Both the position numbers and the translations under genes were made by a program. Source: an uncultured Candidatus Saccharibacteria bacterium (lineage in GTDB: Bacteria > Patescibacteriota > Minisyncoccia > Minisyncoccales > GWA2-38-27). From it: a stretch of DNA of 64,000 nt. How positions within the stretch are numbered: the stretch's first letter is position 1; each line of letters opens with the position of its first letter. A model generated the notes under the pieces. That model saw only the letters and a list, made by a program, of their open reading frames with translations. It had not been told where the DNA came from and made no database searches. The stretch is from contig CAZOVC010000002.1 in assembly GCA_964583485.1 (NCBI GenBank), forward strand, positions 2,959-66,958, in the 5' to 3' direction. This document shows positions 1-64,000 of the stretch, piece by piece.

Positions 1-224
<224 letters not shown>

Positions 225-731
225 TTATTTAGCTATTTTTACTCTAGCAGGTCTGATAACCTTGCTGTTTAAAATATAGCCCTTTTTAAATTCTTTAATA
301 ATAGTTCCAGATTTAGAATCGCTTTCAGCCATCTCCACTGATTCATGAAAATTAGGATCAAAATCTTTTTTTAAACAATCTATTTGTTCTACTCTTTGAT
401 TCTTTAAAAACTCTAATATCTGGTTTTTAATATTTAATATTCCCTTAACCCATTCATTTTTTTCTAAATCTTTGGGAAGTTTCTTCTCGGCAATATATAT
501 ATTATCTAAAATATCTAAAATATCCAATATTAATCCCTGATTAGCGAATTTCATCAGCTCGCTTACTCTTTCTGCTTCCTGTTTTTTGTAATTCAAAAAA
601 GAAGCTCTTTCTCTTTTCCAGTTTTCTAAATATTCCTGCTCTTTGTTTTTTTTATCTTGTTCTTTATCTTTTTCTTTATCTTTTTTATCATTCATACATC
701 TCATTATAAACAAGTCAAAAACAAAAGTCAA
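225..731 (-). CDS. grpE: Nucleotide exchange factor GrpE (true start probably an internal Met near 695)
   Basis: K/E-rich N-terminal tail and a GrpE-like C-terminal region (LKKDFDPNFHESVEMAE...KGYILNSKVIRPARVKI). Classic grpE-dnaK order. Confidence 0.75.
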   Translation of the reverse strand: MTFVFDLFIMRCMNDKKDKEKDKEQDKKNKEQEYLENWKRERASFLNYKKQEAERVSELMKFANQGLILDILDILDNIYIAEKKLPKDLEKNEWVKGILNIKNQILEFLKNQRVEQIDCLKKDFDPNFHESVEMAESDSKSGTIIKEFKKGYILNSKVIRPARVKIAK

Positions 732-770
732 TCTGCGGTTGATATCTGCGGTTGATATCGGATATCAACC
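731..770. promoter_or_regulatory. Tandem 13-nt direct repeat (atctgcggttgat x2) followed by a perfect inverted repeat ggttgatatc-g-gatatcaacc, immediately upstream of grpE
   Basis: Read directly from the sequence. It is not a CIRCE or CtsR consensus. Its position makes it a candidate operator for the grpE-dnaK operon. Confidence 0.3.
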
Positions 771-781
771 AGCAATACTTT

Positions 782-1072
782 TTAAATTTTTTTAACTTTC
801 TTTCCTTTAAATTGCTTAATTTCTTGAAGCATTCCTTCTGTGGGCTCGCCGTATATCCACATTTCATCACACATCTCTAATAATTTTCTTCCCATTTCCA
901 TTCCAATTTCTCTTTCTTTTGAATCATCGTCATTTAAAAATTGGGTAAAATAAATATGAGGTGTAATAGGTATATGCCCAGCTAATACTACTTCCCTTGA
1001 ATACTTTTTAGCTCTTTCTATATTTTCTTCTATATTCCCCCTCAACGGACTACAAATAAATATCTTTTTCAT
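782..1072 (-). CDS. Small hypothetical protein (DUF4406-like, nucleoside deoxyribosyltransferase-like fold suspected)
   Basis: 96-aa ORF MKKIFICSPLRGN...HIPITPHIYF...CDEMWIYGEPTEGM, recalled as DUF4406-like from memory only. Confidence 0.4.
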   Translation of the reverse strand: MKKIFICSPLRGNIEENIERAKKYSREVVLAGHIPITPHIYFTQFLNDDDSKEREIGMEMGRKLLEMCDEMWIYGEPTEGMLQEIKQFKGKKVKKI

Positions 1073-1110
1073 AATTTTTTGATTTTTTATTATATTCTTG
1101 CGTTAAGCTC

Positions 1111-1135
1111 TTGCGTTAAGCTTAGCTTAACGCAA
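1111..1135. repeat. Perfect 25-nt palindrome ttgcgttaagct-t-agcttaacgcaa, with a partial direct copy at 1098-1110; member of a 3-copy palindrome family
   Basis: The identical 25-mer recurs at 2716-2740. A related palindrome, aagtaagct-t-agcttactt, is at 2093-2111. All three are intergenic, at the ends of minus-strand genes. Confidence 0.5.
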
Positions 1136-1148
1136 TCTATTTTCTACT

Positions 1149-2063
1149 TTATTTTTTAATTGAGATAGTTTCTGATTGAAAAAGATTTATTAAATCTTGT
1201 TTAAACTGCTCTAAATCCACTAAACCTCCGTAATAATCCAATGGAACCTGGACAGAATACTGTTCAAATTTCTGCCAGGCCTCTTCTTCTTGACCAGCCA
1301 GCAGATAATTGACTGTAATGCAAACCAATAAAGGAGAATAATTCTCAAACTCTTCTGTTTCCTGTTCTGCTAATTGTTCTTTCAAATGATTTTCACAAAT
1401 AAAAGCTTCTTCAAGATAATCTTTTTCAAAATCAACATTATTGATTATAAACTGATCGTCTTCTACTTCTAAATATTGAGCAAAGAAATAGGAATTAACA
1501 TAAGGGGTATAAAAATAGGCAAACCTATCATCAAAAATCTTTATATAAAGATTTTTACCTTTCATAACTAAGCCTTCCTCTAAAATATGGGTCTCTCCCA
1601 AATCTAAAGTTCCTATAAATTTTAATTCATTATTTTCATCCAAGCAAAAGATATATTCGCTGAAACAACAGTGGGCGCCTCCCGAATAATCGCTAACAAT
1701 AATATATTTATTCCATTGATATTTAAAAGCTAAAATATCTAAAACCATATATAAAGGAGTGCTGGCAAAAACTTTTTCTCCTTTATTATAAACTTCAAAA
1801 TATCCGAATTCAAAACTTTCTAAATCTGGGGGATATATAACAAACTCAGCTGTACCAATCTCATACCTGTATTCTTCATCATATGGAACCTCTCCTGTTT
1901 TTAGAATTGAGAAATCCTTCCAGTCCAAAGTTCCTTCTTCGTCTTCAGATTTCTCTTGATCGGGCTGATAAAAAAAGAGATAAAAAACCACTGCTCCAAT
2001 TATAAAGGTAAATATAATAATTGTTATTACTATAGTTATTAAAACTAATATTTTTTTATCCAT
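1149..2063 (-). CDS. Hypothetical membrane-anchored protein (N-terminal TM helix, acidic extracytoplasmic domain)
   Basis: 304-aa ORF with hydrophobic N-terminus LVLITIVITIIIFTFIIGAVVFYLFF. No recognisable family. Confidence 0.55.
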   Translation of the reverse strand: MDKKILVLITIVITIIIFTFIIGAVVFYLFFYQPDQEKSEDEEGTLDWKDFSILKTGEVPYDEEYRYEIGTAEFVIYPPDLESFEFGYFEVYNKGEKVFASTPLYMVLDILAFKYQWNKYIIVSDYSGGAHCCFSEYIFCLDENNELKFIGTLDLGETHILEEGLVMKGKNLYIKIFDDRFAYFYTPYVNSYFFAQYLEVEDDQFIINNVDFEKDYLEEAFICENHLKEQLAEQETEEFENYSPLLVCITVNYLLAGQEEEAWQKFEQYSVQVPLDYYGGLVDLEQFKQDLINLFQSETISIKK

Positions 2064-2092
2064 AGATTTAACTTAATCAATTCTTTAATTTA

Positions 2093-2111
2093 AAGTAAGC
2101 TTAGCTTACTT
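2093..2111. repeat. Palindrome aagtaagct-t-agcttactt, related to the 1111/2716 palindromes through the shared aagcttagctt core
   Basis: Read from the sequence. Lies about 30 nt upstream of the start of the 1149..2063 gene. Confidence 0.4.
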
Positions 2112-2282
2112 AAGTATTATTAAAGAAAATATTTAAAGATGGTAAATAACATCTTTTCTTTCAACAATAATTTTCCAACCAACGCGTTTCGCGTATTGAT
2201 AAAGTTTTTTATATATGACCTTTCATTTTCATTCTACCCCTTCGCTTCGTTCAGGGCAAGTAGAAAATCGCCCAAAAAGCGA

Positions 2283-2312
2283 TAAAAAAAGGAAGGTTTA
2301 ATCCTTCCTTAA
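2283..2312 (-). terminator. Rho-independent terminator on the minus strand (stem aaggaagg/ccttcctt followed by a T7 run)
   Basis: The minus strand reads aaggaaggattaaaccttcctttttttatcgc, directly downstream of the 2339..2551 gene. Confidence 0.5.
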
Positions 2313-2338
2313 TTAGTTGAAACCCTTAAAAACCTAAT

Positions 2339-2551
2339 TTATGTAGCAAAGCAAGAAGATGAAATTGCAGCAGTTTTACAATCAGGATCACCACATAATC
2401 GAATTTGGTTGGATTTAAAAGTTTTCTCCCTTTTTTCCTCTGCGCCTAGGTTCCTTGGCACAAATCCTCCAGGGGTTTCAAGAAAGTCTTCGTCTAAAAA
2501 AGGGGCGTGCCTTTTCCCACATATTGGACAAATCATCTTCTTTCCCTTCAA
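2339..2551 (-). CDS. Small zinc-ribbon protein (CPICG ... CGDPDC)
   Basis: 70-aa ORF with two Cys pairs. Has its own AT-rich upstream region (2552-2700) and a downstream terminator. Confidence 0.4.
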   Translation of the reverse strand: MKGKKMICPICGKRHAPFLDEDFLETPGGFVPRNLGAEEKREKTFKSNQIRLCGDPDCKTAAISSSCFAT

Positions 2552-2715
2552 AAATTATTCAAAAACTTGTATTCCATTGAAACTACTATTTATATTATAC
2601 ACCCGTTTTTTAATATTGTCAATGTTTTTGGGGTGGGTTAATCAATTTCTTCGCCCTTCCGTAGTTTTAACGAAGGAGGGTTTGATTTTTATTTAAAACT
2701 AGGCCCGGTCTACTT

Positions 2716-2740
2716 TTGCGTTAAGCTTAGCTTAACGCAA
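2716..2740. repeat. Second perfect copy of the palindrome ttgcgttaagcttagcttaacgcaa
   Basis: Identical to 1111-1135. Lies 25 nt downstream of the stop of the SWIM-domain gene. Confidence 0.5.
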
Positions 2741-2764
2741 ATCGAGCTTCAACCTTAATAGACC

Positions 2765-3631
2765 TCAATAATCGTCCCGATGCTCATTAAATTTTTGAAG
2801 TCTTTGATTGAAAATAGCTTTCTCTTTGTTTAAAACATCAAATTTCTTAAGGGATTGATAAACATCTTCCAAATGAGCTTCAGTAAACTCATGTAAACCT
2901 TCGCTGTCATCTATCAGTTCCATAATAAACTTGTAATGAAATTTTTGGGCTTCTCGTAGGATTTCTATACCAACAAAGGGAGAAGTAGCAACCAAACGTT
3001 TCTTTATTATCCTCATTACTTCACAAAAAGCTGCCACCATCTCATCAGCACAGAAATAAATATCATACATTCTATAATTAGTCCATCCCTCAATCTCGCG
3101 AAATGCTTTTTGAACCTCTTTAAGAGAAAGAGGTCTATTCTTATCAGTATTAAAATGAGGCATCTTTGGCAAGCGACTATGCGGCCTCGGCTTTCCTCCT
3201 AATGCGGTTTCATCAGCAAGAACACGAAGTATTTCTAAATCAGCCTTAAGAGGATTTCTATAAAGTGCATTTATTTGGGCCCGAGAAATAAGCGGAGGAG
3301 CAATAGCATAAGATTTAATCTCTTCTTTTACTGGCCTGGCAATACTTCTCATTTCATCCCAAACAATTGCCACTGCCACCATATGTTTGCATATAGGACT
3401 ATACGATGAAGATCTATCGGCGTAAGGACAATTACACTCCCTACTTATTCCTCCACTAGTAAATTTAAGATTAACAACATATCGCTTTGCGCCCCTTACT
3501 GCAGCTTTAACTTCTTTTTCGCCGCTTTTGATAATATTAACTCTCCCACTATCTACGTAATCTTCTCCTCGATACCAAACCTCCTCATTAGTTTTATTTA
3601 GCAATAATTCAGTTGCTGATCTCATTTGCAT
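2765..3631 (-). CDS. SWIM zinc-finger domain protein
   Basis: Motif CNCPYADRSSSYSPICKHMVAV fits the SWIM pattern CxCx(n)CxH. 288 aa. Confidence 0.55.
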   Translation of the reverse strand: MQMRSATELLLNKTNEEVWYRGEDYVDSGRVNIIKSGEKEVKAAVRGAKRYVVNLKFTSGGISRECNCPYADRSSSYSPICKHMVAVAIVWDEMRSIARPVKEEIKSYAIAPPLISRAQINALYRNPLKADLEILRVLADETALGGKPRPHSRLPKMPHFNTDKNRPLSLKEVQKAFREIEGWTNYRMYDIYFCADEMVAAFCEVMRIIKKRLVATSPFVGIEILREAQKFHYKFIMELIDDSEGLHEFTEAHLEDVYQSLKKFDVLNKEKAIFNQRLQKFNEHRDDY

Positions 3632-3802
3632 AATTTATTTTTCTTTTTTCATAATTTTAATCAATTCTTTGATTTTTTATTTCAATTATCGAGGTTCGAT
3701 CTCGATAGAAATATAATCTCATATATTCAATTTAACTCTTTTCTAACTTAAATTCAAGGACGACGACGGGGGCCTTGAGGCCAAGCCGCCTAAGGGAGAC
3801 CC

Positions 3803-3852
3803 AAAGTGTGCAAAACCGAGTTTTGCACACTCATTACGACGAATATGATTGT
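3803..3852. other. Copy 1 of a conserved 50-nt element carrying a perfect 10-bp inverted repeat (gtgtgcaaaa-ccgag-ttttgcacac); candidate operator or small RNA module
   Basis: 49 of 50 nt identical to 50778-50827. Intergenic, between the GT2-GtrA gene and the SWIM gene. Confidence 0.45.
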
Positions 3853-3951
3853 GAGGATTTTGGGGACGGTATCCCCTGCGAAGCATTGCGATAATAAAAA
3901 AGCCCAAATATAATTTTGTTCATAAATGGGCTTTAAAGAATAGAATCGAAT

Positions 3952-5364
3952 TTATTTCTTAAAAACAATGAATTTATAACCCAGAAAGTTCCAAACCATA
4001 GAAAACATAGTAGCAATTAACGCTCCAACAGTTGCCCAAATCTTGGGAGAAATTCCAGCTTGAGGACCAATTAAATTTACCGCCAAAGAAGCAATTCCCA
4101 CATTTATTACCAGCCCAATCGCGCTTATTATTAAAAATTGCAAAAACTCTGTTCCAGTTTTTTCAACCTTTATCTTTTTAAAGGTCCAGAATTTATTCCA
4201 AAGAAAACTGTTAATTATGGCTATTAAGAAAGAAACTCCTTTAAAAACTGGATAAAAAAGACCAGCAGTAATTCCGGTTAAAAGAATCTGTAAATTAAGC
4301 GCTCCCCAATCAATCAAAGTATTGGAAATTCCTACGGTTGCAAATTTTCCAGCCTGAAAAATAACTGGAACCTTTTTTCCTAAAACATAGGTAATATAAA
4401 GAGAAATTGCAGCTGCAATTGGAACAATAACTGCTAAAAATAAACCCCCACACCAAAAATTTGGTAGTGGGGGTAAACCCAGATAAAGTCCCCAGGTCCA
4501 AAAATCAAGTTCTAAGGTTTTTAAAATTGTAAAAGCCAGCCAGGCAACCATCTCGCCGATAATTAAAGCAGAAATCAAATCAGTTTTTCTCCAAGTAGCT
4601 GATTCTGCTTTTTCTTCTTTTTTCTCATACTTTCCCAAAATCAGATTCTGTTTGATTTTGAATGTCTCAAAAAGCATTTTAACCATACTTTTAAATTTTA
4701 CTTTGCTTTGCGCGTCATTTACCCAGGTTATGGGAATTTCTTTAATTTTATAGCCCAGTTTTTTTGCTATAACCAGAACTTCTGGATCAAATCCAAAATG
4801 GCGAATAAAGATTCTGGAAAAAATATCTTGAGCCGCTTTTTCTTTAAAACCTTTGAAACCGCATTGAGTATCTTTAATTTCCCAAAGGCCAATAATTATT
4901 TTTCTAACTAATTTAAAACCTCCTCCCAAAATTACTTTTCTTATCCAGGGTTGAGGCACAGACAGAACCGCTCCCTTAATATCTCTTGAGCCAATAACAA
5001 TATCATATCCTGCTTCAAATTCCGGCCACATTTTCTCAACCTGATCAATTGAAGTTGAATTATCAGCATCAGTAAAAATTCTATATTCTCCCTTGGCTTC
5101 AAATATCCCCTGTTTTACTCCAAAGCCCTTGCCCAGACGTTCTTTGAACTCAAGGACTTTTAAGTTTTCTATCTCCGGCATCAAATTCTTTACCTTCTCA
5201 ACCGTTCTGTCGCTTGAACCATCGCTTACTACAATAATTTCAGAAGTATATATTTGCTTTTTCAAATAATTATTGATTTCTCGCAAAGTTTTGGGCAATC
5301 TTTTTTCTTCATTATAAGCCGGAATAATGACTGAAAGATAGGTTTTTTGATTTTGATTATCCAT
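3952..5364 (-). CDS. Polyprenyl-phosphate glycosyltransferase: GT2 catalytic domain fused to a C-terminal GtrA-like membrane domain
   Basis: N-terminus IIPAYNEE...VVSDGSSD is a GT2 signature. C-terminus has several TM helices ending NSFLWNKFWTFKK, a GtrA motif. Carries an in-frame palindromic insert at 4441-4477. Confidence 0.7.
   Translation of the reverse strand: MDNQNQKTYLSVIIPAYNEEKRLPKTLREINNYLKKQIYTSEIIVVSDGSSDRTVEKVKNLMPEIENLKVLEFKERLGKGFGVKQGIFEAKGEYRIFTDADNSTSIDQVEKMWPEFEAGYDIVIGSRDIKGAVLSVPQPWIRKVILGGGFKLVRKIIIGLWEIKDTQCGFKGFKEKAAQDIFSRIFIRHFGFDPEVLVIAKKLGYKIKEIPITWVNDAQSKVKFKSMVKMLFETFKIKQNLILGKYEKKEEKAESATWRKTDLISALIIGEMVAWLAFTILKTLELDFWTWGLYLGLPPLPNFWCGGLFLAVIVPIAAAISLYITYVLGKKVPVIFQAGKFATVGISNTLIDWGALNLQILLTGITAGLFYPVFKGVSFLIAIINSFLWNKFWTFKKIKVEKTGTEFLQFLIISAIGLVINVGIASLAVNLIGPQAGISPKIWATVGALIATMFSMVWNFLGYKFIVFKK
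4441..4477. repeat. Copy A of a bulged palindromic element (taaacccccacaccaaaaatttggtagtgggggtaaa), inserted in frame inside the GT2-GtrA coding sequence; encodes LPPLPNFWCGGL
   Basis: Nearly identical to 14700-14736 and degenerately to 42911-42946. All copies keep the same single-base bulge asymmetry (CACACC versus GGTAGTG). Confidence 0.6.
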
Positions 5365-5415
5365 TGCTTTTATTTTAACATTAAAGATGTTAAAATACTA
5401 TTAAGAGAATATACT

Positions 5416-7173
5416 ATGTCTAATCGTCTCACAAATTTAATCGCCGGGCTCCTGCTTATTATGGTATTCTTGGTTTGCTTTTTCGGTATGAAGAATGATT
5501 CAGCCACAATGGATGAAATGTCTCATATCCCGGCTGGCTATTCTTATTTAACACAGAAAGATTTTCGGATTAACCCGGAGCATCCGCCATTGGTAAAAGA
5601 CTTAGCCGCTGTTCCGCTTCTATTTTTAGACCTAAATTTCCCAGAAGACCATACTTCCTGGACTCAAGGAACTAATGAACAATGGAACTTCGGTTCTCAA
5701 TTCTTATATTATTCAGGAAATAATCCTGATCAAATTTTGTTTTGGGCCAGAATCCCAATGATTCTGCTTTTAATATTTTTAGGCTGGTTCATATTTCGCT
5801 GGGCAAAAGAATTAGGAGGAAACAAAGTTGCTCTTTTGGTCTTAACCCTATTTTCCTTCTCCCCTACTTTTTTAGCCCATGGAAGATTGGTAACTACTGA
5901 CGTGGCTGCGACCTTGGGAGTAGTTATGGCTTCTTATTTCTGGATAAAATTTCTAAAAAGTCCCACAAAAAAGAATATAATCTTAGCCGGCCTGATATTT
6001 GGAGTATCAATGCTTTTAAAGTTTTCTTTAGTTCTGGTTGTTCCCCTCTTTGCTGTAATTACTATTGTTTATACTCTCTTAAGGAAAAAACCTCTCCTAA
6101 AATATATTGGTTTGGCTTTTTTAGCAGGGATAATTGGAATGGTTCTTATCTGGCCGGTTTATCAGTTTCATCTTTTAAATTATCCAGCTGAACGCCAATT
6201 GCAGGATTCTAAGATTATTTTATCTTCGGGGGGTATAAATACTATAGAAAGTATTTGCGTCTGGATGGCTGATAAACCCGGATTAAGACCTTATGCTCAT
6301 TACTTTTTAGGGCTTCTAATGGCCAGTCAAAGAGTATCCGGCGGCAACACTGTGTATTTTTTTAATGAAATTTCAAATAGGGGCTGGTGGTATTATTTCC
6401 CTGTTGTTTACCTTTTAAAAATTCCTTTAGCTTTTCATATTTTAACCTTGATTGCTCTTTTATATGTATTCTGGCTAATTATAATTAAAAGGCCTTTCTG
6501 GCAAAATGTTTTTCATAGAATAAAAGAATGGATAAAAAATCATTTTCCCGAATTTTCAATGTTGGTATTTTTGGCAATTTATTGGTTCACTTCCATAACC
6601 GGAGCTCTTAATATTGGAATAAGGCATATTTTGCCTGTTTTTCCTTTCACATATATTTTAGTTGGTTTAGGAATATCAAAATGGATAAAAAGAATATCCA
6701 GCGCATCCTGGAAAAAAATGGGAATTTCTCTTGTCTCTGCGCTTCTGGGCTTTTACATAATTTCTTCTCTTTTGATTTGGCCCCACTATCTAACCTATTT
6801 TAATGAAATTGCCAAGGGTTCTAAAAATGGGTACAAATATGCAGTGGATTCAAACTATGATTGGGGCCAGGACTTGAAAAGACTAAAAAAATGGGTGGAT
6901 GAAAATGAGATTGAGAAAATTTATCTTAGTTATTTTGGCGGAGGCAACCCTGAATATTATCTAAAGGAAAAATATGCTCCCTGGTGGGGTGACCGTAATA
7001 AAAAAGAACTTCCTCAAGGAAGTTATTTAGCAGTCTCTTTAACATTGCTTCAGGGAGGTAAGGGAAATCCTGCTCCCGGTTTTGACCAGCCAACCGGCTA
7101 TTATCGCTGGCTTGACGATTATGAGCCAATAACTAGAATTGGCAATTCAATATTTATTTATTATATTAATTAA
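5416..7173 (+). CDS. GT-C fold glycosyltransferase (ArnT/PMT/GT39-like, uses a polyprenyl-phosphate-sugar donor); integral membrane
   Basis: Many TM helices and an N-terminal DE motif (MDEMSHIPAGYSY). Divergent from the GT2-GtrA gene, so the pair looks like a donor-synthesis and transfer unit. Start chosen at the Met at 5416 to avoid overlapping the divergent gene. Confidence 0.6.
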   Translation: MSNRLTNLIAGLLLIMVFLVCFFGMKNDSATMDEMSHIPAGYSYLTQKDFRINPEHPPLVKDLAAVPLLFLDLNFPEDHTSWTQGTNEQWNFGSQFLYYSGNNPDQILFWARIPMILLLIFLGWFIFRWAKELGGNKVALLVLTLFSFSPTFLAHGRLVTTDVAATLGVVMASYFWIKFLKSPTKKNIILAGLIFGVSMLLKFSLVLVVPLFAVITIVYTLLRKKPLLKYIGLAFLAGIIGMVLIWPVYQFHLLNYPAERQLQDSKIILSSGGINTIESICVWMADKPGLRPYAHYFLGLLMASQRVSGGNTVYFFNEISNRGWWYYFPVVYLLKIPLAFHILTLIALLYVFWLIIIKRPFWQNVFHRIKEWIKNHFPEFSMLVFLAIYWFTSITGALNIGIRHILPVFPFTYILVGLGISKWIKRISSASWKKMGISLVSALLGFYIISSLLIWPHYLTYFNEIAKGSKNGYKYAVDSNYDWGQDLKRLKKWVDENEIEKIYLSYFGGGNPEYYLKEKYAPWWGDRNKKELPQGSYLAVSLTLLQGGKGNPAPGFDQPTGYYRWLDDYEPITRIGNSIFIYYIN

Positions 7174-7254
7174 CCCCGGTTAAATACTGCTTCGCAGTAA
7201 TTTCACCAAAGGTGAAATTATTTAACTGGGTTAACGATTTTCAGGGTAAACCCT

Positions 7255-8007
7255 TCAACGATTTTCAGGATAAATATAGATTTTTTTAAATCGCAAGTCA
7301 ACATATTCAAGATTCTCTCTATTTTCAAGAGAGATTTTTTCTTTCAGCAAAATACCAAACTCTTCTAATTGCCAGTCCAGGTCTTTTTCAGGATTAAAAT
7401 AGATACTCCAACCTTCCATAGTTTTAACATCTATTCTTTTTTCAGATTTTATCAGGATTTCCTCAATAGGAATCTTTAAATCACTTTTTAACACAGAATT
7501 TATTTTTAAAATCTGGTTTAACTGTTCTTTTTGAACAATGTCTTGCTCGCTTTTAATAATTAACATTTCAGAAGGTATCTCCGAAATCTTTTCAAAAATC
7601 ACTGCTTCTTTGTCAATAAAGAAATATTCTTCATTTTTAGAAAAAACAACAACTGGTTTTCTTTCTTCAATTTGAACTAATAAAACATCGGGAAGATCTC
7701 TTTTTATATCTATATTTGCAATTTGAGGATATTTTTCTAAAAGCATCCTATCTATTTCTTGCAAATCAGCCAGAAAAATATTCTTAGCATTATCGGAAAT
7801 GATAATTCTAATTTCTTCAGCAGAGGTTTTCTCGGCTCCCAAAACTGCTATATTTTTTATTTGAAAGACAGAAGAAAAAATAAAAAAATAAAATAAACCT
7901 GATAAAATAATAAAAAACAAAAGACCCAGCCCAAAAAACTTATTCTTAAAGATATTAAAAATGGACTTTTTCTTTTTTGTCCTGAATGATTTTTTATATT
8001 TCCTCAT
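7255..8007 (-). CDS. ftsQ: Cell division protein FtsQ/DivIB-like (TM helix plus POTRA domain)
   Basis: Basic N-terminus, a single TM helix, then FQIKNIAVLGAEKTSAEEI. Overlaps femAB by 4 nt. Confidence 0.5.
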   Translation of the reverse strand: MRKYKKSFRTKKKKSIFNIFKNKFFGLGLLFFIILSGLFYFFIFSSVFQIKNIAVLGAEKTSAEEIRIIISDNAKNIFLADLQEIDRMLLEKYPQIANIDIKRDLPDVLLVQIEERKPVVVFSKNEEYFFIDKEAVIFEKISEIPSEMLIIKSEQDIVQKEQLNQILKINSVLKSDLKIPIEEILIKSEKRIDVKTMEGWSIYFNPEKDLDWQLEEFGILLKEKISLENRENLEYVDLRFKKIYIYPENR

Positions 8008-9035
8008 AGACCTCTTTTGATTTTCCTTATTTTTTCAAATGGACGCGTTATTAAAATATACACCCTTGAAAGAGGCAGATCCTGAGTTTGAACATAATCC
8101 TTTCTATAGCCCCCAAAACCCTTTTTAAACAGGCTTAAACCGGCCCAGGCATGGTTTTTATTGCTATCAGGAGCAATACCCCAGAAATTATATCTTTGAC
8201 ATCCCCGCTTTTTAGCTTCTTTTATTGCCTCCCATTGCAAAAGATATGAAACTGGAATTTTGTTGTACTTTGATAAAGAAGCTCCATGATGATAAAACCC
8301 GATATTTTGCCAAAAAACAATAATAGCTGAAGAAACAATTTCATTCTTATATTTTCCTAAAAAGATCAAGATCTCATCATCCGGCAAAAAAGAGGAAAAT
8401 TGATTCTGAATATATTTTAAGGAAAAAGGCGTAAACTTATGGTGTTTTGCTGTAAAGCAATAAATTTCATTAAATTTTTTCAAGTCCTCAATGTTTTGGG
8501 TCTTTACTATTTCAATATCTATATTCTTTTCTGCCTGACGAATTAAATAACGAGCGGTCTTCCTCATATTCATCAAAAGTTCTTGTTCTGACCCTTTAAC
8601 ATCTAATTCCCATGTTGCTTCAGGATGAATATGAATAGGAGCATTTCTAAAACCCAGCTCTTCAAAAATCTTAATATTCTCTTCATTTCTTTCATAAATC
8701 GGCGCAATTCTAATAAAATGCGCCTTTTCCTGTTTAGCAATTTCTTTTAGTTTATTTGTAAGGTGACCGAGTGCCTTTTTGCTAAAAGTGACTCGGTCAC
8801 TTTTCGTAATTGGCCCATGAGGAACAAACAAAAAAGTTCCACGCTTTGCTTTTACTTTTATAACTAAAGCAACACTAATCAATTGTTCATTGTCATATAT
8901 TCCAAATCTCCAAATCTTCTCTCCTTCTCTTTTCTGAAATTCTCCCCAATTCCAAGAATCCAAAAACGTTTTCTCATCACATTTCAATAAAAACCCTTCC
9001 CAAACATCCTTATTATTTATTTCCTTTATTTCCAT
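8004..9035 (-). CDS. FemAB-family peptidoglycan-branch aminoacyltransferase (tRNA-dependent)
   Basis: 343-aa ORF recalled as matching the FemAB family. Sits in an overlapping operon with the DegT and ftsQ-like genes. Confidence 0.6.
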   Translation of the reverse strand: MEIKEINNKDVWEGFLLKCDEKTFLDSWNWGEFQKREGEKIWRFGIYDNEQLISVALVIKVKAKRGTFLFVPHGPITKSDRVTFSKKALGHLTNKLKEIAKQEKAHFIRIAPIYERNEENIKIFEELGFRNAPIHIHPEATWELDVKGSEQELLMNMRKTARYLIRQAEKNIDIEIVKTQNIEDLKKFNEIYCFTAKHHKFTPFSLKYIQNQFSSFLPDDEILIFLGKYKNEIVSSAIIVFWQNIGFYHHGASLSKYNKIPVSYLLQWEAIKEAKKRGCQRYNFWGIAPDSNKNHAWAGLSLFKKGFGGYRKDYVQTQDLPLSRVYILITRPFEKIRKIKRGL

Positions 9036-10270
9036 ATTTTAAGAAAATCTACTATTTTTTTAGCCTGTTTTTTTGATATATTTATATGAGTAGGAAGATT
9101 TAATGTTTGCTTTGACAATTTTTCTGCCTTTGGGCAGGTGCCAAGCTTATAACCTACTCTATCTAAATTTGTATCATCTGGAGCAATCGGGCTTGTGTAC
9201 CAATCCCCTATTAAGATATTTTTTCTCCACATCTTTTTAATTATTTTATGAGCTTTGCTATGTTTTATTGTAAATCTTAAAAATATAGAATTATCTTTTG
9301 GAGGAAGTTTAAAAGAAGTATTTTTTAGATTTTCAAAAAAGAAATCAGCAATTTCCTGTCTGTGTTTATTAAACCTCTCTAATTTCTTAAATTGATTTAA
9401 GGCAAGAATTGCCAAGGCATTAGGCATTCTTTTTGGAAAATATGACGGCTTTCTGCCCTGTTTTTCCTTCCAATGGACTGCTTTAGACATAAAATGAAGC
9501 CATTGGAATATAACTAAGACATACTTCCCATTTATTCTATAACTGGGCAGAATAAAGCTCATAAATATGGGATGTAATAACTGTTGTTTAATCCAAAAAT
9601 ATGATGGATAACTAAACTTGTCCTGAGCTTGCTGAAGTTTTTCAGCAAGCGAAGGGTCATTAGTAACAACCATTCCTCCATATACAGAAGAAATTACCTT
9701 ATCTCTGGAAAAACTAAAGAAAGCAGCTTTACCAAAACTACCTACTTTTTGATTGTAGTATTCAGCTCCTAACGCATGAGCGCAGTCCTCAATTAATATT
9801 AAATTATTCTCTTGGGCAGTTTTTCTAATTTCATTCATATTAGCAGGAATTCCAAATGTATGTTGAACCATTATAGCTCTACTTTTATCACTTACCTTAT
9901 TTCTTAAATCTTCTATATCAATATTAAAAGTATTTTCATCGCAATCAACATAAACTGGCTTTAAGCCATTCCATAAAATAGGATTTACAGCAGCATTGCA
10001 AGTAAATGCCTGAAGCAAAACTTCGCTTCCAGGTTCTAAATTAAGTCCTCTCAAAATAGCCATTAAGCAAGCTCTCCCGCTATTAAAAGCAAAAGCATAT
10101 TTTACACCTAAATATTTTTTAAACTCGTTTTCCAATTCTTCAATTGCCTCGCCGCGTCTCCACTTCCATAGACAAAAAACCAATTTCAAAGCTAGCCAAA
10201 TATCATCTTTTTCTACATTTGGCGATAATGATATTGTAATTGGTTTAAGGTATTGACAAATTTTAAGCAT
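9026..10270 (-). CDS. DegT/DnrJ/EryC1/StrS-family PLP-dependent sugar aminotransferase
   Basis: FNSGRACLMA...SFSRDKVISS (PLP lysine), then YGGMVVTND. Confidence 0.7.
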   Translation of the reverse strand: MLKICQYLKPITISLSPNVEKDDIWLALKLVFCLWKWRRGEAIEELENEFKKYLGVKYAFAFNSGRACLMAILRGLNLEPGSEVLLQAFTCNAAVNPILWNGLKPVYVDCDENTFNIDIEDLRNKVSDKSRAIMVQHTFGIPANMNEIRKTAQENNLILIEDCAHALGAEYYNQKVGSFGKAAFFSFSRDKVISSVYGGMVVTNDPSLAEKLQQAQDKFSYPSYFWIKQQLLHPIFMSFILPSYRINGKYVLVIFQWLHFMSKAVHWKEKQGRKPSYFPKRMPNALAILALNQFKKLERFNKHRQEIADFFFENLKNTSFKLPPKDNSIFLRFTIKHSKAHKIIKKMWRKNILIGDWYTSPIAPDDTNLDRVGYKLGTCPKAEKLSKQTLNLPTHINISKKQAKKIVDFLKIWK

Positions 10271-10354
10271 TATGATATAATGTAGTTAGTAGAAAATAAG
10301 TTAATTGTAAAGTTATAAATTTGTTCACTAACAATTTGGAAAGGATAGATAACC

Positions 10355-10753
10355 ATGGAAAAATACAAAAAATTAGATTTTAGAATGACTCCAGCGCCGA
10401 ATGCTCAAATACAAAATGCTCATGAGGAATTAGAAAAAGCTTCTAAAGATGTAGACGAAAGATTCAATGCCTACGAGGAAACCTGTAAAAAAGTGGCTGA
10501 AACAGATTGGAATTTCTTACACCTTGGTGGACTTAAGGATAGACAAAAAGGACTGGAACTTCACAATTCTGTTGAAAAAACCCGCGAGGAAAGTCTTAAA
10601 GACGAAGAAAAAGCCCTTCAGGTCTACTTAGATGCTTGCAAGGTAAAAGCTGAAAAAATTAAGCTCCTTCATGGCACGATTTGTTTTTGTCAAGAAGCGA
10701 AAAAGGCCGGGTGGTTTAAGGGAAAATCTTGGTCCCCCTCTACAAAAGTGTGA
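10355..10753 (+). CDS. Hypothetical protein
   Basis: 132-aa ORF preceded by aaaggatag as RBS and followed by a terminator. Confidence 0.45.
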   Translation: MEKYKKLDFRMTPAPNAQIQNAHEELEKASKDVDERFNAYEETCKKVAETDWNFLHLGGLKDRQKGLELHNSVEKTREESLKDEEKALQVYLDACKVKAEKIKLLHGTICFCQEAKKAGWFKGKSWSPSTKV

Positions 10754-10777
10754 TCTTTCCATTTTATTCGGGTCATA

Positions 10778-10815
10778 AGGCGTCAAATTCTGTCAAAAGG
10801 ATTTGACGCCCTTTT
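10778..10815 (+). terminator. Rho-independent terminator (stem ggcgtcaaat/atttgacgcc then cttttatttt)
   Basis: Read from the sequence, directly downstream of the 10355..10753 gene. Confidence 0.5.
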
Positions 10816-10818
10816 ATT

Positions 10819-12150
10819 TTATTTTGAAGAACTAAAGAAATTAACTAAATCTTTCGGTACCCTACCTTCTAAAAGAACTACATCTCCATCTTTACAAAAT
10901 TCCTTTATTTTAGCAATAATATCTTCTGGATTTTCAATTAACAAAATGTTTTTGCTCTCTCCCTTTATTTCTTCAAAGTAATCTTTTGTTGTGATTATTG
11001 CTAAATCGCAAGTTTCTGCGATTTTTTTACCAATTCTTTTATGAATTTGCTTTGATACTTTTCCTAATTCTATTAAGCAAGGCATAACAATAACTCTTTT
11101 TCCTTGATAAAGTTTGAAATACTCTAAATCAGCAATTACTCCATCTGGATTTGCAGAATAAGAAGCGTCAAGAATAGTTAATCCATTGCTTTTCAAAAGC
11201 TTCATTCCTCCTTGTTCTGGTTTAATTTTCAAACAGGCCCTTGAAATTTCTACTAAACTCATTCCTAATTTTTTAGCACAGGATGCAGCCAGTAAAATAT
11301 TATTTATGTTGTGTTTCCCTAATAAATTAATCTTGAAATCTACTCCATCAACTTTGAAAGAAACAAACTCTTTTTCAACAACAATGTCTGTAGCAGTTAA
11401 ATCTAAATTATTATAATCTATTTTGACTTCTGAACACTCTAAAATCTCATTTTTGGCTTTTTTAATATTCTCTAAAGAGCCAAAAGTAGATAAATGTTGT
11501 TCATTTATGCCAGTTAATATGCCTATTTTTGGCTGAAGCATTTTGCAAACCTGTTTGATTTTTCCTCTTTCATAAGCTCCTATTTCAGCGATAAAAATCT
11601 GGTGAAAGAAACCGAGCTCCTTTAAAATTGTTTTAGCAATTCCTATTTCAGCATTTATATTCCTTTCAGTTTTTAAAACATTATACTTTTCAGAAAGAAT
11701 TATTGCTAAAAACTCTTTAGTTGAGCTCTTGCCGTAGCTTCCAGTAATGCCAATAACTATAAGATTTTTGAATTGTTCTCTTTTTTTCTTGGCTTTGTTT
11801 AAACTAATTTTTATCCAAATATTTGCAGGGATTTGAAACAATGAAATTAAAACTGAAATAAATATTGGCGCGAAAATAATTAAAAATACAAGTAAAAGTA
11901 AAGAGTAAAAATAAAATAAAATAAAAATTTCAAGCAATACTCCAAAAATTAAAATAACAATAACTTTTAAGGTTAATTTGGGATATCTAATACCATGAAA
12001 ACTAAAAAGAAACTTCCTTATTTTTTGCGTCTCAAAATGCGCTTTAAATCTTCCTAAATGATATTCTTTTAATTGCCAAAGCCAAACCCAAAAAACGAGC
12101 AGCTTTGTAAAAACCAAAAACCAAACAATGCTAATTAATATTTTTATCAT
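10819..12150 (-). CDS. murF: Mur ligase family protein, MurF-like, with an unusual N-terminal TM region of about 120 aa
   Basis: VIGITGSYGKSSTKEF P-loop of Mur ligases and a C-terminal DGDVVLLEGRV segment. Confidence 0.5.
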   Translation of the reverse strand: MIKILISIVWFLVFTKLLVFWVWLWQLKEYHLGRFKAHFETQKIRKFLFSFHGIRYPKLTLKVIVILIFGVLLEIFILFYFYSLLLLVFLIIFAPIFISVLISLFQIPANIWIKISLNKAKKKREQFKNLIVIGITGSYGKSSTKEFLAIILSEKYNVLKTERNINAEIGIAKTILKELGFFHQIFIAEIGAYERGKIKQVCKMLQPKIGILTGINEQHLSTFGSLENIKKAKNEILECSEVKIDYNNLDLTATDIVVEKEFVSFKVDGVDFKINLLGKHNINNILLAASCAKKLGMSLVEISRACLKIKPEQGGMKLLKSNGLTILDASYSANPDGVIADLEYFKLYQGKRVIVMPCLIELGKVSKQIHKRIGKKIAETCDLAIITTKDYFEEIKGESKNILLIENPEDIIAKIKEFCKDGDVVLLEGRVPKDLVNFFSSSK

Positions 12151-12878
12151 AAATTCTTGCTTATTACTTCAGCTAATTCATCCGGGGCTTTTATATTAAT
12201 ATCATGGCCCACGTTGAGAATAATCTCTAATTTTGAATCTTTTATTTTTTGATTAATAATTTTTGCATCATTTAATGAAGTGATATTGTCTTTTTCGCCC
12301 CAAATAATAACTGCTGGAATTTGAATCTGGGAAAGAACATCTGAAAGATCTTGTTTAATTACTTTCAAATAAATTTCTTTTATTACACCGTTAACAGAGG
12401 GATAATCGCTTTTTGTAATGAATCTATAAAACGCTCGTCTTAATAAAGAAGAAGATAAAAAACGAGATGGGAAAATTTTAGAAAGGATATAGAAAAATCT
12501 TTTTTTAGGCGTCTTTCTCCTAAAACAAGCAGCGCTTATTAAAAACAGCTTATCTATTTTCTCTGGGAATTTCAAACCGCATTTAACTGCTAAAGCGCCG
12601 CCAAAAGAATGCCCCAAAAGATAAAATTTGTCCAAATTCAAAAAATTAACAAAATCTTCAACAAAATCGCAATAATTATCAAGATTCCAAGCCCTTTGTG
12701 GTTTATCACTTTGTCCAAAACCAGGTAAATCTGGAATAATTACCTTTATTCCATTTTGAGATAATAACTCCCCTACCCTCCGCCACCTTTCAGAATTAGA
12801 CCCCCAGCCATGCAAAATCAGGAGAGGTCTACCCTCTCCTAAAGTTTTGTAATTAATTTTTAATCCTTTAATAATCAT
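12147..12878 (-). CDS. Alpha/beta-fold hydrolase
   Basis: LLILHGWGSN ... GHSFGGALA nucleophile elbow. Confidence 0.65.
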   Translation of the reverse strand: MIIKGLKINYKTLGEGRPLLILHGWGSNSERWRRVGELLSQNGIKVIIPDLPGFGQSDKPQRAWNLDNYCDFVEDFVNFLNLDKFYLLGHSFGGALAVKCGLKFPEKIDKLFLISAACFRRKTPKKRFFYILSKIFPSRFLSSSLLRRAFYRFITKSDYPSVNGVIKEIYLKVIKQDLSDVLSQIQIPAVIIWGEKDNITSLNDAKIINQKIKDSKLEIILNVGHDINIKAPDELAEVISKNL

Positions 12879-14137
12879 TTTATCTCTTTAAAGCCAGTGT
12901 ATTTCTGAAGAACTTCCGGCACCTTAACGCTTCCGTCTTTTTGCTGATAATTCTCAATAATAGCAATTATTGTTCTTCCTATGGCAAAAGCAGTGCCATT
13001 TAAAGTATGAACAAACTTTAATTTATTATTTTTATCCCGATATCTAATACTTAATCTCCTGGCCTGAAAATCAGCGCAATTAGAAGTAGAATGAGTTTCT
13101 CGATAACGATTTTCAGAAGGAATCCAAGATTCAATATCATAAGTAGCGGCTGACGGTCTTGCTAAATCTCCTGTGCAAATTTGTACAACTTGATAAGCTA
13201 TTTTTAAAAGCTTCATCAGTTTTTCTTGGCAAGACAGAATGAATTGATGTTCTTGCGCAGATTTATCTGGATGACAAAAACTAAACATCTCAATTTTATC
13301 AAATTGATGAACTCTTAAAATCCCTTTGGTATCTTTTCCATAAGAACCAGCTTCTCGACGAAAACAAGTTGAAAAACCAAGATATCTTTTTGTAAGATTC
13401 CTTTGTTCAAAAATCTCATCTGCATGCATAGTCCCAATTGGTTGTTCAGCAGTGCCTGCTAAAAATAAATCGTCTTTGGGAAGATAATACGCTTCTTCTA
13501 CATCTGATTGTTCTAAATATCCCATTCCTCTTATTTTGTCTGATTTTATCATTACCGGAGGAATAATTGGTATAAATTCTTCTTTTACTAAAGTATCAAA
13601 AGCTAAGTTTATTAAACCAAATTCAAGCAAGACAGCTTGATTTTTTAAATAACCAAAACGAGTTCCTGAAACTTTTGCCGCTCTTTTTACATCAATCAAA
13701 TCAAGTTTTTCAGCAATTTCCATATAACCTTTTGGTTTGAAATCAAACTTTGTCTTTTCTCCAACTTTCCGCATAACAACATTATCGTTTTCATCTTTAC
13801 CAACCGGCACATCATCTAAAGGCGTATTTGGGACTTGATACGTCAATATCTCAAACTTTTTATCAATCTTTTTCAAACTCTCTTTTAATTTATCGCCCTT
13901 TTTATCTATTTTCTGCATCTTTGAAATAATCTTTTTCTTTTCTTTTTTATCTTTTGCTTTACTAATTTCTTTGCCCGCTTTATTCTTCTGGGCAAAGATT
14001 TTTTCTAATTCTGTTTGAATTCTTCTCTTTTTCTCATCTGTTTTCAAAAGCTGGTCAATATCAATCTTGATTTGCTTGTTCTGGCAAGCTTGTTTAACTT
14101 TTTTTGGATTTTCTCTAATGAATTTTATATCTAACAT
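12875..14137 (-). CDS. serS: Seryl-tRNA synthetase
   Basis: N-terminal coiled-coil arm followed by a class II core. 420 aa. Confidence 0.85.
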   Translation of the reverse strand: MLDIKFIRENPKKVKQACQNKQIKIDIDQLLKTDEKKRRIQTELEKIFAQKNKAGKEISKAKDKKEKKKIISKMQKIDKKGDKLKESLKKIDKKFEILTYQVPNTPLDDVPVGKDENDNVVMRKVGEKTKFDFKPKGYMEIAEKLDLIDVKRAAKVSGTRFGYLKNQAVLLEFGLINLAFDTLVKEEFIPIIPPVMIKSDKIRGMGYLEQSDVEEAYYLPKDDLFLAGTAEQPIGTMHADEIFEQRNLTKRYLGFSTCFRREAGSYGKDTKGILRVHQFDKIEMFSFCHPDKSAQEHQFILSCQEKLMKLLKIAYQVVQICTGDLARPSAATYDIESWIPSENRYRETHSTSNCADFQARRLSIRYRDKNNKLKFVHTLNGTAFAIGRTIIAIIENYQQKDGSVKVPEVLQKYTGFKEIK

Positions 14138-14138
14138 A

Positions 14139-15629
14139 TTACTTTGGACGCATTGTAGGAAATAGAATTACTTCTTTTAACGAGTGCGAATCAGTTAATA
14201 AAGCTGTTAATCTGTCGATTCCCATTCCAAAGCCAGCAGCCGGAGGCATTCCATACTCCAGGGCCTCAATAAAGTCCTTGTCCATTCTCTGAGCTTGTTC
14301 AAAACCTTTTTTAAATATCTTTTCCTGCTCTTTAAATCTTTGCTCTTGAACAAGAGGATTATTTAATTCAGAAAAAGCTTTGACTAACTCAATTCCCATA
14401 GCAATAAATTGAAAGCTCGCTGATTTAGAAGGATTTTTATCTAATGGCTTTGCCAAAGGAAAAGTTTCTGCAGGATAATGGATAACAAATGTTGGCTGTT
14501 CTATTTTAGGCCTAATAACTTTTTTAAATATCTCATCAGTTATTTCAAACTTTCCTCCTTTGCTCTCTATGCCTAACTTTTTTGCTTCTTTTCTAAGAGC
14601 GTTCTCATTTATTTCCTCTAAATCAATTTTAGTGTGTTTTCTAAATATCTCATTAAATTCAACCCTTTTATACGGAGCCTTAAAGTCTAATCTCTTTCCT
14701 TTACCCCCACTACCAAAATTTTGGTGTGGGGGTTTATATTCAATAATTGTTTTATTAAATAAGTTTTTAATCACAAAAGCAAGCATTTTTTCTGTAAACT
14801 TCATCAGCTCTTTATAATCAGCATAAGCCCAATAAAACTCAAGCATTGTAAAATCAGGGTTATGAGCCCTATCTATTCCTTCATTTCTAAAGCATCTTCC
14901 TATTTCATATATTTTTTCAAACCCGCCTACTAAAAGACGTTTTAAATATAGTTCTAAAGATATTCTTAGATATAAGTCAATGTCTAAAGCATTTAAATGA
15001 GTTTTAAACGGCTTTGCCGTAGCTCCTCCATAAATTGGCTGTAAAATCGGCGTTTCTACTTCTAAAAACCCTTCTTTATCTAAAAATGACCTGATTTCTT
15101 TAATAATTCTTGAACGTAATTCAAACCTTTCTTTAACTTCAGGATTAAAAATCAAATCCAAGTATCTTTTGCGATAACGCTCTTCAACATCTTTTAATCC
15201 ATGCCATTTTTCAGGCAAAGGCAAAAGCGATTTGACCAGAATCTTGTAATCAGCAGCTTCTAAGGTTTTCTCTCCTTTTTTGGTTTTGAATAAAATCCCT
15301 CTTATTTCAATAAAATCGCCGATGTCAAAATTGTCCAGAAAAAACTGAAAACTCTTTTCTCCCAACCGGTCTTTTTTGAATAAAGTTTGGATTTGGGCTG
15401 CGCCGTCTTTAATGTGGGAGAAAACCAATCCGCCGTGCTGTCTCAAAGATATTATCCTGCCTGCTAAAATTATTTCTTTTTTCAGCCGAGCCAGTTTGCT
15501 AAAATCCTCAAGAGCTTGTTGGCAAGTATGGGTTCTTTTTGTCTGGCCTGGATAAGCCGAAAACCCGACATTCTCAATTGCCTTAAGTTTCTTTATTCTA
15601 TTTTTCCGAATTTCATCAATAGTCGCCAT
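14139..15629 (-). CDS. lysS: Lysyl-tRNA synthetase, class II; carries an in-frame palindromic insert
   Basis: CFRNEGIDRAHNPDFTMLEFYWAYADY motif 2 region and a GFGMGIDRL motif 3. Segment KPPHQNFGSGGKG is encoded by the palindromic element at 14700-14736. Confidence 0.88.
   Translation of the reverse strand: MATIDEIRKNRIKKLKAIENVGFSAYPGQTKRTHTCQQALEDFSKLARLKKEIILAGRIISLRQHGGLVFSHIKDGAAQIQTLFKKDRLGEKSFQFFLDNFDIGDFIEIRGILFKTKKGEKTLEAADYKILVKSLLPLPEKWHGLKDVEERYRKRYLDLIFNPEVKERFELRSRIIKEIRSFLDKEGFLEVETPILQPIYGGATAKPFKTHLNALDIDLYLRISLELYLKRLLVGGFEKIYEIGRCFRNEGIDRAHNPDFTMLEFYWAYADYKELMKFTEKMLAFVIKNLFNKTIIEYKPPHQNFGSGGKGKRLDFKAPYKRVEFNEIFRKHTKIDLEEINENALRKEAKKLGIESKGGKFEITDEIFKKVIRPKIEQPTFVIHYPAETFPLAKPLDKNPSKSASFQFIAMGIELVKAFSELNNPLVQEQRFKEQEKIFKKGFEQAQRMDKDFIEALEYGMPPAAGFGMGIDRLTALLTDSHSLKEVILFPTMRPK
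14700..14736. repeat. Copy B of the bulged palindromic element (tttacccccactaccaaaattttggtgtgggggttta), in frame inside lysS
   Basis: Its reverse complement matches copy A at 36 of 37 positions. Also explains the antisense ORF 14560..14817 containing PLPPLPKFWCGG. Confidence 0.6.
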
Positions 15630-15738
15630 TAACTAATTTTACCAAATAGCTAAAATAAAAACAAGGAACTAAGCTCGTTAAACTATAAAAACACCTTAAC
15701 TTTGCCATCACAATATTAAAGTGTTTCTTTTTCTTTAT

Positions 15739-15770
15739 GCCAAAAATTGTCCAATCGGACAATTTTTGGC
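15739..15770. promoter_or_regulatory. Palindrome gccaaaaattgtcc-aatc-ggacaatttttggc, immediately upstream of the cassette 1 promoter
   Basis: A paralogous palindrome, gccaaaaatccgacgatcgtcggatttttggc, sits upstream of cassette 2 at about 17264-17297. Confidence 0.45.
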
Positions 15771-15775
15771 ACACC

Positions 15776-15804
15776 TTGACAGGTTTGAATTAATATGATA
15801 TGCT
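15776..15804 (+). promoter_or_regulatory. Sigma-70-type promoter: TTGACA, 17-nt spacer, extended -10 TG-a-TATGCT (cassette 1)
   Basis: The promoter core is almost identical to the cassette 2 promoter at 17378-17406. Confidence 0.5.
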
Positions 15805-15896
15805 GTAAATAGTAAACCTCGTTAAAAAATGAGATTTTCTAACGGGGTAAAAAGAATAAATTCTTTGTTTAAAATTTTATTTGGAAAGGAAATAAA

Positions 15897-16292
15897 ATGA
15901 AATTGGCAAATGTTTATCCAGTAATAGCAGTAATAGTAATTTCTGTCTGTGCGGCTACATTCATTCATTTCATTTTTGTCCCCGAATTCAAGCAGCCCAA
16001 GTTACCGGACATACGCGTAAGCGTATCAAGAGGAAATCCTGAAGAGGACAAACTCGGAGAGATGACAGTCACTACTCACAACCGATGGGGAAAAAATAGA
16101 GTAGTTGTTTTCCACGATTATGGTTTTAATGGAAAGAACTATTGTTTTGACGGAATATTAGACGCGGTTGATGACCCTGAAGGATTAAAATACGGTCATA
16201 CAGATCGGAAAACATGGGAAGAAAGATTTTCTGAAGTTCTAAAAGAATACATAACCGGCAAAAGACCAAAATTCACAGAACCATCTCAATAG
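15897..16292 (+). CDS. Small secreted or membrane-anchored hypothetical protein (cassette 1 cargo)
   Basis: N-terminal TM helix VYPVIAVIVISVCAATFIHFIF. Flanked by the shared promoter and terminator modules. Confidence 0.5.
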   Translation: MKLANVYPVIAVIVISVCAATFIHFIFVPEFKQPKLPDIRVSVSRGNPEEDKLGEMTVTTHNRWGKNRVVVFHDYGFNGKNYCFDGILDAVDDPEGLKYGHTDRKTWEERFSEVLKEYITGKRPKFTEPSQ

Positions 16293-16351
16293 CACAAAAG
16301 CACAAAAAAAGACCCCTTATGAGTTTTACCCTCAAAAAAGGGTCGCAACAA

Positions 16352-16385
16352 AACGTCAAGTTCTACAAAGCTTGGCGTTTTTTTA
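16352..16385 (+). terminator. Rho-independent terminator aacgtcaagttctacaaagcttggcgttttttt (shared cassette 3' module, copy 1)
   Basis: A near-identical copy lies at 17826-17859. Confidence 0.5.
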
Positions 16386-16772
16386 TTAGCTTATTTTATT
16401 AATAATAAACTGGTTTGCTTTTTGGGTTGCTTCCAATGCTTTTTTGCATTCGTCTTTAGAATAAATCGCAACTTCAGAAGGATATCTTGTCTCAACATAA
16501 TATCTATTCAAAAAAGATACTTCTCTTGTTAATTCTTCGAAATCCTTATTTATTTCTTTGCAGAGATTTAAAAGCCGAATTAAATCATGAATTTTCGGAA
16601 ATTTATTCTTCTTAGAAATTAAAAATGCTTTAAGAGTTTTTTCTACTGTTTGATGACAATGAAAACATATAGAATCAGTAGGACCATTTTCTTTGAGAAG
16701 AATTTCTGCTGTTTTTAAATCATTTTGTGCTTTGAAAATCCATTCTTCAGGTTTTAAATTATTTTGCGGCAT
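16386..16772 (-). CDS. HEPN-domain toxin component (HepT-like)
   Basis: 128-aa ORF ending NRYYVETRYP, HEPN-like. Overlaps the upstream nucleotidyltransferase gene by 14 nt. Confidence 0.65.
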   Translation of the reverse strand: MPQNNLKPEEWIFKAQNDLKTAEILLKENGPTDSICFHCHQTVEKTLKAFLISKKNKFPKIHDLIRLLNLCKEINKDFEELTREVSFLNRYYVETRYPSEVAIYSKDECKKALEATQKANQFIINKIS

Positions 16773-17082
16773 AAATAGTTTTGCCTTGATTAATAATATC
16801 TTTGATAAAAAAGTCGCCTAAAGATAATCGTTTTTTTATCTCTTGAGGAGTATAGACCAAAATATCCAAAGCCATCTTTCTATCTAAAAGCATTCTATCT
16901 AATTCTAAATGACGTTTTGTTCTTGGTTTTTTGCTTTTTTTAATTACAAATAAATCTACATCACTATCTTCGTGAGGTTTTCCATAAACAAAACTGCCGT
17001 AGAGGATTATCTTCTCTGGTTTATACTTTTCTACAATCTGCTTAGCAATATTCTCAATCTCTTTTTGATGCAATTTGCTCAT
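16759..17082 (-). CDS. Nucleotidyltransferase antitoxin component (MntA-like)
   Basis: LYGSFVYGKPHEDSDVDLFV nucleotidyltransferase motif. Standard MNT-then-HEPN order. Confidence 0.7.
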   Translation of the reverse strand: MSKLHQKEIENIAKQIVEKYKPEKIILYGSFVYGKPHEDSDVDLFVIKKSKKPRTKRHLELDRMLLDRKMALDILVYTPQEIKKRLSLGDFFIKDIINQGKTIYAAK

Positions 17083-17377
17083 TATTTAATTCTACCAAAT
17101 AATATATTTTAGGTCAAAACCCTGTAGAGAAAATTTGATTTGCCCTGCAAGAAAAGATTTTCTAAAAGAAAATCTTTATCAAATTTCTTCTACGGGATCA
17201 AAAGAAAAAAAACAAGGAACTAATTATAAACTATTTTTTCATAAACCATCTTTATCTTTGTATGCCAAAAATCCGACGATCGTCGGATTTTTGGCACCGT
17301 CTCTTAAATTTCTTAATTTTTTGACTCTTAATCTCGACTCCTAATATAGACGGCCGTCTGTTTTGAGAGTCAAACTA

Positions 17378-17406
17378 TTGACAGGTTTGAACTAATATGA
17401 TATACT
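17378..17406 (+). promoter_or_regulatory. Sigma-70-type promoter: TTGACA, 17-nt spacer, TATACT (cassette 2)
   Basis: Paralogous to 15776-15804. Preceded by nested palindromes at 17264-17375. Confidence 0.5.
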
Positions 17407-17461
17407 GTAAGTAGTAAAAAAGAACTAAAAATCTTTATTCATAATTTGGAAGGGAATTGAA

Positions 17462-17758
17462 ATGAATGAAAAAAAGAGAATAATAATAGCAGGAGCAGCA
17501 AAAACAATAGGACTAATAGTAGTTATTCTTGCTATAACTATGTCTATAGCTATGTATTGCGACATTGATCCATTTGGACATAAATGTTTTTCTGCCGGTG
17601 ACCAATGGGGAAAACAAAATATCAACTTCTTCCATGATCCTAATGGCGAATTAGAAAAAGTTACTTATACTATTTATGTTGAACCGAACTCGCCGGATTG
17701 GGGAACATGGCAAAGAAGATTTTTGGAATTTCAACAAGAAAAAACTATAAACTGGTAG
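17462..17758 (+). CDS. Small secreted or membrane-anchored hypothetical protein (cassette 2 cargo, not recognisably related to cassette 1 cargo)
   Basis: 98-aa ORF with an N-terminal TM helix. RBS ggaaggg. Confidence 0.5.
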   Translation: MNEKKRIIIAGAAKTIGLIVVILAITMSIAMYCDIDPFGHKCFSAGDQWGKQNINFFHDPNGELEKVTYTIYVEPNSPDWGTWQRRFLEFQQEKTINW

Positions 17759-17825
17759 AAAAATGGAACCGGTTCGATAGCACAAAAAAGGCCCCTTGTG
17801 AGATACCCTCATAAGGGACTAAAAC

Positions 17826-17859
17826 AGAACGTCAGGTTCTACCAAGCTTGGCGTTTTTT
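17826..17859 (+). terminator. Rho-independent terminator aacgtcaggttctaccaagcttggcgttttttt (shared cassette 3' module, copy 2)
   Basis: Matches 16352-16385 at 32 of 34 positions. Confidence 0.5.
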
Positions 17860-18974
17860 TACTGGCTTAAATAAGTTACCATATAATCAGCGATTATTCT
17901 GGCAGCGTTAGGCCGGGAAAATTCTTTTGCTCTTTCTGTCATTTGTTTTAACCTTTCTGGCTGAGAAAATAAATTTTTAATTCTTTCTAAAACAAAATGC
18001 GGTCTTAAGTTTGCTTCTTCTATTACTAAACTAGCCCCATTTTCAGCATAAGCATAAGCATTTTTAACTTGATGATTTTGAGCTGATTCCGGCAAAGGAA
18101 CTAATATGCTTGGTTTTCCTATCAGCGCAATTTCAAAAATAGTTCCTGCTCCGGCCCTGCTAATAATCAAATCAGCTGCTGAATAAGCATTAGCTATTTC
18201 AATTTCATTTAAAAACGGGGAAGGATGATAATACCTTCTAAAGTCTTCTGTTATTACAACTTCCGCCTCTTTTCTTATCTGTTCAAAATTACTCTTGCCT
18301 GTTTGATGAATTATTTCATAATCTTTTAAAATATTGGGCAGAATTGACAATATTTTATCATTTATTCTTTGAGCGCCTTGAGAACCGCCTAAAATTAGAA
18401 TTACTGGTTTTTCTCCTGTTAAATTAAATAATTTCTTTGCTTCTTGTTTAGAGCCTTCTAAAATCTCTTTTCTCGCGGGATTGCCAATTGAAAGCATTTT
18501 TTTTGCTGGAAAGTATTCTGTCTTTTTAATAGAAAAAGAGATAAAAATCTCTAAAGCAAATCTGCCTGCTATTCTGTTAGCTAAACCAGGAGAAATATCT
18601 GATTCATGCAAAAAGATTGGAACCATTAAAATCCAACCAGAAATAGAAGCGGCTATTGATCCATATCCTCCTTTGCTGAAAATAACATCTGGGGAAATGA
18701 TAAAAATGTGATAAAAGGCCTGAAGAATTCCAATAGGAAGCTTAAATATATCAATAACATTCTTAAAAGAAAAATATCTTCTAATTTTGCCGGCTAAAAT
18801 TGTTTTTACCTCAACCCCCTCTTTCAAAAGAAGCTCTTTAGAAAATTTATCCTTAGGTCCTAAGTAAAAAAACTCAAAACCTGCATTAGGATAATTCTTC
18901 TTCATTTCTCTGATAACAGCGACTATTGGAAAAATATGACCAGCGGTTCCTCCGCCAGTAAATAGTATTTTCAT
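17859..18974 (-). CDS. murG: UDP-N-acetylglucosamine--N-acetylmuramyl-(pentapeptide) pyrophosphoryl-undecaprenol GlcNAc transferase
   Basis: MKILFTGGGTAGHIFPIVAV N-terminus. 371 aa. Confidence 0.88.
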   Translation of the reverse strand: MKILFTGGGTAGHIFPIVAVIREMKKNYPNAGFEFFYLGPKDKFSKELLLKEGVEVKTILAGKIRRYFSFKNVIDIFKLPIGILQAFYHIFIISPDVIFSKGGYGSIAASISGWILMVPIFLHESDISPGLANRIAGRFALEIFISFSIKKTEYFPAKKMLSIGNPARKEILEGSKQEAKKLFNLTGEKPVILILGGSQGAQRINDKILSILPNILKDYEIIHQTGKSNFEQIRKEAEVVITEDFRRYYHPSPFLNEIEIANAYSAADLIISRAGAGTIFEIALIGKPSILVPLPESAQNHQVKNAYAYAENGASLVIEEANLRPHFVLERIKNLFSQPERLKQMTERAKEFSRPNAARIIADYMVTYLSQ

Positions 18975-18988
18975 ATTAATTTATTATA

Positions 18989-20077
18989 TCACTTTTTACT
19001 TGATTTTGAAATATTTAAAAGAATTCCTATTCCAATCAGTTCTGCGACTATATGCGAGCCCCCATAACTAATAAACGGCAAAGGAATACCGGTTAATGGT
19101 AAAATGCCAATCATTGCCCCCATGTTAATAAAGGCCTGAATGCAAATCCAGCAGCTTATGCCTATTGCCAGAAGTTGAGAAAATTTATTCTGAGACATTT
19201 TGGCAATTCTAAATCCTTTCCAAAGCAAAAGCAAAAAAAGAGAAATTAGAACAATAGAACCGACAAATCCAGTTTCTTCGGCAAATATGGCAAAGATTGA
19301 ATCTGACATTGTTTGAGGAATCCAGCCAAACTTTTGCGCAGACATACCAAGACCTAACCCAAAAATTCCTCCAGAACCAATAGTAATCAGAATTTGTTTT
19401 ATTTGATAACCCATTCCCATCGGATCAATTCCTGGATTTAAAAAAACTAAAATCCTTTTCATTCTATATGGAGCGATTTTTATTAATCCAAATATTCCTC
19501 CCGCGCATATTAAAATTGCTAAAGCAGTATGCCAAAAAGGAAAACCCGACGAGAAATACATTAAAATGCCAACCGAAATAATTACTGCTAAAGTACTAAC
19601 ATCTGATTGCAGGGTCAAAAGAAAAGCAAGAACTCCTAATATTATTAAAAAAGGAATCAAAGTAAAAGCCTTCTTATTTTTCAGAAAACTAGTTAACAAG
19701 GCGGAAAGATAAATAATAAAAGTAAGTTTTAAAAATTCAGACGGCTGAAAAGTAAAAAATCCCAAATTCATCCAACGAGGCGCTCCTCCAGCAATAATAC
19801 CTATTTTGGGGATAAAAACTAAAGCCATAAAGGCCAGATTTATTAAAATAAATATCAGGGCATATTTTTTTAAAAATGACAAGCTTATTTTAAACGCAAT
19901 AAAACCCAATGCGAGACCGACAGATAATCGAATAATCTGATGCAAAAGATAATAAGTTGTTTTGCCAAACTTTTCTTGGGAAAAATTTGCTGATACGTTA
20001 GCTAAAACTAAAATTCCTATGATTAATAAAATACATGTTACGATAGCTAAAAAATAATCAAACTTATGCTTTTTCAT
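18989..20077 (-). CDS. ftsW: SEDS-family peptidoglycan polymerase FtsW/RodA
   Basis: Ten TM helices. C-terminal LPLTGIPLPFISYGGS motif. Confidence 0.85.
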   Translation of the reverse strand: MKKHKFDYFLAIVTCILLIIGILVLANVSANFSQEKFGKTTYYLLHQIIRLSVGLALGFIAFKISLSFLKKYALIFILINLAFMALVFIPKIGIIAGGAPRWMNLGFFTFQPSEFLKLTFIIYLSALLTSFLKNKKAFTLIPFLIILGVLAFLLTLQSDVSTLAVIISVGILMYFSSGFPFWHTALAILICAGGIFGLIKIAPYRMKRILVFLNPGIDPMGMGYQIKQILITIGSGGIFGLGLGMSAQKFGWIPQTMSDSIFAIFAEETGFVGSIVLISLFLLLLWKGFRIAKMSQNKFSQLLAIGISCWICIQAFINMGAMIGILPLTGIPLPFISYGGSHIVAELIGIGILLNISKSSKK

Positions 20078-20083
20078 AAATAG

Positions 20084-20131
20084 AATACGAGAACTGTTCT
20101 CGTAGAGCTCTACGAGAACAGTTCTCGTATT
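20084..20131. promoter_or_regulatory. 48-nt perfect nested palindrome (aatacgagaactgttctcgtagag|ctctacgagaacagttctcgtatt) spanning the murD stop codon and the murD-ftsW junction
   Basis: Read from the sequence. Half of it encodes the murD C-terminus IRELFS. Confidence 0.5.
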
Positions 20132-21363
20132 GCTTTAACAAATTGTTCTCCTCTGTCAAATTCGTTCTCAAATAAATTAAAACTTGCTGCTCCGGGAGAA
20201 AGCAAAATAATATCTCCTTTTTGAGCCAAGCTCCTTGCCCTTTTAACTGCTTCTTTCATAGACCTTGCAGAAAAAGCAGGGACCCGGGTCTCTGTCAGCT
20301 CCCTTTTCAATTTATCAGAAGCTGTTCCCGGCAATAAAATAAGATGTTCTACGTTCTTTTTTATCTCTTTAGCTAATTGTTTGTAGTTTAATTTCTTGTC
20401 TTGACCACCGGCAATAAGGATAATTCTTGAAGTGGAAAACCTCTTTATTGCCAATATAGCTGATTGGGGCGTGGTAGCGGTAGTATCGTTAATATACTTT
20501 ACTTCATTTTTTATCGCAACCAGTTCTTGCCTATTGGGAACACCTCTAAAATTAGAAAGAACTTTTTTAATGTTCTTTTTGGGAATTTTGAAAATTTTAG
20601 CAACAGAAACAGCGGCGGAAATGTTGGAATCCCTGAAAAAATAAACTTTTGACAGCGCTTCTTTGGCCAGATTTCTTGTTTCAGGATTATTATAATTTAG
20701 AATTAAAATATCGTTTTTCTTCTGATATTTAAAAATCGACTTCTTTGCTTCAATATAGTCATTAAAGTTTTTATATCTATTTAAATGGTCTGGAAAAAGA
20801 GTGGTGATAACGGCTATATGAGGACTTTTCTTTAAATCCTCTAACTCAAAACTGGAAAGTTCCAAGACAACTTTTGTTTTTTTATTTACCCTGCCTAAAA
20901 CCTCCAGGGGCGAGATTCCGATGTTTCCGGCCAAAACAGTATTTGGAAACTTAGTTTCCAAAAATAAATAAATAAGAGTGGCGGTGGTTGATTTGCCTTT
21001 AGTGCCGGTAATTCCAATAATTGACGCCGGGCATAAATCAAAAAATATATCTATGTCTGTTTTTACAGAAATATTATTATCTTTGGCGATTTTTAAATAT
21101 TTAGATTCTCTAAAAACACCAGGGTTCTTGATAATTAAATCAGCATTAATAAAATCTTCTTTTCTGTGTTTACCTAATACAAATTTAACCCGGTTAAGTT
21201 TTTTAAGTTTTTTAATTGACTCTTTCAGTTCCTTTCTGGTTTTCAAATCAGTAACTAAAACTTTAGCTCCTTGTTTATGGAAAAACTTAGCAGCGCCAAC
21301 TCCCCCGCCGAGCAAACCCAACCCCATAATCACAATCTTTTTGTTTTTAAATAATTTTTTCAT
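20110..21363 (-). CDS. murD: UDP-N-acetylmuramoylalanine--D-glutamate ligase
   Basis: IVIMGLGLLGGGVGAAKFF Rossmann N-terminus and a GITGTKGKSTT P-loop. Confidence 0.88.
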   Translation of the reverse strand: MKKLFKNKKIVIMGLGLLGGGVGAAKFFHKQGAKVLVTDLKTRKELKESIKKLKKLNRVKFVLGKHRKEDFINADLIIKNPGVFRESKYLKIAKDNNISVKTDIDIFFDLCPASIIGITGTKGKSTTATLIYLFLETKFPNTVLAGNIGISPLEVLGRVNKKTKVVLELSSFELEDLKKSPHIAVITTLFPDHLNRYKNFNDYIEAKKSIFKYQKKNDILILNYNNPETRNLAKEALSKVYFFRDSNISAAVSVAKIFKIPKKNIKKVLSNFRGVPNRQELVAIKNEVKYINDTTATTPQSAILAIKRFSTSRIILIAGGQDKKLNYKQLAKEIKKNVEHLILLPGTASDKLKRELTETRVPAFSARSMKEAVKRARSLAQKGDIILLSPGAASFNLFENEFDRGEQFVKAIRELFS

Positions 21364-21364
21364 A

Positions 21365-22153
21365 TTAAAACGGGTCCCTTATTATTGGTTTAATTTCTTG
21401 GTTTAAACAAAATTTGCTTATCTTTTTTAAATTATAGGGCTGGTCGCTGAAGAAAAATTGGTGCTTGCCGACGGCCGAAGATTCAACGAATGCGGGATTA
21501 TTTTTCAAAAATAATTTAAGCTCTTTTGCCAAGCTTTTTGCCGGATTGACAATTCTGATTTTTTCTCCGATTTCTTTTCTTATCGCTTTTTCCAACATCG
21601 GATAATGAGTGCAAGCTAAAATTAAAGTGTCCACTTCCCTATTTTTGAATTCCTTCAAATATTTTTTAACTATCTCTTTGATTATTTCCCCATCAATCCA
21701 GCCCTCTTCAACCAAAGGAACAAACAAAGGACAAGGTTTTGAATAAATTTTCAGATTTGGCTCTAATGCTAAAAGTTTCTTTTCCCAAGCGCCGCTTTTT
21801 ATTGTCCCTGGCGTGCCGATAATCCCAATTTTTTTATTTCTGGTTGTTAAAATGGCTTCTTTTGCCCCTGGGCTTATCATCTCAAAAATCGGCACTCTTT
21901 TAAATTCTTTTTTCAGTAAATCGGTTGCCCAGGCCGAAGAAGTATGGCAGGCAACAACAATAATTTTAGCTCCTTTTGCTAAAAGCCATTCCGTTATTTT
22001 TACTGAATATCTCCGGACAAAATCAGCCCCTTTAGTGCCGTAAGGCAAACGGGCTGTGTCGCCGAAATAAATTATCTGGCAATCGGACAGTTCTTTAAAA
22101 ATCTCTTTGACAACCGACAACCCCCCAACCCCAGAATCAAAAATTCCAATCAT
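21365..22153 (-). CDS. murI: Glutamate racemase
   Basis: MIGIFDSGVGGLSV ... VVACHTSS ... ILACTHYP. Confidence 0.85.
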   Translation of the reverse strand: MIGIFDSGVGGLSVVKEIFKELSDCQIIYFGDTARLPYGTKGADFVRRYSVKITEWLLAKGAKIIVVACHTSSAWATDLLKKEFKRVPIFEMISPGAKEAILTTRNKKIGIIGTPGTIKSGAWEKKLLALEPNLKIYSKPCPLFVPLVEEGWIDGEIIKEIVKKYLKEFKNREVDTLILACTHYPMLEKAIRKEIGEKIRIVNPAKSLAKELKLFLKNNPAFVESSAVGKHQFFFSDQPYNLKKISKFCLNQEIKPIIRDPF

Positions 22154-22265
22154 TATTTCAGTATATTAAAAAAACATTCATTTGACAAATTTTGGCAAAA
22201 AAGATAAACTCTTTAAGTAGACGTTAACAAGTTAAAATTTGTTCTTTAAAATAGAAAGGTTAAAT

Positions 22266-22952
22266 ATGGTGAATAGAATAAGAAGAATAATAAGAAGAAA
22301 GAAAAGAAACGCCCGCTATAGACTAAATATATTTTGGTTTAAAAAAAAGAAAGAATTCAGTATAGATAATTTAATTATTATTACCAATCCTGTGTACACT
22401 GATGATTTTAGAATAAGAAAAAGAGCGCTTAGAGAATTCTTAGCAAGAACGGATAAGGTGTTTGAAGAATTTTCTCGCATGCTTAACGCGGCTCGGGACA
22501 TCTTGGAGAAAGACGAACCGCTAAAACAAGGGTTCTGGGATCAATTTTTAGGCATACGCACTGTTGATAATTTTGCCGAATTGATTTACGCGGGCGAAGC
22601 TATGGCGGCCGAAAGATTCACTCAAGACATCAAGAGCGGAGTTATAATTCCTAAACAGGCTAAAAAGGTATGGATATCCCTTTTTATAAAATTTACGGAT
22701 GAAAATTCGAGAAAGAATATATGGAATAAAATTAAGCGGTTTAATCCGGAGGATAGAGAAATAAAAAGCCTATTTGATATGGATGGAAATCAAGAAATTA
22801 TGCGCTCGCTTCCCAAAATAGCCGCCGAAGTAAGAAAGATTCTTAAACAGAATAAAAAAATAGAAGATAAAAGAAAAGGACTTCTTAGCGATCTAAGAAA
22901 ATTTATTGACGCCGCAATAAAAGAAAAAGAGGCAAAACAAAAGCAGGAATAA
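22266..22952 (+). CDS. Hypothetical basic protein (alternative start at 22239)
   Basis: Arg/Lys-rich N-terminus. No family recognised. Confidence 0.4.
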   Translation: MVNRIRRIIRRKKRNARYRLNIFWFKKKKEFSIDNLIIITNPVYTDDFRIRKRALREFLARTDKVFEEFSRMLNAARDILEKDEPLKQGFWDQFLGIRTVDNFAELIYAGEAMAAERFTQDIKSGVIIPKQAKKVWISLFIKFTDENSRKNIWNKIKRFNPEDREIKSLFDMDGNQEIMRSLPKIAAEVRKILKQNKKIEDKRKGLLSDLRKFIDAAIKEKEAKQKQE

Positions 22953-22977
22953 AGGAATACCCTGCTTTTTTTATTTT

Positions 22978-24036
22978 TTAGCCGAGGAGACGAATGGCGA
23001 CGCCGATGATTGCCATTACAACTCCAATTACCCAAAAGCGCATTGTGATTTTAGAATAAGGCCAGCCCCTGGCTTCAAAATGATGATGAATCGGAGCTGC
23101 TAAGAAAACTTTTTTCTTTCTGAATTTTTTTGACAAAAGTTGAATAATTACAGAACCAGACTCAATAACAAGCAAAAAACCGATTATTGGCAAAACTAAA
23201 ATAGAATCAGTTAAAAAAGCAACTACTGTTAAAGCGCAGCAAAGGCCCAGCATTCCGGTCTCTCCCATATAAAATCTGGCCGGCGGGATATTAAACCATA
23301 AGAAAGCTAAAATTGCTCCGGCGATTACAGCGCAAAAAGCAGCTAAATCAATCTGGCCGTTAAACAAAGCAATACCTCCAAAAGCAGCAAAGATTACAGC
23401 AAAAGCTCCTCCAGCCAAACCGTCTAAACCATCAATTACTCCTCCGCTGTAGGTTGCCAGCATTATTAAAACAAAAAGAGGAACATACCAGAGACCTATA
23501 AAGAAATCTCCATTCCCGGGAATATGAATAGTGCTGTATCCTAATTTGTAATAAAACCAATAAGCTCCGATTAACCCGATTAAAGTAACTAAGATTAATC
23601 TGTATTTTAACATTAAGCCGCCTCCGATATATTTACCCATTTTTAACACTTGCAAAACGTCATCTAAAAGCCCTACTAAAGAAGCTGCAATTAAGGCAAA
23701 AAGGGGCAGCCAGGTTTGAGACCTGCTTAAAAAGTTTAGCTTTTTAAACCACCAAATATCTGTTTTAGACAATAAGAAAAAAAGAACAGCTAAGATTAAA
23801 ACACTTGTCCAAATAAGAAGTCCTCCAAATCTTGGAACATGGACTTCTTTTTCAGAATGAAATTTCTTAAAGAAAAAAAGCTCTTTATTATCTATTGATT
23901 TAGTTCTAATTTCTTTTCTCCAAAGCTTGTACTTATACAAGAAATGAGTAAGAATCGGGGTCAACCAAAAAGCTAAAATAAAGCTCATTGCTCCAAGCAT
24001 AAAAATTTTAATAACATTTATCGTAATCTCGTTCAT
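22978..24036 (-). CDS. mraY: Phospho-N-acetylmuramoyl-pentapeptide transferase
   Basis: 352-aa polytopic protein with C-terminal LAAPIHHHFE motif. Confidence 0.88.
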   Translation of the reverse strand: MNEITINVIKIFMLGAMSFILAFWLTPILTHFLYKYKLWRKEIRTKSIDNKELFFFKKFHSEKEVHVPRFGGLLIWTSVLILAVLFFLLSKTDIWWFKKLNFLSRSQTWLPLFALIAASLVGLLDDVLQVLKMGKYIGGGLMLKYRLILVTLIGLIGAYWFYYKLGYSTIHIPGNGDFFIGLWYVPLFVLIMLATYSGGVIDGLDGLAGGAFAVIFAAFGGIALFNGQIDLAAFCAVIAGAILAFLWFNIPPARFYMGETGMLGLCCALTVVAFLTDSILVLPIIGFLLVIESGSVIIQLLSKKFRKKKVFLAAPIHHHFEARGWPYSKITMRFWVIGVVMAIIGVAIRLLG

Positions 24037-24075
24037 TGTCTTATTATAGTATTTTAATAAAAACCATGCAAACTA

Positions 24076-24104
24076 TTGACAAATTTAAACAATGGGTGTA
24101 TAAT
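24076..24104 (+). promoter_or_regulatory. Consensus sigma-70 promoter: TTGACA, 17-nt spacer, TATAAT
   Basis: Perfect hexamers, about 65 nt upstream of the 24171 start. Confidence 0.55.
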
Positions 24105-24170
24105 GTAGGTAGTTATTTCCACCATAATTAAGAAACTGGAAAGAAAAACTCTTTTTTAGGAGACATAACA

Positions 24171-24545
24171 ATGGTAGAAGAAAAAGCTCTTTCAATGAAG
24201 GAAGCGAAAGAAAAGTTGGCTGAACTGAAAAAACATATGCCTAAAGCCAGCGGTGAAATTGTCTACAAATTCGGACGTTTTCTCGCAGAACGCCTTAATC
24301 CTCAATTAGTCCCGCAGGGCTTTGTAATGGCTTGTGAACTCGCTCTTTACGATTTGCAAGAGGGAATAGATGGCTACAGTAATCAACCCATTCAAAGCAG
24401 CCTTGTTGGCTATCCACCAATGATTTATGGTCTTCTCCGTATGGAGATTCCGAGAATCGCCGAGGCAATCTTCCCAGAGGACTTTGCAACAAGCGTAAAG
24501 ACTATATTTGAGGAAATCAAGGCAACAATGCGAGAAAAAAAGTAG
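24171..24545 (+). CDS. Hypothetical protein
   Basis: 124-aa ORF with RBS aggagac. Followed by two hairpin terminators at 24571-24607 and 24631-24660. Confidence 0.45.
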   Translation: MVEEKALSMKEAKEKLAELKKHMPKASGEIVYKFGRFLAERLNPQLVPQGFVMACELALYDLQEGIDGYSNQPIQSSLVGYPPMIYGLLRMEIPRIAEAIFPEDFATSVKTIFEEIKATMREKK

Positions 24546-24570
24546 TCTTCAACAATGCACTAAAAGGCTT

Positions 24571-24607
24571 TGCCAGTTGTCCCAAACAACTGGCTTTTTT
24601 TATACAA
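24571..24607 (+). terminator. Rho-independent terminator (gccagttgt/caactggc then T7)
   Basis: Read from the sequence. Confidence 0.5.
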
Positions 24608-24872
24608 GAACTTTCTCATTCCGCCATTTTAATAAAAAACAAGCTTTTGGCTTGTTATATTTTAACCTCTATCTGAAATGGAATAATAGTCGTAAAGTGT
24701 TGGCTAAAAACCACATATCGTAATATCCGGCATATTTTAATTATAATATTTTGACAGGTTTTGACAATGGTATTGGTTTTTGATAAAATTAAAATAGAAT
24801 CATTATGAAAAAGCATGCTCTATTTAGAGGTGCTTTTTCTTTATAAACTGTTCGACACCGAGTGTCTAACAT

Positions 24873-25823
24873 CTATCTAATTGCGTTGATGAATTTGCGT
24901 GTTTCTGCGAAGCGGTCTTCGGCGCCTAAAACAATACTAACAAAATAACTTCCTTCTTCTTCTGGATTATCTAAAACCAAAAGCAAACAACCGCCAGCTT
25001 CAATACCCCAACCGGTCTTTCCTCCAATTATCTCTGGAATTTCTCTTAAAAGTTCATTAGTATTTTCAGGAATAAAGTGATGAAACGTATTATCTAAGTT
25101 TAAAACTTCATAAGATTGATTGGTTGTGATTTCAAAAATTTGAGGATAATTTACCAATATATATTTTGCAAGTTTCACAATATCTCTAACAGTTGAAACA
25201 TTTTTTAATTCTTCGGGATTATCCGGCTCAAGGCCAGTAGGATTAACAAAATAAGTGTTTTCAAGCCCTATTTTTTTAGAATAAAGATTCATTAACTCAA
25301 CAAATCCTTGCCTGCCAATCGGTTCAGTTAAAGCAAAAGCGGCATCATTGCTTGACTCAATCAATGCGATATACAAAAGGTTTTTAACTGACAAGCTCTC
25401 ACCTATTTTTAATTCTCCATATTTAGATTTGCCTTCCTGCTCTACTGCTTCTTTCGTTATTTTAACTGGTTGAGATTCAGTATAAACTTCATCAAGATCA
25501 AAAACTACCAAAGCTGTCATTAGTTTAGTTAAAGAAGCAATGGCCAATGATTCTTGAGGGTCTTTTTCAAATAAAATCTTCTCCTGACCATTTTCATTAA
25601 TCTTAACTAAAATTGCGGCTTTGGCATTAATTTCTAAAGATTTAAAGCGTTGCTGAAGCTCTTTTTCTAATTTTAATTCTTCGGTCTGCCTATTTGAAAT
25701 TCTTAAACTTCTGTTTAATTCTTCTTCAAACCAAGAATCTTGTAGATTTTCTGCCAAAACATTCATTCCCCACCAAAAAGGCAGGCTCAAAACAAGAGAA
25801 ATTAATAAAATTTTTAATCTCAT
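24873..25823 (-). CDS. D-alanyl-D-alanine carboxypeptidase (S11, PBP5/6-like)
   Basis: SxxK (ASLTK), SxN (SSND) and KTG (GGKTGWG) motifs, with an N-terminal signal sequence. Confidence 0.7.
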   Translation of the reverse strand: MRLKILLISLVLSLPFWWGMNVLAENLQDSWFEEELNRSLRISNRQTEELKLEKELQQRFKSLEINAKAAILVKINENGQEKILFEKDPQESLAIASLTKLMTALVVFDLDEVYTESQPVKITKEAVEQEGKSKYGELKIGESLSVKNLLYIALIESSNDAAFALTEPIGRQGFVELMNLYSKKIGLENTYFVNPTGLEPDNPEELKNVSTVRDIVKLAKYILVNYPQIFEITTNQSYEVLNLDNTFHHFIPENTNELLREIPEIIGGKTGWGIEAGGCLLLVLDNPEEEGSYFVSIVLGAEDRFAETRKFINAIR

Positions 25824-27226
25824 TTTATTTTTATTTTCAATTCTTTTAATTGTTCTTCTGAAATCTCTGAAGGAGCATCCATCATTAAATCCCTGCTATC
25901 CCCTGTTTTTGGAAAAGCAATAACCTCTCTAATATTTGGTTCTTTAAACAAAATAGCTAAAAACCTATCCAGCCCGGGAGCAATTCCGCCATGAGGCGGT
26001 ACGCCATATTGAAAAGCTCTTAATATATGACCGAATTTATCTTTAATATCCTTTTTCTTGTATCCGATTATCTCAAATACTGCTCCCAGAGCTTCGGATT
26101 TATGGTTTCTTATACTCCCCCCTCCTATTTCTGAACCATTTAATACAATGTCATATTGAGTAGTTAAAATGTTTTTAATATTCTTTTTCTTTAGCAAATC
26201 ATGCCTAAACTCTGGTTTTGGAGCTGAAAAGGGATTATGAGTAAAAGTCCATTTATTCTTATCATCTTTTTCAAAAAATGGAAAATCAACTACCCAGCAA
26301 AAGGCCAGCAAATCAGGATTATCTTTGTCCTTGCGTAAATCGGGCCTATCGCTCTTATGCTTTTTCATTGCTTTTTCATAAGTGAGTCGCGGAAAAGGAA
26401 TTTCTTGAATTTTCTTTTCAGGATATAGTTTTTTAACTAAAGTAATAAACAAATTTTCAGTTAAGCGCATTACATCTTTTTGTTCTACAAAAGACATTTC
26501 TATATCTAATTGAGTATGCTCGGGCTGTCGGTCGCCTCTTGGATCTTCATCGCGAAGACAATGAGCAATTTGAAAATATCTTTCAAAGCCAGCAATTTGC
26601 AATAATTGCTTATACTGCTGGGGCGACTGCGGCAAGGCAAAAAACTTGCCTGGCTGCAATCTGGAAGGAACTACAAAATCGCGAGCTCCTTCTGGGGTTG
26701 ACTTGGTTAAAATAGGTGTTTCAATCTCAATAAATTTCTCTTTTTGCAAAAAATCACGCATAAACTGAATAACTCTCTGTCTTTCTATCATATTCTTTCT
26801 TAATCTTTCCCTTCTTAAATCCAAATAGCGGTATTTCATTCTCTTTTCCTCATTTATCTCATATCCATTTCCGTCAATAGAAAAAGGCAGGGTTTTTGCT
26901 TTAGATAAAACTTTCAAATTTTCAATTGAAACTTCTATTTTTCCAGTTTCAATTTTCGGATTCACCATTTTAGGAGGCCGATTAGAAACCCTTCCTACTG
27001 CCTCAATAACCCATTCGGGCCGAATTTCTTTAGCAATATCTGAAGTATCTACCAATTGAACAATCCCGCTCATATCGCGAAGGTCAATAAAAATAATCTT
27101 GCCGTGCGACCTTATAGAATTAACCCATCCGCAAACTTTCACGCTTTTACCAAGATATTTAGTTGTTTCTTTATTAACAATTCTTTCCATTAAATTCATT
27201 ATATACAAATTTCTTAAACTTGACAA
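25820..27226 (-). CDS. aspS: Aspartyl-tRNA synthetase, short form lacking the GAD insertion
   Basis: CLRDEDPRGDRQPEHTQLDIEMSF and NGSEIGGGSIRNH motifs. 468 aa. Confidence 0.8.
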   Translation of the reverse strand: MSSLRNLYIMNLMERIVNKETTKYLGKSVKVCGWVNSIRSHGKIIFIDLRDMSGIVQLVDTSDIAKEIRPEWVIEAVGRVSNRPPKMVNPKIETGKIEVSIENLKVLSKAKTLPFSIDGNGYEINEEKRMKYRYLDLRRERLRKNMIERQRVIQFMRDFLQKEKFIEIETPILTKSTPEGARDFVVPSRLQPGKFFALPQSPQQYKQLLQIAGFERYFQIAHCLRDEDPRGDRQPEHTQLDIEMSFVEQKDVMRLTENLFITLVKKLYPEKKIQEIPFPRLTYEKAMKKHKSDRPDLRKDKDNPDLLAFCWVVDFPFFEKDDKNKWTFTHNPFSAPKPEFRHDLLKKKNIKNILTTQYDIVLNGSEIGGGSIRNHKSEALGAVFEIIGYKKKDIKDKFGHILRAFQYGVPPHGGIAPGLDRFLAILFKEPNIREVIAFPKTGDSRDLMMDAPSEISEEQLKELKIKIK

Positions 27227-27312
27227 ACGTTATTGCTTTGCTAACATTAAAATAGCTGTTTTAAACAATTTAACCGGGTAAATAAGGATTTTGTTTTGAA
27301 AGGAATCAAGAA

Positions 27313-27498
27313 ATGTTAATACTAAGCAGACAAAGAGATGAGTCAATTATGATCGGTGATGATGTAGAGATCATTATCGTGGATGTCAGAGGCGGCAAAG
27401 TGCGTCTTGGAATTACAGCCCCAAGGGCAGTTCCTGTGCACCGAAGAGAGATTTATGACGCGATTCAACTAGAGAAAAAAGAAAAGTGCGATAGTTAA
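27313..27498 (+). CDS. csrA: Carbon storage regulator CsrA (RNA-binding translational regulator)
   Basis: MLILSRQRDESIMIGDDVEIIIVDVRGGKVRLGITAPRAVPVHRREIY is near-canonical CsrA. Confidence 0.8.
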   Translation: MLILSRQRDESIMIGDDVEIIIVDVRGGKVRLGITAPRAVPVHRREIYDAIQLEKKEKCDS

Positions 27499-27527
27499 AC
27501 TATCGCACTCTTTTTTTTATCTTAATT
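27490..27527 (+). terminator. Rho-independent terminator (gtgcgatag/ctatcgcac then T8)
   Basis: Read from the sequence. Confidence 0.5.
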
Positions 27528-27528
27528 T

Positions 27529-27681
27529 ACATTGCTGGTCCGCCTGGCGGCGTTGTTGGCGGCGTCATAGGCGGTCCGCCTCCTTCTTTTTTCTTGAAAA
27601 TCTTATCCTTAAAGATATAAAGCAATATTGCTACTATCACCACAGCGGCTACGATTATTCCAATAGTTGTGGAACTCATAA
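27529..27681 (-). CDS. Unlisted small membrane protein of about 50 aa (MSSTTIGIIVAAVVIVAILLYIF...GGGPPMTPPTTPPGGPAM)
   Basis: Translated by hand from the minus strand. One TM helix and a Pro/Gly-rich tail. Below the ORF-track size cut-off. Confidence 0.3.
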
Positions 27682-27737
27682 TTTTTAAAAATTAATATCT
27701 TTGTTAAGACCTTTCTTTTTTAATTTTCTCTTTTTTA

Positions 27738-28925
27738 TCAAACCTTGTCAAGTAATTTATACACATCTCCTGCGCCCATAATTATTACTACTTCCCCGCC
27801 CTTTAAATTTCTTTTCAAATAATCCTTTATTTTTTCTTTTGGCAAATATAATTTTTCAGCTTTTTTAATCTTTTTAACTAATTCTTTTGAACTTATTTTT
27901 TCTTTTATTTCCTTTTTTTCTCTGCCAGCCACATCATAAATATCAGTAATTATTAATTTATCTATTAAAGCATTAGAAAAAACTCTGACAAAATCATTAA
28001 ATAAATAAAAGGTTCTTTGGTATTGATGGGGCTGAAAAATACACCAGATTTCTTTATCTGGGAATTTCTCTCTGGCTGCTTGCAGCGTTGCTTTTACCTC
28101 TGTTGGGTGGTGGGCATAATCAGAAATAAACGTTGTCTTCCCCTTTTTTATAATCTCAAAACGTCGCCAAACTCCTTTATATTCTGACAATGCCTGAAAA
28201 GAAACTTTATCTGAAACTCCCAATGCCCTAGCTGTATTTAGAGCTGCTAATGCATTATAAATATTATGCTCTCCGGGAACCTGCAAAATTTCTTTTAATT
28301 TTTCTGCTTCTTTTTGTTTTAAACTATATTTTCTGGCATCTATCAAAACACCGTGTTTTGGCAAATGTGAAATAAACTTTTTATATGTCTTTAAAATATG
28401 GTCTAAATCTCTATAATAATCCAGATGTTCTCTTTCAATGTTAGTTAAAACAATAATTTTAGGCCAATAATTTAAAAAAGAGGCCTGCCATTCATCTGCT
28501 TCAATAACAAGATATTTGCTCTTCCCTATTCTAAAATTATTCCCATGAAATTCTTTTAATTTAGTGCCGATAATCACGGTTGGGTCAAGCTCTGCTTTCA
28601 TTAAAATTAAAGCAATCATTGCGCAGGTTGTGCTTTTGCCATGAGTGCCAGAAACAGCGACAGTAAAGTATTCTTTAGTAAGCTCTCCCAATGCTTGGGG
28701 GTAGGTCTGAATTTTAATTTTAAGCTTCTTTGCCTGTTTAATTTCAGGATTATCTGGTGTGATTGCTGGACTATGAATTACTAAATCAGCATCTTTAGGC
28801 ACATTCTTAGTTTTATGAGGCCCTAAAGCAAGATCAGAGCCGGTAATTTTATGGCCCTTTGCTAAATAATATCCTGCCAGAGCGCTAACTCCAATACCAC
28901 CTATACCAATAAAATGTATTTTCAT
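27738..28925 (-). CDS. murC: UDP-N-acetylmuramate--L-alanine ligase
   Basis: MKIHFIGIGGIGVSALA ... SGTHGKSTT. Confidence 0.88.
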   Translation of the reverse strand: MKIHFIGIGGIGVSALAGYYLAKGHKITGSDLALGPHKTKNVPKDADLVIHSPAITPDNPEIKQAKKLKIKIQTYPQALGELTKEYFTVAVSGTHGKSTTCAMIALILMKAELDPTVIIGTKLKEFHGNNFRIGKSKYLVIEADEWQASFLNYWPKIIVLTNIEREHLDYYRDLDHILKTYKKFISHLPKHGVLIDARKYSLKQKEAEKLKEILQVPGEHNIYNALAALNTARALGVSDKVSFQALSEYKGVWRRFEIIKKGKTTFISDYAHHPTEVKATLQAAREKFPDKEIWCIFQPHQYQRTFYLFNDFVRVFSNALIDKLIITDIYDVAGREKKEIKEKISSKELVKKIKKAEKLYLPKEKIKDYLKRNLKGGEVVIIMGAGDVYKLLDKV

Positions 28926-29479
28926 AATAAGTTTGCTGATTCAAGTATGATATATTCCGGTCCTCCCCTCTTTAACACGCTTTCCATTATTTCAATTGAA
29001 TCAACTGGAAAACTCAAACCTATTTCTTCATCAACGCTGGGCGCCTCTTCCGGCTCAATCCTCTGCCATTCCCATTTTCTAATCCTTCCTAAAGTAATGT
29101 GAGGAGAAAACTGTCTTTTTTCTGAGATAGTTAAAGATTTATCCAAATCATCTTTAAGAGAAGCAAATTCTTCTGATTTCTCCCCCATTGCCCAAACCAT
29201 GCGAGGAACTTGCCCGGAACGAAGCCGAAGAGGGCCATAGCATATTTTAATTAAATTAACAGAAAATGATGAATGCCTGGAACCAGCTTCTTTTACAGCT
29301 TTACAAACTTCTACAAGTTCTTCATCTGTAATATATCCTAAAAAAGCCAAAGTAATATGAATATTATTTAACTTTGTCCATTTGATTGGAAGTTCCGGCC
29401 ATTTCTCTTTATATCCTGCTAACTTCTTCTTAACATCTTCTGGTAAATTTATAGCAATAAATATTCTCCGCCTTTTCAT
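28922..29479 (-). CDS. thpR: RNA 2',3'-cyclic phosphodiesterase (2H family, ThpR/LigT)
   Basis: Two H-x-T-x motifs, HITLAFLG and HITLGRI. Confidence 0.7.
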   Translation of the reverse strand: MKRRRIFIAINLPEDVKKKLAGYKEKWPELPIKWTKLNNIHITLAFLGYITDEELVEVCKAVKEAGSRHSSFSVNLIKICYGPLRLRSGQVPRMVWAMGEKSEEFASLKDDLDKSLTISEKRQFSPHITLGRIRKWEWQRIEPEEAPSVDEEIGLSFPVDSIEIMESVLKRGGPEYIILESANLL

Positions 29480-29577
29480 TACTTAATCTTGACACAACTC
29501 TAATAAAATGTAAAATACGATATTAGCTCATTTGTCTAAATTAACCAGAACTTTAACATTTTTGAAAGGACAAGAAA

Positions 29578-29847
29578 ATGGAAAAAGGAATATTGTTTTT
29601 ACTTCCAAAAAGAAGGGGATTAGAACGCTTGGCCATATCAGAAGGTTCTGATGCTAAAAACGCAACTAAATTTAAAGTCCGCACTTTAGCATTTCCTAAG
29701 AATGTAGTTTCTGTCAACTCCCTTGAACCAGCAGAGCCGTTGATACATACCAATAGAAAAAAGGTTGGAAAGGATATAAAAAAGGCTTTAAAGGTTCATG
29801 GTCCAACCATAATCCGTTACCTTCTAGAAAGGATAGAAAGGACATAA
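29578..29847 (+). CDS. Hypothetical small protein
   Basis: 89-aa ORF with RBS aaaggacaag. Terminator-like hairpin (gctcaag...cttgagc plus T-run) at about 29890-29920. Confidence 0.35.
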   Translation: MEKGILFLLPKRRGLERLAISEGSDAKNATKFKVRTLAFPKNVVSVNSLEPAEPLIHTNRKKVGKDIKKALKVHGPTIIRYLLERIERT

Positions 29848-30033
29848 AAAAACCAAGGCAGAAATCTTATTTTTTGAATAAATCACAAAAAGCTCAAGTC
29901 AAACGATTTGAGCTTTTTCTTTTTTATATTTCTTATATTTTTTATATTTCTTTTCTATCTATATTCAATATATAATATATTCATATTCACTATATTAATA
30001 TTCACTATATTCAATTATTCAATTAAATTCTAC

Positions 30034-30063
30034 AAACTACTACACTACGTAGTGTTGTAGTTT
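30034..30063. promoter_or_regulatory. Near-perfect 30-nt palindrome aaactactacactacg|cgtagtgttgtagttt, upstream of the yerC-like gene
   Basis: A paralogous palindrome lies at 30662-30695, just downstream of the same gene. Confidence 0.45.
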
Positions 30064-30123
30064 ATGGAATTGTGTTACAATTAAATTATAATTAAATAAT
30101 TAATAAACAAAAATAAAAATAAT

Positions 30124-30630
30124 ATGAAAAAATACTCACAAATTTCAAACAAAGAAAAGAGTAATTTATTGCAAGAATTCTGCGAAGCAATTTCTGTTTT
30201 AAATAACCCAAAAGAAATAATGGACTTTATAACTGACCTATTAACAAAACAAGAAACTATAATGGTAGCTAAAAGAATTAAAATTGCAAAAATGCTAATT
30301 ATTGGAAAAGATTATCAAGAAATTCGGAATTCCTTAAAAACAAGCCCTGGTACAATATCTAAAATAAATCAATGGTTATTAGAATCAGGAGAGGGTTTTA
30401 GAATAATTGCGCAAAGAACCAAAAGAAAAGAATCTAAAAAGATAAAATCGGAATATAGTGAATTAAAAAAACTCAAAAGACGATACCCTATTATGTTTTG
30501 GCCAGAACTTTTAATCAAAGATATAATAAAAACAATGAACGCAAAGCAAAAAGATAGAATTAAAAAATCTATAAAAAATTTAGATCGTAAATCTGAAATA
30601 TACAAACAAATAGATAAAGCTTTAAAATAA
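30124..30630 (+). CDS. Trp-repressor-like DNA-binding protein (YerC/YecD family)
   Basis: LLTKQETIMVAKRIKIAKMLIIGKDYQEIRNSLKTSPGTISKINQWL resembles the YerC/TrpR HTH. Confidence 0.55.
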   Translation: MKKYSQISNKEKSNLLQEFCEAISVLNNPKEIMDFITDLLTKQETIMVAKRIKIAKMLIIGKDYQEIRNSLKTSPGTISKINQWLLESGEGFRIIAQRTKRKESKKIKSEYSELKKLKRRYPIMFWPELLIKDIIKTMNAKQKDRIKKSIKNLDRKSEIYKQIDKALK

Positions 30631-30661
30631 CAAGTCTCAAAAAAGTAAACATAAAAGTTCC

Positions 30662-30695
30662 ACAAACTACTGCACTACGTAGTATAGTAGTTTGT
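30662..30695. promoter_or_regulatory. Second copy of the caaactact..cactacgtagt..agtagtttg palindrome
   Basis: Read from the sequence. Together with 30034-30063 it flanks the yerC-like gene. Confidence 0.45.
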
Positions 30696-30775
30696 TACAT
30701 TTTCTTATAATTGTAAAAAAATGTGGAAAGATGAAACATAGAAAAAATAAGAGATTATATAAAAAAATAAGAAAT

Positions 30776-30895
30776 ATGGTAAAATTAAAGTATGAAAATT
30801 AGTATTAAAAATACTATGGTAAAATTAAAGTATGAAAATTAGTATTAAAAATACTATGGTAAAATTAAAGTATGAAAATTAGTATTAAAAATACT
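30776..30895. repeat. Three perfect tandem copies of a 40-bp unit (atggtaaaattaaagtatgaaaattagtattaaaaatact), the last one overlapping the start codon of the 30872 gene
   Basis: Units start at 30776, 30816 and 30856. Each carries the ATG and first 8 codons (MKISIKNT) of the downstream ORF. Confidence 0.9.
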
Positions 30896-31150
30896 GGAGA
30901 AAATACAGTAAACTTAATGAGAAAGATTGGTTATCTTTTTCATAAAGAAAATCAATTTGTTAGACCTTTGGAAAGAAGCGGTTATCCAAGATTTCATTTA
31001 TATATCAAAGAAAACAAAGAAGAAATAATTTTTAACTTACATCTTGACCAAAAAAAACCACTATATAAAACAGCTCATGATCACGCAGCGGAATATGAAG
31101 GAGAAGTCGTTGAAGCCGAAGCCCAAAGAATAAAACAAATATTAAGATGA
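30872..31150 (+). CDS. Hypothetical small protein
   Basis: 92-aa ORF. Overlaps the next gene by 4 nt (ATGA). Confidence 0.45.
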   Translation: MKISIKNTGENTVNLMRKIGYLFHKENQFVRPLERSGYPRFHLYIKENKEEIIFNLHLDQKKPLYKTAHDHAAEYEGEVVEAEAQRIKQILR

Positions 31151-31815
31151 CCAATAAGAAAATCGCTCAAATATTATATAAAATAGAAGAACTTTTGAAT
31201 ATAAAAGGAGTGGCTTTTAAGCCGCAAGCTTACCATAAAGCAGCTCATGTTTTAGAAAACTTAAAACAAGACGTTTCCGAGATATATAAAAAGAAGGGAA
31301 GAAAAGGATTTGAAGAAATTCAAGGCATAGGCAAAAGCATTGCTAAAAAGATTGAAGAATATATTAAAAAAGGACAAATCAAATATTATACAGAACTAAC
31401 AGAAGAAACAGCTATTCGCCAGATTGTCACTTTTTATTTCAAAACCAAGGGATTGAGTTTGGATGAAATTAAAAGAGATGCTAAAAAAAGAAAAATAGTT
31501 TACTCAAGATTCACCAAACCAGCTAAACAACTTTTAGAATTAGCAGGTTCTGTAAAAAAAGCCAAGCAGGCAATTGATAAAGTAGCTAAATGGGCAAAAT
31601 CAAGGAATTTGGATTATGCAATAGAGACAGTTTTCAAAAAATGGCTGGAATTAGACCGTTTAAAGCCAAAAGAAATAGTTAAAAAGCCGTTCTTCCAGGG
31701 GAAGCCAATGATTTGGAGCCAAACAAAAAGAAAATGGTATGTAATTAGCGATGATGGTGAATGGTTGGAATTCGCTGGAAAAGAATCTGAGATTATATGG
31801 CGAATTGTGAAATGA
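31147..31815 (+). CDS. Pol X (DNA polymerase beta)-like N-terminal 8-kDa/HhH protein without a polymerase palm domain
   Basis: IAQILYKIEELLNIKGVAFKPQAYHKAAHVLENL ... IQGIGKSIAKKIEEYIKKGQI fits the Pol beta lyase and HhH fingers pattern. Only 222 aa. Confidence 0.45.
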   Translation: MTNKKIAQILYKIEELLNIKGVAFKPQAYHKAAHVLENLKQDVSEIYKKKGRKGFEEIQGIGKSIAKKIEEYIKKGQIKYYTELTEETAIRQIVTFYFKTKGLSLDEIKRDAKKRKIVYSRFTKPAKQLLELAGSVKKAKQAIDKVAKWAKSRNLDYAIETVFKKWLELDRLKPKEIVKKPFFQGKPMIWSQTKRKWYVISDDGEWLEFAGKESEIIWRIVK

Positions 31816-31819
31816 ATTT

Positions 31820-32635
31820 ATGAAAACTATATTTTTAGGTAAAGGAGAATTTGGAGAAATTGTCCTAAAAGGGCTTATTGAAAACGGATATAAGAACCAT
31901 GTTTCGCTTCGCTCAACAGAACCTTGTAATTCTTTGAATTATAAGCCTGTTTTAGTTAATGACTTTAAGAAAATAAAAGAATTAAAGCCAGATTTAGTTA
32001 TTATTGCTTCTTATGGCAAAATTATTCCTAAAGAAATTTTAGAAATTCCTCAATACGGCTGTCTTAATCTTCATGGTTCTCTTTTGCCAAAATATCGCGG
32101 CCCCTCCCCTATTCAAACAACCATTCTTAATGGAGATAAAAAAACTGGAGTGACAATAATTTTAATGGATGAGAAAATAGATCATGGTGAGATAATTTCT
32201 AATTCCAAATTCCTAATTTCTAATAAAAAGATTACCTATCAAGAACTTAATAAAAAATTAGCTGGGTTGGGAGTAGAATTATTAATAGAAACTATTCCAA
32301 AATGGATAAAAGGGGAAATTAAGGCAAAACCGCAGAATCATTCAAAAGCAACTTATACAAAGATTTTGAAAAGAGAAGATGGAAAAATTGACTCGTCAAA
32401 ATCACCTGAAGAAATTGAAAGAAAAATCAGGGCTTTTAATCCCTGGCCTGGCACTTTCTTTTTTATTAAACATAAAGATAAAGTTTTAAGAGTTAAAATT
32501 TTAAAAGCTGATATTTCAAAAAATAATAAATTAATAATTAAAAAACTCCAGCCCGAAGGCAAAAAACCAATGACCTTTGAAGAATTTAAAAGAGGATATC
32601 ATTTTAATACAAGTAAGAATTTTTTGAAAGAATAA
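31820..32635 (+). CDS. fmt: Methionyl-tRNA formyltransferase (short)
   Basis: LVIIASYGKIIP ... NLHGSLLPKYRGPSPIQ (SLLP motif). Confidence 0.75.
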   Translation: MKTIFLGKGEFGEIVLKGLIENGYKNHVSLRSTEPCNSLNYKPVLVNDFKKIKELKPDLVIIASYGKIIPKEILEIPQYGCLNLHGSLLPKYRGPSPIQTTILNGDKKTGVTIILMDEKIDHGEIISNSKFLISNKKITYQELNKKLAGLGVELLIETIPKWIKGEIKAKPQNHSKATYTKILKREDGKIDSSKSPEEIERKIRAFNPWPGTFFFIKHKDKVLRVKILKADISKNNKLIIKKLQPEGKKPMTFEEFKRGYHFNTSKNFLKE

Positions 32636-33186
32636 CTAACATAAAACAGAGCAGCAAGCAATCCGCAAGTTCCAAACAAGATATCTTCCCAAAAATCAAC
32701 TTTTATTTCCTGCTTTGTGTCAAAAAACAGTTTTGTGCCAAACGCTTGATCAATATTATACTGCAATATCTCCCAAAGAAAAAGACAAACAAATAAAATA
32801 GCGAAAAGATAAAACAATAGTTTTCTCTTTTTAATTTCTTCTCCATTTATCCTCATAACAGGCAGCCAAAGCAATAAAAAGATTATTAAAGAAAAGAAAG
32901 CCACGGCAAAATGAAGAAATCTATCATATTCAAAACCAAGCTGATGAAGAATTAAACTGCCGGGAGCATTTGAAATAACTATAAAAAAAGCAAAATATTC
33001 AATTTTTTTAACCCATTCATTTTTAACAGTTTTCTTAATGTTTGCATCAAACTTATAAAAAAAACGAGGCAGAAGAATTAACAATATTACAATAAAGCCG
33101 TAGGAAATAAGAACAATGCCTCTGCTTTTTGTAAAAAGTTCAATTAAAACAGTCGCGATTGAAACGGTTAAAGAAGCGATAATCAT
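32599..33186 (-). CDS. Hypothetical polytopic membrane protein (VanZ-like?)
   Basis: 195 aa, 5-6 TM helices. Confidence 0.45.
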   Translation of the reverse strand: MIIASLTVSIATVLIELFTKSRGIVLISYGFIVILLILLPRFFYKFDANIKKTVKNEWVKKIEYFAFFIVISNAPGSLILHQLGFEYDRFLHFAVAFFSLIIFLLLWLPVMRINGEEIKKRKLLFYLFAILFVCLFLWEILQYNIDQAFGTKLFFDTKQEIKVDFWEDILFGTCGLLAALFYVSYSFKKFLLVLK

Positions 33187-33361
33187 AAAATATGTTTAAA
33201 CTAATTTTACTGCATATTTTTATTATAACATACTTTTTCTCATGGCTTTAATCTTCTACCCTGAAATAAAAAAGCAAGGAAAGAAGTCGGGAGCCACGCA
33301 ATTCCTGCTTTCTTACATTTGTAACTTTCTTACATTTGTAAGTCTCCCAAAATACTTCCTT

Positions 33362-33433
33362 CCTTGCTTATTGGAGGGAGATGGAATCGAACCATCGACC
33401 TGTCGTCTAAGACGACCTGCTCTCCCAACTGAG
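33362..33433 (-). tRNA. tRNA gene, 72 nt; anticodon loop reads UCUUAGA, so anticodon UUA (candidate ochre-suppressor tRNA); identity needs confirmation
   Basis: The minus strand reads GGGGGGA-TA-GCTC-AGTTGGGA-GAGC-A-GGTCG-TCTTAGA-CGACA-GGTC-GATGG-TTCGATT-CCATC-TCCCTCC-A. The acceptor stem pairs 7/7 with one G-U, the D stem is GCTC/GAGC, and the T arm is GATGG/CCATC with a TTCGATT loop. Position 33 is C and 27:43 is G:A, both unusual, so the anticodon register is uncertain. Confidence 0.7.
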
Positions 33434-33468
33434 CTATCCCCCCGATTTAAGGTACTACTACTATTATT

Positions 33469-33491
33469 ATTATAGCAATCTGATTATTCCT
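33469..33491 (-). promoter_or_regulatory. Consensus sigma-70 promoter on the minus strand (TTGACA, 16-nt spacer, TATAAT) about 25 nt upstream of the tRNA 5' end
   Basis: The minus strand reads TTGACAggaataatcagattgcTATAATaataatagtagtagtaccttaaatcGGGGGG. Confidence 0.55.
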
Positions 33492-33516
33492 GTCAACAAA
33501 TTTTTATTATAACACA

Positions 33517-33795
33517 TTATTTCTTTCTTATCTTAATTGCTTTTCCTTCAGTCAGGGCTTCAGCCACTTTCTTCCGAGCCGAAGTTAAAATTCGCTGAAG
33601 GGTGCTTTGGGAAACTTTCATTTTCTTTGCCGCTCCTTTTTGCTCTAAATCTTTCAAATCGCAAAGTCGCAACGCCTCCAGTTCGTCTATGGTTAAATCA
33701 ACCTCTTCCAATATAGATAAAGGCACTGCTCGGGGCTTAAAATAGACCACATCTGGATCAAATAATACTCTTCTTGGTTTTATTGGTCTGGCCAT
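33517..33795 (-). CDS. DUF134 (UPF0251) predicted DNA-binding protein
   Basis: MARPIKPRRV...EALRLCDLKDLEQKGAAKKMKVSQSTLQRILTSARKKVAEAL. Confidence 0.6.
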   Translation of the reverse strand: MARPIKPRRVLFDPDVVYFKPRAVPLSILEEVDLTIDELEALRLCDLKDLEQKGAAKKMKVSQSTLQRILTSARKKVAEALTEGKAIKIRKK

Positions 33796-34649
33796 AATTG
33801 ATTGAGATTTTTGAAAATCTCTTGAATTTCTTTTTTAACCCTTAAATTGGTTTTTAAGATTGGTTTTAAGTTGGCGATAGCTTTAAATATCTTTTGGTCA
33901 TAAGATATTTTACCCAAAAGGTTTTTGCCAGCCCATTTCTCTATTTTATCACTCAATTGAGAATTAATATCCCATTTATTTATTACCAAACCCCAAGATA
34001 TCTTGAAATGATTGACAACTTCCAAAACTCTTTTTAAATCAGTAAATCCAGAAGGCGTTGGCTCAGTAACTAAAATAACAAAGTTTGAGTCCTGCAAAGA
34101 AGCAATCACTGGACAACCAGTGCCGGGAGAAGAATCAATAAGCATTAAATTATATTTAAATTTCTCAGCTTCTTTTTTAATTTCGGTAACCACTTTACCA
34201 GAACCTGTTTCGCCTGGGTAAAGTTGACCTGAAACTAAAGGAAAACCATACTTTGTTCTCTTAATTCTAATTTCACCGTTCTGAACAGATTTAAGAGTTA
34301 TTGCTTTTTGGGGACATATAATCTCACAAGCTCCGCAACCCTCGCATAAAAATGGATTTACTTTAGGTTTGCCTTTTACCATTTTTATTGCCTCAAAACG
34401 ACACTTTTCAGCGCATAAACCACAACCGTTACATTTTTTAAAATTAACTTCTGCCTTAGCCGAGGTAACGACTGGCAAGGTCCTGTCCCATTTTTTTATC
34501 CCTCCTAACCAAATAGCCAAATTAGGAGCATCAACATCGCAATCAACTGCCACAATCTTTTTTTTGTCCTTAACAAAAAGCATTGCCAAAACCGAACACA
34601 ACATAGATTTTCCTACCCCTCCTTTTCCTGAAGCAATTACAAGTTTCAT
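33780..34649 (-). CDS. MinD/Mrp-superfamily P-loop ATPase with an inserted 2x[4Fe-4S] ferredoxin domain (COG1149-like), copy 1
   Basis: SGKGGVGKS Walker A plus CNGCGLCAEKC and CEGCGACEIICP cluster motifs. Confidence 0.65.
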   Translation of the reverse strand: MKLVIASGKGGVGKSMLCSVLAMLFVKDKKKIVAVDCDVDAPNLAIWLGGIKKWDRTLPVVTSAKAEVNFKKCNGCGLCAEKCRFEAIKMVKGKPKVNPFLCEGCGACEIICPQKAITLKSVQNGEIRIKRTKYGFPLVSGQLYPGETGSGKVVTEIKKEAEKFKYNLMLIDSSPGTGCPVIASLQDSNFVILVTEPTPSGFTDLKRVLEVVNHFKISWGLVINKWDINSQLSDKIEKWAGKNLLGKISYDQKIFKAIANLKPILKTNLRVKKEIQEIFKNLNQLWPDQ

Positions 34650-35413
34650 CTTTTTTTAAAAATTAAAGAAATTAAAAATATAAAAGTTGAAGATAAAATA
34701 ATCAAGGGACCAGCTGAAAAACCTGTGAGTTTAAACAACAACAATCCAAAAATGGCAGAAATTATTCCTATTGCTAAGGCTCCGAAAGAATAATAAGAAA
34801 GAGTCCTCCCAAAATTATTTGAAGCAGAGGCTGGAATTACTAACATTGCCACCGTTAAAAGACCCCCTACTATTTTTACTTCCAAAGCAACAATTAAGGC
34901 AATAGAAGCTAAATAAATTAGATTATATTTTTTAACATTAACTCCTTCTACTTTTGCTAAATCTTCTGAAATTCCAGATAAAATCATCTTTGAGTAAATC
35001 TTTTTAATAATCAAAAAAACAATTATTCCTAAAATTACAGCGAGAATTGTATCAATCAAACTTATTTTGCTAATATCTCCTATTAATGCCTCTTCGGCTT
35101 GAGAAACTGGCAAAATTAGAAAACTAAGAGCAACGCCAGCAGCAAAGACCAAGCCAGTTAAAGCTTCCATCGGCAATTTTGTCTTGATTTCCAAAAGCCA
35201 GATTATAACAGCCCCGATGACTATGGTTCCTAATGCTCCCCAAAAAATATTGAAATGGTAAAGCAAAGCCAGAGCTGCCCCAGGTAAAGCCAAGTGCCCC
35301 AGCGGTCCTCCTATCAAAGCCATTCTTTTGGTGAGCATTAAAGAGCCCAAGTATCCTGCCGCTCCTCCAATGAAAATTACTGTAATTAAACTTAAAATAA
35401 ATTGAGAAAACAT
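34646..35413 (-). CDS. ABC-3 family metal (Zn/Mn) ABC transporter permease
   Basis: 255-aa polytopic protein of ZnuB/TroCD type. Confidence 0.7.
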   Translation of the reverse strand: MFSQFILSLITVIFIGGAAGYLGSLMLTKRMALIGGPLGHLALPGAALALLYHFNIFWGALGTIVIGAVIIWLLEIKTKLPMEALTGLVFAAGVALSFLILPVSQAEEALIGDISKISLIDTILAVILGIIVFLIIKKIYSKMILSGISEDLAKVEGVNVKKYNLIYLASIALIVALEVKIVGGLLTVAMLVIPASASNNFGRTLSYYSFGALAIGIISAIFGLLLFKLTGFSAGPLIILSSTFIFLISLIFKKR

Positions 35414-35444
35414 ATTATTTGAAAATTAAAAATTGAAAATTATT

Positions 35445-36149
35445 TTAGTGGGTATGTTCGTAAAATTTAATTTCTGTTCCATATAGTTTCTCTAAATTTT
35501 CTGGAGTTAAAATTTCCTTAGGAAGCCCGGAACAAATTGCTTTTTTATTTAGACACAAAACATTAGTAGAATACTTATAAACAATATTTAAATCATGAGT
35601 AATTAGCAAGATGGTCAAATTTCTCTCTTCCCAAAATTTATGCAAAAGAGAATAAATAGTTTCTTCTCCTCCGATATCAATTCCGGCGGTTGGCTCATCA
35701 AAAAATAAAACTTGAGGATTCCCTATTAAACTCCAGCCAATCAACATTCGCTGGAATTGACCAGAAGATAAATTTCCCGGGTCTTTCTCCAAAATTTTTG
35801 GATTTTCTAATCCTACCAATTTTAACATTCTAAGAATTTTTTCATCGGAACTTTCTTTAAATTTAAAAAACTCCTTTACTGAAATTGGTATTTCTTTAAA
35901 TTTTGAACGAGACAAGCGTTCAGGCAGATAACCAATCTTTAGACTTTCTGGTGATGTCCAAGAAATTTCACCCTGATAAGATATTAACCCTAGTAAAGCT
36001 CTAAAAAGAGTAGTTTTGCCAGCTCCATTTGGCCCTAAAATAGTAAAAATTTCTCTTTCTTTAACTTTAAAAGACAAATTCTCAATGATTTTCTCGTCAT
36101 CTAATTCCACATTCAAATTTTTTACTTTTAAAATTGAATTTTCTGGCAT
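35445..36149 (-). CDS. Metal ABC transporter ATP-binding protein (ZnuC-like)
   Basis: GPNGAGKTT Walker A and an LSSGQ signature. Confidence 0.75.
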   Translation of the reverse strand: MPENSILKVKNLNVELDDEKIIENLSFKVKEREIFTILGPNGAGKTTLFRALLGLISYQGEISWTSPESLKIGYLPERLSRSKFKEIPISVKEFFKFKESSDEKILRMLKLVGLENPKILEKDPGNLSSGQFQRMLIGWSLIGNPQVLFFDEPTAGIDIGGEETIYSLLHKFWEERNLTILLITHDLNIVYKYSTNVLCLNKKAICSGLPKEILTPENLEKLYGTEIKFYEHTH

Positions 36150-36155
36150 AATTAC

Positions 36156-36791
36156 TTAAATTTTTTCTAAAATTTTAAAATCTTTTTTTAAGATTTCTTT
36201 CATATTTGAATTATAGGTTGCCACGGCCGGGTGATAAAAAGAAATAATTTTTACTTCTTTAATCTCTCTTCTTTTTTGTTCAAAAAGGGAACTCTGAACA
36301 TCTTCTGCAGTAACTTGAGGTTCAAATACTTTTCCGTGAATTTTACTAATTCCTTGAATTTGGTCTTTTAATCCAAACTTTTCCATTAAAAATTCCATTG
36401 CAAATCTCCCCAAAGGACAAATAATCTCTGGGTTAATAATTTCAATCTGTTTTTCCAAATAAGGAACGCAAGCTTCGATTTCCTCTTTTTGAGGATCGCG
36501 ATTACTTGGAGGTCTACATTTTAAAATATTGGCAATATAAACATCTTCTCTTTTTATACTAACAGATTCTAAAAGATCATCCAAAATTTTTCCTGCTGCA
36601 CCGCAAAAAGGATGACCGGTTTTATCTTCTTGAACTCCAGGCGATTCCCCAACAAACATTATTTTTGCCTGATGGCTCCCCTCTCCAATTACAGGATAAG
36701 TCCTTGTTTTATATAAAAAACATTTTCTACAACTTATAACCTCCTCTTTAATTTTTCTAAATTCTTGCCCTATATCCATAATTATGTTCAA
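36156..36791 (-). CDS. Family 4 uracil-DNA glycosylase (Fe-S)
   Basis: GEGSHQAKIMFVGESPG...HPFCGAAG motifs and an N-terminal Cys cluster. Confidence 0.7.
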   Translation of the reverse strand: MNIIMDIGQEFRKIKEEVISCRKCFLYKTRTYPVIGEGSHQAKIMFVGESPGVQEDKTGHPFCGAAGKILDDLLESVSIKREDVYIANILKCRPPSNRDPQKEEIEACVPYLEKQIEIINPEIICPLGRFAMEFLMEKFGLKDQIQGISKIHGKVFEPQVTAEDVQSSLFEQKRREIKEVKIISFYHPAVATYNSNMKEILKKDFKILEKI

Positions 36792-36819
36792 GGAGACCCG
36801 CTCTCCTTATTCTAAATTG

Positions 36820-36999
36820 CTAGAGATGACAGGTAGGACAGATATTGTCGGGCTTGGAATTTTTACCAATATTAGGGGCAGAAATTAATTTCTCCACCAT
36901 CTCGCTTTGGCATTTTGGGCATTTTATTTTCTCTTTTCCAAAAATTAATTTTTCAAACTTGTGGCCGCATTTTTGGCACTTGTATTCATAAGTAGGCAT
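36820..36999 (-). CDS. FmdB-family zinc-ribbon protein (unlisted 59-aa ORF)
   Basis: Hand translation gives MPTYEYKCQKCGHKFEKLIF...CPKCQSEM...CPTCHL, a classic FmdB N-terminus. Confidence 0.5.
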   Translation of the reverse strand: MPTYEYKCQKCGHKFEKLIFGKEKIKCPKCQSEMVEKLISAPNIGKNSKPDNICPTCHL

Positions 37000-37025
37000 A
37001 AATTTAAAGAAGTGAATTAAGTTTA

Positions 37026-37313
37026 TTAATTTCTTCCGCCGCGACCGCGACCTCTTCCTCTACCTGCGCCCATTCCTCTTCCTTCAAATCGCGAGGATCG
37101 ATAAGGAGATGGAGTTTCTGTTTCAGTTTTTCCTTCTTTGTCTATTTTTTCTATTGCTCCAATTGGGCAAACACCTTTTCCTCCGCACTGTTCAAGTTTT
37201 TCTTGATTAACAATTTCTGCCTTCCCATCAGCTCCTATTTTGGTTGCTCCGGGACAATTTACAATACAAATCTGGCAACTGGTACATTTTGATTTATTTA
37301 TTCTATATGACAT
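37026..37313 (-). CDS. 4Fe-4S ferredoxin-like protein with a Gly/Arg-rich C-terminal tail
   Basis: CTSCQICIVNCP ... CGGKGVCPIGAI followed by GRGMGAGRGRGRGRGGRN. Confidence 0.5.
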   Translation of the reverse strand: MSYRINKSKCTSCQICIVNCPGATKIGADGKAEIVNQEKLEQCGGKGVCPIGAIEKIDKEGKTETETPSPYRSSRFEGRGMGAGRGRGRGRGGRN

Positions 37314-37370
37314 AAATTTTAATTTGGACTATATTGTGTTATCCGATTTTTTCAAAAATCAAATCGACTT

Positions 37371-38639
37371 TTATTTAATGTTATTTGCTATTCTTGTTAA
37401 GGCTAAAGAAAAGGCTGCCTCTCCTGAAGAAATACCCTTCTCTTTTTTAAATTCCCAAACCCTATCAAAGGCTTGACCTATTTTCTTTGAAACTTCTCTT
37501 AATACTTCCTTTTTGTTCTTTAACTGCCTTTCCTTGCCTTGAACCCACTCAAGGTAAGAAGCAATAACTCCACCAGCATTAACTAAAATGTCAGGAACAA
37601 TAATTTTATTATTTTTCATTAGAATCGCTTCTCCTTTTTCAGTAAGGGGTCCGTTAGCTATAGAAAGTATGTATTTTGCTTTAATATTAGGAGCGTTTTC
37701 TTTGGTAATTACACTTTCAACCGCTGCCGGAACTAAAACATCAACATCCAGCTCAAGAAGTTCTTTATTAGAAATCTCTTTTCCTTCTTGAAAATCACAA
37801 ACTGAACCTCGGCAGTAACATCCAGCTATTTTATTGTTTATTTCTCTACACTCTGAAACCTTTTCTGGGTCAAGACCTTGTTTTAAATATATCCCTCCAT
37901 TTTTCTCTGAAAGAGCTACAATTTTATAGCCCTTTTCAAAAGCATATTTAGCAAAATGCTCACCGACATTGCCAAATCCCTGGATAGCAAGAGTAGTTTT
38001 TTTGGGGGAAAAATTATAAATTTCTTTCAATTTTTCTAAAACAACAAAAGCCCCATATCCCGTAGCTTCTTTTCTTCCTTTAAGACCCCGCAACTCAATC
38101 GGTTTTCCAGTAAAAGATTCTGGGGTGAATTTTCCCGCTAATTTAGAATATTCATCCACCATCCAAGCCATAATCTGAGGATTAGTATTAACGTCAGGAG
38201 CAGGGATATCAGTATCCGGTCCAATAAACGGAAAAACTTCTCTTACATACTGACGGGAAACTTCCTCTAATTCTCTCCGGCTCAAATTAAACGGGTTAAC
38301 TGTCACTCCTCCTTTTGCTCCTCCGAAAGGCAGCCCAACCAGAGAAGTCTTCAAAGACATTAGTATAGATAAAGCCACTACTTCTTTTTCAGAAACTCTT
38401 GGATGAAAACGAATGCCTCCTTTATAAGGCCCTAAAGTATTGTTATGTTGAGAACGATACCCTAAAAAAATCTCCTTCTTGCCATTGTCTTTAATAACAG
38501 GCACCTGAAACTTGACCACTCTTCGCGGGATTCTTATTTGCTTGGCAATTTGGCTGGAAAGTTCATTAAACTCAATTGTTCTTTCTATCTTTTTTTGAAT
38601 AGAATCTAAAAAAATTTCCTTTGGCATATTATGTTTCAT
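37371..38639 (-). CDS. gdhA: Glutamate dehydrogenase (Glu/Leu/Phe/Val dehydrogenase family)
   Basis: LGPYKGGIRFHP and GLPFGGAKGG motifs. Start trimmed to the Met that overlaps the ferredoxin stop codon. Confidence 0.8.
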   Translation of the reverse strand: MKHNMPKEIFLDSIQKKIERTIEFNELSSQIAKQIRIPRRVVKFQVPVIKDNGKKEIFLGYRSQHNNTLGPYKGGIRFHPRVSEKEVVALSILMSLKTSLVGLPFGGAKGGVTVNPFNLSRRELEEVSRQYVREVFPFIGPDTDIPAPDVNTNPQIMAWMVDEYSKLAGKFTPESFTGKPIELRGLKGRKEATGYGAFVVLEKLKEIYNFSPKKTTLAIQGFGNVGEHFAKYAFEKGYKIVALSEKNGGIYLKQGLDPEKVSECREINNKIAGCYCRGSVCDFQEGKEISNKELLELDVDVLVPAAVESVITKENAPNIKAKYILSIANGPLTEKGEAILMKNNKIIVPDILVNAGGVIASYLEWVQGKERQLKNKKEVLREVSKKIGQAFDRVWEFKKEKGISSGEAAFSLALTRIANNIK

Positions 38640-38817
38640 CTTCAATTTTTTGAATAGCGTCAAAAGGGCAAATTTCCTGACACGTTCCACACTTTTGGCA
38701 TTTGCTTTGGTCAATAAAAGCTTTTCCGTCTTCCCCTATTTTAATTGCTCCGTAAGGACAAGCTTGAAGACAAGCTCCACATCCGGCGCATTTTGACTTG
38801 TTAACTTTGAATTTCAT
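38629..38817 (-). CDS. 2x[4Fe-4S] ferredoxin
   Basis: CAGCGACLQACP and CQKCGTCQEICP. 62 aa. Confidence 0.75.
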   Translation of the reverse strand: MKFKVNKSKCAGCGACLQACPYGAIKIGEDGKAFIDQSKCQKCGTCQEICPFDAIQKIEDET

Positions 38818-38831
38818 ATTTTAATAATTTT

Positions 38832-39629
38832 CTAATTTTTTTCTTGTTTAATGAATAGACATTGTTCTTTTTTTGCTTTCCCATCTAAAACTGCTCTGAT
38901 AAACTCATTACAGGATTTAAATCCGCACTTTCCGCAATTCAAATTAGGAACTAAATTTTTCAACTCTTTGCCCTTTAAATATCTTTGTTGAACGGCAGTT
39001 TCATCAATAGTTTTATTTCCATAACAATAACCGCAAATTGCCGAAGGCATAGAATGCTTTAAAGTTAATTTTCCTGTTTTAATTTCCGGAGATGCTTTAA
39101 TAGCTTCAACAATATCAATCACTCCCTCGCCGGTTAACCCATTTACCTCTACTAACTTAGCTTGAGAATTAACACTTAAAATGTTATCTCTAAAAATTTC
39201 TCTCTCGGCTTGTGATATTAAATCTCCCTTGCTGACAGCCACAATATCCGCTTGAGTTAAAATAGGACCATAGCAATCAGGACTTCCAGAAATAACATCT
39301 AAAACGTTAATTCCTAATCCTTCTTTAATATAAGGGGAACAACGAAGACATAGGCCCGCTGTTTCCAAAATAATAATATCTTTATCTCGGTTTTCTTTAA
39401 TAATTTTGGGAATTTCTAAGGCAGTATAATGATCGGGGCAAAGTTCACCGGCTAATTTTTTAACAACCGGAATTTTGTATCTTTCAGAAATAAATTGGTC
39501 ATCTTTGGTATTCAGACAATCAAATTTAGCAAAAAATAATTTAAAGTCAGTTTTTAATTCCTGAATTGCATATTTGATAACACTGGTTTTTCCTGAACCG
39601 GGAGTTCCGGCAAAAATTACAAATTTCAT
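38832..39629 (-). CDS. G3E-family P-loop GTPase-like metallochaperone (HypB/UreG/CobW-like) with a Cys-rich C-terminal extension
   Basis: FAGTPGSGKTS P-loop, ETAGLCLRC, SKGD, and a C-terminal CGYC...CGKCGFKSC region. Confidence 0.45.
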   Translation of the reverse strand: MKFVIFAGTPGSGKTSVIKYAIQELKTDFKLFFAKFDCLNTKDDQFISERYKIPVVKKLAGELCPDHYTALEIPKIIKENRDKDIIILETAGLCLRCSPYIKEGLGINVLDVISGSPDCYGPILTQADIVAVSKGDLISQAEREIFRDNILSVNSQAKLVEVNGLTGEGVIDIVEAIKASPEIKTGKLTLKHSMPSAICGYCYGNKTIDETAVQQRYLKGKELKNLVPNLNCGKCGFKSCNEFIRAVLDGKAKKEQCLFIKQEKN

Positions 39630-39698
39630 ATTATTTCAAGATTATATAATTTTACCTCAGCGAATCAAGGTTCTGCCAAGCGTTAGCAAGGCAGGTTC

Positions 39699-40493
39699 TT
39701 ATTTCACTGGCTCACAAAATATTTCTACTTTTTCAACTTTTTCTCCTCCTCTTATTTTTTCTCTAATTTCTAAGCCATAATTTCCCACCCAATTAAAATA
39801 ATGACCAATACCTTTCTCTTTTAAAGTAGTTTTTAGAATTTTAACAATTCCTCCGTTTTTAACCACGATTCTTTTGTCGGTATTAAAAGCTAAAACAGGA
39901 TCGTGGGTAACAATTAAAACAATTTTCCCTTCCTCTGCTAAAATCTGCATTGCTTTTTCTTTATCAATTCCAGCATTCTCTATCTCATCAATTAAAATAA
40001 TCGGAGAAATACTAACATTAGCGACATCCGAAATCATTAAAGCCCGGCTTTGCCCTCCTGATAAATTCAGGAGATTCATCTCTGGTGAAATTGGTTCGCC
40101 GGTTATCTCGTTCGCTTCTTCAATAACTTCTTTTATTAATTTTGGATTAAATCTTTTCCCCCTGGCTTTCAAATGTAAACTCAAAAAATCTTTGACAGAA
40201 ATGTCTGTTAAAAAGTTCATAGATTGGGCCAAAGAGGCAATCAGTTTTCTTTTTGGGTCAAATCGTAATTTTTTATCCACCCTTTTATCATTTATTAAGA
40301 TCACTCTCTTACTTTTGGTATCGCCTTGAGCCAACCTTTCAATATCATAAAGAAGTTGGCTTTTTCCTGCTCCGGTTTGTCCTACAATAGCTACAATTTC
40401 TCCTTTTTTAATCTCAATTCTTTCAAATTTTTCTTTTTCCTCAAACTTATTTACTCCCGGTAAAATAGTAATTTTTTCGATTTCGGTTTTCAT
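39699..40493 (-). CDS. ABC-type ATPase (no cognate permease adjacent)
   Basis: GQTGAGKS Walker A, LSGGQ signature, ILIDE Walker B. Confidence 0.55.
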   Translation of the reverse strand: MKTEIEKITILPGVNKFEEKEKFERIEIKKGEIVAIVGQTGAGKSQLLYDIERLAQGDTKSKRVILINDKRVDKKLRFDPKRKLIASLAQSMNFLTDISVKDFLSLHLKARGKRFNPKLIKEVIEEANEITGEPISPEMNLLNLSGGQSRALMISDVANVSISPIILIDEIENAGIDKEKAMQILAEEGKIVLIVTHDPVLAFNTDKRIVVKNGGIVKILKTTLKEKGIGHYFNWVGNYGLEIREKIRGGEKVEKVEIFCEPVK

Positions 40494-41323
40494 AAATTAA
40501 AATTTAGTAATTTCCCTTTTGAATAAGCTTTAACAATTTTTTTTGAATAAGGAATTTCTTTTTCTATTTTTATTTTATATTTTCTAAGAATAGAAGAAAT
40601 TTTTCTTTTATCTCCCAGGTCAGCTTGATTTAAAATTACTTTAACTGGCACTCCAAGTTTTTGGCATAAATCCAAAATCAAATTTAAATCATAAACACCC
40701 ATTGGGGTAGGTTCAGTAACAGCATAAGCCAAATCACAATCCAAAAGAGCGGAAATTACCGGACAGTGAGTGCCAGCAGCCGTATCAAGCAAAACGTAAT
40801 CTGCCTTAATTTTTTCAGCAAAGTTCAAAGCAAATTTTTTGGTTTGAGTTACCACAGGACCCGTTTCCTCAAGACCTGGTTTGGCAACGCCAGTTACTAA
40901 CCAGTAATCTTTTTTAATTTTATTTAAAAAGACCTGCCCGACTTCCTCCTTTTTTGGCTGAATGGCTTTATGCGGACAGACTATCCAGCAAGCTCCACAG
41001 CCAGAACATAAATCTTTAATAAATATTGGATATTCCCCTGGAGCTTGAAAAACAGCATTACTTCGGCAGGTAGTAACACATAATCCGCATTTTTTACATT
41101 TTGTTTTATCTAATGTCGGAAATTCAGCGTATATTTTCTTTTCTGACTTTTGAATCTTAACTCCTATTAACAAATAATCATTGGGGCATTCAACGTCGCA
41201 GTCAACTAAAACAACTTTTTTGCCCTTTTTGACAAAATTATTTGCCATCAAAACAGCAACAGTTGACTTGCCAGTTCCTCCTTTTCCTCCCGTGATTGCT
41301 ATGGTTTTAATTCTTTTGGCCAT
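40490..41323 (-). CDS. MinD/Mrp-superfamily P-loop ATPase with an inserted ferredoxin domain, copy 2
   Basis: TGGKGGTGKST, plus CKKCGLCVTTC and CSGCGACWIVCP. Confidence 0.65.
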   Translation of the reverse strand: MAKRIKTIAITGGKGGTGKSTVAVLMANNFVKKGKKVVLVDCDVECPNDYLLIGVKIQKSEKKIYAEFPTLDKTKCKKCGLCVTTCRSNAVFQAPGEYPIFIKDLCSGCGACWIVCPHKAIQPKKEEVGQVFLNKIKKDYWLVTGVAKPGLEETGPVVTQTKKFALNFAEKIKADYVLLDTAAGTHCPVISALLDCDLAYAVTEPTPMGVYDLNLILDLCQKLGVPVKVILNQADLGDKRKISSILRKYKIKIEKEIPYSKKIVKAYSKGKLLNFNL

Positions 41324-42561
41324 TCTTTTATTATTTCTACCTCAATGCCAAAGTTTTCTAAATTTTGTTTAGCATTATCACCAATCTGTTGCGCTAAAAC
41401 TTTGTCCGCCCTCACTGCTTTGGTAAATCTTGCTCCATGAGGAGAACCTTGCTCAAAGTAGGGATTTTTAATCACTTTTTTTAATAAAATATTTCCATCT
41501 TTTTTATCTATAACTAAATACTGACCCGCGCCGAATTGTGAACTTAGTTCTTTATTTTCTAAAGGGATAATAATTCTTTCTCCCATTTTCTTAGGCCCGA
41601 TTTGCTCAAAGCCTTCCAGCGCTCCTATTCTCTTTCCCAGTTTAGGCAAAACAACGCTCCTGGCGAGCTCATAAGCCTCAATAGAAATAACTATTTGCTT
41701 TAATTCTGGAATATTTGTGAGCAATCTTTCCTCTAAAGTACTGATTATTTTTTGAACATCTTCAACTTTTAATTTTGGAGCCAGTTTAATTTTTATTTCA
41801 GCGAAATTAAAAGCTCCAATTTTTCTGGTTTTTAAATTAGAAATTTCTATTTTGTGGGAAGAACAAATCTTTTCAATTCTTCCTTCTACGTCTTTATTAG
41901 CTACATCCAGCAAAGAATCAGTAATCTCTCTTCCCACTCTAAATGCCTCATAGAGAATATAGCCGCCAATAAATAAAGCAATTATGGCATCCGCTGAATT
42001 GAAATATCTAACTAAACTAAGCCCCGCTAAAACACCAATTGAACTAAGAACGTCAGCTCTTGAATGCTCGGCATCAGCAACCAGGGCTAAACTTTGATGC
42101 TTTCTTCCGTAATGAAATTTTAATCTGGCTAAAACTTCTGTAATTAGAATGGAGATAACTACCACTGCTATTGCCCCAACACTAAGTTTGACTATTTTTT
42201 CTTCAAAAAATCCCGTAACTGCTTCATACAAAATCCAAATACCAGATACCGCCAGCAATAGAGCTACCAAAAAACCAGCCAAACTTTCTGCTTTCCAATG
42301 GCCGTAAGGGTGTTTTTCATCAACTGGCTTTCTGGCTATCTTCAATCCCAAAAAAGTAATAAAAGAAGAAAAAACATCCAAACCAGAATGTACTCCATCG
42401 GCAATTAAAGCCACACTGCCAATTAAAAAACCAAAAATTAGCTTAGATATTCCTAAACCTAAATTAACAAAAATGCTGATTATTGAAACAGATTGAGGGT
42501 TCATATTCTTCCTCGACCTCTCCTTCTCTGACCAGGTCCTGCTCCAAAACCAGGCCCGCAA
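41299..42561 (-). CDS. Cation diffusion facilitator (CDF) transporter fused to a C-terminal NifX/NafY-like domain
   Basis: CDF TM core with the HSGLDVFSS motif. The C-terminus (ERIIIPLENKELSSQFGAGQYLVIDK...VLAQQIGDNAKQNLENFGIEVEI) resembles the dinitrogenase FeMo-cofactor-binding fold. Confidence 0.55.
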   Translation of the reverse strand: MRAWFWSRTWSEKERSRKNMNPQSVSIISIFVNLGLGISKLIFGFLIGSVALIADGVHSGLDVFSSFITFLGLKIARKPVDEKHPYGHWKAESLAGFLVALLLAVSGIWILYEAVTGFFEEKIVKLSVGAIAVVVISILITEVLARLKFHYGRKHQSLALVADAEHSRADVLSSIGVLAGLSLVRYFNSADAIIALFIGGYILYEAFRVGREITDSLLDVANKDVEGRIEKICSSHKIEISNLKTRKIGAFNFAEIKIKLAPKLKVEDVQKIISTLEERLLTNIPELKQIVISIEAYELARSVVLPKLGKRIGALEGFEQIGPKKMGERIIIPLENKELSSQFGAGQYLVIDKKDGNILLKKVIKNPYFEQGSPHGARFTKAVRADKVLAQQIGDNAKQNLENFGIEVEIIKEWPKELKP

Positions 42562-42905
42562 GGCGCTGCTCCTTTCGCCTCTTGAAGCTTGCCTCTCTGA
42601 TATTCTTGAAGAACGTCTCGCACACTCATTGCTGGATTACCGAGAAAAATCTTTATTCCAGAAGTGCCTAAAACCATTGAAGCGTTAGGTCCAACATTTC
42701 CAGTAATCACTATCTCAACTTTCTCCTTAGCTACAATTTGGGCAGCCGAAATACCAGCGCCTCTCATCGCCTGCACCCCGGTATTTTTAATTGTTTTAAT
42801 TAGTTTTCCCTTATCACTAACAATCAAAAAATACATCGCTCTGCCAAAACGAGGGTCTAAAGCTGTATCTAAATTATTACCGGTAGCGCTAATACAAATT
42901 TTCAT
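42501..42905 (-). CDS. NifX/NafY-like (dinitrogenase iron-molybdenum cofactor family) protein with a Gly/Arg-rich tail
   Basis: MKICISATGNNLDTALDPRFGRAMYFLIV..., tail GPGFGAGPGQRRRGRGRI. Confidence 0.55.
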   Translation of the reverse strand: MKICISATGNNLDTALDPRFGRAMYFLIVSDKGKLIKTIKNTGVQAMRGAGISAAQIVAKEKVEIVITGNVGPNASMVLGTSGIKIFLGNPAMSVRDVLQEYQRGKLQEAKGAAPCGPGFGAGPGQRRRGRGRI

Positions 42906-42910
42906 AATAT

Positions 42911-42946
42911 TTTATCCCCACTACCAAAATTTGGTGTGGGGATTTA
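42911..42946. repeat. Copy C (degenerate) of the bulged palindromic element, filling the whole intercistronic gap and supplying the TAA stop of the upstream (minus-strand) gene
   Basis: The sequence tttatccccactaccaaaatttggtgtggggattta spans from the NifX-like start codon to the DUF5320-like gene stop. Confidence 0.5.
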
Positions 42947-43168
42947 TCTGGTTCTGGTCATTGCCCCGCCGCATTTAGGGCATTTGTGTTCATAGCAAGG
43001 CACTCCTCTTTGATGAGGCGTTTTTGTCCCACAACTTGGACAAACACATTCACCCCCAGGACCTAAACCGTAACCACCGGACTGACGACCACGACCGCCG
43101 CCCCTGCCTAAACCTTGTCCTGTTCCTGGCCCCTGACCAGCAGGACCTGTACCATTAAAATTTGGCAT
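42944..43168 (-). CDS. DUF5320-like N-terminal motif protein with a C-terminal zinc ribbon
   Basis: [28 protein letters not shown] ... CVCPSCG...CPKCGG. Confidence 0.45.
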
Positions 43169-43169
43169 A

Positions 43170-43427
43170 TTATTTTTTCTTTTTTAGTTCCTCAAGTCGG
43201 TCCTCAAAAACCTTCATCTGTTCTTTCAACGCATTCATATCTTCTTGAATCATTTCTTTTTCTTCTTTAGCAGTCGGCTGAGCTGCAGGATAATACCCCC
43301 AACGCCTCCAACCCCTTCCTCTGCCAAACCAACCTCGCCCAAAACCAATTCCGCCTCCGCAAGGGCCTAAACCTCTTCCCGTCATTGGACCTTGACTTAA
43401 AGGACCCGTTCCATCTCTAAATGGCAT
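43170..43427 (-). CDS. DUF5320-like protein (Gly/Arg-rich N-terminus plus C-terminal coiled coil)
   Basis: [42 protein letters not shown] ... [24 protein letters not shown]. Confidence 0.5.
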
Positions 43428-43515
43428 GATTTTTTTACTCTTAATTTTATTATATACAATAATCGACCTTTATCTCGTAGAAAAACGAAATTTCTCTTTC
43501 GGATTCTCTATTTTG

Positions 43516-43544
43516 ATTATAAACCCATAACCATACGGTGTCAA
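43516..43544 (-). promoter_or_regulatory. Consensus sigma-70 promoter on the minus strand (TTGACA, 17-nt spacer, TATAAT) heading the minus-strand gene run from 43427 down to 33517
   Basis: The minus strand reads TTGACAccgtatggttatgggttTATAAT. Confidence 0.5.
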
Positions 43545-43626
43545 CACTCTATTTATCCCCAACTTACTCCGCGGGATAAGGACTGTTAGAATCTGTTTAT
43601 TAAACCTATAAATAAAGCGCTTCTTG

Positions 43627-44046
43627 TTATTGCTGCGGTGGAGTTATTTCCGGTCTCAATTGAATTGATTGAGCAGCAATACTTCCATCTGAATTAACAG
43701 CGCCGTTTACAGTAATATTTTTGCCAATTTCAAGATCGCTCAAAGCGCCTTCTGCAGATTTTGTAATTTCCATAGAATCAGACAAGAATACGATTTTTGA
43801 TCCCCCGTCCTGAATCTTAAGCGTAATGCTTTTGTCGTCTTGGGAAATAATTTCTCCAACAATTAATCCGCCTCGAAAGCCACCGCCACCATTTACGCCA
43901 GGCTCTCTTAATCTTTGCGAATCTTGAAAATCCGCTTGAAGGAAACGACCTTGAGGGCTTTTACTATCAGCATATTTCATCCCACCATAAAATGAACCAC
44001 CTCCAACTACTACTAACGAAATTATAATAATAATTATTTTTTTCAT
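43627..44046 (-). CDS. Secreted hypothetical protein (signal/TM helix plus Gly-rich segment)
   Basis: 139-aa ORF. Related in layout to 47851..48288. Confidence 0.4.
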   Translation of the reverse strand: MKKIIIIIISLVVVGGGSFYGGMKYADSKSPQGRFLQADFQDSQRLREPGVNGGGGFRGGLIVGEIISQDDKSITLKIQDGGSKIVFLSDSMEITKSAEGALSDLEIGKNITVNGAVNSDGSIAAQSIQLRPEITPPQQ

Positions 44047-44081
44047 ATAATTTTTTAGTTATGATTAATTAATTGATTTAT

Positions 44082-45299
44082 TTATTCATATCTTAACGCT
44101 TCTATTGGATTCAATGACGCCGCTCGTCTTGCTGGATAATAGCCAAAGACGATCCCGATTGTGGCTGACACCCCGAACGCAAGAATAATTGCTTGAACAG
44201 AGACCTGAGTGGCAATGCCGGTAAATTGAGTAACAAGAATTGAGATAATCCATCCAAGGATTATGCCCATCGCGCCTCCCAAAAAAGTGAGCGTTACTGC
44301 TTCGGCGAGAAACTGTATTGAAATATCTTTTTTCTTCGCGCCTATGGATTTACGGAGTCCGATTTCGCGCGTACGTTCGGTTACGGTTGTAAGCATCATA
44401 TTCATAATGCCAATACCACCGACGATGAGTGAAATGCCAGCAATAGCAGCAAGTAGAATTGTAAAAGTATCAGTAACTTGTGTTGCTGCTCCAACAATAT
44501 CTGCCTGTGAGACAATAGAAAAATCCGGGCTTTGTGGATCAACACTATGCTTGTCAGCAAGCATAAGAGTTGCTTCCTGTTGAACTTGAGGCATAAGACC
44601 CTTGGTCTCAACACTTATTGCAATAGATGAAAGATAATCCCCGCCAGCTAAAATTTTCTGCATAGTAATAAGCGGCACAAATACAGTATCATCAGAATTA
44701 AAAAAACCCGCACCACCCTTTGGCTGAAGCACCCCGACAACTTTAAAGTTAAGCTTATTGATGCGTATAGTTTTACCAATTGGATCTTGATATTCAAATA
44801 GATCAGTGGCAACAGTAGAGCCTAATACTGCGACCCGGCCTACACTTCGCATATTGTTTTCAGTAATAAAAGAGCCATTTTCTACTGATACATTCCGCAC
44901 TTCGGCATATTCGGGAGACACGCCAATTACTGTTGAATTAGTATTGTTTCCTAAGGGTGAAATGATTTGATATCGTCCTTGCCGTTCCGGCGATATATAT
45001 GCTATTCCAGCGACTTGACGAAGCGTATCAACATCATCATTTATGAGTGTTTGCGCCGAACCACGACCTTGAGACACAAAACCTTTACCCTGTTGGGAAA
45101 ACCCAGGACTTACAGTAAGTAAATTTGAACCAAGACTTTCAATACTTGATTGAATTTGTCCCGATGCGCCTTGACCAATAGAAACCATAGCGATAACCGA
45201 ACCAATGCCGATGACAATACCAAGAACTGTAAGACCAGACCTCGCCTTATTTGCTGAAAGAGCGGTATATATTTCTTGAAAAATATCTTGAACTTTCAT
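44082..45299 (-). CDS. MacB/FtsX-family ABC efflux permease
   Basis: MacB periplasmic core followed by an FtsX 4-TM domain. 405 aa. Confidence 0.75.
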   Translation of the reverse strand: MKVQDIFQEIYTALSANKARSGLTVLGIVIGIGSVIAMVSIGQGASGQIQSSIESLGSNLLTVSPGFSQQGKGFVSQGRGSAQTLINDDVDTLRQVAGIAYISPERQGRYQIISPLGNNTNSTVIGVSPEYAEVRNVSVENGSFITENNMRSVGRVAVLGSTVATDLFEYQDPIGKTIRINKLNFKVVGVLQPKGGAGFFNSDDTVFVPLITMQKILAGGDYLSSIAISVETKGLMPQVQQEATLMLADKHSVDPQSPDFSIVSQADIVGAATQVTDTFTILLAAIAGISLIVGGIGIMNMMLTTVTERTREIGLRKSIGAKKKDISIQFLAEAVTLTFLGGAMGIILGWIISILVTQFTGIATQVSVQAIILAFGVSATIGIVFGYYPARRAASLNPIEALRYE

Positions 45300-45300
45300 T

Positions 45301-46020
45301 TTAGGTTGTGATGTTGTAATTATTAATAACGCGCCGATTTTTCACCCTTCCATCTTCCACGATGTTCCCATCACGAATATGAATAATACGTTCGGCATGC
45401 TCGGCAACATATTGTTCGTGAGTAATTAAAACAATCGTGCGACCTTGTTCTTGGTGAAGCCGTTGAAAAGTATCAAGCACCACTTCGCCGGTTTTGGTAT
45501 CAAGATTACCTGTCGGCTCATCGGCAAGCACGAGCGTCGGATTATTAACTAAAGCGCGGGCAATAGCGACTCTTTGCGCCATTCCACCAGAAAGTTGATT
45601 GGAATAATGATTCCAAAAGTTTTCTGGAAAGGCCGAACCACGCAAGGCCTCCTTTGCTTTATTTTCCCGTTCTTCTTTAGAGACGCCGGCGTATACTAAA
45701 GGAAGCATTACATTGCGAAGCACAGTGGTTCGTGGCAAAAGATTGAACGTCTGAAACACGAAGCCAATTTTTTGTACCCGAATATCTGCCAGTTCGTCAT
45801 CGGATAATTTTGACACGTCTTTGTTATTAAGTAAATATTGACCATTAGTAGGTGTATCTAAACATCCAATGATATGCATTAATGTTGACTTGCCAGAACC
45901 AGAAGGTCCCATAATAGCGACGAATTCGCCGTCATTGATTTTGAACGACGCGCTTTTGAGCGCGTGCGTTTCTATCTCTCCATTTTTGTAAATTTTGGCG
46001 ATATTTTTGCATTCAATCAT
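45301..46020 (-). CDS. ABC transporter ATP-binding protein (MacB/LolD type)
   Basis: GPSGSGKSTLMHIIGCLD, LSGGMAQR, LVLADEPTGNLD. Confidence 0.85.
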   Translation of the reverse strand: MIECKNIAKIYKNGEIETHALKSASFKINDGEFVAIMGPSGSGKSTLMHIIGCLDTPTNGQYLLNNKDVSKLSDDELADIRVQKIGFVFQTFNLLPRTTVLRNVMLPLVYAGVSKEERENKAKEALRGSAFPENFWNHYSNQLSGGMAQRVAIARALVNNPTLVLADEPTGNLDTKTGEVVLDTFQRLHQEQGRTIVLITHEQYVAEHAERIIHIRDGNIVEDGRVKNRRVINNYNITT

Positions 46021-46024
46021 AATA

Positions 46025-47848
46025 TTATCTCATCATACGAATTCCGCCAGTTCCGCCAGTGTTAAAACCAGGCGCTTGGACAGAAGAGGAGTTTTGTTGT
46101 ATCTGCGTGGACTGCGCAGAAGTTGGCTGAATAGTTCTTGTGACAATCACATCTCCCTCCTGAAGTCCTTTTAAAATCTCGGTGAATTCATCATTGGAAA
46201 GACCAATTTCTACTTGCTGCTGACGAGTAGGGTTTTCAAAAACCGCACCGCTTACATTAGCGGCCGCAACAGACATATCGAAATCATCGGGGATCTCCAC
46301 GTAACTTATCCCACCCTGTGACTTCACAGCAGAATTCGAAACAAGAAGAACATTTGGTTTTGCATCTGTAATAATCGCAGCTGTAACGCTCATACCTGGT
46401 TTAACTAATTCGTTCATCGTATCCAGAGTGACGATAATATCATAAGTAACCAGTCCTTGATTTGTTGAAGCAATGCTCGCAATGTCGGTTACTTTTCCTG
46501 TGAGCGTTAGTCCATCCATGATATCAAAAGTTAAAGTAACCGGCTGATTTAATTTTACTTTCGCAATGTCTATTTCATTAAGAGCCAAATTCGCTATATA
46601 TTGCTTGGTCATTAATGTTGCAAGAGTTGTGGAAGAAGAAACAGAATCGCCAACTTTAATATCAATTTCTTCAATAACGCCGTCAAATGGAGCGCGAATA
46701 AAATGGCCAGCAAGCTTTTCTTTAGCATCCAAAAGCGCTGATTCTTTTTGGGCTACAATATTTTCCTGAGACCTGATGTCTCTAGAATCAACTCCAGCCA
46801 TTAGTTCTTCAAGAGCCAGCTTTCTCTCATCAAATTTTTCCTGAGCAGATTGTAATGCCCACTCAGAATCTTCAATTTTCTCAGGAGTGTTTTCTATAGT
46901 ATCATCAATAGTATCTTTAATATCTTGAAGAGAACTTATATTAGAGGAAACAGAAGAAGCATCGCTTTCAATTTTGGGCTTCATTTTATCAATATGAGAA
47001 GATATATTAAGATGCTGATAATCTTTAAGTATAATCGCATCAAACATATGGCGAGCGCTGTCTAGGGTTTGAGAAATTGCTCGAGTCGTCTCAAGAGTAT
47101 CGTTTATCAGCTCATCAACGGTATCGCGGTCATCGTCTTGAAAAACAGTTATAAAAAATGCATAGTTTTTATTAAAAAGATTATTAGCTCTATAATAATC
47201 GCTCAAGAGTTTTTGCGTGAATAAAGATCCCTGGCCCAATATCAGTTCGTACCCAGAAATATGCTTTTCAGCGCTTGGTTCTGTTCCCAATACGTCTTTC
47301 AGGTCTTTCATATAATTAGATAACTTAAGAAAAACAGCGACAACAGTATTGTAGCCGTCTTCGTAAGCTGTTACCAACAAGCTTTCGGTATCTATTTCAA
47401 TATTTTCATAGCTTTCTTTCGCCTTATTCAAATCACGTTTTGCCTGAGCTAAAGCGACCTCGGCCTGACGTAGAGATTGAGCATCGGGTTGAGAAAGAAG
47501 ATCATCCAATTTTTCTTTGGCATCATCTAAGGCAATTTCAGCATCACTTACCGAACGCTCTGTGTCCCGTGGATCAGTAACGGCTAAAAGAGATCCTTTC
47601 TTCACCTCTTGCCCTTTTGTTACATATACAGCAATAATCTTGCCAGAAACTTCCGGCTTCAGGTCAATTTGATCGGAAACATCAATCTGACCATTTCCAG
47701 AGATTGAAATGATAAGTGTGCCTTTTTGAACTTGCGCAGTTGCATAGCGAACCATACCATCATTGCTAAAAATTTTTGTGTAGCCGAAATATCCACCAGT
47801 GATAATCAACATTAAAATTATTACTGTTATAAATTTATGTTTAAACAT
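46025..47848 (-). CDS. HlyD/MacA-family periplasmic adaptor with an unusually long coiled-coil insert
   Basis: N-terminal TM helix, a lipoyl-like GKVTDIA... region and beta-barrel segments. 607 aa. Confidence 0.55.
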   Translation of the reverse strand: MFKHKFITVIILMLIITGGYFGYTKIFSNDGMVRYATAQVQKGTLIISISGNGQIDVSDQIDLKPEVSGKIIAVYVTKGQEVKKGSLLAVTDPRDTERSVSDAEIALDDAKEKLDDLLSQPDAQSLRQAEVALAQAKRDLNKAKESYENIEIDTESLLVTAYEDGYNTVVAVFLKLSNYMKDLKDVLGTEPSAEKHISGYELILGQGSLFTQKLLSDYYRANNLFNKNYAFFITVFQDDDRDTVDELINDTLETTRAISQTLDSARHMFDAIILKDYQHLNISSHIDKMKPKIESDASSVSSNISSLQDIKDTIDDTIENTPEKIEDSEWALQSAQEKFDERKLALEELMAGVDSRDIRSQENIVAQKESALLDAKEKLAGHFIRAPFDGVIEEIDIKVGDSVSSSTTLATLMTKQYIANLALNEIDIAKVKLNQPVTLTFDIMDGLTLTGKVTDIASIASTNQGLVTYDIIVTLDTMNELVKPGMSVTAAIITDAKPNVLLVSNSAVKSQGGISYVEIPDDFDMSVAAANVSGAVFENPTRQQQVEIGLSNDEFTEILKGLQEGDVIVTRTIQPTSAQSTQIQQNSSSVQAPGFNTGGTGGIRMMR

Positions 47849-47850
47849 AT

Positions 47851-48288
47851 TTATTTAAAAATTCTTATAAGTTTGGCTTCAATTTGACCTTCTTCATTCG
47901 GCGATCCAATAATGACCACGCAATCGCCAACTTTCAAACCATCTTTTACGGTTTCCATCCCTTTTTTGATTACCGTATCTTGGGTGGTTATAACTATCTT
48001 TTCCATATCGCCGCGACCCTTAATAACAAAACCGTTATCTTTGAGTTCAATAATTTCTCCGAACGCGCCGTGACCTTCAATAAAATCTCCGGGCAAAGGC
48101 GGCATTTTTTGCCAATCGCCGAAAAATCCGCCTCGCGGTCCGGCAAAGTTTTTGTGATAACCTTCTGCCCATTGATAAGAAAACTTTACTTTCATTCCGC
48201 CAACAAACATACCGGCGCTAAATATTAAAACAACCACCGCAAAACCGGCAAGACCAATAATAATCCATTTAAGAACATCTTTATGCAT
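47851..48288 (-). CDS. Secreted hypothetical protein
   Basis: 145-aa ORF with an N-terminal TM helix. Confidence 0.4.
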   Translation of the reverse strand: MHKDVLKWIIIGLAGFAVVVLIFSAGMFVGGMKVKFSYQWAEGYHKNFAGPRGGFFGDWQKMPPLPGDFIEGHGAFGEIIELKDNGFVIKGRGDMEKIVITTQDTVIKKGMETVKDGLKVGDCVVIIGSPNEEGQIEAKLIRIFK

Positions 48289-48697
48289 AAATTTTTAGAT
48301 ATCTTAATAATAATCTTTTTTTGTATAAAAATAAGCGAAGGGTAAAAACAGATATTCCAAGACTTACTGTAAAAGCCATCATACCCATAAGCGGTAATGA
48401 TTCAAGTATGGCTAAGCTAAAATCTTGCCACATAGCTAAAAACATTCCAAAATCACTTACTGCGGTAGAGACAAAATAAAGAATTCCAGAATTATCTACT
48501 TGAGTTACAAGCATCGCTCCAGAAATAGGTGTGGCAATTAAAGAGATTAATAAAAGAGATAAAAATCCAAACAGCAATCTTTTGGTATGTCGCAGTTCCT
48601 GCTCTCGCTTAATTACAAGAATGATACGGTCAAAAAGACCTACAGGCGGTTCTTTGGGTTTAAGATTAGTAAAAAGTTTTTCAAAATCTTTACGCAT
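48281..48697 (-). CDS. Membrane protein, possible anti-sigma factor partner of the upstream ECF sigma
   Basis: 138 aa, 3 TM helices, directly downstream of the ECF sigma gene. Confidence 0.35.
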   Translation of the reverse strand: MRKDFEKLFTNLKPKEPPVGLFDRIILVIKREQELRHTKRLLFGFLSLLLISLIATPISGAMLVTQVDNSGILYFVSTAVSDFGMFLAMWQDFSLAILESLPLMGMMAFTVSLGISVFTLRLFLYKKRLLLRYLKIYA

Positions 48698-48741
48698 AGT
48701 TCGACAAGCTCACTACAAGCATCTCTACTTATTAATACGAT

Positions 48742-48775
48742 AAAAGGATGCATTTTGGTGCATCCTTTTGTTACT
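48742..48775. terminator. Palindromic terminator aaaaggatgca-ttttgg-tgcatcctttt (bidirectional stem)
   Basis: Read from the sequence. Lies between the ECF sigma gene and its downstream partner. Confidence 0.45.
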
Positions 48776-48796
48776 AAAAGTTTAAATATACTATTT

Positions 48797-49375
48797 TTAG
48801 GATTTGGATAATAGTCCTTTAAGCTGAATTAGAGCTCGTCTGTGCCTGCTTTTAACAGTATTCAAAGACTCTCCCAGGACCTCGGCAATTTCTCTAAAAG
48901 TAAAATGATCGTTATAACGAAGGAATAAAACCATGCGGTATTTCAGAGTTAATTGATTCATCGCCGCATTAAGCATTTCTGCGATACGAGCTTGTTCAAA
49001 GATTTCATTAGGCAGAAGCGTAGGATCTGCGAGCGTCTTAGTAAGTAAGTTTTCTCCTGCTTCGTTTTCAAAATTAGAAAATGGCACAGCTTTTTTCTTT
49101 CTTAAACAATCAATAGAGGTATTTTTGGCAATACTGAAAATCCAAGTTTTGAAACTTTTCTGTTTATCAAATTTCTTGAGGTTGCGCCAGACTTTTACAA
49201 AAACTTCCTGTGTTATATCCTCAACTTCCTGTCCGTTGCCGACATATCGATAGACAAAGCTATAAATCGGCTTAAGATAGCGTTTTATTAAAATCTCCAG
49301 CGATTTCTCATCGCCTGCGAGATAATCAGTTATAAGTTGTTCATCCGAACAATCCATACTTATACAAAATACCAC
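48797..49375 (-). CDS. ECF-type RNA polymerase sigma factor (sigma-70 family, regions 2 and 4)
   Basis: DITQEVFVKVWRNL (region 2) and TFREIAEVLGESLNTVKSRHRRALIQL (region 4). Confidence 0.8.
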   Translation of the reverse strand: MVFCISMDCSDEQLITDYLAGDEKSLEILIKRYLKPIYSFVYRYVGNGQEVEDITQEVFVKVWRNLKKFDKQKSFKTWIFSIAKNTSIDCLRKKKAVPFSNFENEAGENLLTKTLADPTLLPNEIFEQARIAEMLNAAMNQLTLKYRMVLFLRYNDHFTFREIAEVLGESLNTVKSRHRRALIQLKGLLSKS

Positions 49376-49514
49376 TTATCTCCTAAAAAGTCCAGATAAA
49401 AGCAGTGGATCAAAAACCGCCAATTAGGCGATTTTTGATGCGGCTCGGTCAGGAGTTGTTTTAAGTTAAAATGAGACACAGAAAGCGATATTTTGAACTG
49501 TCTCATTTGCTGTA

Positions 49515-50078
49515 CTATTTTCTAAGAACTGCCAGATAAGGATATTTCAATTCTAGGATTTGATAAACTTTTCTTAACTTACACTTACCTCCTGATTTTA
49601 TTAAATATTCTCCTCTCGTTGGTAGATTATCCTCTCTCCATCTACCATCCATACAAAGCCATTTAATCCCCTTAGACGCCTTAACTTTTTCTAGCTCATG
49701 GACAGCTTTTACTATAAATGCGGAAGCGCGATCCCCTCCCCCAAAAGGATGTGGAACTTTAATTGATTGGGGTATTTTTTTCCACTTATCGGAGTTCGCA
49801 AATTTAAATTGTTTAGAAAAGAATACTTTTCCTTTTGGGTCCTGTGCATTTTTACTATCGGAGCAAAAAACGAAAACATTTTTACCATGTTTTTTAATTT
49901 CCTTCGCCCATAGGTTTATTGTTTCCTCCGGCCTGTGCTGAAAAGACCATAAGGTCCAGCCATTTCTCTTAATTTCTTGCTTTTTGCGCGAGATTATACA
50001 ATCGCATGGCTCTCCAGCGGCAACGCCAAAAGGATGCCAAAAACCGATCTTAAATTTATTCTTATTTAGTTTGTCCAT
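49515..50078 (-). CDS. Hypothetical protein
   Basis: 187-aa ORF. No family recognised by eye. Confidence 0.4.
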   Translation of the reverse strand: MDKLNKNKFKIGFWHPFGVAAGEPCDCIISRKKQEIKRNGWTLWSFQHRPEETINLWAKEIKKHGKNVFVFCSDSKNAQDPKGKVFFSKQFKFANSDKWKKIPQSIKVPHPFGGGDRASAFIVKAVHELEKVKASKGIKWLCMDGRWREDNLPTRGEYLIKSGGKCKLRKVYQILELKYPYLAVLRK

Positions 50079-50174
50079 AACATTCCTTAGTGATGACTCT
50101 CGACGGAGTCTTATATTTCAAATTCTAACACAAAACGAGACAAATGAGACACTATAAAAGAGGTATTTTGTGTT

Positions 50175-50744
50175 TCAATCCTTTGGGCCAATCTTTCTTA
50201 AAATTTCAAGAACCGCATCAAAAAATATCCTTATTATGACTTCCCACCATTTTTTCTCTGAATAAAGAGGTTTGCCATTCTGAAAATATCTTTTCTGTAA
50301 TTCAAAACCGATATTATTCAAATCAATCATCAATCCCATATAATCTCGGAATTCAGCATACTCAATTGTCGCTATGTCTATATCCGTATATCTAGAACTA
50401 TAATTGATTTGATTATATTTGCCATGCCAAATCTCTCCAATTCTTAAGAATAATTGATGTGCGTTTCGACCTATTTCCTGTAATGATTTAGCAAATAATA
50501 ATGGTGGCTTGCCTCTTTTGAGTTTTTTTAAATTCTCATTCGATAATTCTATCAACCTTTCCGCAAACAAAGTTATTTCATTAAAAATTCCATCTAAATC
50601 CATTGGGATATTTTCTCTTCTTGAATGCCTTTTTCTCCTACGGAGAATCTTTTTAGTATATTTTACCAATTTTATGAAATCTTCGATTATCTCTTTATTG
50701 GACTGATTACTATAATCTGTTGTTCCTGTAAATATATTTTGCAT
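50175..50744 (-). CDS. Hypothetical protein
   Basis: 189-aa ORF. Confidence 0.4.
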   Translation of the reverse strand: MQNIFTGTTDYSNQSNKEIIEDFIKLVKYTKKILRRRKRHSRRENIPMDLDGIFNEITLFAERLIELSNENLKKLKRGKPPLLFAKSLQEIGRNAHQLFLRIGEIWHGKYNQINYSSRYTDIDIATIEYAEFRDYMGLMIDLNNIGFELQKRYFQNGKPLYSEKKWWEVIIRIFFDAVLEILRKIGPKD

Positions 50745-50777
50745 ATTTGTATTAAATTAATATTGGATTAGTAAATG

Positions 50778-50827
50778 AAAGTGTGCAAAACCGAGTTTTG
50801 CACACTCATTACGACGAATATAATTGT
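50778..50827. other. Copy 2 of the conserved 50-nt element with the 10-bp perfect inverted repeat; here it is followed 65 nt downstream by a plus-strand rho-independent terminator (50892-50923), so it may be the 5' part of a plus-strand sRNA of about 150 nt
   Basis: 49 of 50 nt identical to 3803-3852. Terminator is gccaagtcgcc-taaa-ggcgactcggc plus T5. Confidence 0.45.
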
Positions 50828-51018
50828 AGAAAGAGGACGCTTCTCTCTTAAACAGGGTTTTAGGCTTTTTTGACGGCGACTGGGCGACAAAGCCAAGTCG
50901 CCTAAAGGCGACTCGGCTTTTTACTAATTTTACCTGAGTCTTGTGAACGGCTGGAAATCCTAGGAACTTGGACGCGAACGTCAAAATGCTCCGCAAACAA
51001 TCGTCTTAATATAATTGA

Positions 51019-51261
51019 TTAATTCTTCGCCTTCAACTTCCTAACAATATCAATGACGGCCAGAACTACGCCGACTCCCATCAGACCATAACCGACTAAA
51101 CGGCTTTCGCCGAAAATTAAGCCGGCGACAACAAAAGCAAAAGCCAATCCCGCCAAAGGCGTAAGCGGCTTTTGCATCTTTTTCCTGGTCAAAACAAGAG
51201 CGACCATAGTGCCAGCTATCGCGATGATTGATATTAAGATGTAGGTTTGGGATGAATTCAT
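51019..51261 (-). CDS. Small 2-TM membrane protein
   Basis: 80-aa ORF. Confidence 0.45.
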   Translation of the reverse strand: MNSSQTYILISIIAIAGTMVALVLTRKKMQKPLTPLAGLAFAFVVAGLIFGESRLVGYGLMGVGVVLAVIDIVRKLKAKN

Positions 51262-51611
51262 AGGGCTTTATTTTTTCTTTTTTGCAGATAACTCAAAAGA
51301 AAAAGGATTCCGACAACGGCAGCTGGACCGGATATGCCCACATACCAACTCCAGGGACGATCAAAACCGACCATAAAGACGTAAAACACGGCGGAACCGA
51401 AGAAAGCGATTGCTCCAACCAAGTTGTATTTCCAGGCAATCAAGATGACTGCAAGTAAAACAAATGATGGCAAGAGATGTATTAAAAATCCTAAAAAAGC
51501 CTGCCAGCCGCTATATTCCCCGAAAACGTCAAGCGCGAACAGGGACAAGAACAAAACGAAGGCGATACTTAAAATTCTTGGGAGCCAATGAATGATATTT
51601 ATGCTTTTCAT
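51258..51611 (-). CDS. Small polytopic membrane protein
   Basis: 117-aa ORF with 3-4 TM helices. Confidence 0.5.
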   Translation of the reverse strand: MKSINIIHWLPRILSIAFVLFLSLFALDVFGEYSGWQAFLGFLIHLLPSFVLLAVILIAWKYNLVGAIAFFGSAVFYVFMVGFDRPWSWYVGISGPAAVVGILFLLSYLQKRKNKAL

Positions 51612-51682
51612 ATTTTTATTATATCAAAAAAGCGTCGAAATGGCGATTCTTTGTGGCCGATCGACCCCGAACAAAGTTCGAT

Positions 51683-51712
51683 GTCCTGGACGGGTACGGG
51701 TTTAGGACGCCA
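51683..51712. repeat. Direct repeat aaagttcgatgtcctggacgggtacggg (copy 1), recurring at 53822-53851; together with aggcctctcggtcg (51728 and 53749) it brackets the high-GC island
   Basis: 28 of 30 nt identical between the two copies. Both lie in GC-rich non-coding DNA. Confidence 0.45.
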
Positions 51713-51922
51713 TAGGCCTCTCGGTCGGTCTCGATACTGCGCTGACTCGTGCTGTCTGTCCTGAACAAAATCCGAACCTTTTTTCAAGAAAATCCCGACG
51801 CTGATTTTTGATAATTTTCGCTCGGGCGGGCAAAAAGGAAGGGGGTTGGGGGGAAGGAATTTTTGCCCGCCCTCGCTTTTCCGTTGCCGCCGAATTTCGT
51901 GCCAGCGAAGCTGGCGCGCCGC

Positions 51923-52159
51923 CTAAATATCAAAATAACTGTCAATTTCTTCTCTCACTTCTTTAATCAGTTTTTTCTTTTCATCTTTCAATTCAAATGC
52001 TTCTTTTACCAATTTTGTAATTTTATCAATAGAATTTTTGTCTAAAATTGGTATTTTAAAATCAAGAAGACGATTTGAAATTGTTGGTATTGTTGATTGA
52101 ATTACAGTGTACTTTTCGCTTTGGCATCCGGCGACTTCTTTTATTGTTGGACTAAAAGG
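51923..52159 (-). pseudogene. Start-less C-terminal gene fragment (about 78 codons, ...IKEVAGCQSEKYTVIQSTIPTISNRLLDFKIPILDKNSIDKITKLVKEAFELKDEKKKLIKEVREEIDSYFDI*); probable remnant of a gene truncated by the GC-rich insertion
   Basis: Hand-translated from the minus strand. Host-like AT-rich codon usage. The open frame runs into the 52154-52241 hairpin with no start codon. Confidence 0.3.
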
Positions 52160-52241
52160 GGTCAGGTACCTTTTTTACCTTTTTTAGGTCTTCCCCTAGG
52201 ATTTAATGTTGAGTTAAAATAAAAGGTACCTGACCCCTTTT
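52154..52241. other. Large perfect hairpin: 21-bp arms aaaaggggtcaggtacctttt / aaaaggtacctgacccctttt around a 46-nt loop
   Basis: Read from the sequence. Lies at the junction between host-like DNA and the GC-rich segment. Confidence 0.5.
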
Positions 52242-52598
52242 ATTTTACACATCGTTGAAGTTGAAGTAGGGCGCGTTCGAGAAATCGCCATCAGCGTCAG
52301 GTTAATTGCCTCCACTCATCCATGTCACCAGACCGCGAAGTTTACTGCCTTAAGGATTATATCTTTTTGGTCTTGTATTTTATTCGGCAGCATCCCGCTA
52401 AAAGCGGGAACCTGCGCTAAGCAGAGGCAAGCAGTATCTCCTCAGCACAACACGCTCTTAGAAACCGTAGTCGCTAAGACTCTGGTTGCTTTTCTCCTAA
52501 AGAGAGAGTTCGGCGACAGCAATCCGTAAACTACTATGCATTAGCCTAAGCTCATTTATAAGTATATTGAATTCTAAAAAAGAAGCAAGTTTTTGAGA

Positions 52599-52636
52599 TA
52601 AAAAAAGAGGGTTATCCGTGTTAGTATGGATAACCC
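52599..52636 (-). terminator. Rho-independent terminator on the minus strand (gggttatcc/ggataaccc then tcttttttta)
   Basis: Downstream of the 52709..53578 gene and its octamer repeats. Confidence 0.55.
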
Positions 52637-52652
52637 TTAAAATTTGTCGCGA

Positions 52653-52716
52653 ATTCAAGGATCAAGATACAAGAAGTCAAAAGACTCAAGAACTCAAGAC
52701 TTCGAGATTCAAGACT
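52653..52716. repeat. Eight tandem degenerate octamers (minus strand: agtcttga atctcgaa gtcttgag ttcttgag tcttttga cttcttgt atcttgat ccttgaat) starting at the stop codon of the 52709..53578 gene
   Basis: 8-nt periodicity with a conserved tcttga core. Lies in the 3'UTR before the terminator. Confidence 0.45.
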
Positions 52717-53578
52717 GCGGGACAAACCCAGAGACAGAACCGCAGAGGCCGTGCGGGCCGTCAATCCTGCGCGTGTCGAACCCGACCCTGCCGCCGTAGA
52801 AGCCGAAGGACGGAACGTGAGAAAAGTCGTCGAAAGCGCCAGGAGCATACTCATCTCCAGCACAGTCGATCCAAAGATCGTCATAGTGTTGGAGACGCTC
52901 GGGATGGGTTAGTAACATGCACCCGATCTCGAATGCGCCAAGTCCGAACTCATTGGCCGTAAAAACCTCACGAGCTCGACGGACACTGCGACCCCGATGA
53001 CGGAGACCGAACTGAGCTGCCACGACCAGAATGTCGTAGCCCTTCTGCTGGTCAGCCAGTACTTCAAGCTTTTTCGCCGTGCGTTCGTGCTGTCGGAGAT
53101 GTTTCGCTCCAAGCTGGCCTTCACGGTAGTTGCAGAACTTGCCCTTGCGCTGTTGCTTAATCAGCTCCAGCACCTTCTCGACCGCCTCATTGTAAGTCTT
53201 GGCGACCGACTGCCAGCGAGGAATGGCAAACCATCCTTCAGCATTGACTGGAAGCGGCTGGGAAGCCAAGTTCTCGTCAGCGTAACCGATGCCAGGGAAA
53301 AGTTCGCGCAAGCGGTTCGTCTGTTCGGTAATACCCTTAGGCTTGTAGCCTGACAGATAGCCGTAGCTTGACTCTACCTCTTCATCGGCGAATTGGTTGG
53401 ACACAACCAGCTCCTGTATCAGTTTCATAATCTCTCTCTTGAGTTCGTCGCCACGCTCATTTAGTCGTTGAGCGTAGTCTTCGTCCAGCCCCGAATCATT
53501 ATACGCGGCTTCAAAAATACTCGTTGCTTGCCGACCCTTTGGGTCTCTTGACGTGATCAATGTCGTAGACATCGTCAT
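52709..53578 (-). CDS. Hypothetical protein encoded on a high-GC (about 55%) island; likely horizontally acquired
   Basis: 289-aa ORF with RBS AGGAGGcg-ATG. Its GC-rich codon usage is sharply different from the rest of the window. Confidence 0.5.
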   Translation of the reverse strand: MTMSTTLITSRDPKGRQATSIFEAAYNDSGLDEDYAQRLNERGDELKREIMKLIQELVVSNQFADEEVESSYGYLSGYKPKGITEQTNRLRELFPGIGYADENLASQPLPVNAEGWFAIPRWQSVAKTYNEAVEKVLELIKQQRKGKFCNYREGQLGAKHLRQHERTAKKLEVLADQQKGYDILVVAAQFGLRHRGRSVRRAREVFTANEFGLGAFEIGCMLLTHPERLQHYDDLWIDCAGDEYAPGAFDDFSHVPSFGFYGGRVGFDTRRIDGPHGLCGSVSGFVPQS

Positions 53579-53969
53579 CGCCTCCTTTCTACCCTATAAT
53601 GTAGGGCTCTAAAGTAAACCTTATTTTCAAAGAACTTCACTATGTTATAATTATAGCAAACTGTCAAGAAAAGTCAAGGGTTTAGTAAAAAATTGGGATT
53701 TGAAATTCGATTAATAAAAAACTCGTAATTCGTTATTTCGTGTTTTTTTGAGGCCTCTCGGTCGCAAGAACCGAGCACCAGCCTGCTCTGGTGCTGCGAT
53801 TCGAACTGTCTCAAATTCGAATAAAGTTCGATGTCCTAGACGGGTATGGGGACATTTTTCTCGAACTTTTTCCAAAATATGAGGCGGATCGGTCTCTCGA
53901 ACCGCGCTCAAGGTAGCTGCGGGAACTGGAAAACGTTAGAAATTGTTTAATAGCAGATTCGCTGGCATT

Positions 53970-54446
53970 CTAAGAATGTTTACTTAGAATAAACCCTTTA
54001 AGCCATTCCCCATCAGCAACCATAAGCTCTAAACTGCCAGCCGGCTTATGGATTGTTTCTTTCCGATAAACCTTAATCTGTTCAGGAGAAGACGTCCAAA
54101 TGCTAACCTTAGAAAGGCCAAATAATCGAGCCGATACTCCCCTAACATTTTCAACATTCTGAACCTTATCAAAGGAAATTGAATTAGAGCGTTTAATTAT
54201 TACCCCAGAATTTATCGTTATTTTGTCATTCTCTACAACAAAGGTTAAAAATTTAAAATAAAGGAGAAAATACACAAACACTGGTAAACCAATAAAGATT
54301 AGCAATGAAATAAAAACACCATACCAAACACCCTTATTAAAGACTAAAAATGGCAGAGATATTGTGAAAAACAAAAGAATGATTTTCGTTAAAACATACC
54401 ACTTAACTACGGATGGCAATTTAGTAGGAGTATTTTGATTTATCAT
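53970..54446 (-). CDS. Membrane protein with bacterial PH domain (YdbS/DUF304-like)
   Basis: Two TM helices followed by a PH-like region. Confidence 0.45.
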   Translation of the reverse strand: MINQNTPTKLPSVVKWYVLTKIILLFFTISLPFLVFNKGVWYGVFISLLIFIGLPVFVYFLLYFKFLTFVVENDKITINSGVIIKRSNSISFDKVQNVENVRGVSARLFGLSKVSIWTSSPEQIKVYRKETIHKPAGSLELMVADGEWLKGFILSKHS

Positions 54447-54470
54447 ATTATTTATTTTACTAAAAAATTG

Positions 54471-54680
54471 TTATTTTGGCGACTTACGACTTTTGTTTGT
54501 CGCCTTTTTTATTGATTCTTTTTTAAAAGCTTCACGCTCGATTAGGTCTGGCGCATAAACAGCCCTATAAAGATTAACTAATCTCGTGGCCTTATCCAGC
54601 GCCACTTGGTCAGAAAGTTCCTCGCCAAATCTCTTCTTATAAAGTTCCTTAAATTTTTCTAACGATTCTTTAGATATCAT
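54471..54680 (-). CDS. Hypothetical small protein
   Basis: 69-aa ORF. Confidence 0.3.
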   Translation of the reverse strand: MISKESLEKFKELYKKRFGEELSDQVALDKATRLVNLYRAVYAPDLIEREAFKKESIKKATNKSRKSPK

Positions 54681-54685
54681 CTTGA

Positions 54686-55216
54686 TTATTTTATTATTCC
54701 ATATCCCTCAGAAATCGGATCCTGAAAAAGAAAAAAGTGGGGAGGATAGAAAGTGAAAACCACAAAGGCCAATAGCAGTATTATCAACGATAAAAGAGAA
54801 ACGGTATTAAACCTTTGGGAGAACTCCGGCAACATCATAATCTTATAACTCACTATTTGGCCAATAACTACTGCCAAGATGAAAATCGAAATATCAATTG
54901 CCAAAAGGTTATAACCCAGCAGGGCCGTATAGGAATAAAAGAAAACAACTATCAATATGGGCATCAAATATATTCCCGAGGCCTTGGCGCAGAGAAAGTT
55001 ATTCGCCTTGCCCTTAAAAATTCGGCTCTCCAGCAGGGCCCAGATAAGAGCTGGGATTACGGCCAGCTTCAAATGCTCCCAGGTGCTTTCATTAACCGCT
55101 GAAAACGCTCCCGCGAGCCAAAACCTATTCAGCAAGTTAAAAGTGAAATGAAGCAAGCTCCCAGTCAAAGAAATGAAAACTATTCCCAATATCTCAAATT
55201 TAAAAACTCTGTTCAT
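54686..55216 (-). CDS. Hypothetical polytopic membrane protein
   Basis: 176 aa, 5 TM helices. Confidence 0.45.
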   Translation of the reverse strand: MNRVFKFEILGIVFISLTGSLLHFTFNLLNRFWLAGAFSAVNESTWEHLKLAVIPALIWALLESRIFKGKANNFLCAKASGIYLMPILIVVFFYSYTALLGYNLLAIDISIFILAVVIGQIVSYKIMMLPEFSQRFNTVSLLSLIILLLAFVVFTFYPPHFFLFQDPISEGYGIIK

Positions 55217-55233
55217 ATTTTTTTGTTACAATA

Positions 55234-55443
55234 CTATTTCTTTTCTTCTGGAGAAGATTTAATGATTTCTTCTATCTCCATCTCAGCTTTTTTGATTCTT
55301 CCCTCGCAAATAGTAATAAGCTCACGGGCACGTTTCACTTTGGCTGCCAGTTTGTCCACATCAACATTTCTCTCCTTTATATCTTCAAGAATACTTTGAA
55401 GCTCCTCGTAAGCTTCATCATAAGAGATTTGTTTTTCGTTCAT
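55234..55443 (-). CDS. xseB: Exodeoxyribonuclease VII small subunit
   Basis: 69-aa coiled-coil protein directly downstream of xseA. Confidence 0.7.
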   Translation of the reverse strand: MNEKQISYDEAYEELQSILEDIKERNVDVDKLAAKVKRARELITICEGRIKKAEMEIEEIIKSSPEEKK

Positions 55444-55450
55444 ATTTTTG

Positions 55451-56698
55451 TTAGTTAATAATGCTTTTTATTTCACCGTCTGATACGGTGGTTATCATAT
55501 TTTGGCCGGCCTTAACTTCTTTTATGCTTTTAATTGTTTTACCGCTGACTTTACTGACGCTAAATCCTAAACGAATGATATTAATGGGATCTGATAAATC
55601 TATCCTTAAGGAATATTGTTTTATGGTTTCTCTGATATTTTTAAAAAACTCCTTGCAGTAAAACGATAAATTCTTGCGATTTTCTTTTAATTCCTCTTTA
55701 TCTCCTTCTAAATAAAGAGTGCTTTCTCGATTGATTTGTTTTCTAATTTCTATTAAGTTCTGCAATTCTACTTTGGTAAGATTTCGGGAGGTATGAGCAA
55801 TTTCAACAGACAAAGCATCAATTTTTTCTAAAAACTCATTTACGCGCTCTACAAAGAAAGTTGCCGCAGTACTTGGAGTCTGCTGATAGGAAAATGCCAC
55901 CATGTCTGTAATCGTAAAATCTGTTTTATGCCCTATGCCGGTGATAACTGGGATTTGTAGGAAAGCTATCTTTTCTGCGATTTTTTTATTATCAAACCAA
56001 CTTAAATCAGTTTTTGAACCACCCCCTCGAACGATGACTACCGCGTCTACATTTCTTTGCTGATTGAAATAATCCAAGGCCTCGCAAACTTCTGGCTCAA
56101 CCTTTTCTCCCTGAACCGATGCGTTATGAAATCTTATCTTAAAGTAAATCCCACTCTTTTTGAGTTCGCTTATAAAATCAGTATATCCTTCTCTGCCTTT
56201 TTGAGTTATCAGTCCAATGTGTTGCGGTACTAACGGCAAAACTAATTTTTTGTTCTTATCCAATAAACCCCTCTTTTCTAAATCTTTGATAATCATTACC
56301 CGCGTTTGTGCAAGCTTACCTAAAGTGAATTCTGGGTCGATGTCTTTTATGACCACCTTATATTCGCCCCACGGAGGATAAACATCTATTCTGCACAACG
56401 CTCTAATTTCCAAACCGTCTCTTAACTCAGCATTACTTATCTGACTAAATTTCTGTAATATTTTATTGATATCGCTATTAAAAATAGAGGCGGAAATCTT
56501 GGAGATAATTTGATCTTTGTCTGGATTCTTTTCTTGCAACTGGAAAAAGATATTTTTTGAGCCCTTTTGTTTATCAAAACCAGTTACCTCACCACGAACC
56601 CAAATTAATTCAGCAAACGAACCCTCTAAAATTTGCTCTATTTCAGAATTGAGTTCTAAAATCGTATATGTTTTTTGCTGAGGGTTATTAATTTCCAT
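55451..56698 (-). CDS. xseA: Exodeoxyribonuclease VII large subunit
   Basis: N-terminal OB fold (IWVRGEVTGF) and catalytic core. 415 aa. Confidence 0.8.
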   Translation of the reverse strand: MEINNPQQKTYTILELNSEIEQILEGSFAELIWVRGEVTGFDKQKGSKNIFFQLQEKNPDKDQIISKISASIFNSDINKILQKFSQISNAELRDGLEIRALCRIDVYPPWGEYKVVIKDIDPEFTLGKLAQTRVMIIKDLEKRGLLDKNKKLVLPLVPQHIGLITQKGREGYTDFISELKKSGIYFKIRFHNASVQGEKVEPEVCEALDYFNQQRNVDAVVIVRGGGSKTDLSWFDNKKIAEKIAFLQIPVITGIGHKTDFTITDMVAFSYQQTPSTAATFFVERVNEFLEKIDALSVEIAHTSRNLTKVELQNLIEIRKQINRESTLYLEGDKEELKENRKNLSFYCKEFFKNIRETIKQYSLRIDLSDPINIIRLGFSVSKVSGKTIKSIKEVKAGQNMITTVSDGEIKSIIN

Positions 56699-56717
56699 AT
56701 TATTATTTCAAATCGAA

Positions 56718-58871
56718 TTAATCCCAATCGACTTTTTCAATCTTTGGGTTAAGTTTTTTCATCGAATTATACCACTTTTGAAATTGTGCTTTAGTATCCT
56801 CTTTTTCTTTTTGATCTAGTATCAACTCATAGCTCGTAAATAATTCTGGAGGATTCCCTATATATACTCCTTTCTTCCAAAATTTTACCAAGGCCTCCAT
56901 AATTTCTAACAGGCTTCTAGTATCGCATTTAGCTATTACTTGTATCATTCTTTCTGCCGACATCAACCATATACCATTATAACCTTGTATTTTTTTCTTT
57001 CCTTTCAAAAAATCAGAAATTCTTAATAACATTATTTTATACCAATGAATACAAATAAGTGGTTCCTCTTCTACCAAATCTTCTATAATCATCTCGAGGT
57101 GGCTATAAATATCTCTTTGATATGGACACTCTAGAAATAAATCAATATAGGGTTTTATTGTCTTAAACTCAATTTTGTTGTCTTTTAAAATTTTCCAGAA
57201 ATGCCAACTAATACTTCCGCGCAGTTCATTATAATTCCTATCTGTATTTTTAATCATCTCTATTAATTTTTTTTCTAATTTTTTGCCATCAAATTTAATA
57301 GTTGGTTGATCTTTATAATGTCTTTGGCGAAAAATACCGAAATAAACAAAAAGTGGAGCAGACTCATCTGTGATTTTTAGAGCATCTAAGACCCTTTCCG
57401 CTTCTTTTGTTGATAAATCTTTATAATACGCAAAAACATGGCATAGCCATTTTGCAATAGCTTTATAGTTCGGATTTTTAGCAACAAGTCCGACTAAATC
57501 AAAAGTTAATTTATTAAACTTTTTATATACTCTTCGATACGGTCTCTTGCCATAACCGTCGAGTAATTGTCTCCTTGCGGTAATTTCGGTTAGAGAAACA
57601 ATGGCTTGCTGTTTAATGTAAAGGTTTCTATGCTTTAGTAATTTTTCAGTATAATTTAAAGCTTTATTTATATATTTTTTATTTTTCTCCTCTCTTTGAA
57701 ACGCAAGTCTCTGGATTACCCAAGCAAGATGACCCAACACGGTAGTAATAATATGCGGATCTTCGCCATTGATAATTTGTTGATGGTAGTTAAATTTCGG
57801 ATCGCCTTTATAATTTTCTGGCTCAGCTGGATCTGGATCGTCTATAAATTTATCAATAATCCAGATAGCGTCATTAAATCTTTCTTTTTCGGCTAACCAA
57901 ATACCAAGTCGCACCATTTCTTCACGAGTAAATTTATCTATGAAAAGTTGATAGGGTTTTTTATCTTTTAGAAATTTTCTAAGGGCGGAAAATAGTTTTT
58001 CTTTATGTTCATCTCCTAATTTTTCTAACAAATAAAACCATTTTTCAAATAGTTGTTTTTGTTGTTTATTTGAAGGTTTAATTTTTTTCTTATCAAAAGA
58101 AGTCAAAAAATCTCGACTATAAAGAATTTCATGGAAAAATTGTCCATCTCTACTTTCAAATTGAAGCCAAATTTCTTCAATATTTTCGTAATTTAAAAGT
58201 TCTTTATAAGAGAAAGTTAGAGCCTCGATGAAATCGTTTGTTCTGTCGCCAAAAAAATACTTATTAACTAATAATAAAATTTTTCTATCTGCCGTTAACG
58301 CGCCTAGTTGTTTATTTGCGGTGGTGATTTTAGGGCCAATGTTTTGATGGATAGTTCCGGCGGGGTTGATTGACCTAACAGGGCCCATTGAAGCTGCCAA
58401 TGCTACCTTGTTCTCTTTTCCTTCGGATTTGCTTATTACTTCAAAATCTCCTATTCCCTCAACGAAGATATCTTTTTGATTGTTCCGAAGAGCATTGATA
58501 ATAATATCGGCTATTATTTTTTCCTGTCCAGCTTTAACTTTTAAATGCCAAGGAAAATTAAGAAAATAAATACCTCTCGGAAATTTTGAATCTTTTATAC
58601 GTTTGTCTAATTCTTCTTGTAATCTTTTTGTGTTATACCCTCTTGACATCGATTGCTCTAACTCCTCTCTCTCATGCACTTCTTTTATTTCGATCGCAAT
58701 CTTTGGTTGCACTAAAAAATAATCCGGAGCTTTGTATTGATTATTTTTATCGGGACAATCAATATCAACCTTTTTTATTTTTGGAAAATAGCTAGATAAA
58801 TAAAACTCAACAAGCGGCTTAATATATTTATCTTCCCTTTTAGGTTGTTTGTAGATAAAATCAATTTTCAT
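56718..58871 (-). CDS. Large hypothetical protein with an N-terminal PD-(D/E)xK-like nuclease motif and a long helical C-terminal region
   Basis: APDYFLVQPKIAIEIKEV fits the D...E-x-K pattern. No known family for the remaining 600 aa. Co-directional with the R-M gene. Confidence 0.45.
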   Translation of the reverse strand: MKIDFIYKQPKREDKYIKPLVEFYLSSYFPKIKKVDIDCPDKNNQYKAPDYFLVQPKIAIEIKEVHEREELEQSMSRGYNTKRLQEELDKRIKDSKFPRGIYFLNFPWHLKVKAGQEKIIADIIINALRNNQKDIFVEGIGDFEVISKSEGKENKVALAASMGPVRSINPAGTIHQNIGPKITTANKQLGALTADRKILLLVNKYFFGDRTNDFIEALTFSYKELLNYENIEEIWLQFESRDGQFFHEILYSRDFLTSFDKKKIKPSNKQQKQLFEKWFYLLEKLGDEHKEKLFSALRKFLKDKKPYQLFIDKFTREEMVRLGIWLAEKERFNDAIWIIDKFIDDPDPAEPENYKGDPKFNYHQQIINGEDPHIITTVLGHLAWVIQRLAFQREEKNKKYINKALNYTEKLLKHRNLYIKQQAIVSLTEITARRQLLDGYGKRPYRRVYKKFNKLTFDLVGLVAKNPNYKAIAKWLCHVFAYYKDLSTKEAERVLDALKITDESAPLFVYFGIFRQRHYKDQPTIKFDGKKLEKKLIEMIKNTDRNYNELRGSISWHFWKILKDNKIEFKTIKPYIDLFLECPYQRDIYSHLEMIIEDLVEEEPLICIHWYKIMLLRISDFLKGKKKIQGYNGIWLMSAERMIQVIAKCDTRSLLEIMEALVKFWKKGVYIGNPPELFTSYELILDQKEKEDTKAQFQKWYNSMKKLNPKIEKVDWD

Positions 58872-58873
58872 AT

Positions 58874-59335
58874 TTAAGTTTCCTTAAATTGATTTACAGA
58901 AGATTGGAATTTTGCCCTAAATTCATCTAACGATTGTCGGTCGATAAAATGAAGGTTGCGAATACCAATACAAGCTGATCTTATGTAATCTTCGGTATTG
59001 CCCTGAAATTCACCATCCGTTACTAAGTAAAATCCATCTATTTTATAATCTTTCCCATCTACATTTGTAAATTTCCCAAAAGCAATAGAGAGCTGTCCGA
59101 TTATTTCTTTTATTTTTTGTGTTGGCTTCCCGGTACATTTTATGTTGCCGGTTTTTATTTGCATACCATATGCCCTCAGCAGTCCGAAGACATCAAGTTT
59201 GAGAATCACTAAATCTAATCCGAATTCTCTTGAGCCGTGTTTATCTAAAATTCTCTCTTCGGGCTGTTTTATAGCTTCTAGAATAGATTTAATTTCCTTT
59301 CTTAGTTTGTCTTCTTTATTCATTTTTAATTCCAA
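58874..59335 (-). CDS. Small hypothetical protein, possible Mrr-like restriction endonuclease fold
   Basis: GLDLVILKLDVFG...YGMQIK segment. Overlaps the R-M gene start. Confidence 0.35.
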   Translation of the reverse strand: MELKMNKEDKLRKEIKSILEAIKQPEERILDKHGSREFGLDLVILKLDVFGLLRAYGMQIKTGNIKCTGKPTQKIKEIIGQLSIAFGKFTNVDGKDYKIDGFYLVTDGEFQGNTEDYIRSACIGIRNLHFIDRQSLDEFRAKFQSSVNQFKET

Positions 59336-61151
59336 ATAGCTTTTTAACTAATTCATCATTCTCCCCCTCCAGCTTTCCAATCTCGTTTTCTTTGCCTTCG
59401 GATTTGAGTTGGTGGCAGTTTTTGGAGACCTCGGCGAGTTTTTGGTGAAGTTCATTTTTTGAATCAAATTTTGGAATACCGATGTGCTCCATTACTGAAG
59501 GCGTACCAAAGCCCCGACCAGCAGAAGAAAAAGATTTAATAAAATCACGAACTGGTTTTGAATTGATAATGGCACAAAGATAGTGAGCTTCGGTTTCGTT
59601 CTCAACGGGGAAAATAACAGTTGTATCAAGAGAAATTATAGATTTATAACCGAAGGGAGTTTTAATCTCTGAAATAACTGTCGCCACAATATCCGTGGTC
59701 ATTCTTTTCCAAACCACTTTATAACGACTAAAAGTATAATTTCCGATGTTATACTGACTATAAAAAGGTGCGCCTGATTTCAAATGGAATTTTTTATACG
59801 ATGTTCTTGATAATAATTCTTCTCTAAATTTAGTTAAATAACTAAAAGTAAGTGGCCAATCAGATTTCATTCTAGATTCATCGTATCCCTTCATAGGATT
59901 ATCTTTATCGTTCACAAGGAGAACAAAGAAGTTTGAATCAAGTCCCCATCGTTTTATATTCGGTCCCTGAATCGCTGGATAAACTAAATTGGGTTCTATT
60001 TTTTCTTCTATCTTCTTAATTTTTGTTCTACCTCTTTCGGACAAGTTAGAAATAAGTAAATTACCATCTGATAGGACTTGTTTTACTTCAAGCCAAAATA
60101 TGCCATAGGGATCAGCCCAAGCGCCGGCTCGATCCTTATAAAAATTTTGCCCTTCAATGGCGAGTAAACCTTCCTCGCCAGTCTCAATCGTTTGCCAGGC
60201 GCCAACGTTTGTTCTAATTGGTTTGGCTATTAACTTTTTTCTGTTTAATAAAGTTAGAACCTCATTTAACAACTTATCCGTGGCGATTTTCCCTATGCCT
60301 TTTTTCTTATTCCAAACAATATAAGAAACTGGATATTCTGTTCTCTCTCCTTTTTTAAGGATTATTGCGGCAGTTTTATTTGTTGCTCCTTCAAATGGTT
60401 GAATAGAAACTAAATCGTGGGCTTTCAATATTTTTAGATAACTTCTGTCGCCTAATTGAAATCGTCTAAAACCTTCACCTGCTCCTTTAGCTTTAAAAAC
60501 TTCTTGGGTTATTAAGAACCCTAATTTTGCTCCATCTTTTAGATAATAATCAGACGAGGCATAAACAAAAAGCATTGAAAAATCTGGTTTTGCGCCGCCA
60601 AGCATTTGTGCATATCCTTTAAGCGAAAATAATCCATATTCTTTCCAGAGATGTCTTGTCGCTTCTCTATATTCTTCAGCAAGGAAATCCCATCTAATCC
60701 ATGGCGGATTACCAACAACAAAATCAAATTTACCGGCGACCATTGGAGCGAAGGCGTTTTTGAGGAAGCGGGCCCAAATGCCGTTTTTATTTTGTTTTTC
60801 AAGTTCCAAAATCTGATTGTAGAAATTTTTAACCACCTCTTGATTGATTGGGAAAAGTAGACCTTCCTTTTTAAATCTACTCATTGCTTCATTAACCGAG
60901 TACTGATTTTTTGTCATTTCTTCAACAAGTGGCGCAGCGTCAGCCAGCAAAAATCCGCCGTCTCGAACCCACTCGGCTGGCACTTGAAATTTTCCAACAG
61001 AAGTTGAAACTTCCAAAAACTCGCCAAAAAGATTTCCCGTTGTTCTCGTGGGAGTTAAAACCGAATCAGTAAGATAAATCGGAATTTCTACTCGTGGGAG
61101 TTCATTTGCTAAATCACCCAGAGCAAACAAATAATTGGTGCGGGGCGACAA
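59316..61151 (-). CDS. C-terminal part of an MmeI-like type IIL/IIG restriction-modification enzyme (N6-adenine methyltransferase motif IV plus target-recognition region)
   Basis: DFVVGNPPWIRWD (NPPW). TTG start. It continues the upstream ORF in a different frame. Confidence 0.6.
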   Translation of the reverse strand: MSPRTNYLFALGDLANELPRVEIPIYLTDSVLTPTRTTGNLFGEFLEVSTSVGKFQVPAEWVRDGGFLLADAAPLVEEMTKNQYSVNEAMSRFKKEGLLFPINQEVVKNFYNQILELEKQNKNGIWARFLKNAFAPMVAGKFDFVVGNPPWIRWDFLAEEYREATRHLWKEYGLFSLKGYAQMLGGAKPDFSMLFVYASSDYYLKDGAKLGFLITQEVFKAKGAGEGFRRFQLGDRSYLKILKAHDLVSIQPFEGATNKTAAIILKKGERTEYPVSYIVWNKKKGIGKIATDKLLNEVLTLLNRKKLIAKPIRTNVGAWQTIETGEEGLLAIEGQNFYKDRAGAWADPYGIFWLEVKQVLSDGNLLISNLSERGRTKIKKIEEKIEPNLVYPAIQGPNIKRWGLDSNFFVLLVNDKDNPMKGYDESRMKSDWPLTFSYLTKFREELLSRTSYKKFHLKSGAPFYSQYNIGNYTFSRYKVVWKRMTTDIVATVISEIKTPFGYKSIISLDTTVIFPVENETEAHYLCAIINSKPVRDFIKSFSSAGRGFGTPSVMEHIGIPKFDSKNELHQKLAEVSKNCHQLKSEGKENEIGKLEGENDELVKKLFGIKNE

Positions 61152-62505
61152 TAACCGCCAAAGGATTCAAGTCAAAACCCCAGATATTGGCGACAATTCT
61201 TTTAGCTATTTCAAGTGACGGCCATTTTTCTTTTTGTCCATGTTCTTTAGCTCGTTGAATGGCCAAAACAAGAAAAGTACCCGAGCCACAAGCGGGATCC
61301 AAAAATCTTTTAAGCGTATTACCGTCATAGCCAACCTCATTAAGTAGTAATTCCGCCAGCCAATCGGGCGTGTAATACTCGCCAAGGCGATGACGAACTT
61401 CCTGCGGGACTAAATACTGATAAAGTTTTTTAAGTAGGTCGCGGGTCGAAACAGGATCTAAAGTGCTTGTTGCTGGTTCGAATTCGGAAAGGGCTCGGCC
61501 AATTTCTCTAATCGCTTCTTTTAACTCCGGTGATTCAAAAGTATCAAGATACCAACGGAAGAAATCGCCTTCCAAAAAATTAGTAATTCCTTTTCGGGTG
61601 TAAACTCCGCCGTTTTCTATATCTTCAAGTTGTCTTTTAAGTTCGTCGTCAGAAATATGAGCAAACTGAGAAGCGAGAGATGAACTAAAAGACGTTTCTC
61701 TTAATGTTAAAAGTTCGGCAGCGATAAGTTTCATTAAAAAAGCAAAGTAGGTATGGACAGAAAATAAAAGCTCTTGAAAATCTGTTTCTTTGCCAACTCT
61801 ATAAAGTTTTGAAAGTGTGTCCGCTTCTTTTTCTTGCTGGCCACCCGTAAATTGTTCGCCATAAACAATGCCAAATAATCTTTTCCACTCATTAAAAAAT
61901 GTGCGGATGTGTATTTGATTACCCCAGTATTCCAAAGCGTTGGCAAGGGCCGAAACCATTTTGGGGGCGAGTTCGCTTTGAGGACCAAATTTTTGAGCTA
62001 AATTTTCAGCTGTGAGAGGAAGACGAGATAAAGCTCGTAGATAAATTAAAAAAGTTCTCGCACTTTCTGGATTAAAATCATAAGGCCCACGGATAGAAAG
62101 AAGAGGATATTGAACAAAGAAAATCTGTTCGCCGTCAAATCCTACTCCGACTAACTGCTTTAACTTTGTTTCTTTCGCCTCATCGGATAAATAATTCACT
62201 AACTGATCATAGGCGTGATCTATATTTTTCTTTGAAGAAAATGATTTTGGCGATTCGTATTCGATAATTACCTGTCCGTGCATTGCGTCTGAACGACCGC
62301 TATAAACAGACTTCTCATATTTTGGAGTTGACTTAAGATTTAATTCGGTCTTAAGCGGATCTAAAAGTTTTTCAAAACCAATTCGTAAATCTTCTTCTGT
62401 TTTGGCTTCGCGAAGTATATTTTTTGTTCCAGAAACCAAATCATCCGCTAATTTCGGGAGTGACTTTTGACTTTCATTTTTATTTGGTAAATCTTTAATT
62501 TTCAT
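61114..62505 (-). CDS. N-terminal part of the same MmeI-like enzyme (PD-(D/E)xK nuclease, helical spacer, SAM-binding motif I)
   Basis: RSDAMHGQVIIEYESPK (nuclease D...EYK) and LDPACGSGTFL (motif I). Ends 38 nt inside the next ORF, a frameshift at a GGGG run (61142-61145). Confidence 0.6.
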   Translation of the reverse strand: MKIKDLPNKNESQKSLPKLADDLVSGTKNILREAKTEEDLRIGFEKLLDPLKTELNLKSTPKYEKSVYSGRSDAMHGQVIIEYESPKSFSSKKNIDHAYDQLVNYLSDEAKETKLKQLVGVGFDGEQIFFVQYPLLSIRGPYDFNPESARTFLIYLRALSRLPLTAENLAQKFGPQSELAPKMVSALANALEYWGNQIHIRTFFNEWKRLFGIVYGEQFTGGQQEKEADTLSKLYRVGKETDFQELLFSVHTYFAFLMKLIAAELLTLRETSFSSSLASQFAHISDDELKRQLEDIENGGVYTRKGITNFLEGDFFRWYLDTFESPELKEAIREIGRALSEFEPATSTLDPVSTRDLLKKLYQYLVPQEVRHRLGEYYTPDWLAELLLNEVGYDGNTLKRFLDPACGSGTFLVLAIQRAKEHGQKEKWPSLEIAKRIVANIWGFDLNPLAVIVAPHQLFVCSG

Positions 62506-62506
62506 A

Positions 62507-63568
62507 TTAACCTCGGTTAAACTTATAACTTATCAATTCGTCGTAGGATTTATCTTTAAAAGCGCTTTTGTTCTTTTCAATAACATCTAATTCTCCCACT
62601 CCGTTTTTATTTCTTGCTCTGATATAACCATTACGTTCACCGCCTTCATCGGTCTTTATGTCTACCCGAATAGTATTTTCGTTTTTACGCTCAACTTTGA
62701 TAATTTTTGTTTTCTTTAAATCGTATATCAATTTTTCTGCGCCAGAAAAAGCACCTCCAGGCATTTTGGTAAAATCTAAATTATCGCTACCTCTAATTGC
62801 GAACTCCTCTCTTGAAAAAAGTTGCTTGAGCAATAATGTTTTAAGATGAATTACTAAATTTCTATCATATGCAGGAAGGAATTTTTGTAGATCGTCTTTT
62901 ATCTTTTTATCATCAAACTTACCAACCTTTTCATAGACATCTTGAAAAGATGCGGTCTTTTTATAAAACTCTAATTTTTTATTAACCATCTCCCAATCAA
63001 CATCAATTCCTTTTGATAATAAATACCAAAGGTCATAAACATCTCTTCCCTTAGCTCTAATTATAAAAGCTCTGATTTTTTCGGCTAAAACCTCCTGCCA
63101 CCCAAGATGTCGAATAATGGGCTGAGGACTAATAGGAAGATCAGTCTCTAATACCTTTTCTTCTTCTGTGAAAGGTTTCTCTCTAGTGGAGAATTCGATA
63201 TGGATATTTAAAGGAAATTTCATCTCTTCGGTTTGATAACTTAAAATACCCGAAAGAGATTTATTCCCCACATTAACCTTTTTTAAAGTCGTGTCAGGAA
63301 TAACTAAATTAACTTTTTTCAATACATCTTCTAAACAATCTTTCAATTCAGTAATTGTTAACTTGGCTGTGAAATCCAAGTCTTCCGAAAAACGAGAGGA
63401 TTTCAAAAGCAAGTGGATTGCCGTGCCACCTTTAAAATAAATATCTTGACTCTCTTTTCTACTATAGAGAACTCCCAAAAAGACAATCTGAATATATTCA
63501 CGAAGAATGGTAAATTCATCTATAGAAAATCTTTGAGATAGTTCTTTTATCTGTTCTTTTGAAATCAT
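62507..63568 (-). CDS. AbiEii/AbiGii-family nucleotidyltransferase toxin (type IV toxin-antitoxin, abortive infection)
   Basis: YFKGGTAIHLLLKSSRFSEDLDF is the diagnostic AbiEii motif. Confidence 0.7.
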   Translation of the reverse strand: MISKEQIKELSQRFSIDEFTILREYIQIVFLGVLYSRKESQDIYFKGGTAIHLLLKSSRFSEDLDFTAKLTITELKDCLEDVLKKVNLVIPDTTLKKVNVGNKSLSGILSYQTEEMKFPLNIHIEFSTREKPFTEEEKVLETDLPISPQPIIRHLGWQEVLAEKIRAFIIRAKGRDVYDLWYLLSKGIDVDWEMVNKKLEFYKKTASFQDVYEKVGKFDDKKIKDDLQKFLPAYDRNLVIHLKTLLLKQLFSREEFAIRGSDNLDFTKMPGGAFSGAEKLIYDLKKTKIIKVERKNENTIRVDIKTDEGGERNGYIRARNKNGVGELDVIEKNKSAFKDKSYDELISYKFNRG

Positions 63569-64000
63569 AATTTTAGTGATTTAAAATATTTTTTAAATGC
63601 ACGATTGTCTATTTTTGTGGCTAAGTCCTTTAACTTATTTTTATCAATAGAATCTAAGATAAGTTCTTCTACGCTTAAAGAACCTCTCCCCAAGGCAACG
63701 AAAAACAAAGCATCAATAAGCGCCTTTTCGGGGGTAGCAATAAGAAAACCATCTACCTGTTGATAATCTGAATAATATTTTTGATTGAGGTGCATATAGA
63801 CAAAATCCCTACCACCTGCTTCTATCTTTTTTGTGAGATTGGGAGTAATTGAAATAATCTGCTGAGGAGACTGAATTAAAATACCATAATAATTAAGCGC
63901 CGAATCCAAAGACACATAAGAAGGTTTGTATAAAAAATTAGCCAACTCAAAATCGGTAGGTTTATTTGAGATTAAATAATATACGCCCTTTGAGGCTCTT
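63565..64000 (-). CDS. AbiEi-family antitoxin/transcriptional regulator, partial (N-terminus lies beyond the window's right edge)
   Basis: C-terminal region ...ATPEKALIDALFF... . The reading frame stays open to the window edge. Overlaps AbiEii by 4 nt. Confidence 0.55.
   Translation of the reverse strand, partial: RASKGVYYLISNKPTDFELANFLYKPSYVSLDSALNYYGILIQSPQQIISITPNLTKKIEAGGRDFVYMHLNQKYYSDYQQVDGFLIATPEKALIDALFFVALGRGSLSVEELILDSIDKNKLKDLATKIDNRAFKKYFKSLKL

Follow-up and report, generated by a model that had tools for sequence, protein, structure and literature searches.

Two near-identical intergenic hairpin repeats in a Patescibacteria contig are probably REP-like elements of the RAYT kind

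We examined a 50-nt repeat unit (R) that occurs twice in the window, by which we mean the whole 64-kb stretch of DNA analyzed here, and it appears probable that both copies are REP-like, BIME-like selfish hairpin repeats of the RAYT kind. REPs are repetitive extragenic palindromes, and in the REP/RAYT and IS200/IS605 systems a Y1 transposase recognizes, cuts and rejoins a single-stranded hairpin. We connect the window copies to a RAYT because near-identical hairpins flank transposases in other Patescibacteria. The REP reading is favored by a hairpin family that brackets Y1 genes, by copies that lie after stop codons, by covariation in the stem, by a third copy of the unit and by the lack of conservation at orthologous sites. 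The near-identity of the two R copies is, on balance, better attributed to recent copying or conversion than to selection on a regulatory site. The bacterium has low-GC DNA (~34%) and occurs in more than 10 JGI and Logan assemblies, and homologs of the window proteins carry Patescibacteria lineage names.

The two copies lie 47 kb apart and are identical at 49 of 50 positions, as the initial annotation had reported; the sole mismatch is a G at position 3847 and an A at position 50822. The pattern GTGTGCAAAA-N5-TTTTGCACAC has exactly two matches in the window, and still two when up to 3 mismatches are allowed, against a chance expectation of 0.02 per window; none of 100 shuffled sequences reached two matches. 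The inverted repeat, originally described as a perfect 10-bp palindrome, is indeed perfect but proved to be longer, with a 12-bp stem and a 3-nt loop (AGTGTGCAAAAC-CGA-GTTTTGCACACT, 27 nt). When folded as single-stranded DNA the hairpin has a predicted energy of -12.3 kcal/mol (z of about -5), and folding indicates a stable structure for either strand, whether RNA or single-stranded DNA. The hairpin has no directly adjoining T-run, the next letters being CATTACG on the plus strand and TTCATTT or TTGGGTC on the minus strand. The scan did not call it an intrinsic terminator. A search of the whole window with Rfam 15 at the gathering threshold returned a single tRNA and no family at either R copy, a search at E<=10 around both copies returned nothing meaningful, and an Rfam E-value scan of a GC-rich patch beside copy 2 found nothing. 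Three scans of viral contigs for the R element gave no match. The window also contains an odd tRNA with the anticodon UUA, though TAA is the commonest stop codon there. The coordinates of R and of the features around it are collected in Table 1.

Table 1. Positions in the window of the repeat unit R, its hairpin, block M and nearby signal-like sequences
Feature	Position	Strand	Basis or remark
Repeat unit R, copy 1 (AAAG + hairpin + 21-nt tail)	3803..3852	+	49/50 identical to copy 2
REP-type hairpin, copy 1 (loop CGA)	3805..3831		Pattern scan and folding
Repeat unit R, copy 2	50778..50827	+	49/50 identical to copy 1
REP-type hairpin, copy 2	50780..50806		Pattern scan and folding
Block M, copy 1 (decayed version of the copy-2 terminator hairpin region)	3759..3800	+	2 nt upstream of R
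Block M, copy 2	50872..50912	+	44 nt downstream of R; contains GGCGACT twice
Promoter-like TTTGCA-16-TATGAT in copy 1	3822..3849	+	Consensus match only
Promoter-like TTTGCA-16-TATAAT in copy 2	50797..50824	+	10/12 consensus positions; consensus match only
Intrinsic-terminator-like hairpin and T-run	50892..50923	+	Stem 50896-50913, tail CGGCTTTTTA

Both copies are intergenic and each lies upstream of a minus-strand gene, which agrees with the first description of the element. From copy 1 it is 172 nt to the start of the gene at 2765..3631, which encodes a SWIM zinc-finger protein and whose operon leads to grpE-dnaK-dnaJ; these last three genes all lie to the left of that copy. For copy 2 the distance is 34 nt, to the start of 50175..50744, a gene whose 189-aa product has no Pfam match; the minus-strand operon downstream of this copy consists of the genes for the 189-aa protein, a 187-aa protein and an ECF-sigma factor.

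The window hairpin belongs to a sequence family that is tied to Y1 transposase genes. We searched public metagenome and genome contigs with the pattern TGTGCAAAA-N5-TTTTGCACA and found it in at least 120 metagenome stretches and 79 genome stretches, where by our own arithmetic chance alone would give roughly 9-20 matches in the 596-Gb genome set. Many of these matches are unrelated hairpins or members of a Planctomycete/Sedimentisphaerales REP family that has the same stem tagged with GTAGGG, and a coherent subset lies in Patescibacteria-type DNA. With the Planctomycete-type family set aside, 92 of 148 pattern sites among the matches listed are intergenic. At five independent Patescibacteria-type metagenome or MAG loci, the same stem brackets IS200-like Y1 genes of the RAYT/TnpA_REP type (L094, on the same contig as L038; L025; L041; L228; and L229, the same locus being present in L230). 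All five have a three-hairpin layout, with one hairpin at about -40, one 3 to 13 nt after the stop codon and one in frame at about codon 58, and the bracketed proteins are Y1_Tnp proteins of ~220 aa. The L094 transposase has 227 aa, the HUH motif NHFH and a Pfam match to Y1_Tnp (PF01797) at 1.8e-10; its flanking hairpins lie 42 nt before the start and 3 nt after the stop codon in opposite orientations, and the third is in frame at about codon 58. The downstream hairpin of this gene (TGTGCAAAACCAAGTTTTGCACA) is identical to the core of the window hairpin at 22 of 23 positions, the one difference being a loop base. At a further locus (L176), the palindrome within the gene and the one adjoining it have both changed to another sequence that they share; the two change together, and thus hairpin and gene co-vary.

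The transposase family represented by the L094 protein is large, with 5137 proteins at E<=1e-20, and named members come from Minisyncoccia, Sungbacteria, Nomurabacteria, Parcubacteria, Zambryskibacteria and Curtissbacteria. Among the 120 listed of these 5137 proteins, the internal position is occupied by VQNx[VIL]LH or by related motifs, VKHxVFN and VQSRTLH among them; self-complementary DNA at this motif was confirmed in the loci that we fetched and not in the 120 listed proteins. The internal motif expected of the window organism's own RAYT, VQNRVLH, is absent from the 120 listed of 5137 matches. Against the REP reading, tblastn and hmmsearch with RAYT proteins found no Y1 transposase gene in the 64-kb window, and none is tied to the organism. 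We also considered that the R copies might be remnants of a transposase gene. This idea was rejected: the same searches gave nothing at the copies, and the peptide in common, VQNRVLH, is a mere translation of the palindrome.

The initial annotation had proposed a covariation analysis across related genomes, and compensatory stem changes are indeed present among 26 members of the family. At pair 10/18, 21 of these hairpins have AU and 5 have UA; at pair 12/16, 16 have UA and 10 have CG; neither pair is ever unpaired. Because the 26 aligned members were mostly found through the stem pattern itself, only some columns are informative: the outer pairs, pair 10/18, and pair 12/16, whose positions the search pattern left free as part of N5. 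The foot of the family hairpin is TGTG...CACA, in which GTG/CAC never varies and 25 of 26 members have T3/A25, giving the family signature TGTG-CAAAAY-NNN-RTTTTG-CACA. A GTAG or GTGG guide tag is absent from the foot of the window hairpin.

A search for further copies had also been suggested, and it located the hairpin in contigs with quite different gene contexts. The identical 23-mer, its loop CCGAG included, lies 20 nt after the stop codon of clpP in L072 (a locus found also in L127, and from the window's own sample series), 1 nt after that of a P-type ATPase gene in L110, and 5 nt after that of a zinc-finger protein gene in L130, a contig that shares its ENA metagenome (ORJL01) with the L094 REPtron. 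L072 and L097, a contig of the window's sample series that is described below, may come from relatives rather than from the window organism itself. At eight loci with homologs of the SWIM protein (57-72% amino-acid identity) or the 189-aa protein (64-66%), the hairpin is absent even when up to 4 mismatches are allowed; synteny around these homologs is not kept in the contigs compared.

Strain variation points in the same direction. Four strain contigs each show 1-2 SNPs per 50 nt in copy 1, at R positions 4, 28 and 45, where the surroundings differ by 0.35-0.7%, and copy 2 is invariant across five strain contigs (L001-L005). Two of the copy-1 SNPs strike one outer stem pair, each from the opposite side; at this pair, which is G-C in the window, L072 and L110 both have A-T, a double change. 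At the G/A site, copy 1 has the copy-2 base in some strains, L014 and L015 reading TATAAT. Assemblies of the window organism break within R. The strain SNPs and the absence from orthologous sites argue against an old constrained operator or leader and fit a repeat that comes and goes.

The R copies of the window consist of more than the hairpin, as they also have a common 21-nt tail (CATTACGACGAATATRATTGT); other family members are hairpin only. The sequence around the copies had been described as divergent, which is mostly true, but the flanks are partly related. GAGGA recurs 0-5 nt after both R copies, and a block of ~42 nt (M) is homologous between the two loci, local alignment of its copies giving a score of 28, where shuffles averaged 18 and reached at most 27. 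The M motif GCCAAGYCGCCTAARGG is found in the window only beside the two R copies. The order of the parts is permuted: copy 1 reads M-R, copy 2 reads R-44 nt-M, and the terminator hairpin at the latter is made by M. This second M has GGCGACT twice and can thus pair in two alternative ways. It is possible that the permutation reflects a former tandem arrangement or recombination between copies. A further copy of the longer unit begins L097, a 31.5-kb contig, which reads M-R-GAGGAT and then continues into unrelated sequence, a third genomic context; its R has a 9-nt partial duplication of one hairpin arm. Therefore, together with the window copies, there are at least three loci with a mosaic unit of 50-107 nt. 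Finally, in contig L010 the left flank of copy 2 leads into R, and R into 12 nt from the right flank of copy 1; such a junction would point to a tandem duplication or circle of the 47 kb, or else to an assembly chimera.

We propose that the hairpin forms on single-stranded DNA, for example on the lagging-strand template, where a cognate Y1 transposase would bind, cut and rejoin it by analogy with the REP/RAYT and IS200/IS605 systems. Hairpin copies would be seeded into intergenic DNA, often right after stop codons. In the window bacterium the hairpin sits in a longer mosaic unit of hairpin, 21-nt tail and, usually, an adjoining block M, and the two window copies and the L097 copy may all be recent copies of this unit, which would explain an identity of 49/50 within otherwise unrelated intergenic DNA. 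Both the action of a RAYT on these particular R copies and the spread of the mosaic unit are steps that we infer. Any effect of R on the neighboring genes, through a candidate plus-strand promoter or through a hairpin in or near the 5' region of 50175..50744, would be secondary. The initial annotation held that such identity in unrelated intergenic regions implies function or recent mobility; the mobility, or repeat, side of this statement is upheld by the Y1-tied family and the third copy in L097, and the specific functions found no support in our comparisons. The varied positions and orientations of a generic repeat, and a lack of conservation in relatives, had been named as grounds for abandoning a functional element, and both were largely observed.

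Several observations sit less comfortably with the REP reading. Classical REPs number tens to hundreds per genome, and the copies visible here amount to 2 per 64 kb plus 1-2 in contigs of the same samples. A REPIN is an inverted REP doublet with a short spacer and has been proposed as the mobile unit; the window copies, however, are single hairpins, and reverse-strand alignment of the copy regions yields only the self-palindrome. The tail and M are not part of the family elsewhere, and a transposase that recognizes only the hairpin explains neither the copying of the longer unit nor the permutation of M. In addition, the tail holds a good -10 hexamer suitably spaced from a -35-like hexamer, and an orphan terminator follows copy 2.

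Comparison with described systems shows both likenesses and differences. The REPtron layout, in-frame REPs and the 'double-foot' REPs of TnpA_REP subclass 2.4 were described by Quentin et al. 2018 (PMC6006769). The hairpin family resembles REPtrons in consisting of a short intergenic palindromic hairpin, often right after stop codons, with lineage-specific sequence variants; in the single-copy Y1 (HUH) gene that lies between hairpins of opposite orientation and has an extra in-frame copy; and in the 'double foot', with a tag at one end of the hairpin and its complement at the other. It differs from REP/RAYT systems in its tag (TGTG/CACA, compared to the canonical GT[AG]G/C[TC]AC), in its low apparent copy number of about one per 10-30 kb at the loci seen, and, for the window copies, in being singlets with an additional conserved 21-nt tail. 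Like the BIMEs of E. coli, the unit is a mosaic of a REP hairpin and short motifs (the tail and M) whose order varies by locus. BIMEs, however, are inverted REP pairs with defined linkers that bind IHF or gyrase, whereas R occurs as single hairpins at three loci. IS200/IS605 elements and PATEs likewise have hairpins that are recognized as single-stranded DNA by a transposase of the Y1_Tnp family, but they need distinct left and right ends and R is one hairpin without a partner end; no tnpA/Y1 or TnpB gene was found near either R copy. In the literature that we searched, a REP/RAYT-type system in Patescibacteria seems to be undescribed, with the possible exception of one incidental paper.

Other explanations for the two copies were weighed against this evidence. 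R may be a portable plus-strand promoter, possibly with the palindrome acting as an operator over the -35 hexamer, that makes two unrelated small RNAs, although we consider this unlikely. Sigma-70-like hexamers with a 16-nt spacer are present within both copies (Table 1), the identity between the copies stops 3 nt past the -10, close to where a transcript would start, and GAGGA follows both. The plus-strand terminator reported after copy 2 is present as a sequence feature, its T-run being better on the plus strand than on the minus strand (only TTTGT), and there is no plus-strand gene to use it. The copy-2 RNA, itself doubtful, would be ~90 nt long, from ~50831 to the terminator at 50923, and this length disagrees with the plus-strand small RNA of about 150 nt first suggested; an RNA of ~80 nt from copy 1, running from ~3856 to a hairpin at 3905-3935, is no less doubtful. 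At L094 and L025, moreover, the right arm of the upstream hairpin (TTGCAC) lies 17 nt before a -10-like hexamer, but this geometry is not kept at L228, L041 or L229, and we rejected the idea that the transposase loci in general have a -35 in the upstream hairpin. Furthermore, 2.4-2.9 promoter-like matches are expected per 800-900 nt of such AT-rich DNA, copy 1 varies between strains in positions that include the stem and the -10, and a regulon would not need 49/50 identity across the spacer; the putative RNAs are unlike each other, match nothing in Rfam and were not found in relatives. A hybrid of this idea with the REP reading would have the hairpin exapted as a portable control module, with the palindrome over a real plus-strand -35, gated by the RAYT or by another palindrome-binding protein, and with the 50-nt copies placing new small RNAs under the same control. 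If this were true, a minimal genome would be gaining a small regulon through a selfish repeat, but we regard it as quite unlikely. R as a cis-regulatory site of both minus-strand operons, either a duplex operator for a dimeric regulator or a 5'UTR hairpin, is improbable. This had been the alternative first offered, and it draws on the position of both copies upstream of minus-strand genes, copy 2 being very close to a start codon, on the perfect palindrome, and on a minus-strand promoter-like site (TTAAGA-17-TACAAT) that would start the copy-2 mRNA just before the hairpin. However, copy 1 is five times as far from its gene as copy 2, homologs of both genes lack the site in their upstream DNA, the same hairpin follows stop codons elsewhere, and copy 1 is polymorphic. 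The conservation of the loop along with the stem and the compensatory changes are hallmarks of a folded strand, not of duplex half-sites. The likeness to CIRCE/HrcA lies in a perfect inverted repeat with GCAC/GTGC upstream of an operon leading to grpE-dnaK-dnaJ, but direct comparison gave no match: CIRCE is TTAGCACTC-N9-GAGTGCTAA, so that the arms AGTGTGCAAAAC-N3-GTTTTGCACACT of R are effectively everted, and R lies 172 nt and several genes from grpE, occurs also after clpP and ATPase stop codons and is unconserved in relatives. An ECF-sigma promoter (GGAAC/CGTC), boxes of the LacI, CRP, Rex or NrdR type and the template and variable repeats of a DGR were set aside as well, their consensus sequences being unlike R by direct comparison.

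An old local duplication or recombination (of the R-X-M-R type) that left R behind as a passive relic, kept similar by gene conversion, with no transposase and no function, is rather unlikely. The permuted order of M and R would fit a former tandem or recombined arrangement, the copy-2 base seen at the copy-1 G/A site in some strains could be conversion, and contig L010 runs through R from the left flank of copy 2 into the right flank of copy 1. A private duplication nevertheless fails to explain why the hairpin and its loop are common to other contigs, other organisms and the repeats that flank transposases, and L097 places the unit in a third, unrelated context. That the copies are the attL and attR of a 47-kb integrated element is extremely improbable. 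They are direct repeats ~47 kb apart, and the L010 junction is what an excised circle or a tandem duplication would give. The interval between them, however, contains a cell-wall and division cluster (four Mur ligases, MurG, FtsW, a MraY-type transferase, FtsQ and glutamate racemase) and genes for SerRS, LysRS, another class II synthetase, UDG, GDH and transporters. We rejected att sites of an island because this interval is housekeeping DNA, no integrase was found near either R copy, and GC skew and GC content are continuous across both. A tmRNA or ncRNA gene split as an attB, or a prophage between the copies, was rejected likewise: ARAGORN found no tmRNA in the window, there is no integrase and the interval is housekeeping. 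It is very improbable that R codes for part of a small protein, either MKVCKTEFCTLITTN(I/M)IV... from the ATG at 50775 or the GTG at 3806. The same slight chance is given to the alternative frames, ...PKGDPKCAKPSFAHSLRRI* ending at the TGA/TAA of the G/A site or IRRNECAKLGFAHF on the minus strand. The G/A difference exchanges TGA and TAA in one frame and Met and Ile in another, the 9-nt insertion in L097 keeps the frame, and the same hairpin is translated in frame within transposase genes. On the other hand, near-identical nucleotides make every frame appear to 'make sense'. The frame in which the stop codons coincide has no start codon in any copy, the other ORFs are alike only across the repeat and then diverge, and no protein homolog was found; among the small ORFs in the three plus-strand frames and on the minus strand, none combines a start codon with conservation past the repeat.

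If the REP reading is correct, it places a REP/RAYT-type repeat system with a clear signature and a very large transposase family in Patescibacteria. R is then an ordinary kind of element in an under-studied lineage, and the result is mostly clarifying. Repeats of this kind break metagenome assemblies of such genomes, can create false or real recombinant junctions, and can be misread as operators or small-RNA genes. Very small genomes may also draw promoters, hairpins or recombination sites from them.

Other short palindromic repeats are present in the window, at 1111-1135 and again at 2716-2740, and another palindromic repeat is inserted in frame in two housekeeping genes, those for LysRS and a glycosyltransferase. 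The window genome clearly tolerates short palindromic elements.

In six Patescibacteria loci, genes for Y1 transposases resembling REP-associated (repetitive extragenic palindrome) enzymes contain, in frame at codon ~58, a further copy of the hairpin that flanks them. The peptide encoded by this internal copy reads VQNx[VIL]LH in most of the six loci and IKHRVFN in L176, the locus with a different palindrome, and internal and flanking hairpins vary in concert. The Y1 protein family as a whole (>5000 members) shows related motifs, such as VKHxVFN, at the same position. The stem of the R-type hairpin also recurs in Planctomycetota: metagenome-assembled genomes of Sedimentisphaerales/Planctomycetota contain a high-copy, frequently clustered repeat family in which this stem is accompanied by a canonical tag, GTAGGG-TGTGCAAAA-N5-TTTTGCACA-CGCGG. 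In L112, another of the public contigs compared with the window, one copy of this family lies 110 nt downstream of a weak Y1_Tnp-like ORF.

Positions of the sequence features, and contigs carrying the GTAGGG repeat family
Feature	Sequence	Position	Remarks
Y1 transposase (RAYT-like) gene, Patescibacteria	L094	7009-7692	
Y1 transposase (RAYT-like) gene, Patescibacteria	L025	1106-1771	
Y1 transposase (RAYT-like) gene, Patescibacteria	L041	2427-3086	
Y1 transposase (RAYT-like) gene, Patescibacteria	L228	6001-6765	
Y1 transposase (RAYT-like) gene, Patescibacteria	L229	8001-8678	
Y1 transposase (RAYT-like) gene, Patescibacteria	L176	190-873	
GTAGGG repeat family	L034, L047, L053, L056, L084-L086, L136, L145, L148, L154, L184, L193, L196, L197 and others		
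Perfect palindrome, 25 nt	window	1111-1135 and 2716-2740	two copies; TTGCGTTAAGCT-T-AGCTTAACGCAA
52-55-nt repeat with internal hairpin	window	4426-4477 (core 4445-4473) and 14700-14751 (core 14704-14732)	
Promoter-like 45-nt sequences	window	10246-10290, 15769-15813, 17371-17415 and 24069-24113	n=4
Perfect palindrome, 48 bp	window	20084-20131	two 24-nt arms, no spacer
Tandem repeat	window	30775-30895	three perfect copies of a 40-nt unit; patch of 27% GC
tRNA, anticodon UUA	window	33372-33443, minus strand	sole tRNA found in the window
GC-rich (~46%), ORF-poor stretches	window	51612-52700 and 53579-53970	adjoin R copy 2

The window contains a second palindrome, of 25 nt, both copies of which are located 14-25 nt past a minus-strand stop codon and are not followed by a T-run. 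One arm is partly duplicated (GAGCTTAACGCAAG) after the first of these copies, and a similar arm duplication is present at R in L097, the contig with a third instance of the R-containing unit, and at the REPs adjoining the transposase genes of L094 and L229. Flanks of the two window copies of R are joined in the metagenomic contig L010 (Ga0315546_1046269), whose first ~100 nt run from the left flank of copy 2 through R, here the G variant, into the right flank of copy 1 before the contig stops 12 nt after R. Such a junction is expected if the 47 kb between the copies were tandemly duplicated or excised as a circle, or from an assembly chimera.

A palindromic repeat within coding sequence was also found in the window itself. 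The 52-55-nt repeat, with its hairpin CCCCCAC-ACCAAAANTTTGGT-AGTGGGGG, lies in frame in a GT2/GtrA glycosyltransferase gene, where it encodes amino acids 296-313 (GLPPLPNFWCGGLFLAVI), and, turned the other way with respect to the coding strand, in the gene for LysRS, where it encodes amino acids 293-310 (KTIIEYKPPHQNFGSGGK). Alignment of LysRS to solved structures of the enzyme places an insertion of ~11 residues exactly at the repeat. The repeat resembles the palindromic elements inserted in frame in Rickettsia genes (RPEs).

Four 45-nt promoter-like sequences, strongly similar to one another, combine TTGACA-17-TATAAT/TATACT with a conserved GTAnnTAGT, and each lies upstream of one of the few plus-strand genes in the window. 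These genes are embedded in a minus-strand cell-wall cluster and encode small proteins of 98-132 aa, none with a Pfam match; two of the four are weak paralogues, and downstream of two of the genes lies a 47-nt terminator-like repeat that they have in common (at 16347 and 17823). The 48-bp palindrome extends across the space separating ftsW (18989..20077) from the end of a MurD-like gene (20110..21363). The tandem repeat, whose units were listed as 41-nt copies with a one-base overlap, directly follows a Trp-repressor-like gene (30124..30630) and extends into the start of an ORF (30872..31150). The GC-rich stretches include a long hairpin of ~95 nt (52149-52246) as well as two copies of a 33-nt repeat, at 51668 and at 53818, and matched no Rfam family, even at E<=1.

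Finally, the tRNA would decode the stop codon UAA, and its anticodon loop (UCUUAGA, C at position 33) is unusual. Yet 28 of the window's 51 ORFs with a length of 150 aa or more terminate in TAA, which is the most frequent stop there; the tRNA is suppressor-like within a standard-code genome.

Follow-up and report, generated by a model that had tools for sequence, protein, structure and literature searches.

A 29-base palindrome inserted in frame into two genes of a Candidatus Saccharibacteria genome and its probable link to small GIY-YIG nuclease cassettes

Palindromic DNA within coding sequence is known from yeast mitochondria, in which mobile GC clusters of 30-50 bp can sit in frame in var1, and from Rickettsia, the palindromic elements of which (RPEs) are about 100-150 bp long. 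To our knowledge, no nuclease cassette is associated with the yeast clusters, and no mobilising gene has been identified for the RPEs. Ogata et al. 2000 are said to have found the RPEs in frame within housekeeping genes. The Ssn nucleases, which are of the GIY-YIG type, cut single-stranded DNA beside hairpin repeats, which border the nuclease genes themselves and have multiplied within genomes (PMC11893778). The authors (Chenal et al., Nat Commun 2025) remark on the IS-like architecture of this arrangement and leave open whether Ssn-type nucleases mobilise the hairpin repeats. Of the NTS in N. meningitidis, 2% lie within genes, and Patescibacteria are not mentioned in the paper (PMC11893778). 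The locus analysed here, from the genome of an ultra-small bacterium of the Patescibacteria, carries in frame within two genes a palindrome whose ends are also those of small GIY-YIG cassettes.

Three copies in the window and their host genes

The window, that is, the whole stretch of 64,000 nt analysed in this study, contains three copies of the palindrome, all of them where the initial annotation had placed them: copy 1 at 4441..4477 (minus strand), copy 2 at 14700..14736 (plus strand) and copy 3 at 42911..42946 (plus strand). The annotation had described an element of 36-37 nt. This span is correct, but the unit is a core of 29 nt (4445-4473 in copy 1, 14704-14732 in copy 2) or 28 nt (42915-42942 in copy 3) with one 4-nt copy of the target duplication at either side, and the net gain is 33 nt for the 29-nt core. 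The duplication had been given as TTA/TAA; it is in fact TTTA, found at 4441-4444 and 4474-4477 (TAAA on the plus strand, TTTA on the element strand), at 14700-14703 and 14733-14736, and at 42911-42914 and 42943-42946. The core consensus of the three copies is CCCCCAC(T)ACCAAA(A/T)TTTTGGTGTGGGGG, each with a direct TTTA repeat at both sides, and its 13-nt terminal inverted repeats are CCCCCAC(T)ACCAAA and TTTGGTGTGGGGG. Copy 3 has T:A instead of C:G as its outermost pair, with a change at either end, and its centre is shorter by 1 nt. This copy had been taken for a REP-like thing apart from the others; with the TTTA duplication common to all three, it is an insertion like the other two.

Folded as single-stranded DNA, each copy forms a hairpin of 13 bp in which a single base is bulged (dG of -11.7 to -13.0 kcal/mol, z of -3.4 to -5.2). 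A 27-nt pattern, allowed 3 mismatches at most, found copies 1 and 2, and had 0 matches in 100 dinucleotide-preserving shuffles; a half-site search of the window recovered copy 3 too. At the gathering threshold, Rfam gave one tRNA in the whole window and nothing else.

As had been claimed, two copies lie in frame within ORFs and one lies between genes. Copy 1 is located in a gene (3952..5364, minus strand) for a bifunctional GT2 / GtrA-family glycosyltransferase of 470 aa, the orthologs of which have GT2 and GtrA Pfam domains, and its insert falls within the membrane (GtrA) half of the protein. It has the orientation of this gene, both being on the minus strand, and its codons give (L)PPLPNFWCGG(L), the peptide LPPLPNFWCGGL of the ORF. 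Copy 2 lies antisense to the gene of a class II lysyl-tRNA synthetase (LysRS; 14139..15629, minus strand, 496 aa), in which its codons give (K)PPHQNFGSGG(K), the peptide KPPHQNFGSGGKG. The two peptides, both quoted correctly at the outset, differ because the copies have opposite orientations relative to their host genes. Copy 3 is intergenic, between an ORF of the Nitro_FeMo-Co family just downstream on the minus strand (42501..42905, 134 aa) and a Gly/Arg-rich ORF just upstream on the same strand (42944..43168, 74 aa). The upstream ORF has its stop codon inside the 3' duplicated TTTA of copy 3, and on the gene strand the G-run of this copy precedes the ATG at 42905 by about 10 nt.

Comparison with orthologs showed that both intragenic copies are insertions. 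The LysRS orthologs (73-91% identity) are 485-486 aa long, as against 496 aa, with exactly 11 residues missing, and the 11-residue segment is absent from LysRS and GT2-GtrA orthologs at 85-91% identity. Orthologs without the nucleotide palindrome are thus also without the peptide segment, as the initial reading of the segments as inserts implied; its estimate of about 12 codons for LysRS becomes 11 on measurement. The filled site is longer than the empty site by exactly 33 nt, the sum of the 29-nt core and the 4-bp target duplication. On the gene strand of LysRS, the empty site reads GAATA-TGAA-GGA and the filled site GAATA-TAAA-[29 nt]-TAAA-GGA; in the glycosyltransferase gene, the empty site reads GGG-TTTA-TTG and the filled site GGG-TTTA-[29 nt]-TTTA-TTT. 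Since the difference equals core plus duplication, the window copies are insertions and not ancient loops. Thirteen contigs, drawn from at least 4 samples, carry the LysRS with the insert, which is therefore no assembly artefact. In a sequence alignment with solved LysRS structures, the insert has no counterpart. An AlphaFold2 model of the insert-bearing LysRS, built on a 20-sequence alignment, had a mean pLDDT of 42, too poor to place the insert. Judged from these sequence comparisons, the 29-base palindrome is a genuine miniature mobile DNA element inserted in frame, with a predicted gain of 11 amino acids, and the inserted codons would be translated into protein.

Other sequences in the window were also considered. 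The segment TTTTGGACCTGGGGAC beside copy 1 was ruled out as the remnant of a second element, as it aligns with the orthologous segment TTTTGGG(T/C)(T/A)GGAAGA, and a 27-nt difference near copy 1 is a deletion between TTGAT repeats. A decayed hairpin of a sister family lies at 15813..15851 in the intergenic region upstream of LysRS (core 15817-15847, termini CCCCGTTAGA...TCTAACGGGG, TAAA/TAAA flanks). At 7170..7235, a third related family is represented by an intergenic element of 56 nt (core 7175-7230, CCCGGTTAAAT...ATTTAACTGGG, two internal hairpins, TTAAC/TTAAC flanks).

The family in Patescibacteria and its nuclease cassettes

The search for more copies yielded many, spread over other genomes and over various genes. 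Fourteen loci were found in Portnoy-, Nealson-, Berkel- and Saccharibacteria MAGs, with different flanks at each, and a metagenome scan gave more than 119 stretches with the element. A scan of viral contigs for the element gave no match. The collection scans required the core pattern, so the family statistics are conditioned on the core sequence; the counts in this and the next paragraph are among the matches listed, from which 126 unique copies on other contigs were analysed. In its commonest form, the element is a perfect palindrome of 26-30 nt without a bulge, and the bulged copies make up a subfamily, with T as the bulged base in 26 copies and C in 8. The conserved bulge had been regarded as a sign of structural constraint, a view that does not hold for a family in which most members are perfect palindromes. 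The target duplication is exactly 4 nt: it is exact in 51/123 copies against 13.8 expected, while exact flanking repeats of 3 nt occur at no copy and of 5 nt at only 4. The duplicated sequences are varied (TAAA, TTTA, TTGA, CTTG, CCAG, CAGG, CGAG and others); the tetramers are of the form TNNA or CNNG and are never self-complementary. A target duplication of fixed length, the lack of coding capacity, and many copies at unrelated sites are all features of a miniature inverted-repeat element (MITE). A literature search found no paper on such an element in Patescibacteria, in agreement with the initial annotation. The palindrome belongs to a large and apparently undescribed family in Patescibacteria metagenomes.

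The copies within genes obey a length rule. Among the matches listed, bulged copies of 29 nt lie within long ORFs in 19 of 24 cases and those of 28, 30 or 31 nt in 0 of 10 (p=2e-5); for all copies, lengths compatible with 3n are in ORFs in 27/67 cases and other lengths in 3/59 (p=2e-6). Here 'in a gene' means open-frame length; Pfam supports the assignment for 16 of 17 hosts of bulged copies that were checked beyond the window. Hosts confirmed by Pfam include KsgA, PheT (PheRS-beta), AlaRS, ThiI, MnmA, CTP synthase, TatD, FemAB and DegT, among others. The 29-nt core and its duplication make 33 nt, or 11 codons, a multiple of three owing to the extra base of the bulged subfamily, and are free of stop codons in 5 of 6 frames. 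The gain of 33 nt without a stop in 5 of 6 frames would therefore allow LysRS and the GT2-GtrA protein to accommodate the inserts as additional loop residues.

Longer elements with the same 13-nt termini are 71-294 nt in length. In a cassette of 283 nt, the sole ORF is an intact 84-aa single-domain GIY-YIG protein (PF01541, E=6e-18; Pfam gives PF01541 only). At 7/7 independent genomic sites checked, the ORF of this nuclease family (84-91 aa) is bounded by CCCCCACACCAAA...TTTGGTGTGGGGG. The termini are unbulged in all seven cassettes, none with a bulged terminus being found among them, and a perfect duplication (TTTA) is present at only 1/7 nuclease-bearing copies. The catalytic residues are invariant in 17 homologs. 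The nuclease family comprises 1196 clusters at 90% identity and, with E<=1e-10, 946 clusters at 50% identity; the nearest PDB entries to the 84-aa protein are the UPF0213 proteins 1ZG2 and 1YWL. Only two phage-type relatives of the protein were found, both partial and without the termini. The sister family with CCCCGTTAGA termini repeats the whole pattern, with a GIY-YIG cassette of 277 nt and a TTCA duplication. The start of the nuclease ORF lies 1-9 nt past the terminus and leaves no space for a ribosome-binding site, which makes the expression of the nuclease hard to account for.

It is conceivable that the 33-nt insert of LysRS is the ORF-less leftover of a 283-nt cassette. We judged this unlikely, since the cassette would have broken an essential gene. 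The reading is also disfavoured by the 24 bulged copies in unrelated genes, which have one common centre. This common centre speaks for the spread of the small element itself.

Mobilisation and rival explanations

We consider it probable, for the explanation as a whole, that the three copies are non-autonomous miniature elements of Patescibacteria which consist of terminal inverted repeats only and are mobilised in trans by a GIY-YIG nuclease. In each case, a GC-clamped hairpin of 29 nt (28 nt for copy 3) went into a TTTA site, the 4 bp of which were duplicated. The two arms of this hairpin are the same 13-nt termini that bound the 283-nt cassettes with the 84-aa UPF0213/Ssn-like nuclease. The nuclease may recognise the hairpin or cruciform formed by the termini, and would carry out the cleavage and joining by which its own cassette and, in trans, the ORF-less palindromes are mobilised. 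Selection would then filter the copies, so that within genes only frame-keeping lengths persist. The window copies are thus probably ORF-less, MITE-like derivatives. A tblastn search of the 64-kb window for the GIY-YIG gene gave nothing below E=16, and the source of the trans-acting nuclease presumably lies elsewhere in this genome. It is also possible, though we put it forward only tentatively, that the 277-294-bp cassettes, with one 84-aa ORF between 13-bp inverted repeats and a 4-bp TNNA/CNNG target duplication, are the smallest autonomous DNA transposons known, and that the GIY-YIG nuclease is a novel type of transposase in prokaryotes. The ORF-less derivatives of 26-30 bp would then have settled in frame in essential genes across the Patescibacteria, among them three or more aminoacyl-tRNA synthetases, and several terminus families would have co-diversified with their nucleases.

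There are other possible interpretations of these results. A terminal inverted repeat with a target duplication of fixed length is the classic signature of a DDE transposase, and GIY-YIG enzymes are, as far as we know, hydrolytic nucleases without known strand-transfer activity. The copies could accordingly be ordinary MITEs of a DDE-type insertion sequence (IS5, IS701 or IS1380-like), with the true transposase acting in trans and the GIY-YIG ORF as a passenger or homing endonuclease in the palindrome loop; as in MITE families, the termini are common to elements of many sizes. Over about 0.9 Mb of retrieved loci, however, pairs of termini never enclose more than 294 nt and no full-length transposon was found, whereas a GIY-YIG gene is the only ORF between the termini at 7/7 sites, fitted within a few bases, and is likewise paired with a second terminus family. 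The TNNA and CNNG tetramers, never self-complementary, are also unlike the targets of IS5 and piggyBac, which are YTAR or TTAA. We therefore regard a DDE origin as unlikely. A mechanism of the REP/RAYT or IS200/IS605 type, in which a Y1 (HUH) transposase recognises the bulged hairpin and moves it as single-stranded DNA, would account for the size, which is close to that of REP, for the GTAG tetranucleotide within the bulged arm, and for the likeness to the ends of IS608, which are imperfect palindromes with an extrahelical T. The majority of the family, however, has neither bulge nor GTAG, and the element has a true 4-bp duplication of varied sequence, whereas IS200/IS605 and REP are not known to create one on insertion. 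Copies are mostly intragenic (19/24 for the bulged 29-nt copies, among the matches listed), while REP is extragenic, and on an incidental look no Y1 transposase was noticed near the copies, the associated ORF being GIY-YIG. A Y1 mechanism is thus very improbable.

Patescibacteria depend on DNA uptake, and a host-domesticated hairpin repeat with an Ssn-type single-strand nuclease, the copies of the repeat serving in cis to tune natural transformation or recombination, would suit this habit. Such a role would be compatible with mobilisation by the nuclease; the Ssn/NTS system is a precedent (PMC11893778), and the partner here is a single-domain GIY-YIG of similar size. Insertions with target duplications in essential genes, missing from close orthologs, nevertheless have the look of spreading selfish DNA. 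Moreover, 19/24 of the 29-nt bulged copies, among the matches listed, are intragenic against 2% of the NTS in N. meningitidis, and the published SRM motif is unmatched by the element. Domestication on these terms seems distinctly unlikely. That the segments are ancient protein loops, palindromic by accident, or chance palindromes is favoured by their being in frame and by nothing else; orthologs at 85-91% identity are without them, the identical 29 nt recur in unrelated genes and phyla, and the shuffles contained no match, so that we count this reading as refuted.

Comparison with known systems

If the link between nuclease and palindrome holds, the 84-aa nuclease and the 29-nt hairpin would be a testable pair that could settle whether GIY-YIG/Ssn-type nucleases mobilise their associated hairpin repeats. 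The small, streamlined genomes of Patescibacteria would then harbour selfish DNA within their most essential genes, with the cost of the insertions limited by the rule that core plus duplication is 3n. Each terminus family may have a nuclease of matching specificity, the kind that the Ssn work aimed to collect. The elements would also account for short lineage-specific inserts in conserved proteins, and may account for some contig breaks in metagenome assemblies.

Bacterial MITEs (Correia, Nezha and others) also have terminal inverted repeats, a target-site duplication, no ORF, and ends in common with a longer ORF-bearing element. The ORF-bearing relative here, however, is 283 nt long and its product is a nuclease instead of a DDE transposase, and we know of no MITE as small as this element, which consists of only two 13-nt termini. 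REP/REPIN-RAYT and IS200/IS605 are likewise short, imperfect, amplified palindromes with a hairpin recognised by a small enzyme whose gene they flank, but that enzyme is a Y1 HUH protein instead of GIY-YIG, and REPs are extragenic. The mobile GC clusters of yeast mitochondria are similar as GC-rich palindromes that spread in a very AT-rich genome, possibly in frame in a protein gene; they are organellar, eukaryotic and of unrelated sequence.

The closest known systems are the RPEs and the Ssn/NTS hairpin-repeat system of 2025. The likeness to RPEs, pointed out in the initial annotation, holds for behaviour: in both cases the genome is reduced and AT-rich, and its housekeeping genes tolerate palindromic repeats that keep the reading frame and add a stretch of peptide. 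The Patescibacteria unit differs from RPEs in its size (26-30 bp), lineage, unrelated sequence, defined 4-bp duplication and candidate partner gene. It resembles Ssn-NTS/SRM in that a single-domain GIY-YIG gene of about 90 aa goes with a short hairpin repeat that is also scattered genome-wide in many copies, and the gene here could be taken as bracketed by that repeat. The SRM consensus HGTCWYN(0-2)YYVSBRHN(0-5)WNVSBRGN(0-2)RNCYNB had no match in the window, the three copies included. In the Patescibacteria, the gene is enclosed by the halves of a single palindrome, whereas the Ssn gene lies between two complete hairpins, and the Patescibacteria copies have a 4-bp target duplication and are mostly intragenic and in frame, in contrast to the 2% of NTS within genes.

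Palindrome insertions in the LysRS and GT2-GtrA genes

The palindrome reported in the initial annotation was found at all three of its positions. Oriented so that the left arm holds the extra T, the element is TTTA CCCCCACTACCAAATTTTTGGTGTGGGGG TTTA in copy 1 (4441-4477, minus strand), TTTA CCCCCACTACCAAAATTTTGGTGTGGGGG TTTA in copy 2 (14700-14736, plus strand) and TTTA TCCCCACTACCAAAATTTGGTGTGGGGA TTTA in copy 3 (42911-42946, plus strand). A 27-nt pattern allowing up to three mismatches matched copies 1 and 2, with no matches in 100 shuffles. A half-site search also picked up copy 3, in which one central base is gone and the outermost C:G pair is changed to T:A on both sides. Folding the copies as single-stranded DNA gives, for each, a 13-bp stem that carries a single bulged base and closes in a 3-4-nt loop (dG -11.7 to -13.0 kcal/mol, z -3.4 to -5.2). 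Since the G+C content of the window is 32-39%, the copies are GC-clamped hairpins within AT-rich DNA. Five of the six frames of the bulged core with its flanks are open, and the sixth holds a TAG made by the bulge. The host genes of copies 1 and 2 are both on the minus strand and the element orientations in them are opposite; the encoded peptides therefore differ (LPPLPNFWCGGL vs KPPHQNFGSGGKG).

The LysRS of the window has 496 residues. Of the 119 non-identical relatives closest to it, which reach down to about 70% identity, nearly all have 485-486. In an alignment of 20 LysRS relatives, KPPHQNFGSGG was present in the window protein only, and the remaining sequences close the gap exactly. On the gene strand, the filled site is GAATA-TAAA-[29 nt]-TAAA-GGA and the empty sites at two loci are GAATA-TGAA-GGA and GAATA-CAAT-GGG, a gain of 33 nt. 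Likewise, LPPLPNFWCGG is missing from GT2-GtrA orthologs of 85-89% identity, whose empty site, GGG-TTTA-TTG, compares with a filled site of GGG-TTTA-[29 nt]-TTTA-TTT in the window. The filled and empty sites of both genes therefore indicate that the event comprised the 29-nt core plus a duplicated TTTA target, 33 nt in total. Orthologs without the segment and empty sites 33 nt shorter thus bear out the earlier claim of an insert rather than an ancient loop. The insert-bearing LysRS is present on 13 contigs from at least 4 samples, and is therefore no assembly error. The solved LysRS structures 9SLZ and 3A74 have nothing that corresponds to the insert. Its position on the Geobacillus LysRS sequence is QYGE|H, which we take to be a turn joining two short strands.

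The window GT2-GtrA gene also lacks (at 4478-4505) 27 nt present in orthologs (AVIYQTMID), about 25 nt upstream of the element. In the orthologs a TTGAT direct repeat stands at each end of this segment, and we therefore read its absence from the window gene as an independent slippage deletion. The stretch between the gap and the element has diverged more than the rest of the gene. Three LysRS orthologs in the alignment (P0014, P0042 and P0080 of A1) carry other lineage-specific inserts at different positions (22 aa, TKPLTIFPKSNQVKQTGQKMVR; 7 aa, ALPAGRQ; 15 aa, YPSEAKGEDERMFID), which could be other element families.

Copy 3 lies in the spacer between two genes (42906-42946). Its duplicated TTTA contains the stop codon of ORF 42944..43168. 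On the gene strand, its GTGGGGA precedes the ATG of a Nitro_FeMo-Co gene by about 10 nt, the position at which a ribosome-binding site would be expected. Two adjacent small Gly/Arg-rich ORFs of 74 and 85 aa, the second a DUF5320 match, occupy 42944-43427.

Family size, target duplication and reading frame

Further copies, as expected of a mobile family, were found elsewhere. Scanning one genome per species for exact matches gave 14 further loci with flanks all different, from MAGs labelled in the deposited records as Portnoybacteria, Nealsonbacteria, Berkelbacteria, Saccharibacteria, 'Patescibacteria group' and, in one case, Margulisiibacteriota. A looser scan of metagenome contigs gave at least 119 stretches. 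The 126 copies analysed are the matches listed after removal of duplicates, and the family statistics are conditional on the search pattern used and on which contigs were assembled. No account of such an element in Patescibacteria turned up in the literature searches.

The commonest form among these 126 copies is an unbulged perfect palindrome, CCCCCACACCAAA-(0-4 nt)-TTTGGTGTGGGGG, of 26-30 nt. The bulged form is a subfamily, with a T bulge in 26 and a C bulge in 8 of the matches listed. An exact flanking repeat of 4 nt was observed in 51 of the 123 copies listed, against 13.8 expected from shuffled flank pairs; among the same copies an exact 3-nt repeat occurred in none and a 5-nt repeat in only 4. 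Because the duplicated tetramers vary (TAAA, TTTA, TTGA, TCAA, CTTG, CAAG, CCAG, CAGG, CGAG, CGTG and TGAA), they are target sequence and not element. TNNA or CNNG accounts for 50 of the 51 exact duplications, and none of the 51 is self-complementary.

Among the matches listed, bulged copies lay in long open frames in 19 of 24 cases when the core was 29 nt and in 0 of 10 when it was 28, 30 or 31 nt (Fisher p=2e-5). For all copies listed, counting as in an ORF only those with 70 or more open codons to either side, 27 of the 67 in which core plus 4 nt is divisible by three were in ORFs, as against 3 of the other 59 (p=2e-6). From this rule we infer that the inserted codons are translated. The hosts are conserved proteins: KsgA, PheRS beta, a ComM/Mg-chelatase-like ATPase, AlaRS, a cation-efflux transporter, ThiI, FemAB, MnmA, CTP synthase, TatD, a GHMP kinase, two DegT aminotransferases, a deacetylase and a GT4 glycosyltransferase. 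The element was antisense to the host gene in 16 of 19 cases, reading PPHQ(N/K)FG(S/G)GG (binomial p=3e-9 vs one frame in five). This excess may come from the commonness of xxT-AAA (Lys) contexts for the TAAA target, from selection for a flexible Pro/Gly-rich peptide, or from a strand bias of insertion. When its centre is 8 nt, the core is 28 nt long without the one-base bulge and 29 nt with it, and the latter comes to 33 nt once the duplication is added. The conserved bulge, initially read as a constraint on structure, is thus better explained by descent within the subfamily plus this length filter than by selection for the bulge as a structure.

Longer elements and sister families

A search for unpaired termini in the fetched loci of other contigs revealed longer elements, of 71, 74, 100, 145, 283 and 294 nt, that share these ends and are likewise flanked by duplications. 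The 283-nt element (L057, 4074-4356) holds a single intact 84-codon ORF encoding a GIY-YIG domain (PF01541, E=6e-18). Its ATG is one base past the left terminus, with no room for a ribosome-binding site, and its stop codon adjoins the right terminus. The 294-nt element is a homolog with a frameshift. The protein family comprises 1196 clusters at 90% identity, almost all of 84 residues, and 946 clusters at 50% identity (E<=1e-10). The catalytic residues are invariant, and the closest solved relatives are the UPF0213 proteins 1ZG2 and 1YWL. At independent genomic sites of family members, the ORF lay between CCCCCACACCAAA...TTTGGTGTGGGGG in 7 of 7; the duplication was a perfect TTTA at one of these sites and had one mismatch at three. 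No cassette with a bulged arm was seen, and no GIY-YIG gene was found within the 64-kb window.

Many 50%-cluster representatives (among proteins P0361-P0510) are 100-130 aa long with N-terminal extensions of 25-45 residues, and others are 230-290 aa with C-terminal extensions. Translation running on from a host ORF into the cassette might account for the short N-terminal extensions. Two composite elements with family termini (L004, 5154-5298, 145 nt; L074, 1099-1198, 100 nt) each hold a complete small bulged palindrome with CGAAG/CGAAG flanks. Since its internal position is equivalent in both, the nested form itself was copied.

The fetched loci contain many members of a second terminus family, CCCCGTTAGA...TCTAACGGGG, whose sizes span the same range and whose duplications are likewise 4 nt; its 277-nt member (L080, 4493-4769) has a GIY-YIG ORF and a TTCA duplication. 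A decayed hairpin of this family, CCTCGTTAAAAAATGAGATTTTCTAACGGGG, lies intergenically upstream of LysRS (15813-15851, core 15817-15847) with TAAA/TAAA flanks. A third family is represented by a 56-nt element at 7175-7230 (CCCGGTTAAAT...ATTTAACTGGG) with two internal hairpins and TTAAC/TTAAC flanks, directly downstream of ORF 5347..7173 and with relatives in L005, L010, L023, L028 and L070.

The window has other palindromes. At 20084-20131, two inverted 19-nt hairpins (TACGAGAACnGTTCTCGTA) form a REPIN-like 48-nt perfect palindrome at the junction of two minus-strand ORFs, overlapping the 3' end of ORF 20110..21363. Intergenic palindromes at 15738-15771 and 17263-17296 have common outer arms, TGCCAAAAAT...ATTTTTGGCA, but differ in their inner arms; the one at 17263-17296 shows no evident flanking duplication. 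Related palindromes at 30026-30071 and 30662-30695 (ACAAACTACTnCACTACG and its complement) surround a 168-aa ORF (30124..30630) in a hairpin-gene-hairpin arrangement; by eye, this ORF is no GIY-YIG protein.

Possible mode of spread and comparison with known systems

The window copies are ORF-less, terminus-only members of a mobile-element family whose ORF-bearing members encode the small GIY-YIG nuclease only. The small elements must spread as such, because LysRS would be destroyed by an insertion of 287 nt that brings in a stop codon and because 24 bulged copies in unrelated genes have a common centre. GIY-YIG enzymes are not known to join DNA, and a fixed-length target duplication is a hallmark of DDE transposases; it is therefore possible that a trans-acting transposase moves the element and that the nuclease is a passenger. 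The nuclease ORF, however, is the only one found between family termini in the fetched loci.

The ortholog empty sites and the family copies support the initial comparison with in-frame Rickettsia palindromic elements. The element is best described as one of the hairpin repeats tied to small GIY-YIG nucleases, with behaviour like that of Rickettsia palindromic elements, and is set apart by its unusually small size, by a defined duplication of its target and by a candidate autonomous partner only about 283 bp long.

The published precedent is the Ssn family of single-domain GIY-YIG proteins of about 94 aa, which cut single-stranded DNA beside hairpin repeats; the genes of these proteins are themselves flanked by the repeats, which have multiplied to hundreds of copies, an IS-like architecture on which the authors remarked (PMC11893778). 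In both systems a small GIY-YIG gene is associated with a hairpin-forming repeat. The present repeat, however, does not match the SRM consensus, and its hosts are Patescibacteria, which are not mentioned in PMC11893778. In contrast to the Ssn system, the gene here is enclosed by the arms of a single palindrome, the 4-bp duplication is clean, and the copies are mostly intragenic and in frame.

Follow-up and report, generated by a model that had tools for sequence, protein, structure and literature searches.

The gap between lysS and murG in the window (the whole 64,000-nucleotide stretch of DNA analysed here) holds two small single-gene cassettes with an MNT-HEPN toxin-antitoxin pair between them. 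We take this locus, with a probability of roughly 0.6, to be part of a hot spot of autonomous, moron-like mini-transcription units whose cargo is exchanged by homologous recombination; the anatomy can be read from the sequence directly, and the mechanism is inferred from it. Each unit would consist of a near-consensus sigma-70 promoter with an extended -10, a conserved 5' UTR with a Shine-Dalgarno (SD) sequence, one small ORF, and a conserved two-hairpin 3' UTR with an intrinsic terminator. The units would be placed antisense, exactly at gene-gene junctions of the array, and the frames (the conserved 5' and 3' parts) would stay at the locus as the ORF between them is replaced.

The host is a Nealsonbacteria-like member of the Patescibacteria, and the array consists of co-directional, tightly packed cell-wall and aminoacyl-tRNA-synthetase genes. 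The same layout was found in at least 10 independent assemblies and is therefore no assembly artefact. An earlier note on this DNA had placed a HEPN/MNT pair between lysS and murG, and Pfam matches and gene coordinates bore this out. The genes and units are as follows:

14139–15629, reverse strand: lysS, one flank of the two-cassette region, with its ATG at 15629
15897–16292, forward strand: cargo 1, 131 aa, with an N-terminal TM helix and a small alpha/beta domain
16386–16772, reverse strand: HEPN, putative toxin, 128 aa; Pfam PF05168, E = 4.8e-31
16759–17082, reverse strand: MNT (minimal nucleotidyltransferase), 107 aa; Pfam PF18765 and PF01909, E = 1e-12
17462–17758, forward strand: cargo 2, a 98-aa TM protein and diverged paralog of cargo 1
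17859–18974: murG, the other flank of the two-cassette region, with its stop codon at 17859
10253–10820, forward strand: third unit, with predicted promoter at 10253–10281, RBS AATTTGGAAAGGA at 10333 and terminator at 10779–10820
10355–10753, forward strand: third-unit ORF, 132 aa, non-membrane, unrelated to cargos 1 and 2
10270, reverse strand: DegT start codon, within the promoter spacer of the third unit

The third unit, which the earlier note had overlooked, sits at the Mur-ligase|DegT junction and has similar frames (nhmmer E: 5' frame 1e-10, 3' frame 2e-7) around an unrelated cargo. The frames of units 1 and 2 comprise these elements:

15776–15816 and 17378–17418: promoter modules, 93% identical; TTGACA-17-TATGCT/TATACT, extended -10 TG
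15776–15896, forward strand: 5' frame of unit 1; nhmmer E = 2e-12
15776–15781 and 15799–15804, forward strand: predicted -35 (TTGACA) and -10 (TATGCT, with TG) of unit 1
17378–17461, forward strand: 5' frame of unit 2; predicted promoter TTGACA-17-TATACT, promoter scan 11/12; 5' UTR includes AAAGAACTAAAAATCTTTATTCATAATTTGGAAGGGA
16347–16393 and 17823–17869: 3' modules, 89% identical
16293–16386, forward strand: 3' frame of unit 1; AGCACAAAA, hairpin 1 at 16311–16344, terminator stem and U-run at 16350–16384; z = -4.6
17759–17860, forward strand: 3' frame of unit 2; hairpin 1 at 17792–17817, terminator and U-run at 17827–17860; z = -5.1

At 93% identity, the promoter module is repeated in both units as the earlier note had described. 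The 5' frame of unit 1 also holds a TAGTA initiator-like motif and the RBS TTTGGAAAGGA, and its 5' UTR contains a unit-specific hairpin (15817–15847) and the pairing segments AAAGAAT..ATTCTTT (15851–15866). The 5' frame of unit 2 is 87–89% identical over 70–77 nt to that of the relative L015, whose ORF is unrelated. To some extent the promoter core and SD are general features of the genome: TTGACA..TATAAT-xxxTAGTA is also found before a tRNA gene and before other genes (at 2622, 24076 and 33496), and some of the 5' likeness is therefore shared consensus rather than descent.

Carried further, that argument would make all of the flanks generic strong expression signals that arose by convergence, with no cassette system at all. 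TAGTA after the -10 and TTGACAAATTT do occur at unrelated promoters in the window, including the tRNA promoter; the promoter pattern alone matches unrelated Firmicutes and other CPR genomes, and the terminator stem pattern alone matches 63 viral contigs. However, nhmmer searches with full-length frame profiles (5' and 3') matched only cassettes in 216 kb that included the 64-kb window (E from about 1e-8 to 1e-23), with the other promoters of the window scoring worse than E = 10. The viral matches cover the terminator stem only, at about 22 bits compared to 60–78 bits for true frames. Parts outside any consensus are common as well, namely the promoter spacer GGTTTGAAYTAATATGA and the 5' UTR stretch AAAGAACTAAAAATCTTTATTCAYAATTT, and L015 and L026 have exactly the same 29-nt hairpin 1 despite their different cargos. 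We thus consider convergence an improbable source of the frames.

The 3' module proved near-identical in both units and terminator-like by prediction, as had been claimed; its reported length was too short, since the similarity extends over 96 nt at 81% identity. It is predicted to form an upstream hairpin followed by a 12–13 bp terminator stem and a U-run, and in unit 1 the HEPN stop codon adjoins this U-run. Such a structure could also mean that the main product is a small RNA (a two-hairpin RNA derived from the 3' UTR, or the transcript of an ORF-less frame) and that the ORFs are secondary passengers. In two relatives, L028 and L029, a promoter is followed after about 60–70 nt by the two-hairpin terminator module, and the ORF is missing; the 3' frame is predicted to be structured, with z = -4.6 to -5.3 and compensatory pairs 4/17, and is the best-conserved part, at 93% between L015 and L026. 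On the other hand, no Rfam family matched, the covariation is modest (covariation term -1.3 kcal/mol), the ORF-less versions may be deletion remnants, and the ORFs are preceded by strong SD sequences, are conserved across the family and show dN/dS below 1. The RNA is therefore doubtful as the main product.

The earlier note had regarded the two cargos as unrelated small proteins. Instead, they are diverged paralogs: they align colinearly at 27% identity (E = 1e-5), share WGK..FHD..TW..RF and, at the DNA level, a 45-nt stretch at 76% identity, and fall into one profile family. An exhaustive profile search of 1.84 billion representative proteins placed both in this small membrane-anchored family of about 21 members. 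The AF2 model of cargo 1 had a pLDDT of 75.7, and no Pfam, PHROG, PADLOC or PDB-fold match was found for the cargo proteins. Cargo 1 is orthologous to a 119-aa protein of L021 (52% identity; dN/dS 0.54, dS 0.53 compared to 0.54 for lysS), and cargo 2 to P0008, which adjoins murG in L032 (68% identity; dN/dS 0.34, dS 1.20 compared to 1.17 for murG). Judged by these dN/dS values and by a dS that matches the adjacent core gene, the cargo ORFs are real genes. The flanking genes have dN/dS of 0.11–0.14, compared to 0.34–0.54 for the cargo ORFs. The cargos are fast-evolving accessory proteins, often surface-anchored; we speculate that they have a role in the envelope or in host or phage interaction.

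Because their cargos are homologous, the two copies compared in the earlier note do not themselves display an exchange of payload. They might instead have arisen by local tandem duplication: one small gene would have been copied along with its promoter and terminator, the coding part would then have diverged, and the toxin-antitoxin pair would have inserted between the copies by chance. The units do stand in tandem, their proteins are homologous, their frames are nearly identical (93% for the 5' and 89% for the 3' frame), and all contigs of the population have one layout. However, each type has its own ortholog, and L021 and L032 carry each type singly at its slot; together with dS values equal to those of the neighbouring core genes, the separate orthologs indicate an old split between the types, and contradict local duplication followed by divergence, which the earlier note had named as the refuting scenario. 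Frames of such identity around coding sequences at 27% amino acid identity would need gene conversion anyway, and a duplication leaves unexplained the unrelated cargos found in the same frames in L015, L026, L023 and the third unit of the window. A simple duplication is thus an unlikely origin of the pair. No alignable 3' frame was found between unit 2 and its L032 ortholog; the frames are more alike within the genome than between orthologs, which suggests gene conversion. The window would hold two old allelic types of one membrane-anchored family in tandem, with their frames homogenised, probably by gene conversion.

The claim that flanks are kept while the payload is exchanged does hold for relatives and for the third unit of the window. 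In a sample of 11 cassettes from about a dozen genomes, all 11 were antisense to the array. The murG|lysS junction had been predicted to be empty in related genomes, and this was found in some: it measures 1 nt in L024 and L025. In L022 and L027 this junction is about 155 nt long and has no cassette; L028 and L029 have ORF-less frames there, L015 and L026 a single cassette, and L021 a single cassette together with HicAB. The Mur-ligase and DegT genes overlap by 4–10 nt where their junction is empty; where it is filled, the N-terminus of DegT (M-x-K-(I/F)-C-Q) corresponds to the reverse complement of the cassette -35 region. One cargo family occurs at three different junctions of the array, murG|lysS and two others.

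Pairwise comparison of cassettes showed that the similarity ends near the start codon and returns directly past the stop codon. L015 (107 aa, soluble) and L026 (92 aa) are alike at positions 1–70 (84.5%) and again over 72 nt at 93%, from 2 nt past the L015 stop codon, with no alignment in the stretch that separates these two parts. L023 (142 aa) and L030, a member of the TM family, have positions 1–100 in common and are alike throughout from the first nucleotide past the L023 stop codon. L015 and unit 2 have 70 nt in common, at 88.6%. The unrelated cargos showed no similarity by BLASTP or by tblastn in any reading frame. The frames are 85–93% identical, whereas four-fold sites of lysS and murG reach 60–79% in those genome pairs; by this comparison the frames are under constraint and have changed less than such sites in the flanking genes.

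The two palindromes that the earlier note had described, with conserved outer arms and variable cores, were also recovered:

15738–15771: palindrome 1, -22.5 kcal/mol, fold z = -8.4; A-tract/GC stem/T-tract
17263–17296: palindrome 2, fold z = -8.7; core different, compensated

Both have the form TGCCAAAAAT-N14-ATTTTTGGCA and are the only two in 64 kb, with 0.05 expected by chance. Their outer arms match, and the cores differ at 9 of 14 positions, each remaining self-complementary; palindrome 2 is a 17+17 nt inverted repeat at 100%. The note had likened them to attC sites. An integron-like system, with a site-specific recombinase that uses the palindromes or terminator hairpins as attC-type sites, would suit these arms and compensated cores, as well as the close tracking of ORF boundaries by cargo replacement. 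Integron cassettes are likewise single-ORF units with a payload that varies at a fixed locus, and here imperfect palindromes lie nearby. However, every cassette here has its own promoter, and the palindromes lie 5' of it, are missing from most cassettes (L015, L023, L030 and unit 3 of the window) and show no GTTRRRY core; within about 6 kb of any locus, neither an integrase nor another recombinase is annotated. Palindrome 1 is located between the divergent lysS promoter and the cassette promoter, and near-identical copies occur in L026, which has no toxin-antitoxin pair, and after hicA in L021. Palindromes of similar A-tract/stem/T-tract shape are also found elsewhere, for example at 49411–49437. 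The palindromes look like bidirectional intrinsic terminators rather than attC sites, and an integron-like mechanism is highly improbable.

The remaining elements of the region concern the expression of lysS and of the toxin-antitoxin pair:

15630–15647, reverse strand: present lysS promoter-proximal segment, TGG-TAAAAT, with -10 at 15636–15641, then 6 nt to the ATG at 15629
17083–17119, reverse strand: ancestral leaderless lysS promoter, now before MNT-HEPN, with -35 TTGACC at 17112–17117 and -10 TAGAAT at 17089–17094
15654–15672, forward strand, and 17205–17223: two copies of a conserved AAACAAGGAACTAA spacer segment, 95% identical

MNT overlaps HEPN by 14 nt, carries a GSx10DxD motif and matches PDC-S09 and PDC-M05A in PADLOC; a regular-expression search found no Rx4-6H motif in HEPN. 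About 22 nt before the start codons of lysS and MNT are repeated (15627–15648 and 17080–17101), which the earlier note had overlooked. The lysS-proximal segment is 91% identical over 22 nt to the sequence upstream of lysS in L026 and L022, and positions 17080–17119 match the sequence before lysS in L026 and L027 at 97.5% over 40 nt. The ancestral promoter scored 10/12 with TG in the promoter scan and has 6 nt from -10 to ATG. The lysS mRNA is predicted to be leaderless, and the MNT-HEPN pair between the tandem cassettes has captured the predicted ancestral lysS promoter together with its ATG. The earlier note had also suggested that recombination between the common terminator repeats introduced the pair along with the second cassette; this would suit the layout, though the evidence for promoter capture is narrower than that. 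The AAACAAGGAACTAA segment is also found upstream of lysS in L021, L015, L028 and L029. Toxin-antitoxin pairs are mobile and favour intergenic hot spots, and a HicB-HicA pair occupies the equivalent place in L021. The two small overlapping genes, MNT upstream of HEPN, with clear Pfam matches, resemble known MNT-HEPN modules; they differ in the missing Rx4-6H, by simple pattern search, and in the captured housekeeping promoter that is predicted to drive the pair.

From the mosaic boundaries we infer recombination at the frames; if one junction is taken by itself, a swap by way of the core genes on either side would look no different. The cassettes showed no recombinase, no terminal repeats and no target-site duplications. 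The likeliest route would be homologous recombination between frames or flanking core genes, with alleles coming from related strains. The inserted block would supply the downstream array gene with expression signals, a leaderless promoter for lysS and a new start codon for DegT.

Several known systems resemble this arrangement. Phage morons are described in PMC2920897, citing Hendrix et al., as extra genes with their own promoter and terminator between adjacent genes. The units here are likewise single genes with a predicted near-consensus promoter and intrinsic terminator of their own, inserted between genes that are contiguous in relatives, and one hot spot has different inserts per genome, toxin-antitoxin modules among them. 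They differ in that the locus is a chromosomal cell-wall/lysS/serS array of a CPR bacterium rather than a phage, with no PHROG matches, frames absent from IMG/VR, and cassettes that have no distinctive GC content and are always antisense; homologous UTR frames around unrelated cargos also lie outside the moron definition.

Minimal mobile elements of Neisseria (Saunders & Snyder 2002; Snyder 2007; PMC3787668 quotes the definition) are similar in having variable genes between specific conserved flanking genes among close relatives, no mobility genes, and exchange that presumably follows DNA uptake and proceeds by homologous recombination. In contrast, the variable units here carry conserved promoter/5' UTR and 3' UTR frames of their own, and these frames and the one cargo family recur at several different junctions, a spread for which homology of the flanking genes is not enough by itself.

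In the Borrelia "upstream homology box" genes, which lie on cp32 prophage plasmids, a conserved promoter/leader is joined to divergent or unrelated small surface-protein ORFs, and recombination has been proposed; the conserved part is 5' only. The cassettes similarly combine a conserved promoter/leader with differing small ORFs, but have a conserved 3' frame as well and interrupt a core operon in antisense, and the organism and sequences differ. (For the ospE/ospF/elp/erp families, see Marconi et al. 1996 and Sung et al. 2000, as cited in PMC10016077.) In this organism and its relatives, the cassettes, set between essential genes for the cell wall and for tRNA synthetases, would make a neat case of a hot spot for gene swapping.

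The 2.2 kb between lysS and murG hold four genes and three sequence modules, each present twice. Together they form two units, on either side of an MNT-HEPN gene pair:

14139-15629, minus strand: lysS, one border of the stretch
15738-15771: palindrome, first copy (TGCCAAAAAT-N14-ATTTTTGGCA)
15776-15816: promoter module, first copy (TTGACA-17-TATGCT/TATACT, extended −10; 93% identity between copies)
15897-16292, plus strand: 131-aa ORF (cargo 1, unit 1)
16347-16393: 3' module, first copy (89% identity between copies)
16386-16772, minus strand: HEPN gene (PF05168)
16759-17082, minus strand: MNT gene (PF18765/PF01909), overlapping the HEPN gene by 14 nt
17263-17296: palindrome, second copy
17378-17418: promoter module, second copy
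17462-17758, plus strand: 98-aa ORF (cargo 2, unit 2)
17823-17869: 3' module, second copy
17859-18974, minus strand: murG, the other border

The nearest named relatives of the lysS product were Candidatus Nealsonbacteria and other Patescibacteria MAGs, and the same gene layout recurs across different samples, in at least 10 independent assemblies, which excludes an assembly artefact. All three modules reported in the earlier note were recovered, each confined to these two places within the 64-kb window. The 3' module is longer than was thought, extending over 96 nt at 81% identity, and folds into an upstream hairpin followed by a 12-13 bp terminator stem and a U-run (z = −4.6 to −5.3). In every unit, the predicted promoter has the form TTGACA-17-TAnnnT with an extended −10 and scores 10-11/12. 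The consensus promoter matches and stable terminator hairpins suggest that each unit is transcribed independently. Below, such a unit is called a cassette; its 5' frame runs from the promoter to the ATG, and its 3' frame from the stop codon to the terminator U-run.

The two encoded proteins, previously taken to be unrelated, align colinearly at 27% identity (E = 1e-5). A profile of both defines a small, coherent family (the TM family; 21 hits in 1.84 billion representative proteins) with an N-terminal TM helix followed by the pattern ..RWG..F.DYGFDGTLD.V..DPNSPDW..W..RY.E.R.E.TTG.KP. The family surfaced only through exhaustive profile search; a word-indexed protein search with the 131-aa query returned only the query itself. 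Pfam, PHROGs and PADLOC gave no significant match for any cargo protein. The AF2 model of the 131-aa protein (pLDDT 75.7) combines a four-stranded sheet with a TM helix and a helix at the C-terminus; it matched nothing in the PDB. We considered whether the family is type IV pilin-like. A prepilin-type N-terminus (N_methyl, PF07963) was detected in 2 of 19 TM family members (best E = 3e-5) and in neither window protein, and the modeled helix and four-stranded sheet resemble a pilin only loosely, so this assignment was dropped. A surface or envelope role for the cargos is plausible, though speculative. A reading of the small TM proteins as type I toxins was also set aside because of their length (92-146 aa), their folded ectodomain and the absence of an antisense RNA signal. 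The GC content of the cargos (0.34-0.39) is close to that of the window (0.346), and is lower only in the toxin-antitoxin (TA) pair (0.28-0.30).

A third cassette was found elsewhere in the window:

10253-10820, plus strand: unit 3, a singleton between a DegT-type aminotransferase gene and a Mur-ligase gene

It has the promoter/initiator motif of units 1 and 2 (TATGATATnnTGTAnnTAGTA; 3 sites in the window versus 0.2 expected), the same ribosome-binding region (AATTTGGAARGGA) and a related CGTCAA..TTGACG terminator. The 132-aa product lacks a TM helix and resembles none of the other cargos. The promoter resemblance is partly generic for the source genome: TTGACA..TATAAT followed by ..TAGTA is also found upstream of a tRNA gene (33496) and of other genes (2622, 24076), and the bare promoter pattern has matches in unrelated genomes too. 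A scan of genomes with this pattern gave 10 matches, among which L015, a locus from a related genome, was alone in being truly homologous; the others were rejected as generic consensus promoters of other CPR lineages and Firmicutes. Nevertheless, the whole frames are cassette-specific. Searched with nhmmer against 216 kb of sequence, comprising the window and its relatives, 5'-frame (−35 to ATG) and 3'-frame profiles matched cassettes only (E = 1e-8 to 1e-23). True frames were absent from IMG/VR viral contigs in 5' UTR-pattern and terminator-pattern scans, which gave one chance match and 63 generic terminator hairpins, respectively, all rejected. Against Rfam, neither the window nor the region nor the ORF-less frames produced a match at gathering score. 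(An initiator-like (A/T)TAGTA(G/A), located ≈5-10 nt past the −10 box, is common to the window's strong promoters, at 2622(-), 10253(+), 15776(+), 17378(+), 24076(+), 33496(-) and 43544(-), including that of the tRNA gene at 33372-33443; it is probably a signal of the transcription start region that is specific to this lineage.)

Relatives were recovered by the promoter pattern and then through lysS homologs with their contigs, yielding about a dozen genomes with the same gene array and a LysS identity to the window of 75-89% where measured. Occupancy differed at two junctions of the array, and a third junction carries a further TM family member.

Occupancy of array junctions in the window and in related loci (L numbers)
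murG-lysS, L024 and L025: 1 nt gap
murG-lysS, L022 and L027: ≈155 nt, lysS promoter present, cassette absent
murG-lysS, L028 (5831-5960) and L029 (395-530): empty frames, i.e., a consensus promoter, ≈60-70 nt without an ORF and a two-hairpin terminator
murG-lysS, L015: one cassette, soluble 107-aa cargo
murG-lysS, L026: one cassette, 92-aa cargo
murG-lysS, L021: one cassette (119-aa TM family member) and HicB-HicA
murG-lysS, L023: three genes, same strand
murG-lysS, window: two cassettes and MNT-HEPN
Mur ligase-DegT, L021, L022, L024 and L028: empty, genes overlapping by 4-10 nt
Mur ligase-DegT, window (132 aa), L023 (142 aa) and L030/L031 (TM family member): antisense cassette
Mur ligase-DegT, L027 (10800-11048): relic unit with a hydrophobic 34-codon ORF (MIRIFYSKKERKFWLDLLILTVGIILFFILIHYI) and terminator GTGCCAtttttaaaaacTGGCACtttttt
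murD-murI (third junction), L029: another TM family member

The murG-lysS junction thus exists in at least five different states among the relatives (LysS identity 72-89%). The expectation that it would be empty in related genomes was borne out in L024 and L025, but not in several others, where it is filled. All cassettes (11/11) are antisense to the array. The empty frames of L028 and L029, for which no Rfam match was found, are candidates for a ≈90-nt antisense sRNA or a deletion remnant. The arms of the L027 relic terminator resemble the window palindromes.

Two further antisense genes were observed in the window:

24076-24600, plus strand: fourth singleton, with promoter TTGACAaatttaaacaatgggtgTATAATgtaggtagtta, a 124-aa ORF (24171-24545) and its own terminator gccagttgtcccaaacaactggcttttttt
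22182-22952, plus strand: 237-aa ORF with a TTGACAaatttt.. promoter, inside the minus-strand array

The fourth singleton sits between two minus-strand genes (mraY-like, 22978-24036, and 24873-25823). It has frames unlike those of the three cassettes, and nhmmer did not detect them; in L029, a 72-aa same-strand gene takes its place at this junction. At the site of the 237-aa ORF, L022, L025, L027, L028 and L029 all have a conserved gene of 195-220 aa on the opposite strand. The ORF may represent an ancient insertion of the same kind that has become fixed.

All-against-all BLASTN showed that cassettes with unrelated cargo have only their ends in common, with boundaries near the ends of the ORFs. 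L015 and L026 share positions 1-70 (84.5%) and a further 72 nt (93%) that starts 2 nt past the L015 stop codon and includes an identical 29-nt hairpin. L015 shares 70 nt (88.6%) plus the terminator with window unit 2, and L023 and L030 share positions 1-100 and then all sequence from the first nucleotide past the L023 stop codon. The L026 cargo matches the TM family only in the TM helix and the final few codons. Frameshifting could have disguised the L015 cargo and the divergent middle part of the L026 ORF as non-members of the TM family, but tblastn found no similarity in any reading frame. The frames are 85-93% identical, compared to 60-79% for the four-fold degenerate positions of lysS and murG when the same genomes are paired, indicating that they are either constrained or recently exchanged. 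The proposal that flanks are kept while the payload is swapped therefore stands as far as conserved frames around unrelated ORFs across loci are concerned, but not for the two window cargos on which it was based, which are homologous.

An alternative explanation for the tandem arrangement of units 1 and 2 is a recent local duplication, for which the similarity of their frames (93% and 89%) might be taken as a sign. Between unit 1 and its L021 ortholog, dN/dS was 0.54 at a dS of 0.53, compared to 0.11 and 0.54 for lysS from the same pair; between unit 2 and its L032 ortholog, which adjoins murG, dN/dS was 0.34 at a dS of 1.20, compared to 0.14 and 1.17 for murG. Thus, both window ORFs are genuine coding genes, with a rate of evolution three to five times that of the adjacent core genes. 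Both unit types are old and have descended with the locus, and a recent local duplication is excluded as the origin of the tandem pair. The frames of units 1 and 2 are more alike within the window genome than orthologous frames are between genomes (no 3' frame could be aligned by BLASTN between unit 2 and L032), which is a signature of gene conversion between frames. This homogenisation is the best internal evidence that the frames recombine.

Insertion has also rewritten the starts of neighbouring genes. The lysS start region reads TTGACC-17-TAGAAT-6 nt-ATG in L022, L026 and L027, and the mRNA is predicted to be leaderless. The same 40-nt block, 97.5% identical, is found upstream of MNT in the window (17080-17119), showing that the TA pair occupies precisely the promoter and start codon that lysS had ancestrally. 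The window lysS has a second, partly similar promoter copy at 15627-15648. (Upstream of the window lysS, 15627-15644, and MNT, 17082-17117, a −10 box of TAAAAT or TAGAAT, with TGG before it, ends 6 nt short of the ATG; there is no Shine-Dalgarno sequence, and both genes appear leaderless.) In L021, a 19-codon lysS remnant (MAAIDEIRKNKELKKFDTRR, then a stop; 4330-4410 in plus-strand locus coordinates) lies directly upstream of hicB, copied from the lysS 5' end together with ≈30 nt of its upstream region. Codon 3 differs between the copies (GCT versus ACT); hence, the duplication is either old or imported.

At filled Mur ligase-DegT junctions, the DegT N-terminus is always rewritten to M-x-K-(I/F)-C-Q, the reverse complement of the cassette −35 region (TTGACA). 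The start codon lies within the promoter spacer, and together with the first six codons it is the reverse complement of the −35 and spacer:

Window, 10270, minus strand: DegT start, within the promoter at 10253-10281
L023, 10735: DegT start
L030, 3933: DegT start
L027, 11048: DegT start

In unit 3, a minus-strand CATTAT at −12..−7 would place a leaderless DegT start at the ATG, and this promoter is possibly bidirectional.

The catalytic motifs of MNT-HEPN pairs are GSx(9-13)DxD in MNT and Rx4-6H in HEPN. The window pair belongs to this group by family-level domain matches (HEPN, E = 5e-31) and overlapping genes. The MNT protein has GSx10DxD (GSFVYGKPHEDSDVD), while a pattern search found no Rx4-6H in the HEPN protein, suggesting that its active site may be non-canonical or the protein catalytically inactive. 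Just upstream of the captured MNT promoter is an imperfect long hairpin (arms 17121-17139 and 17178-17196, 84% complementary), and a further palindrome (17336-17371) lies between the second palindrome and the second promoter; both are absent in unit 1 and relatives.

Integron cassettes carry attC, with R''/L''/L'/R' boxes and a GTTRRRY core, at the ORF 3' end, and are promoterless, being expressed from a common Pc promoter next to an IntI tyrosine recombinase. The window palindromes, which had been likened to attC, have the arms TGCCAAAAAT/ATTTTTGGCA without a GTTRRRY core and sit upstream of the promoter, and every unit has a promoter of its own. Integrase Pfam families were absent among genes within ±4-6 kb at ≈14 loci. 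The palindromes are perfect hairpins with an A-tract, GC-stem and T-tract (z = −8.4 and −8.7), whose cores differ at 9 of 14 positions while retaining self-complementarity. Near-identical palindromes occur in L026, which lacks the TA pair, between divergent lysS and cassette promoters, and in L021, after hicA, but they are missing from most cassettes (L015, L023, L030 and window unit 3). Judged by its sequence, the A-tract/stem/T-tract design is a general bidirectional-terminator style in the source genome, and we infer that the window palindromes are bidirectional terminators or insulators carried along in some alleles. Similar palindromes are present at 1532-1557 and 49411-49437 (CAAAAATCTTTATATAAAGATTTTTA and CAAAAACCGCCAATTAGGCGATTTTTG).

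Phage morons, by the criteria in PMC2920897, are inserted between genes that are adjacent in relatives, have their own promoter and terminator, reside in phages or prophages, and differ in base composition from their surroundings. The insertions described here likewise separate genes that are 1 nt apart (murG/lysS in L024 and L025) or overlap by 4-10 nt (Mur ligase/DegT). However, they reside in a murD-ftsW-murG-lysS-serS array, with no significant PHROG matches and no frames in IMG/VR, and cargo GC is close to that of the window. The minimal mobile elements of Neisseria, as defined in PMC3787668, consist of genes that differ in close relatives between the same conserved flanking genes, without mobility genes, exchanged by transformation and homologous recombination in the flanking genes; the murG-lysS junction, with its five or more states, shows the same variable content. 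The Borrelia upstream-homology-box gene families (references in PMC10016077) are also among the closest systems. The locus behaves like a blend of all three and is a member of none. It is chromosomal and lies in a CPR core operon, its units are antisense throughout, and conserved frames flank them at either end. A shallow search of the Nealsonbacteria literature found no description of such cassettes.

Cargo exchange would follow DNA uptake and proceed by homologous recombination in the frames, the flanking core genes or both. We consider it possible, at odds of roughly three in ten, that the frames are the functional ends of an undescribed, recombinase-free CPR cassette system, serving as portable homology arms that shuffle small-protein ORFs. 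In that case, ORFs would move from strain to strain and between several junctions of essential operons, with the empty frames as landing pads. Such a system would do the job of an integron with only expression signals and homologous recombination, while supplying replacement promoters and start codons to the operon it interrupts.

CPR/Patescibacteria have tiny, streamlined genomes with few recognisable mobile elements, and their accessory-gene turnover is poorly understood. This locus offers a concrete route: autonomous antisense mini-genes wedged between essential genes, with conserved flanks, replaceable cargo and TA modules in the same hot spots. The operon tolerates the insertions in two ways, by capture of a leaderless promoter or by a start codon inside the promoter. 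If the frames do act as recombination arms, they would provide a handle for mining metagenomes for the accessory proteome of these episymbionts, which is fast-evolving and probably surface-exposed, and for designing expression cassettes for these organisms.
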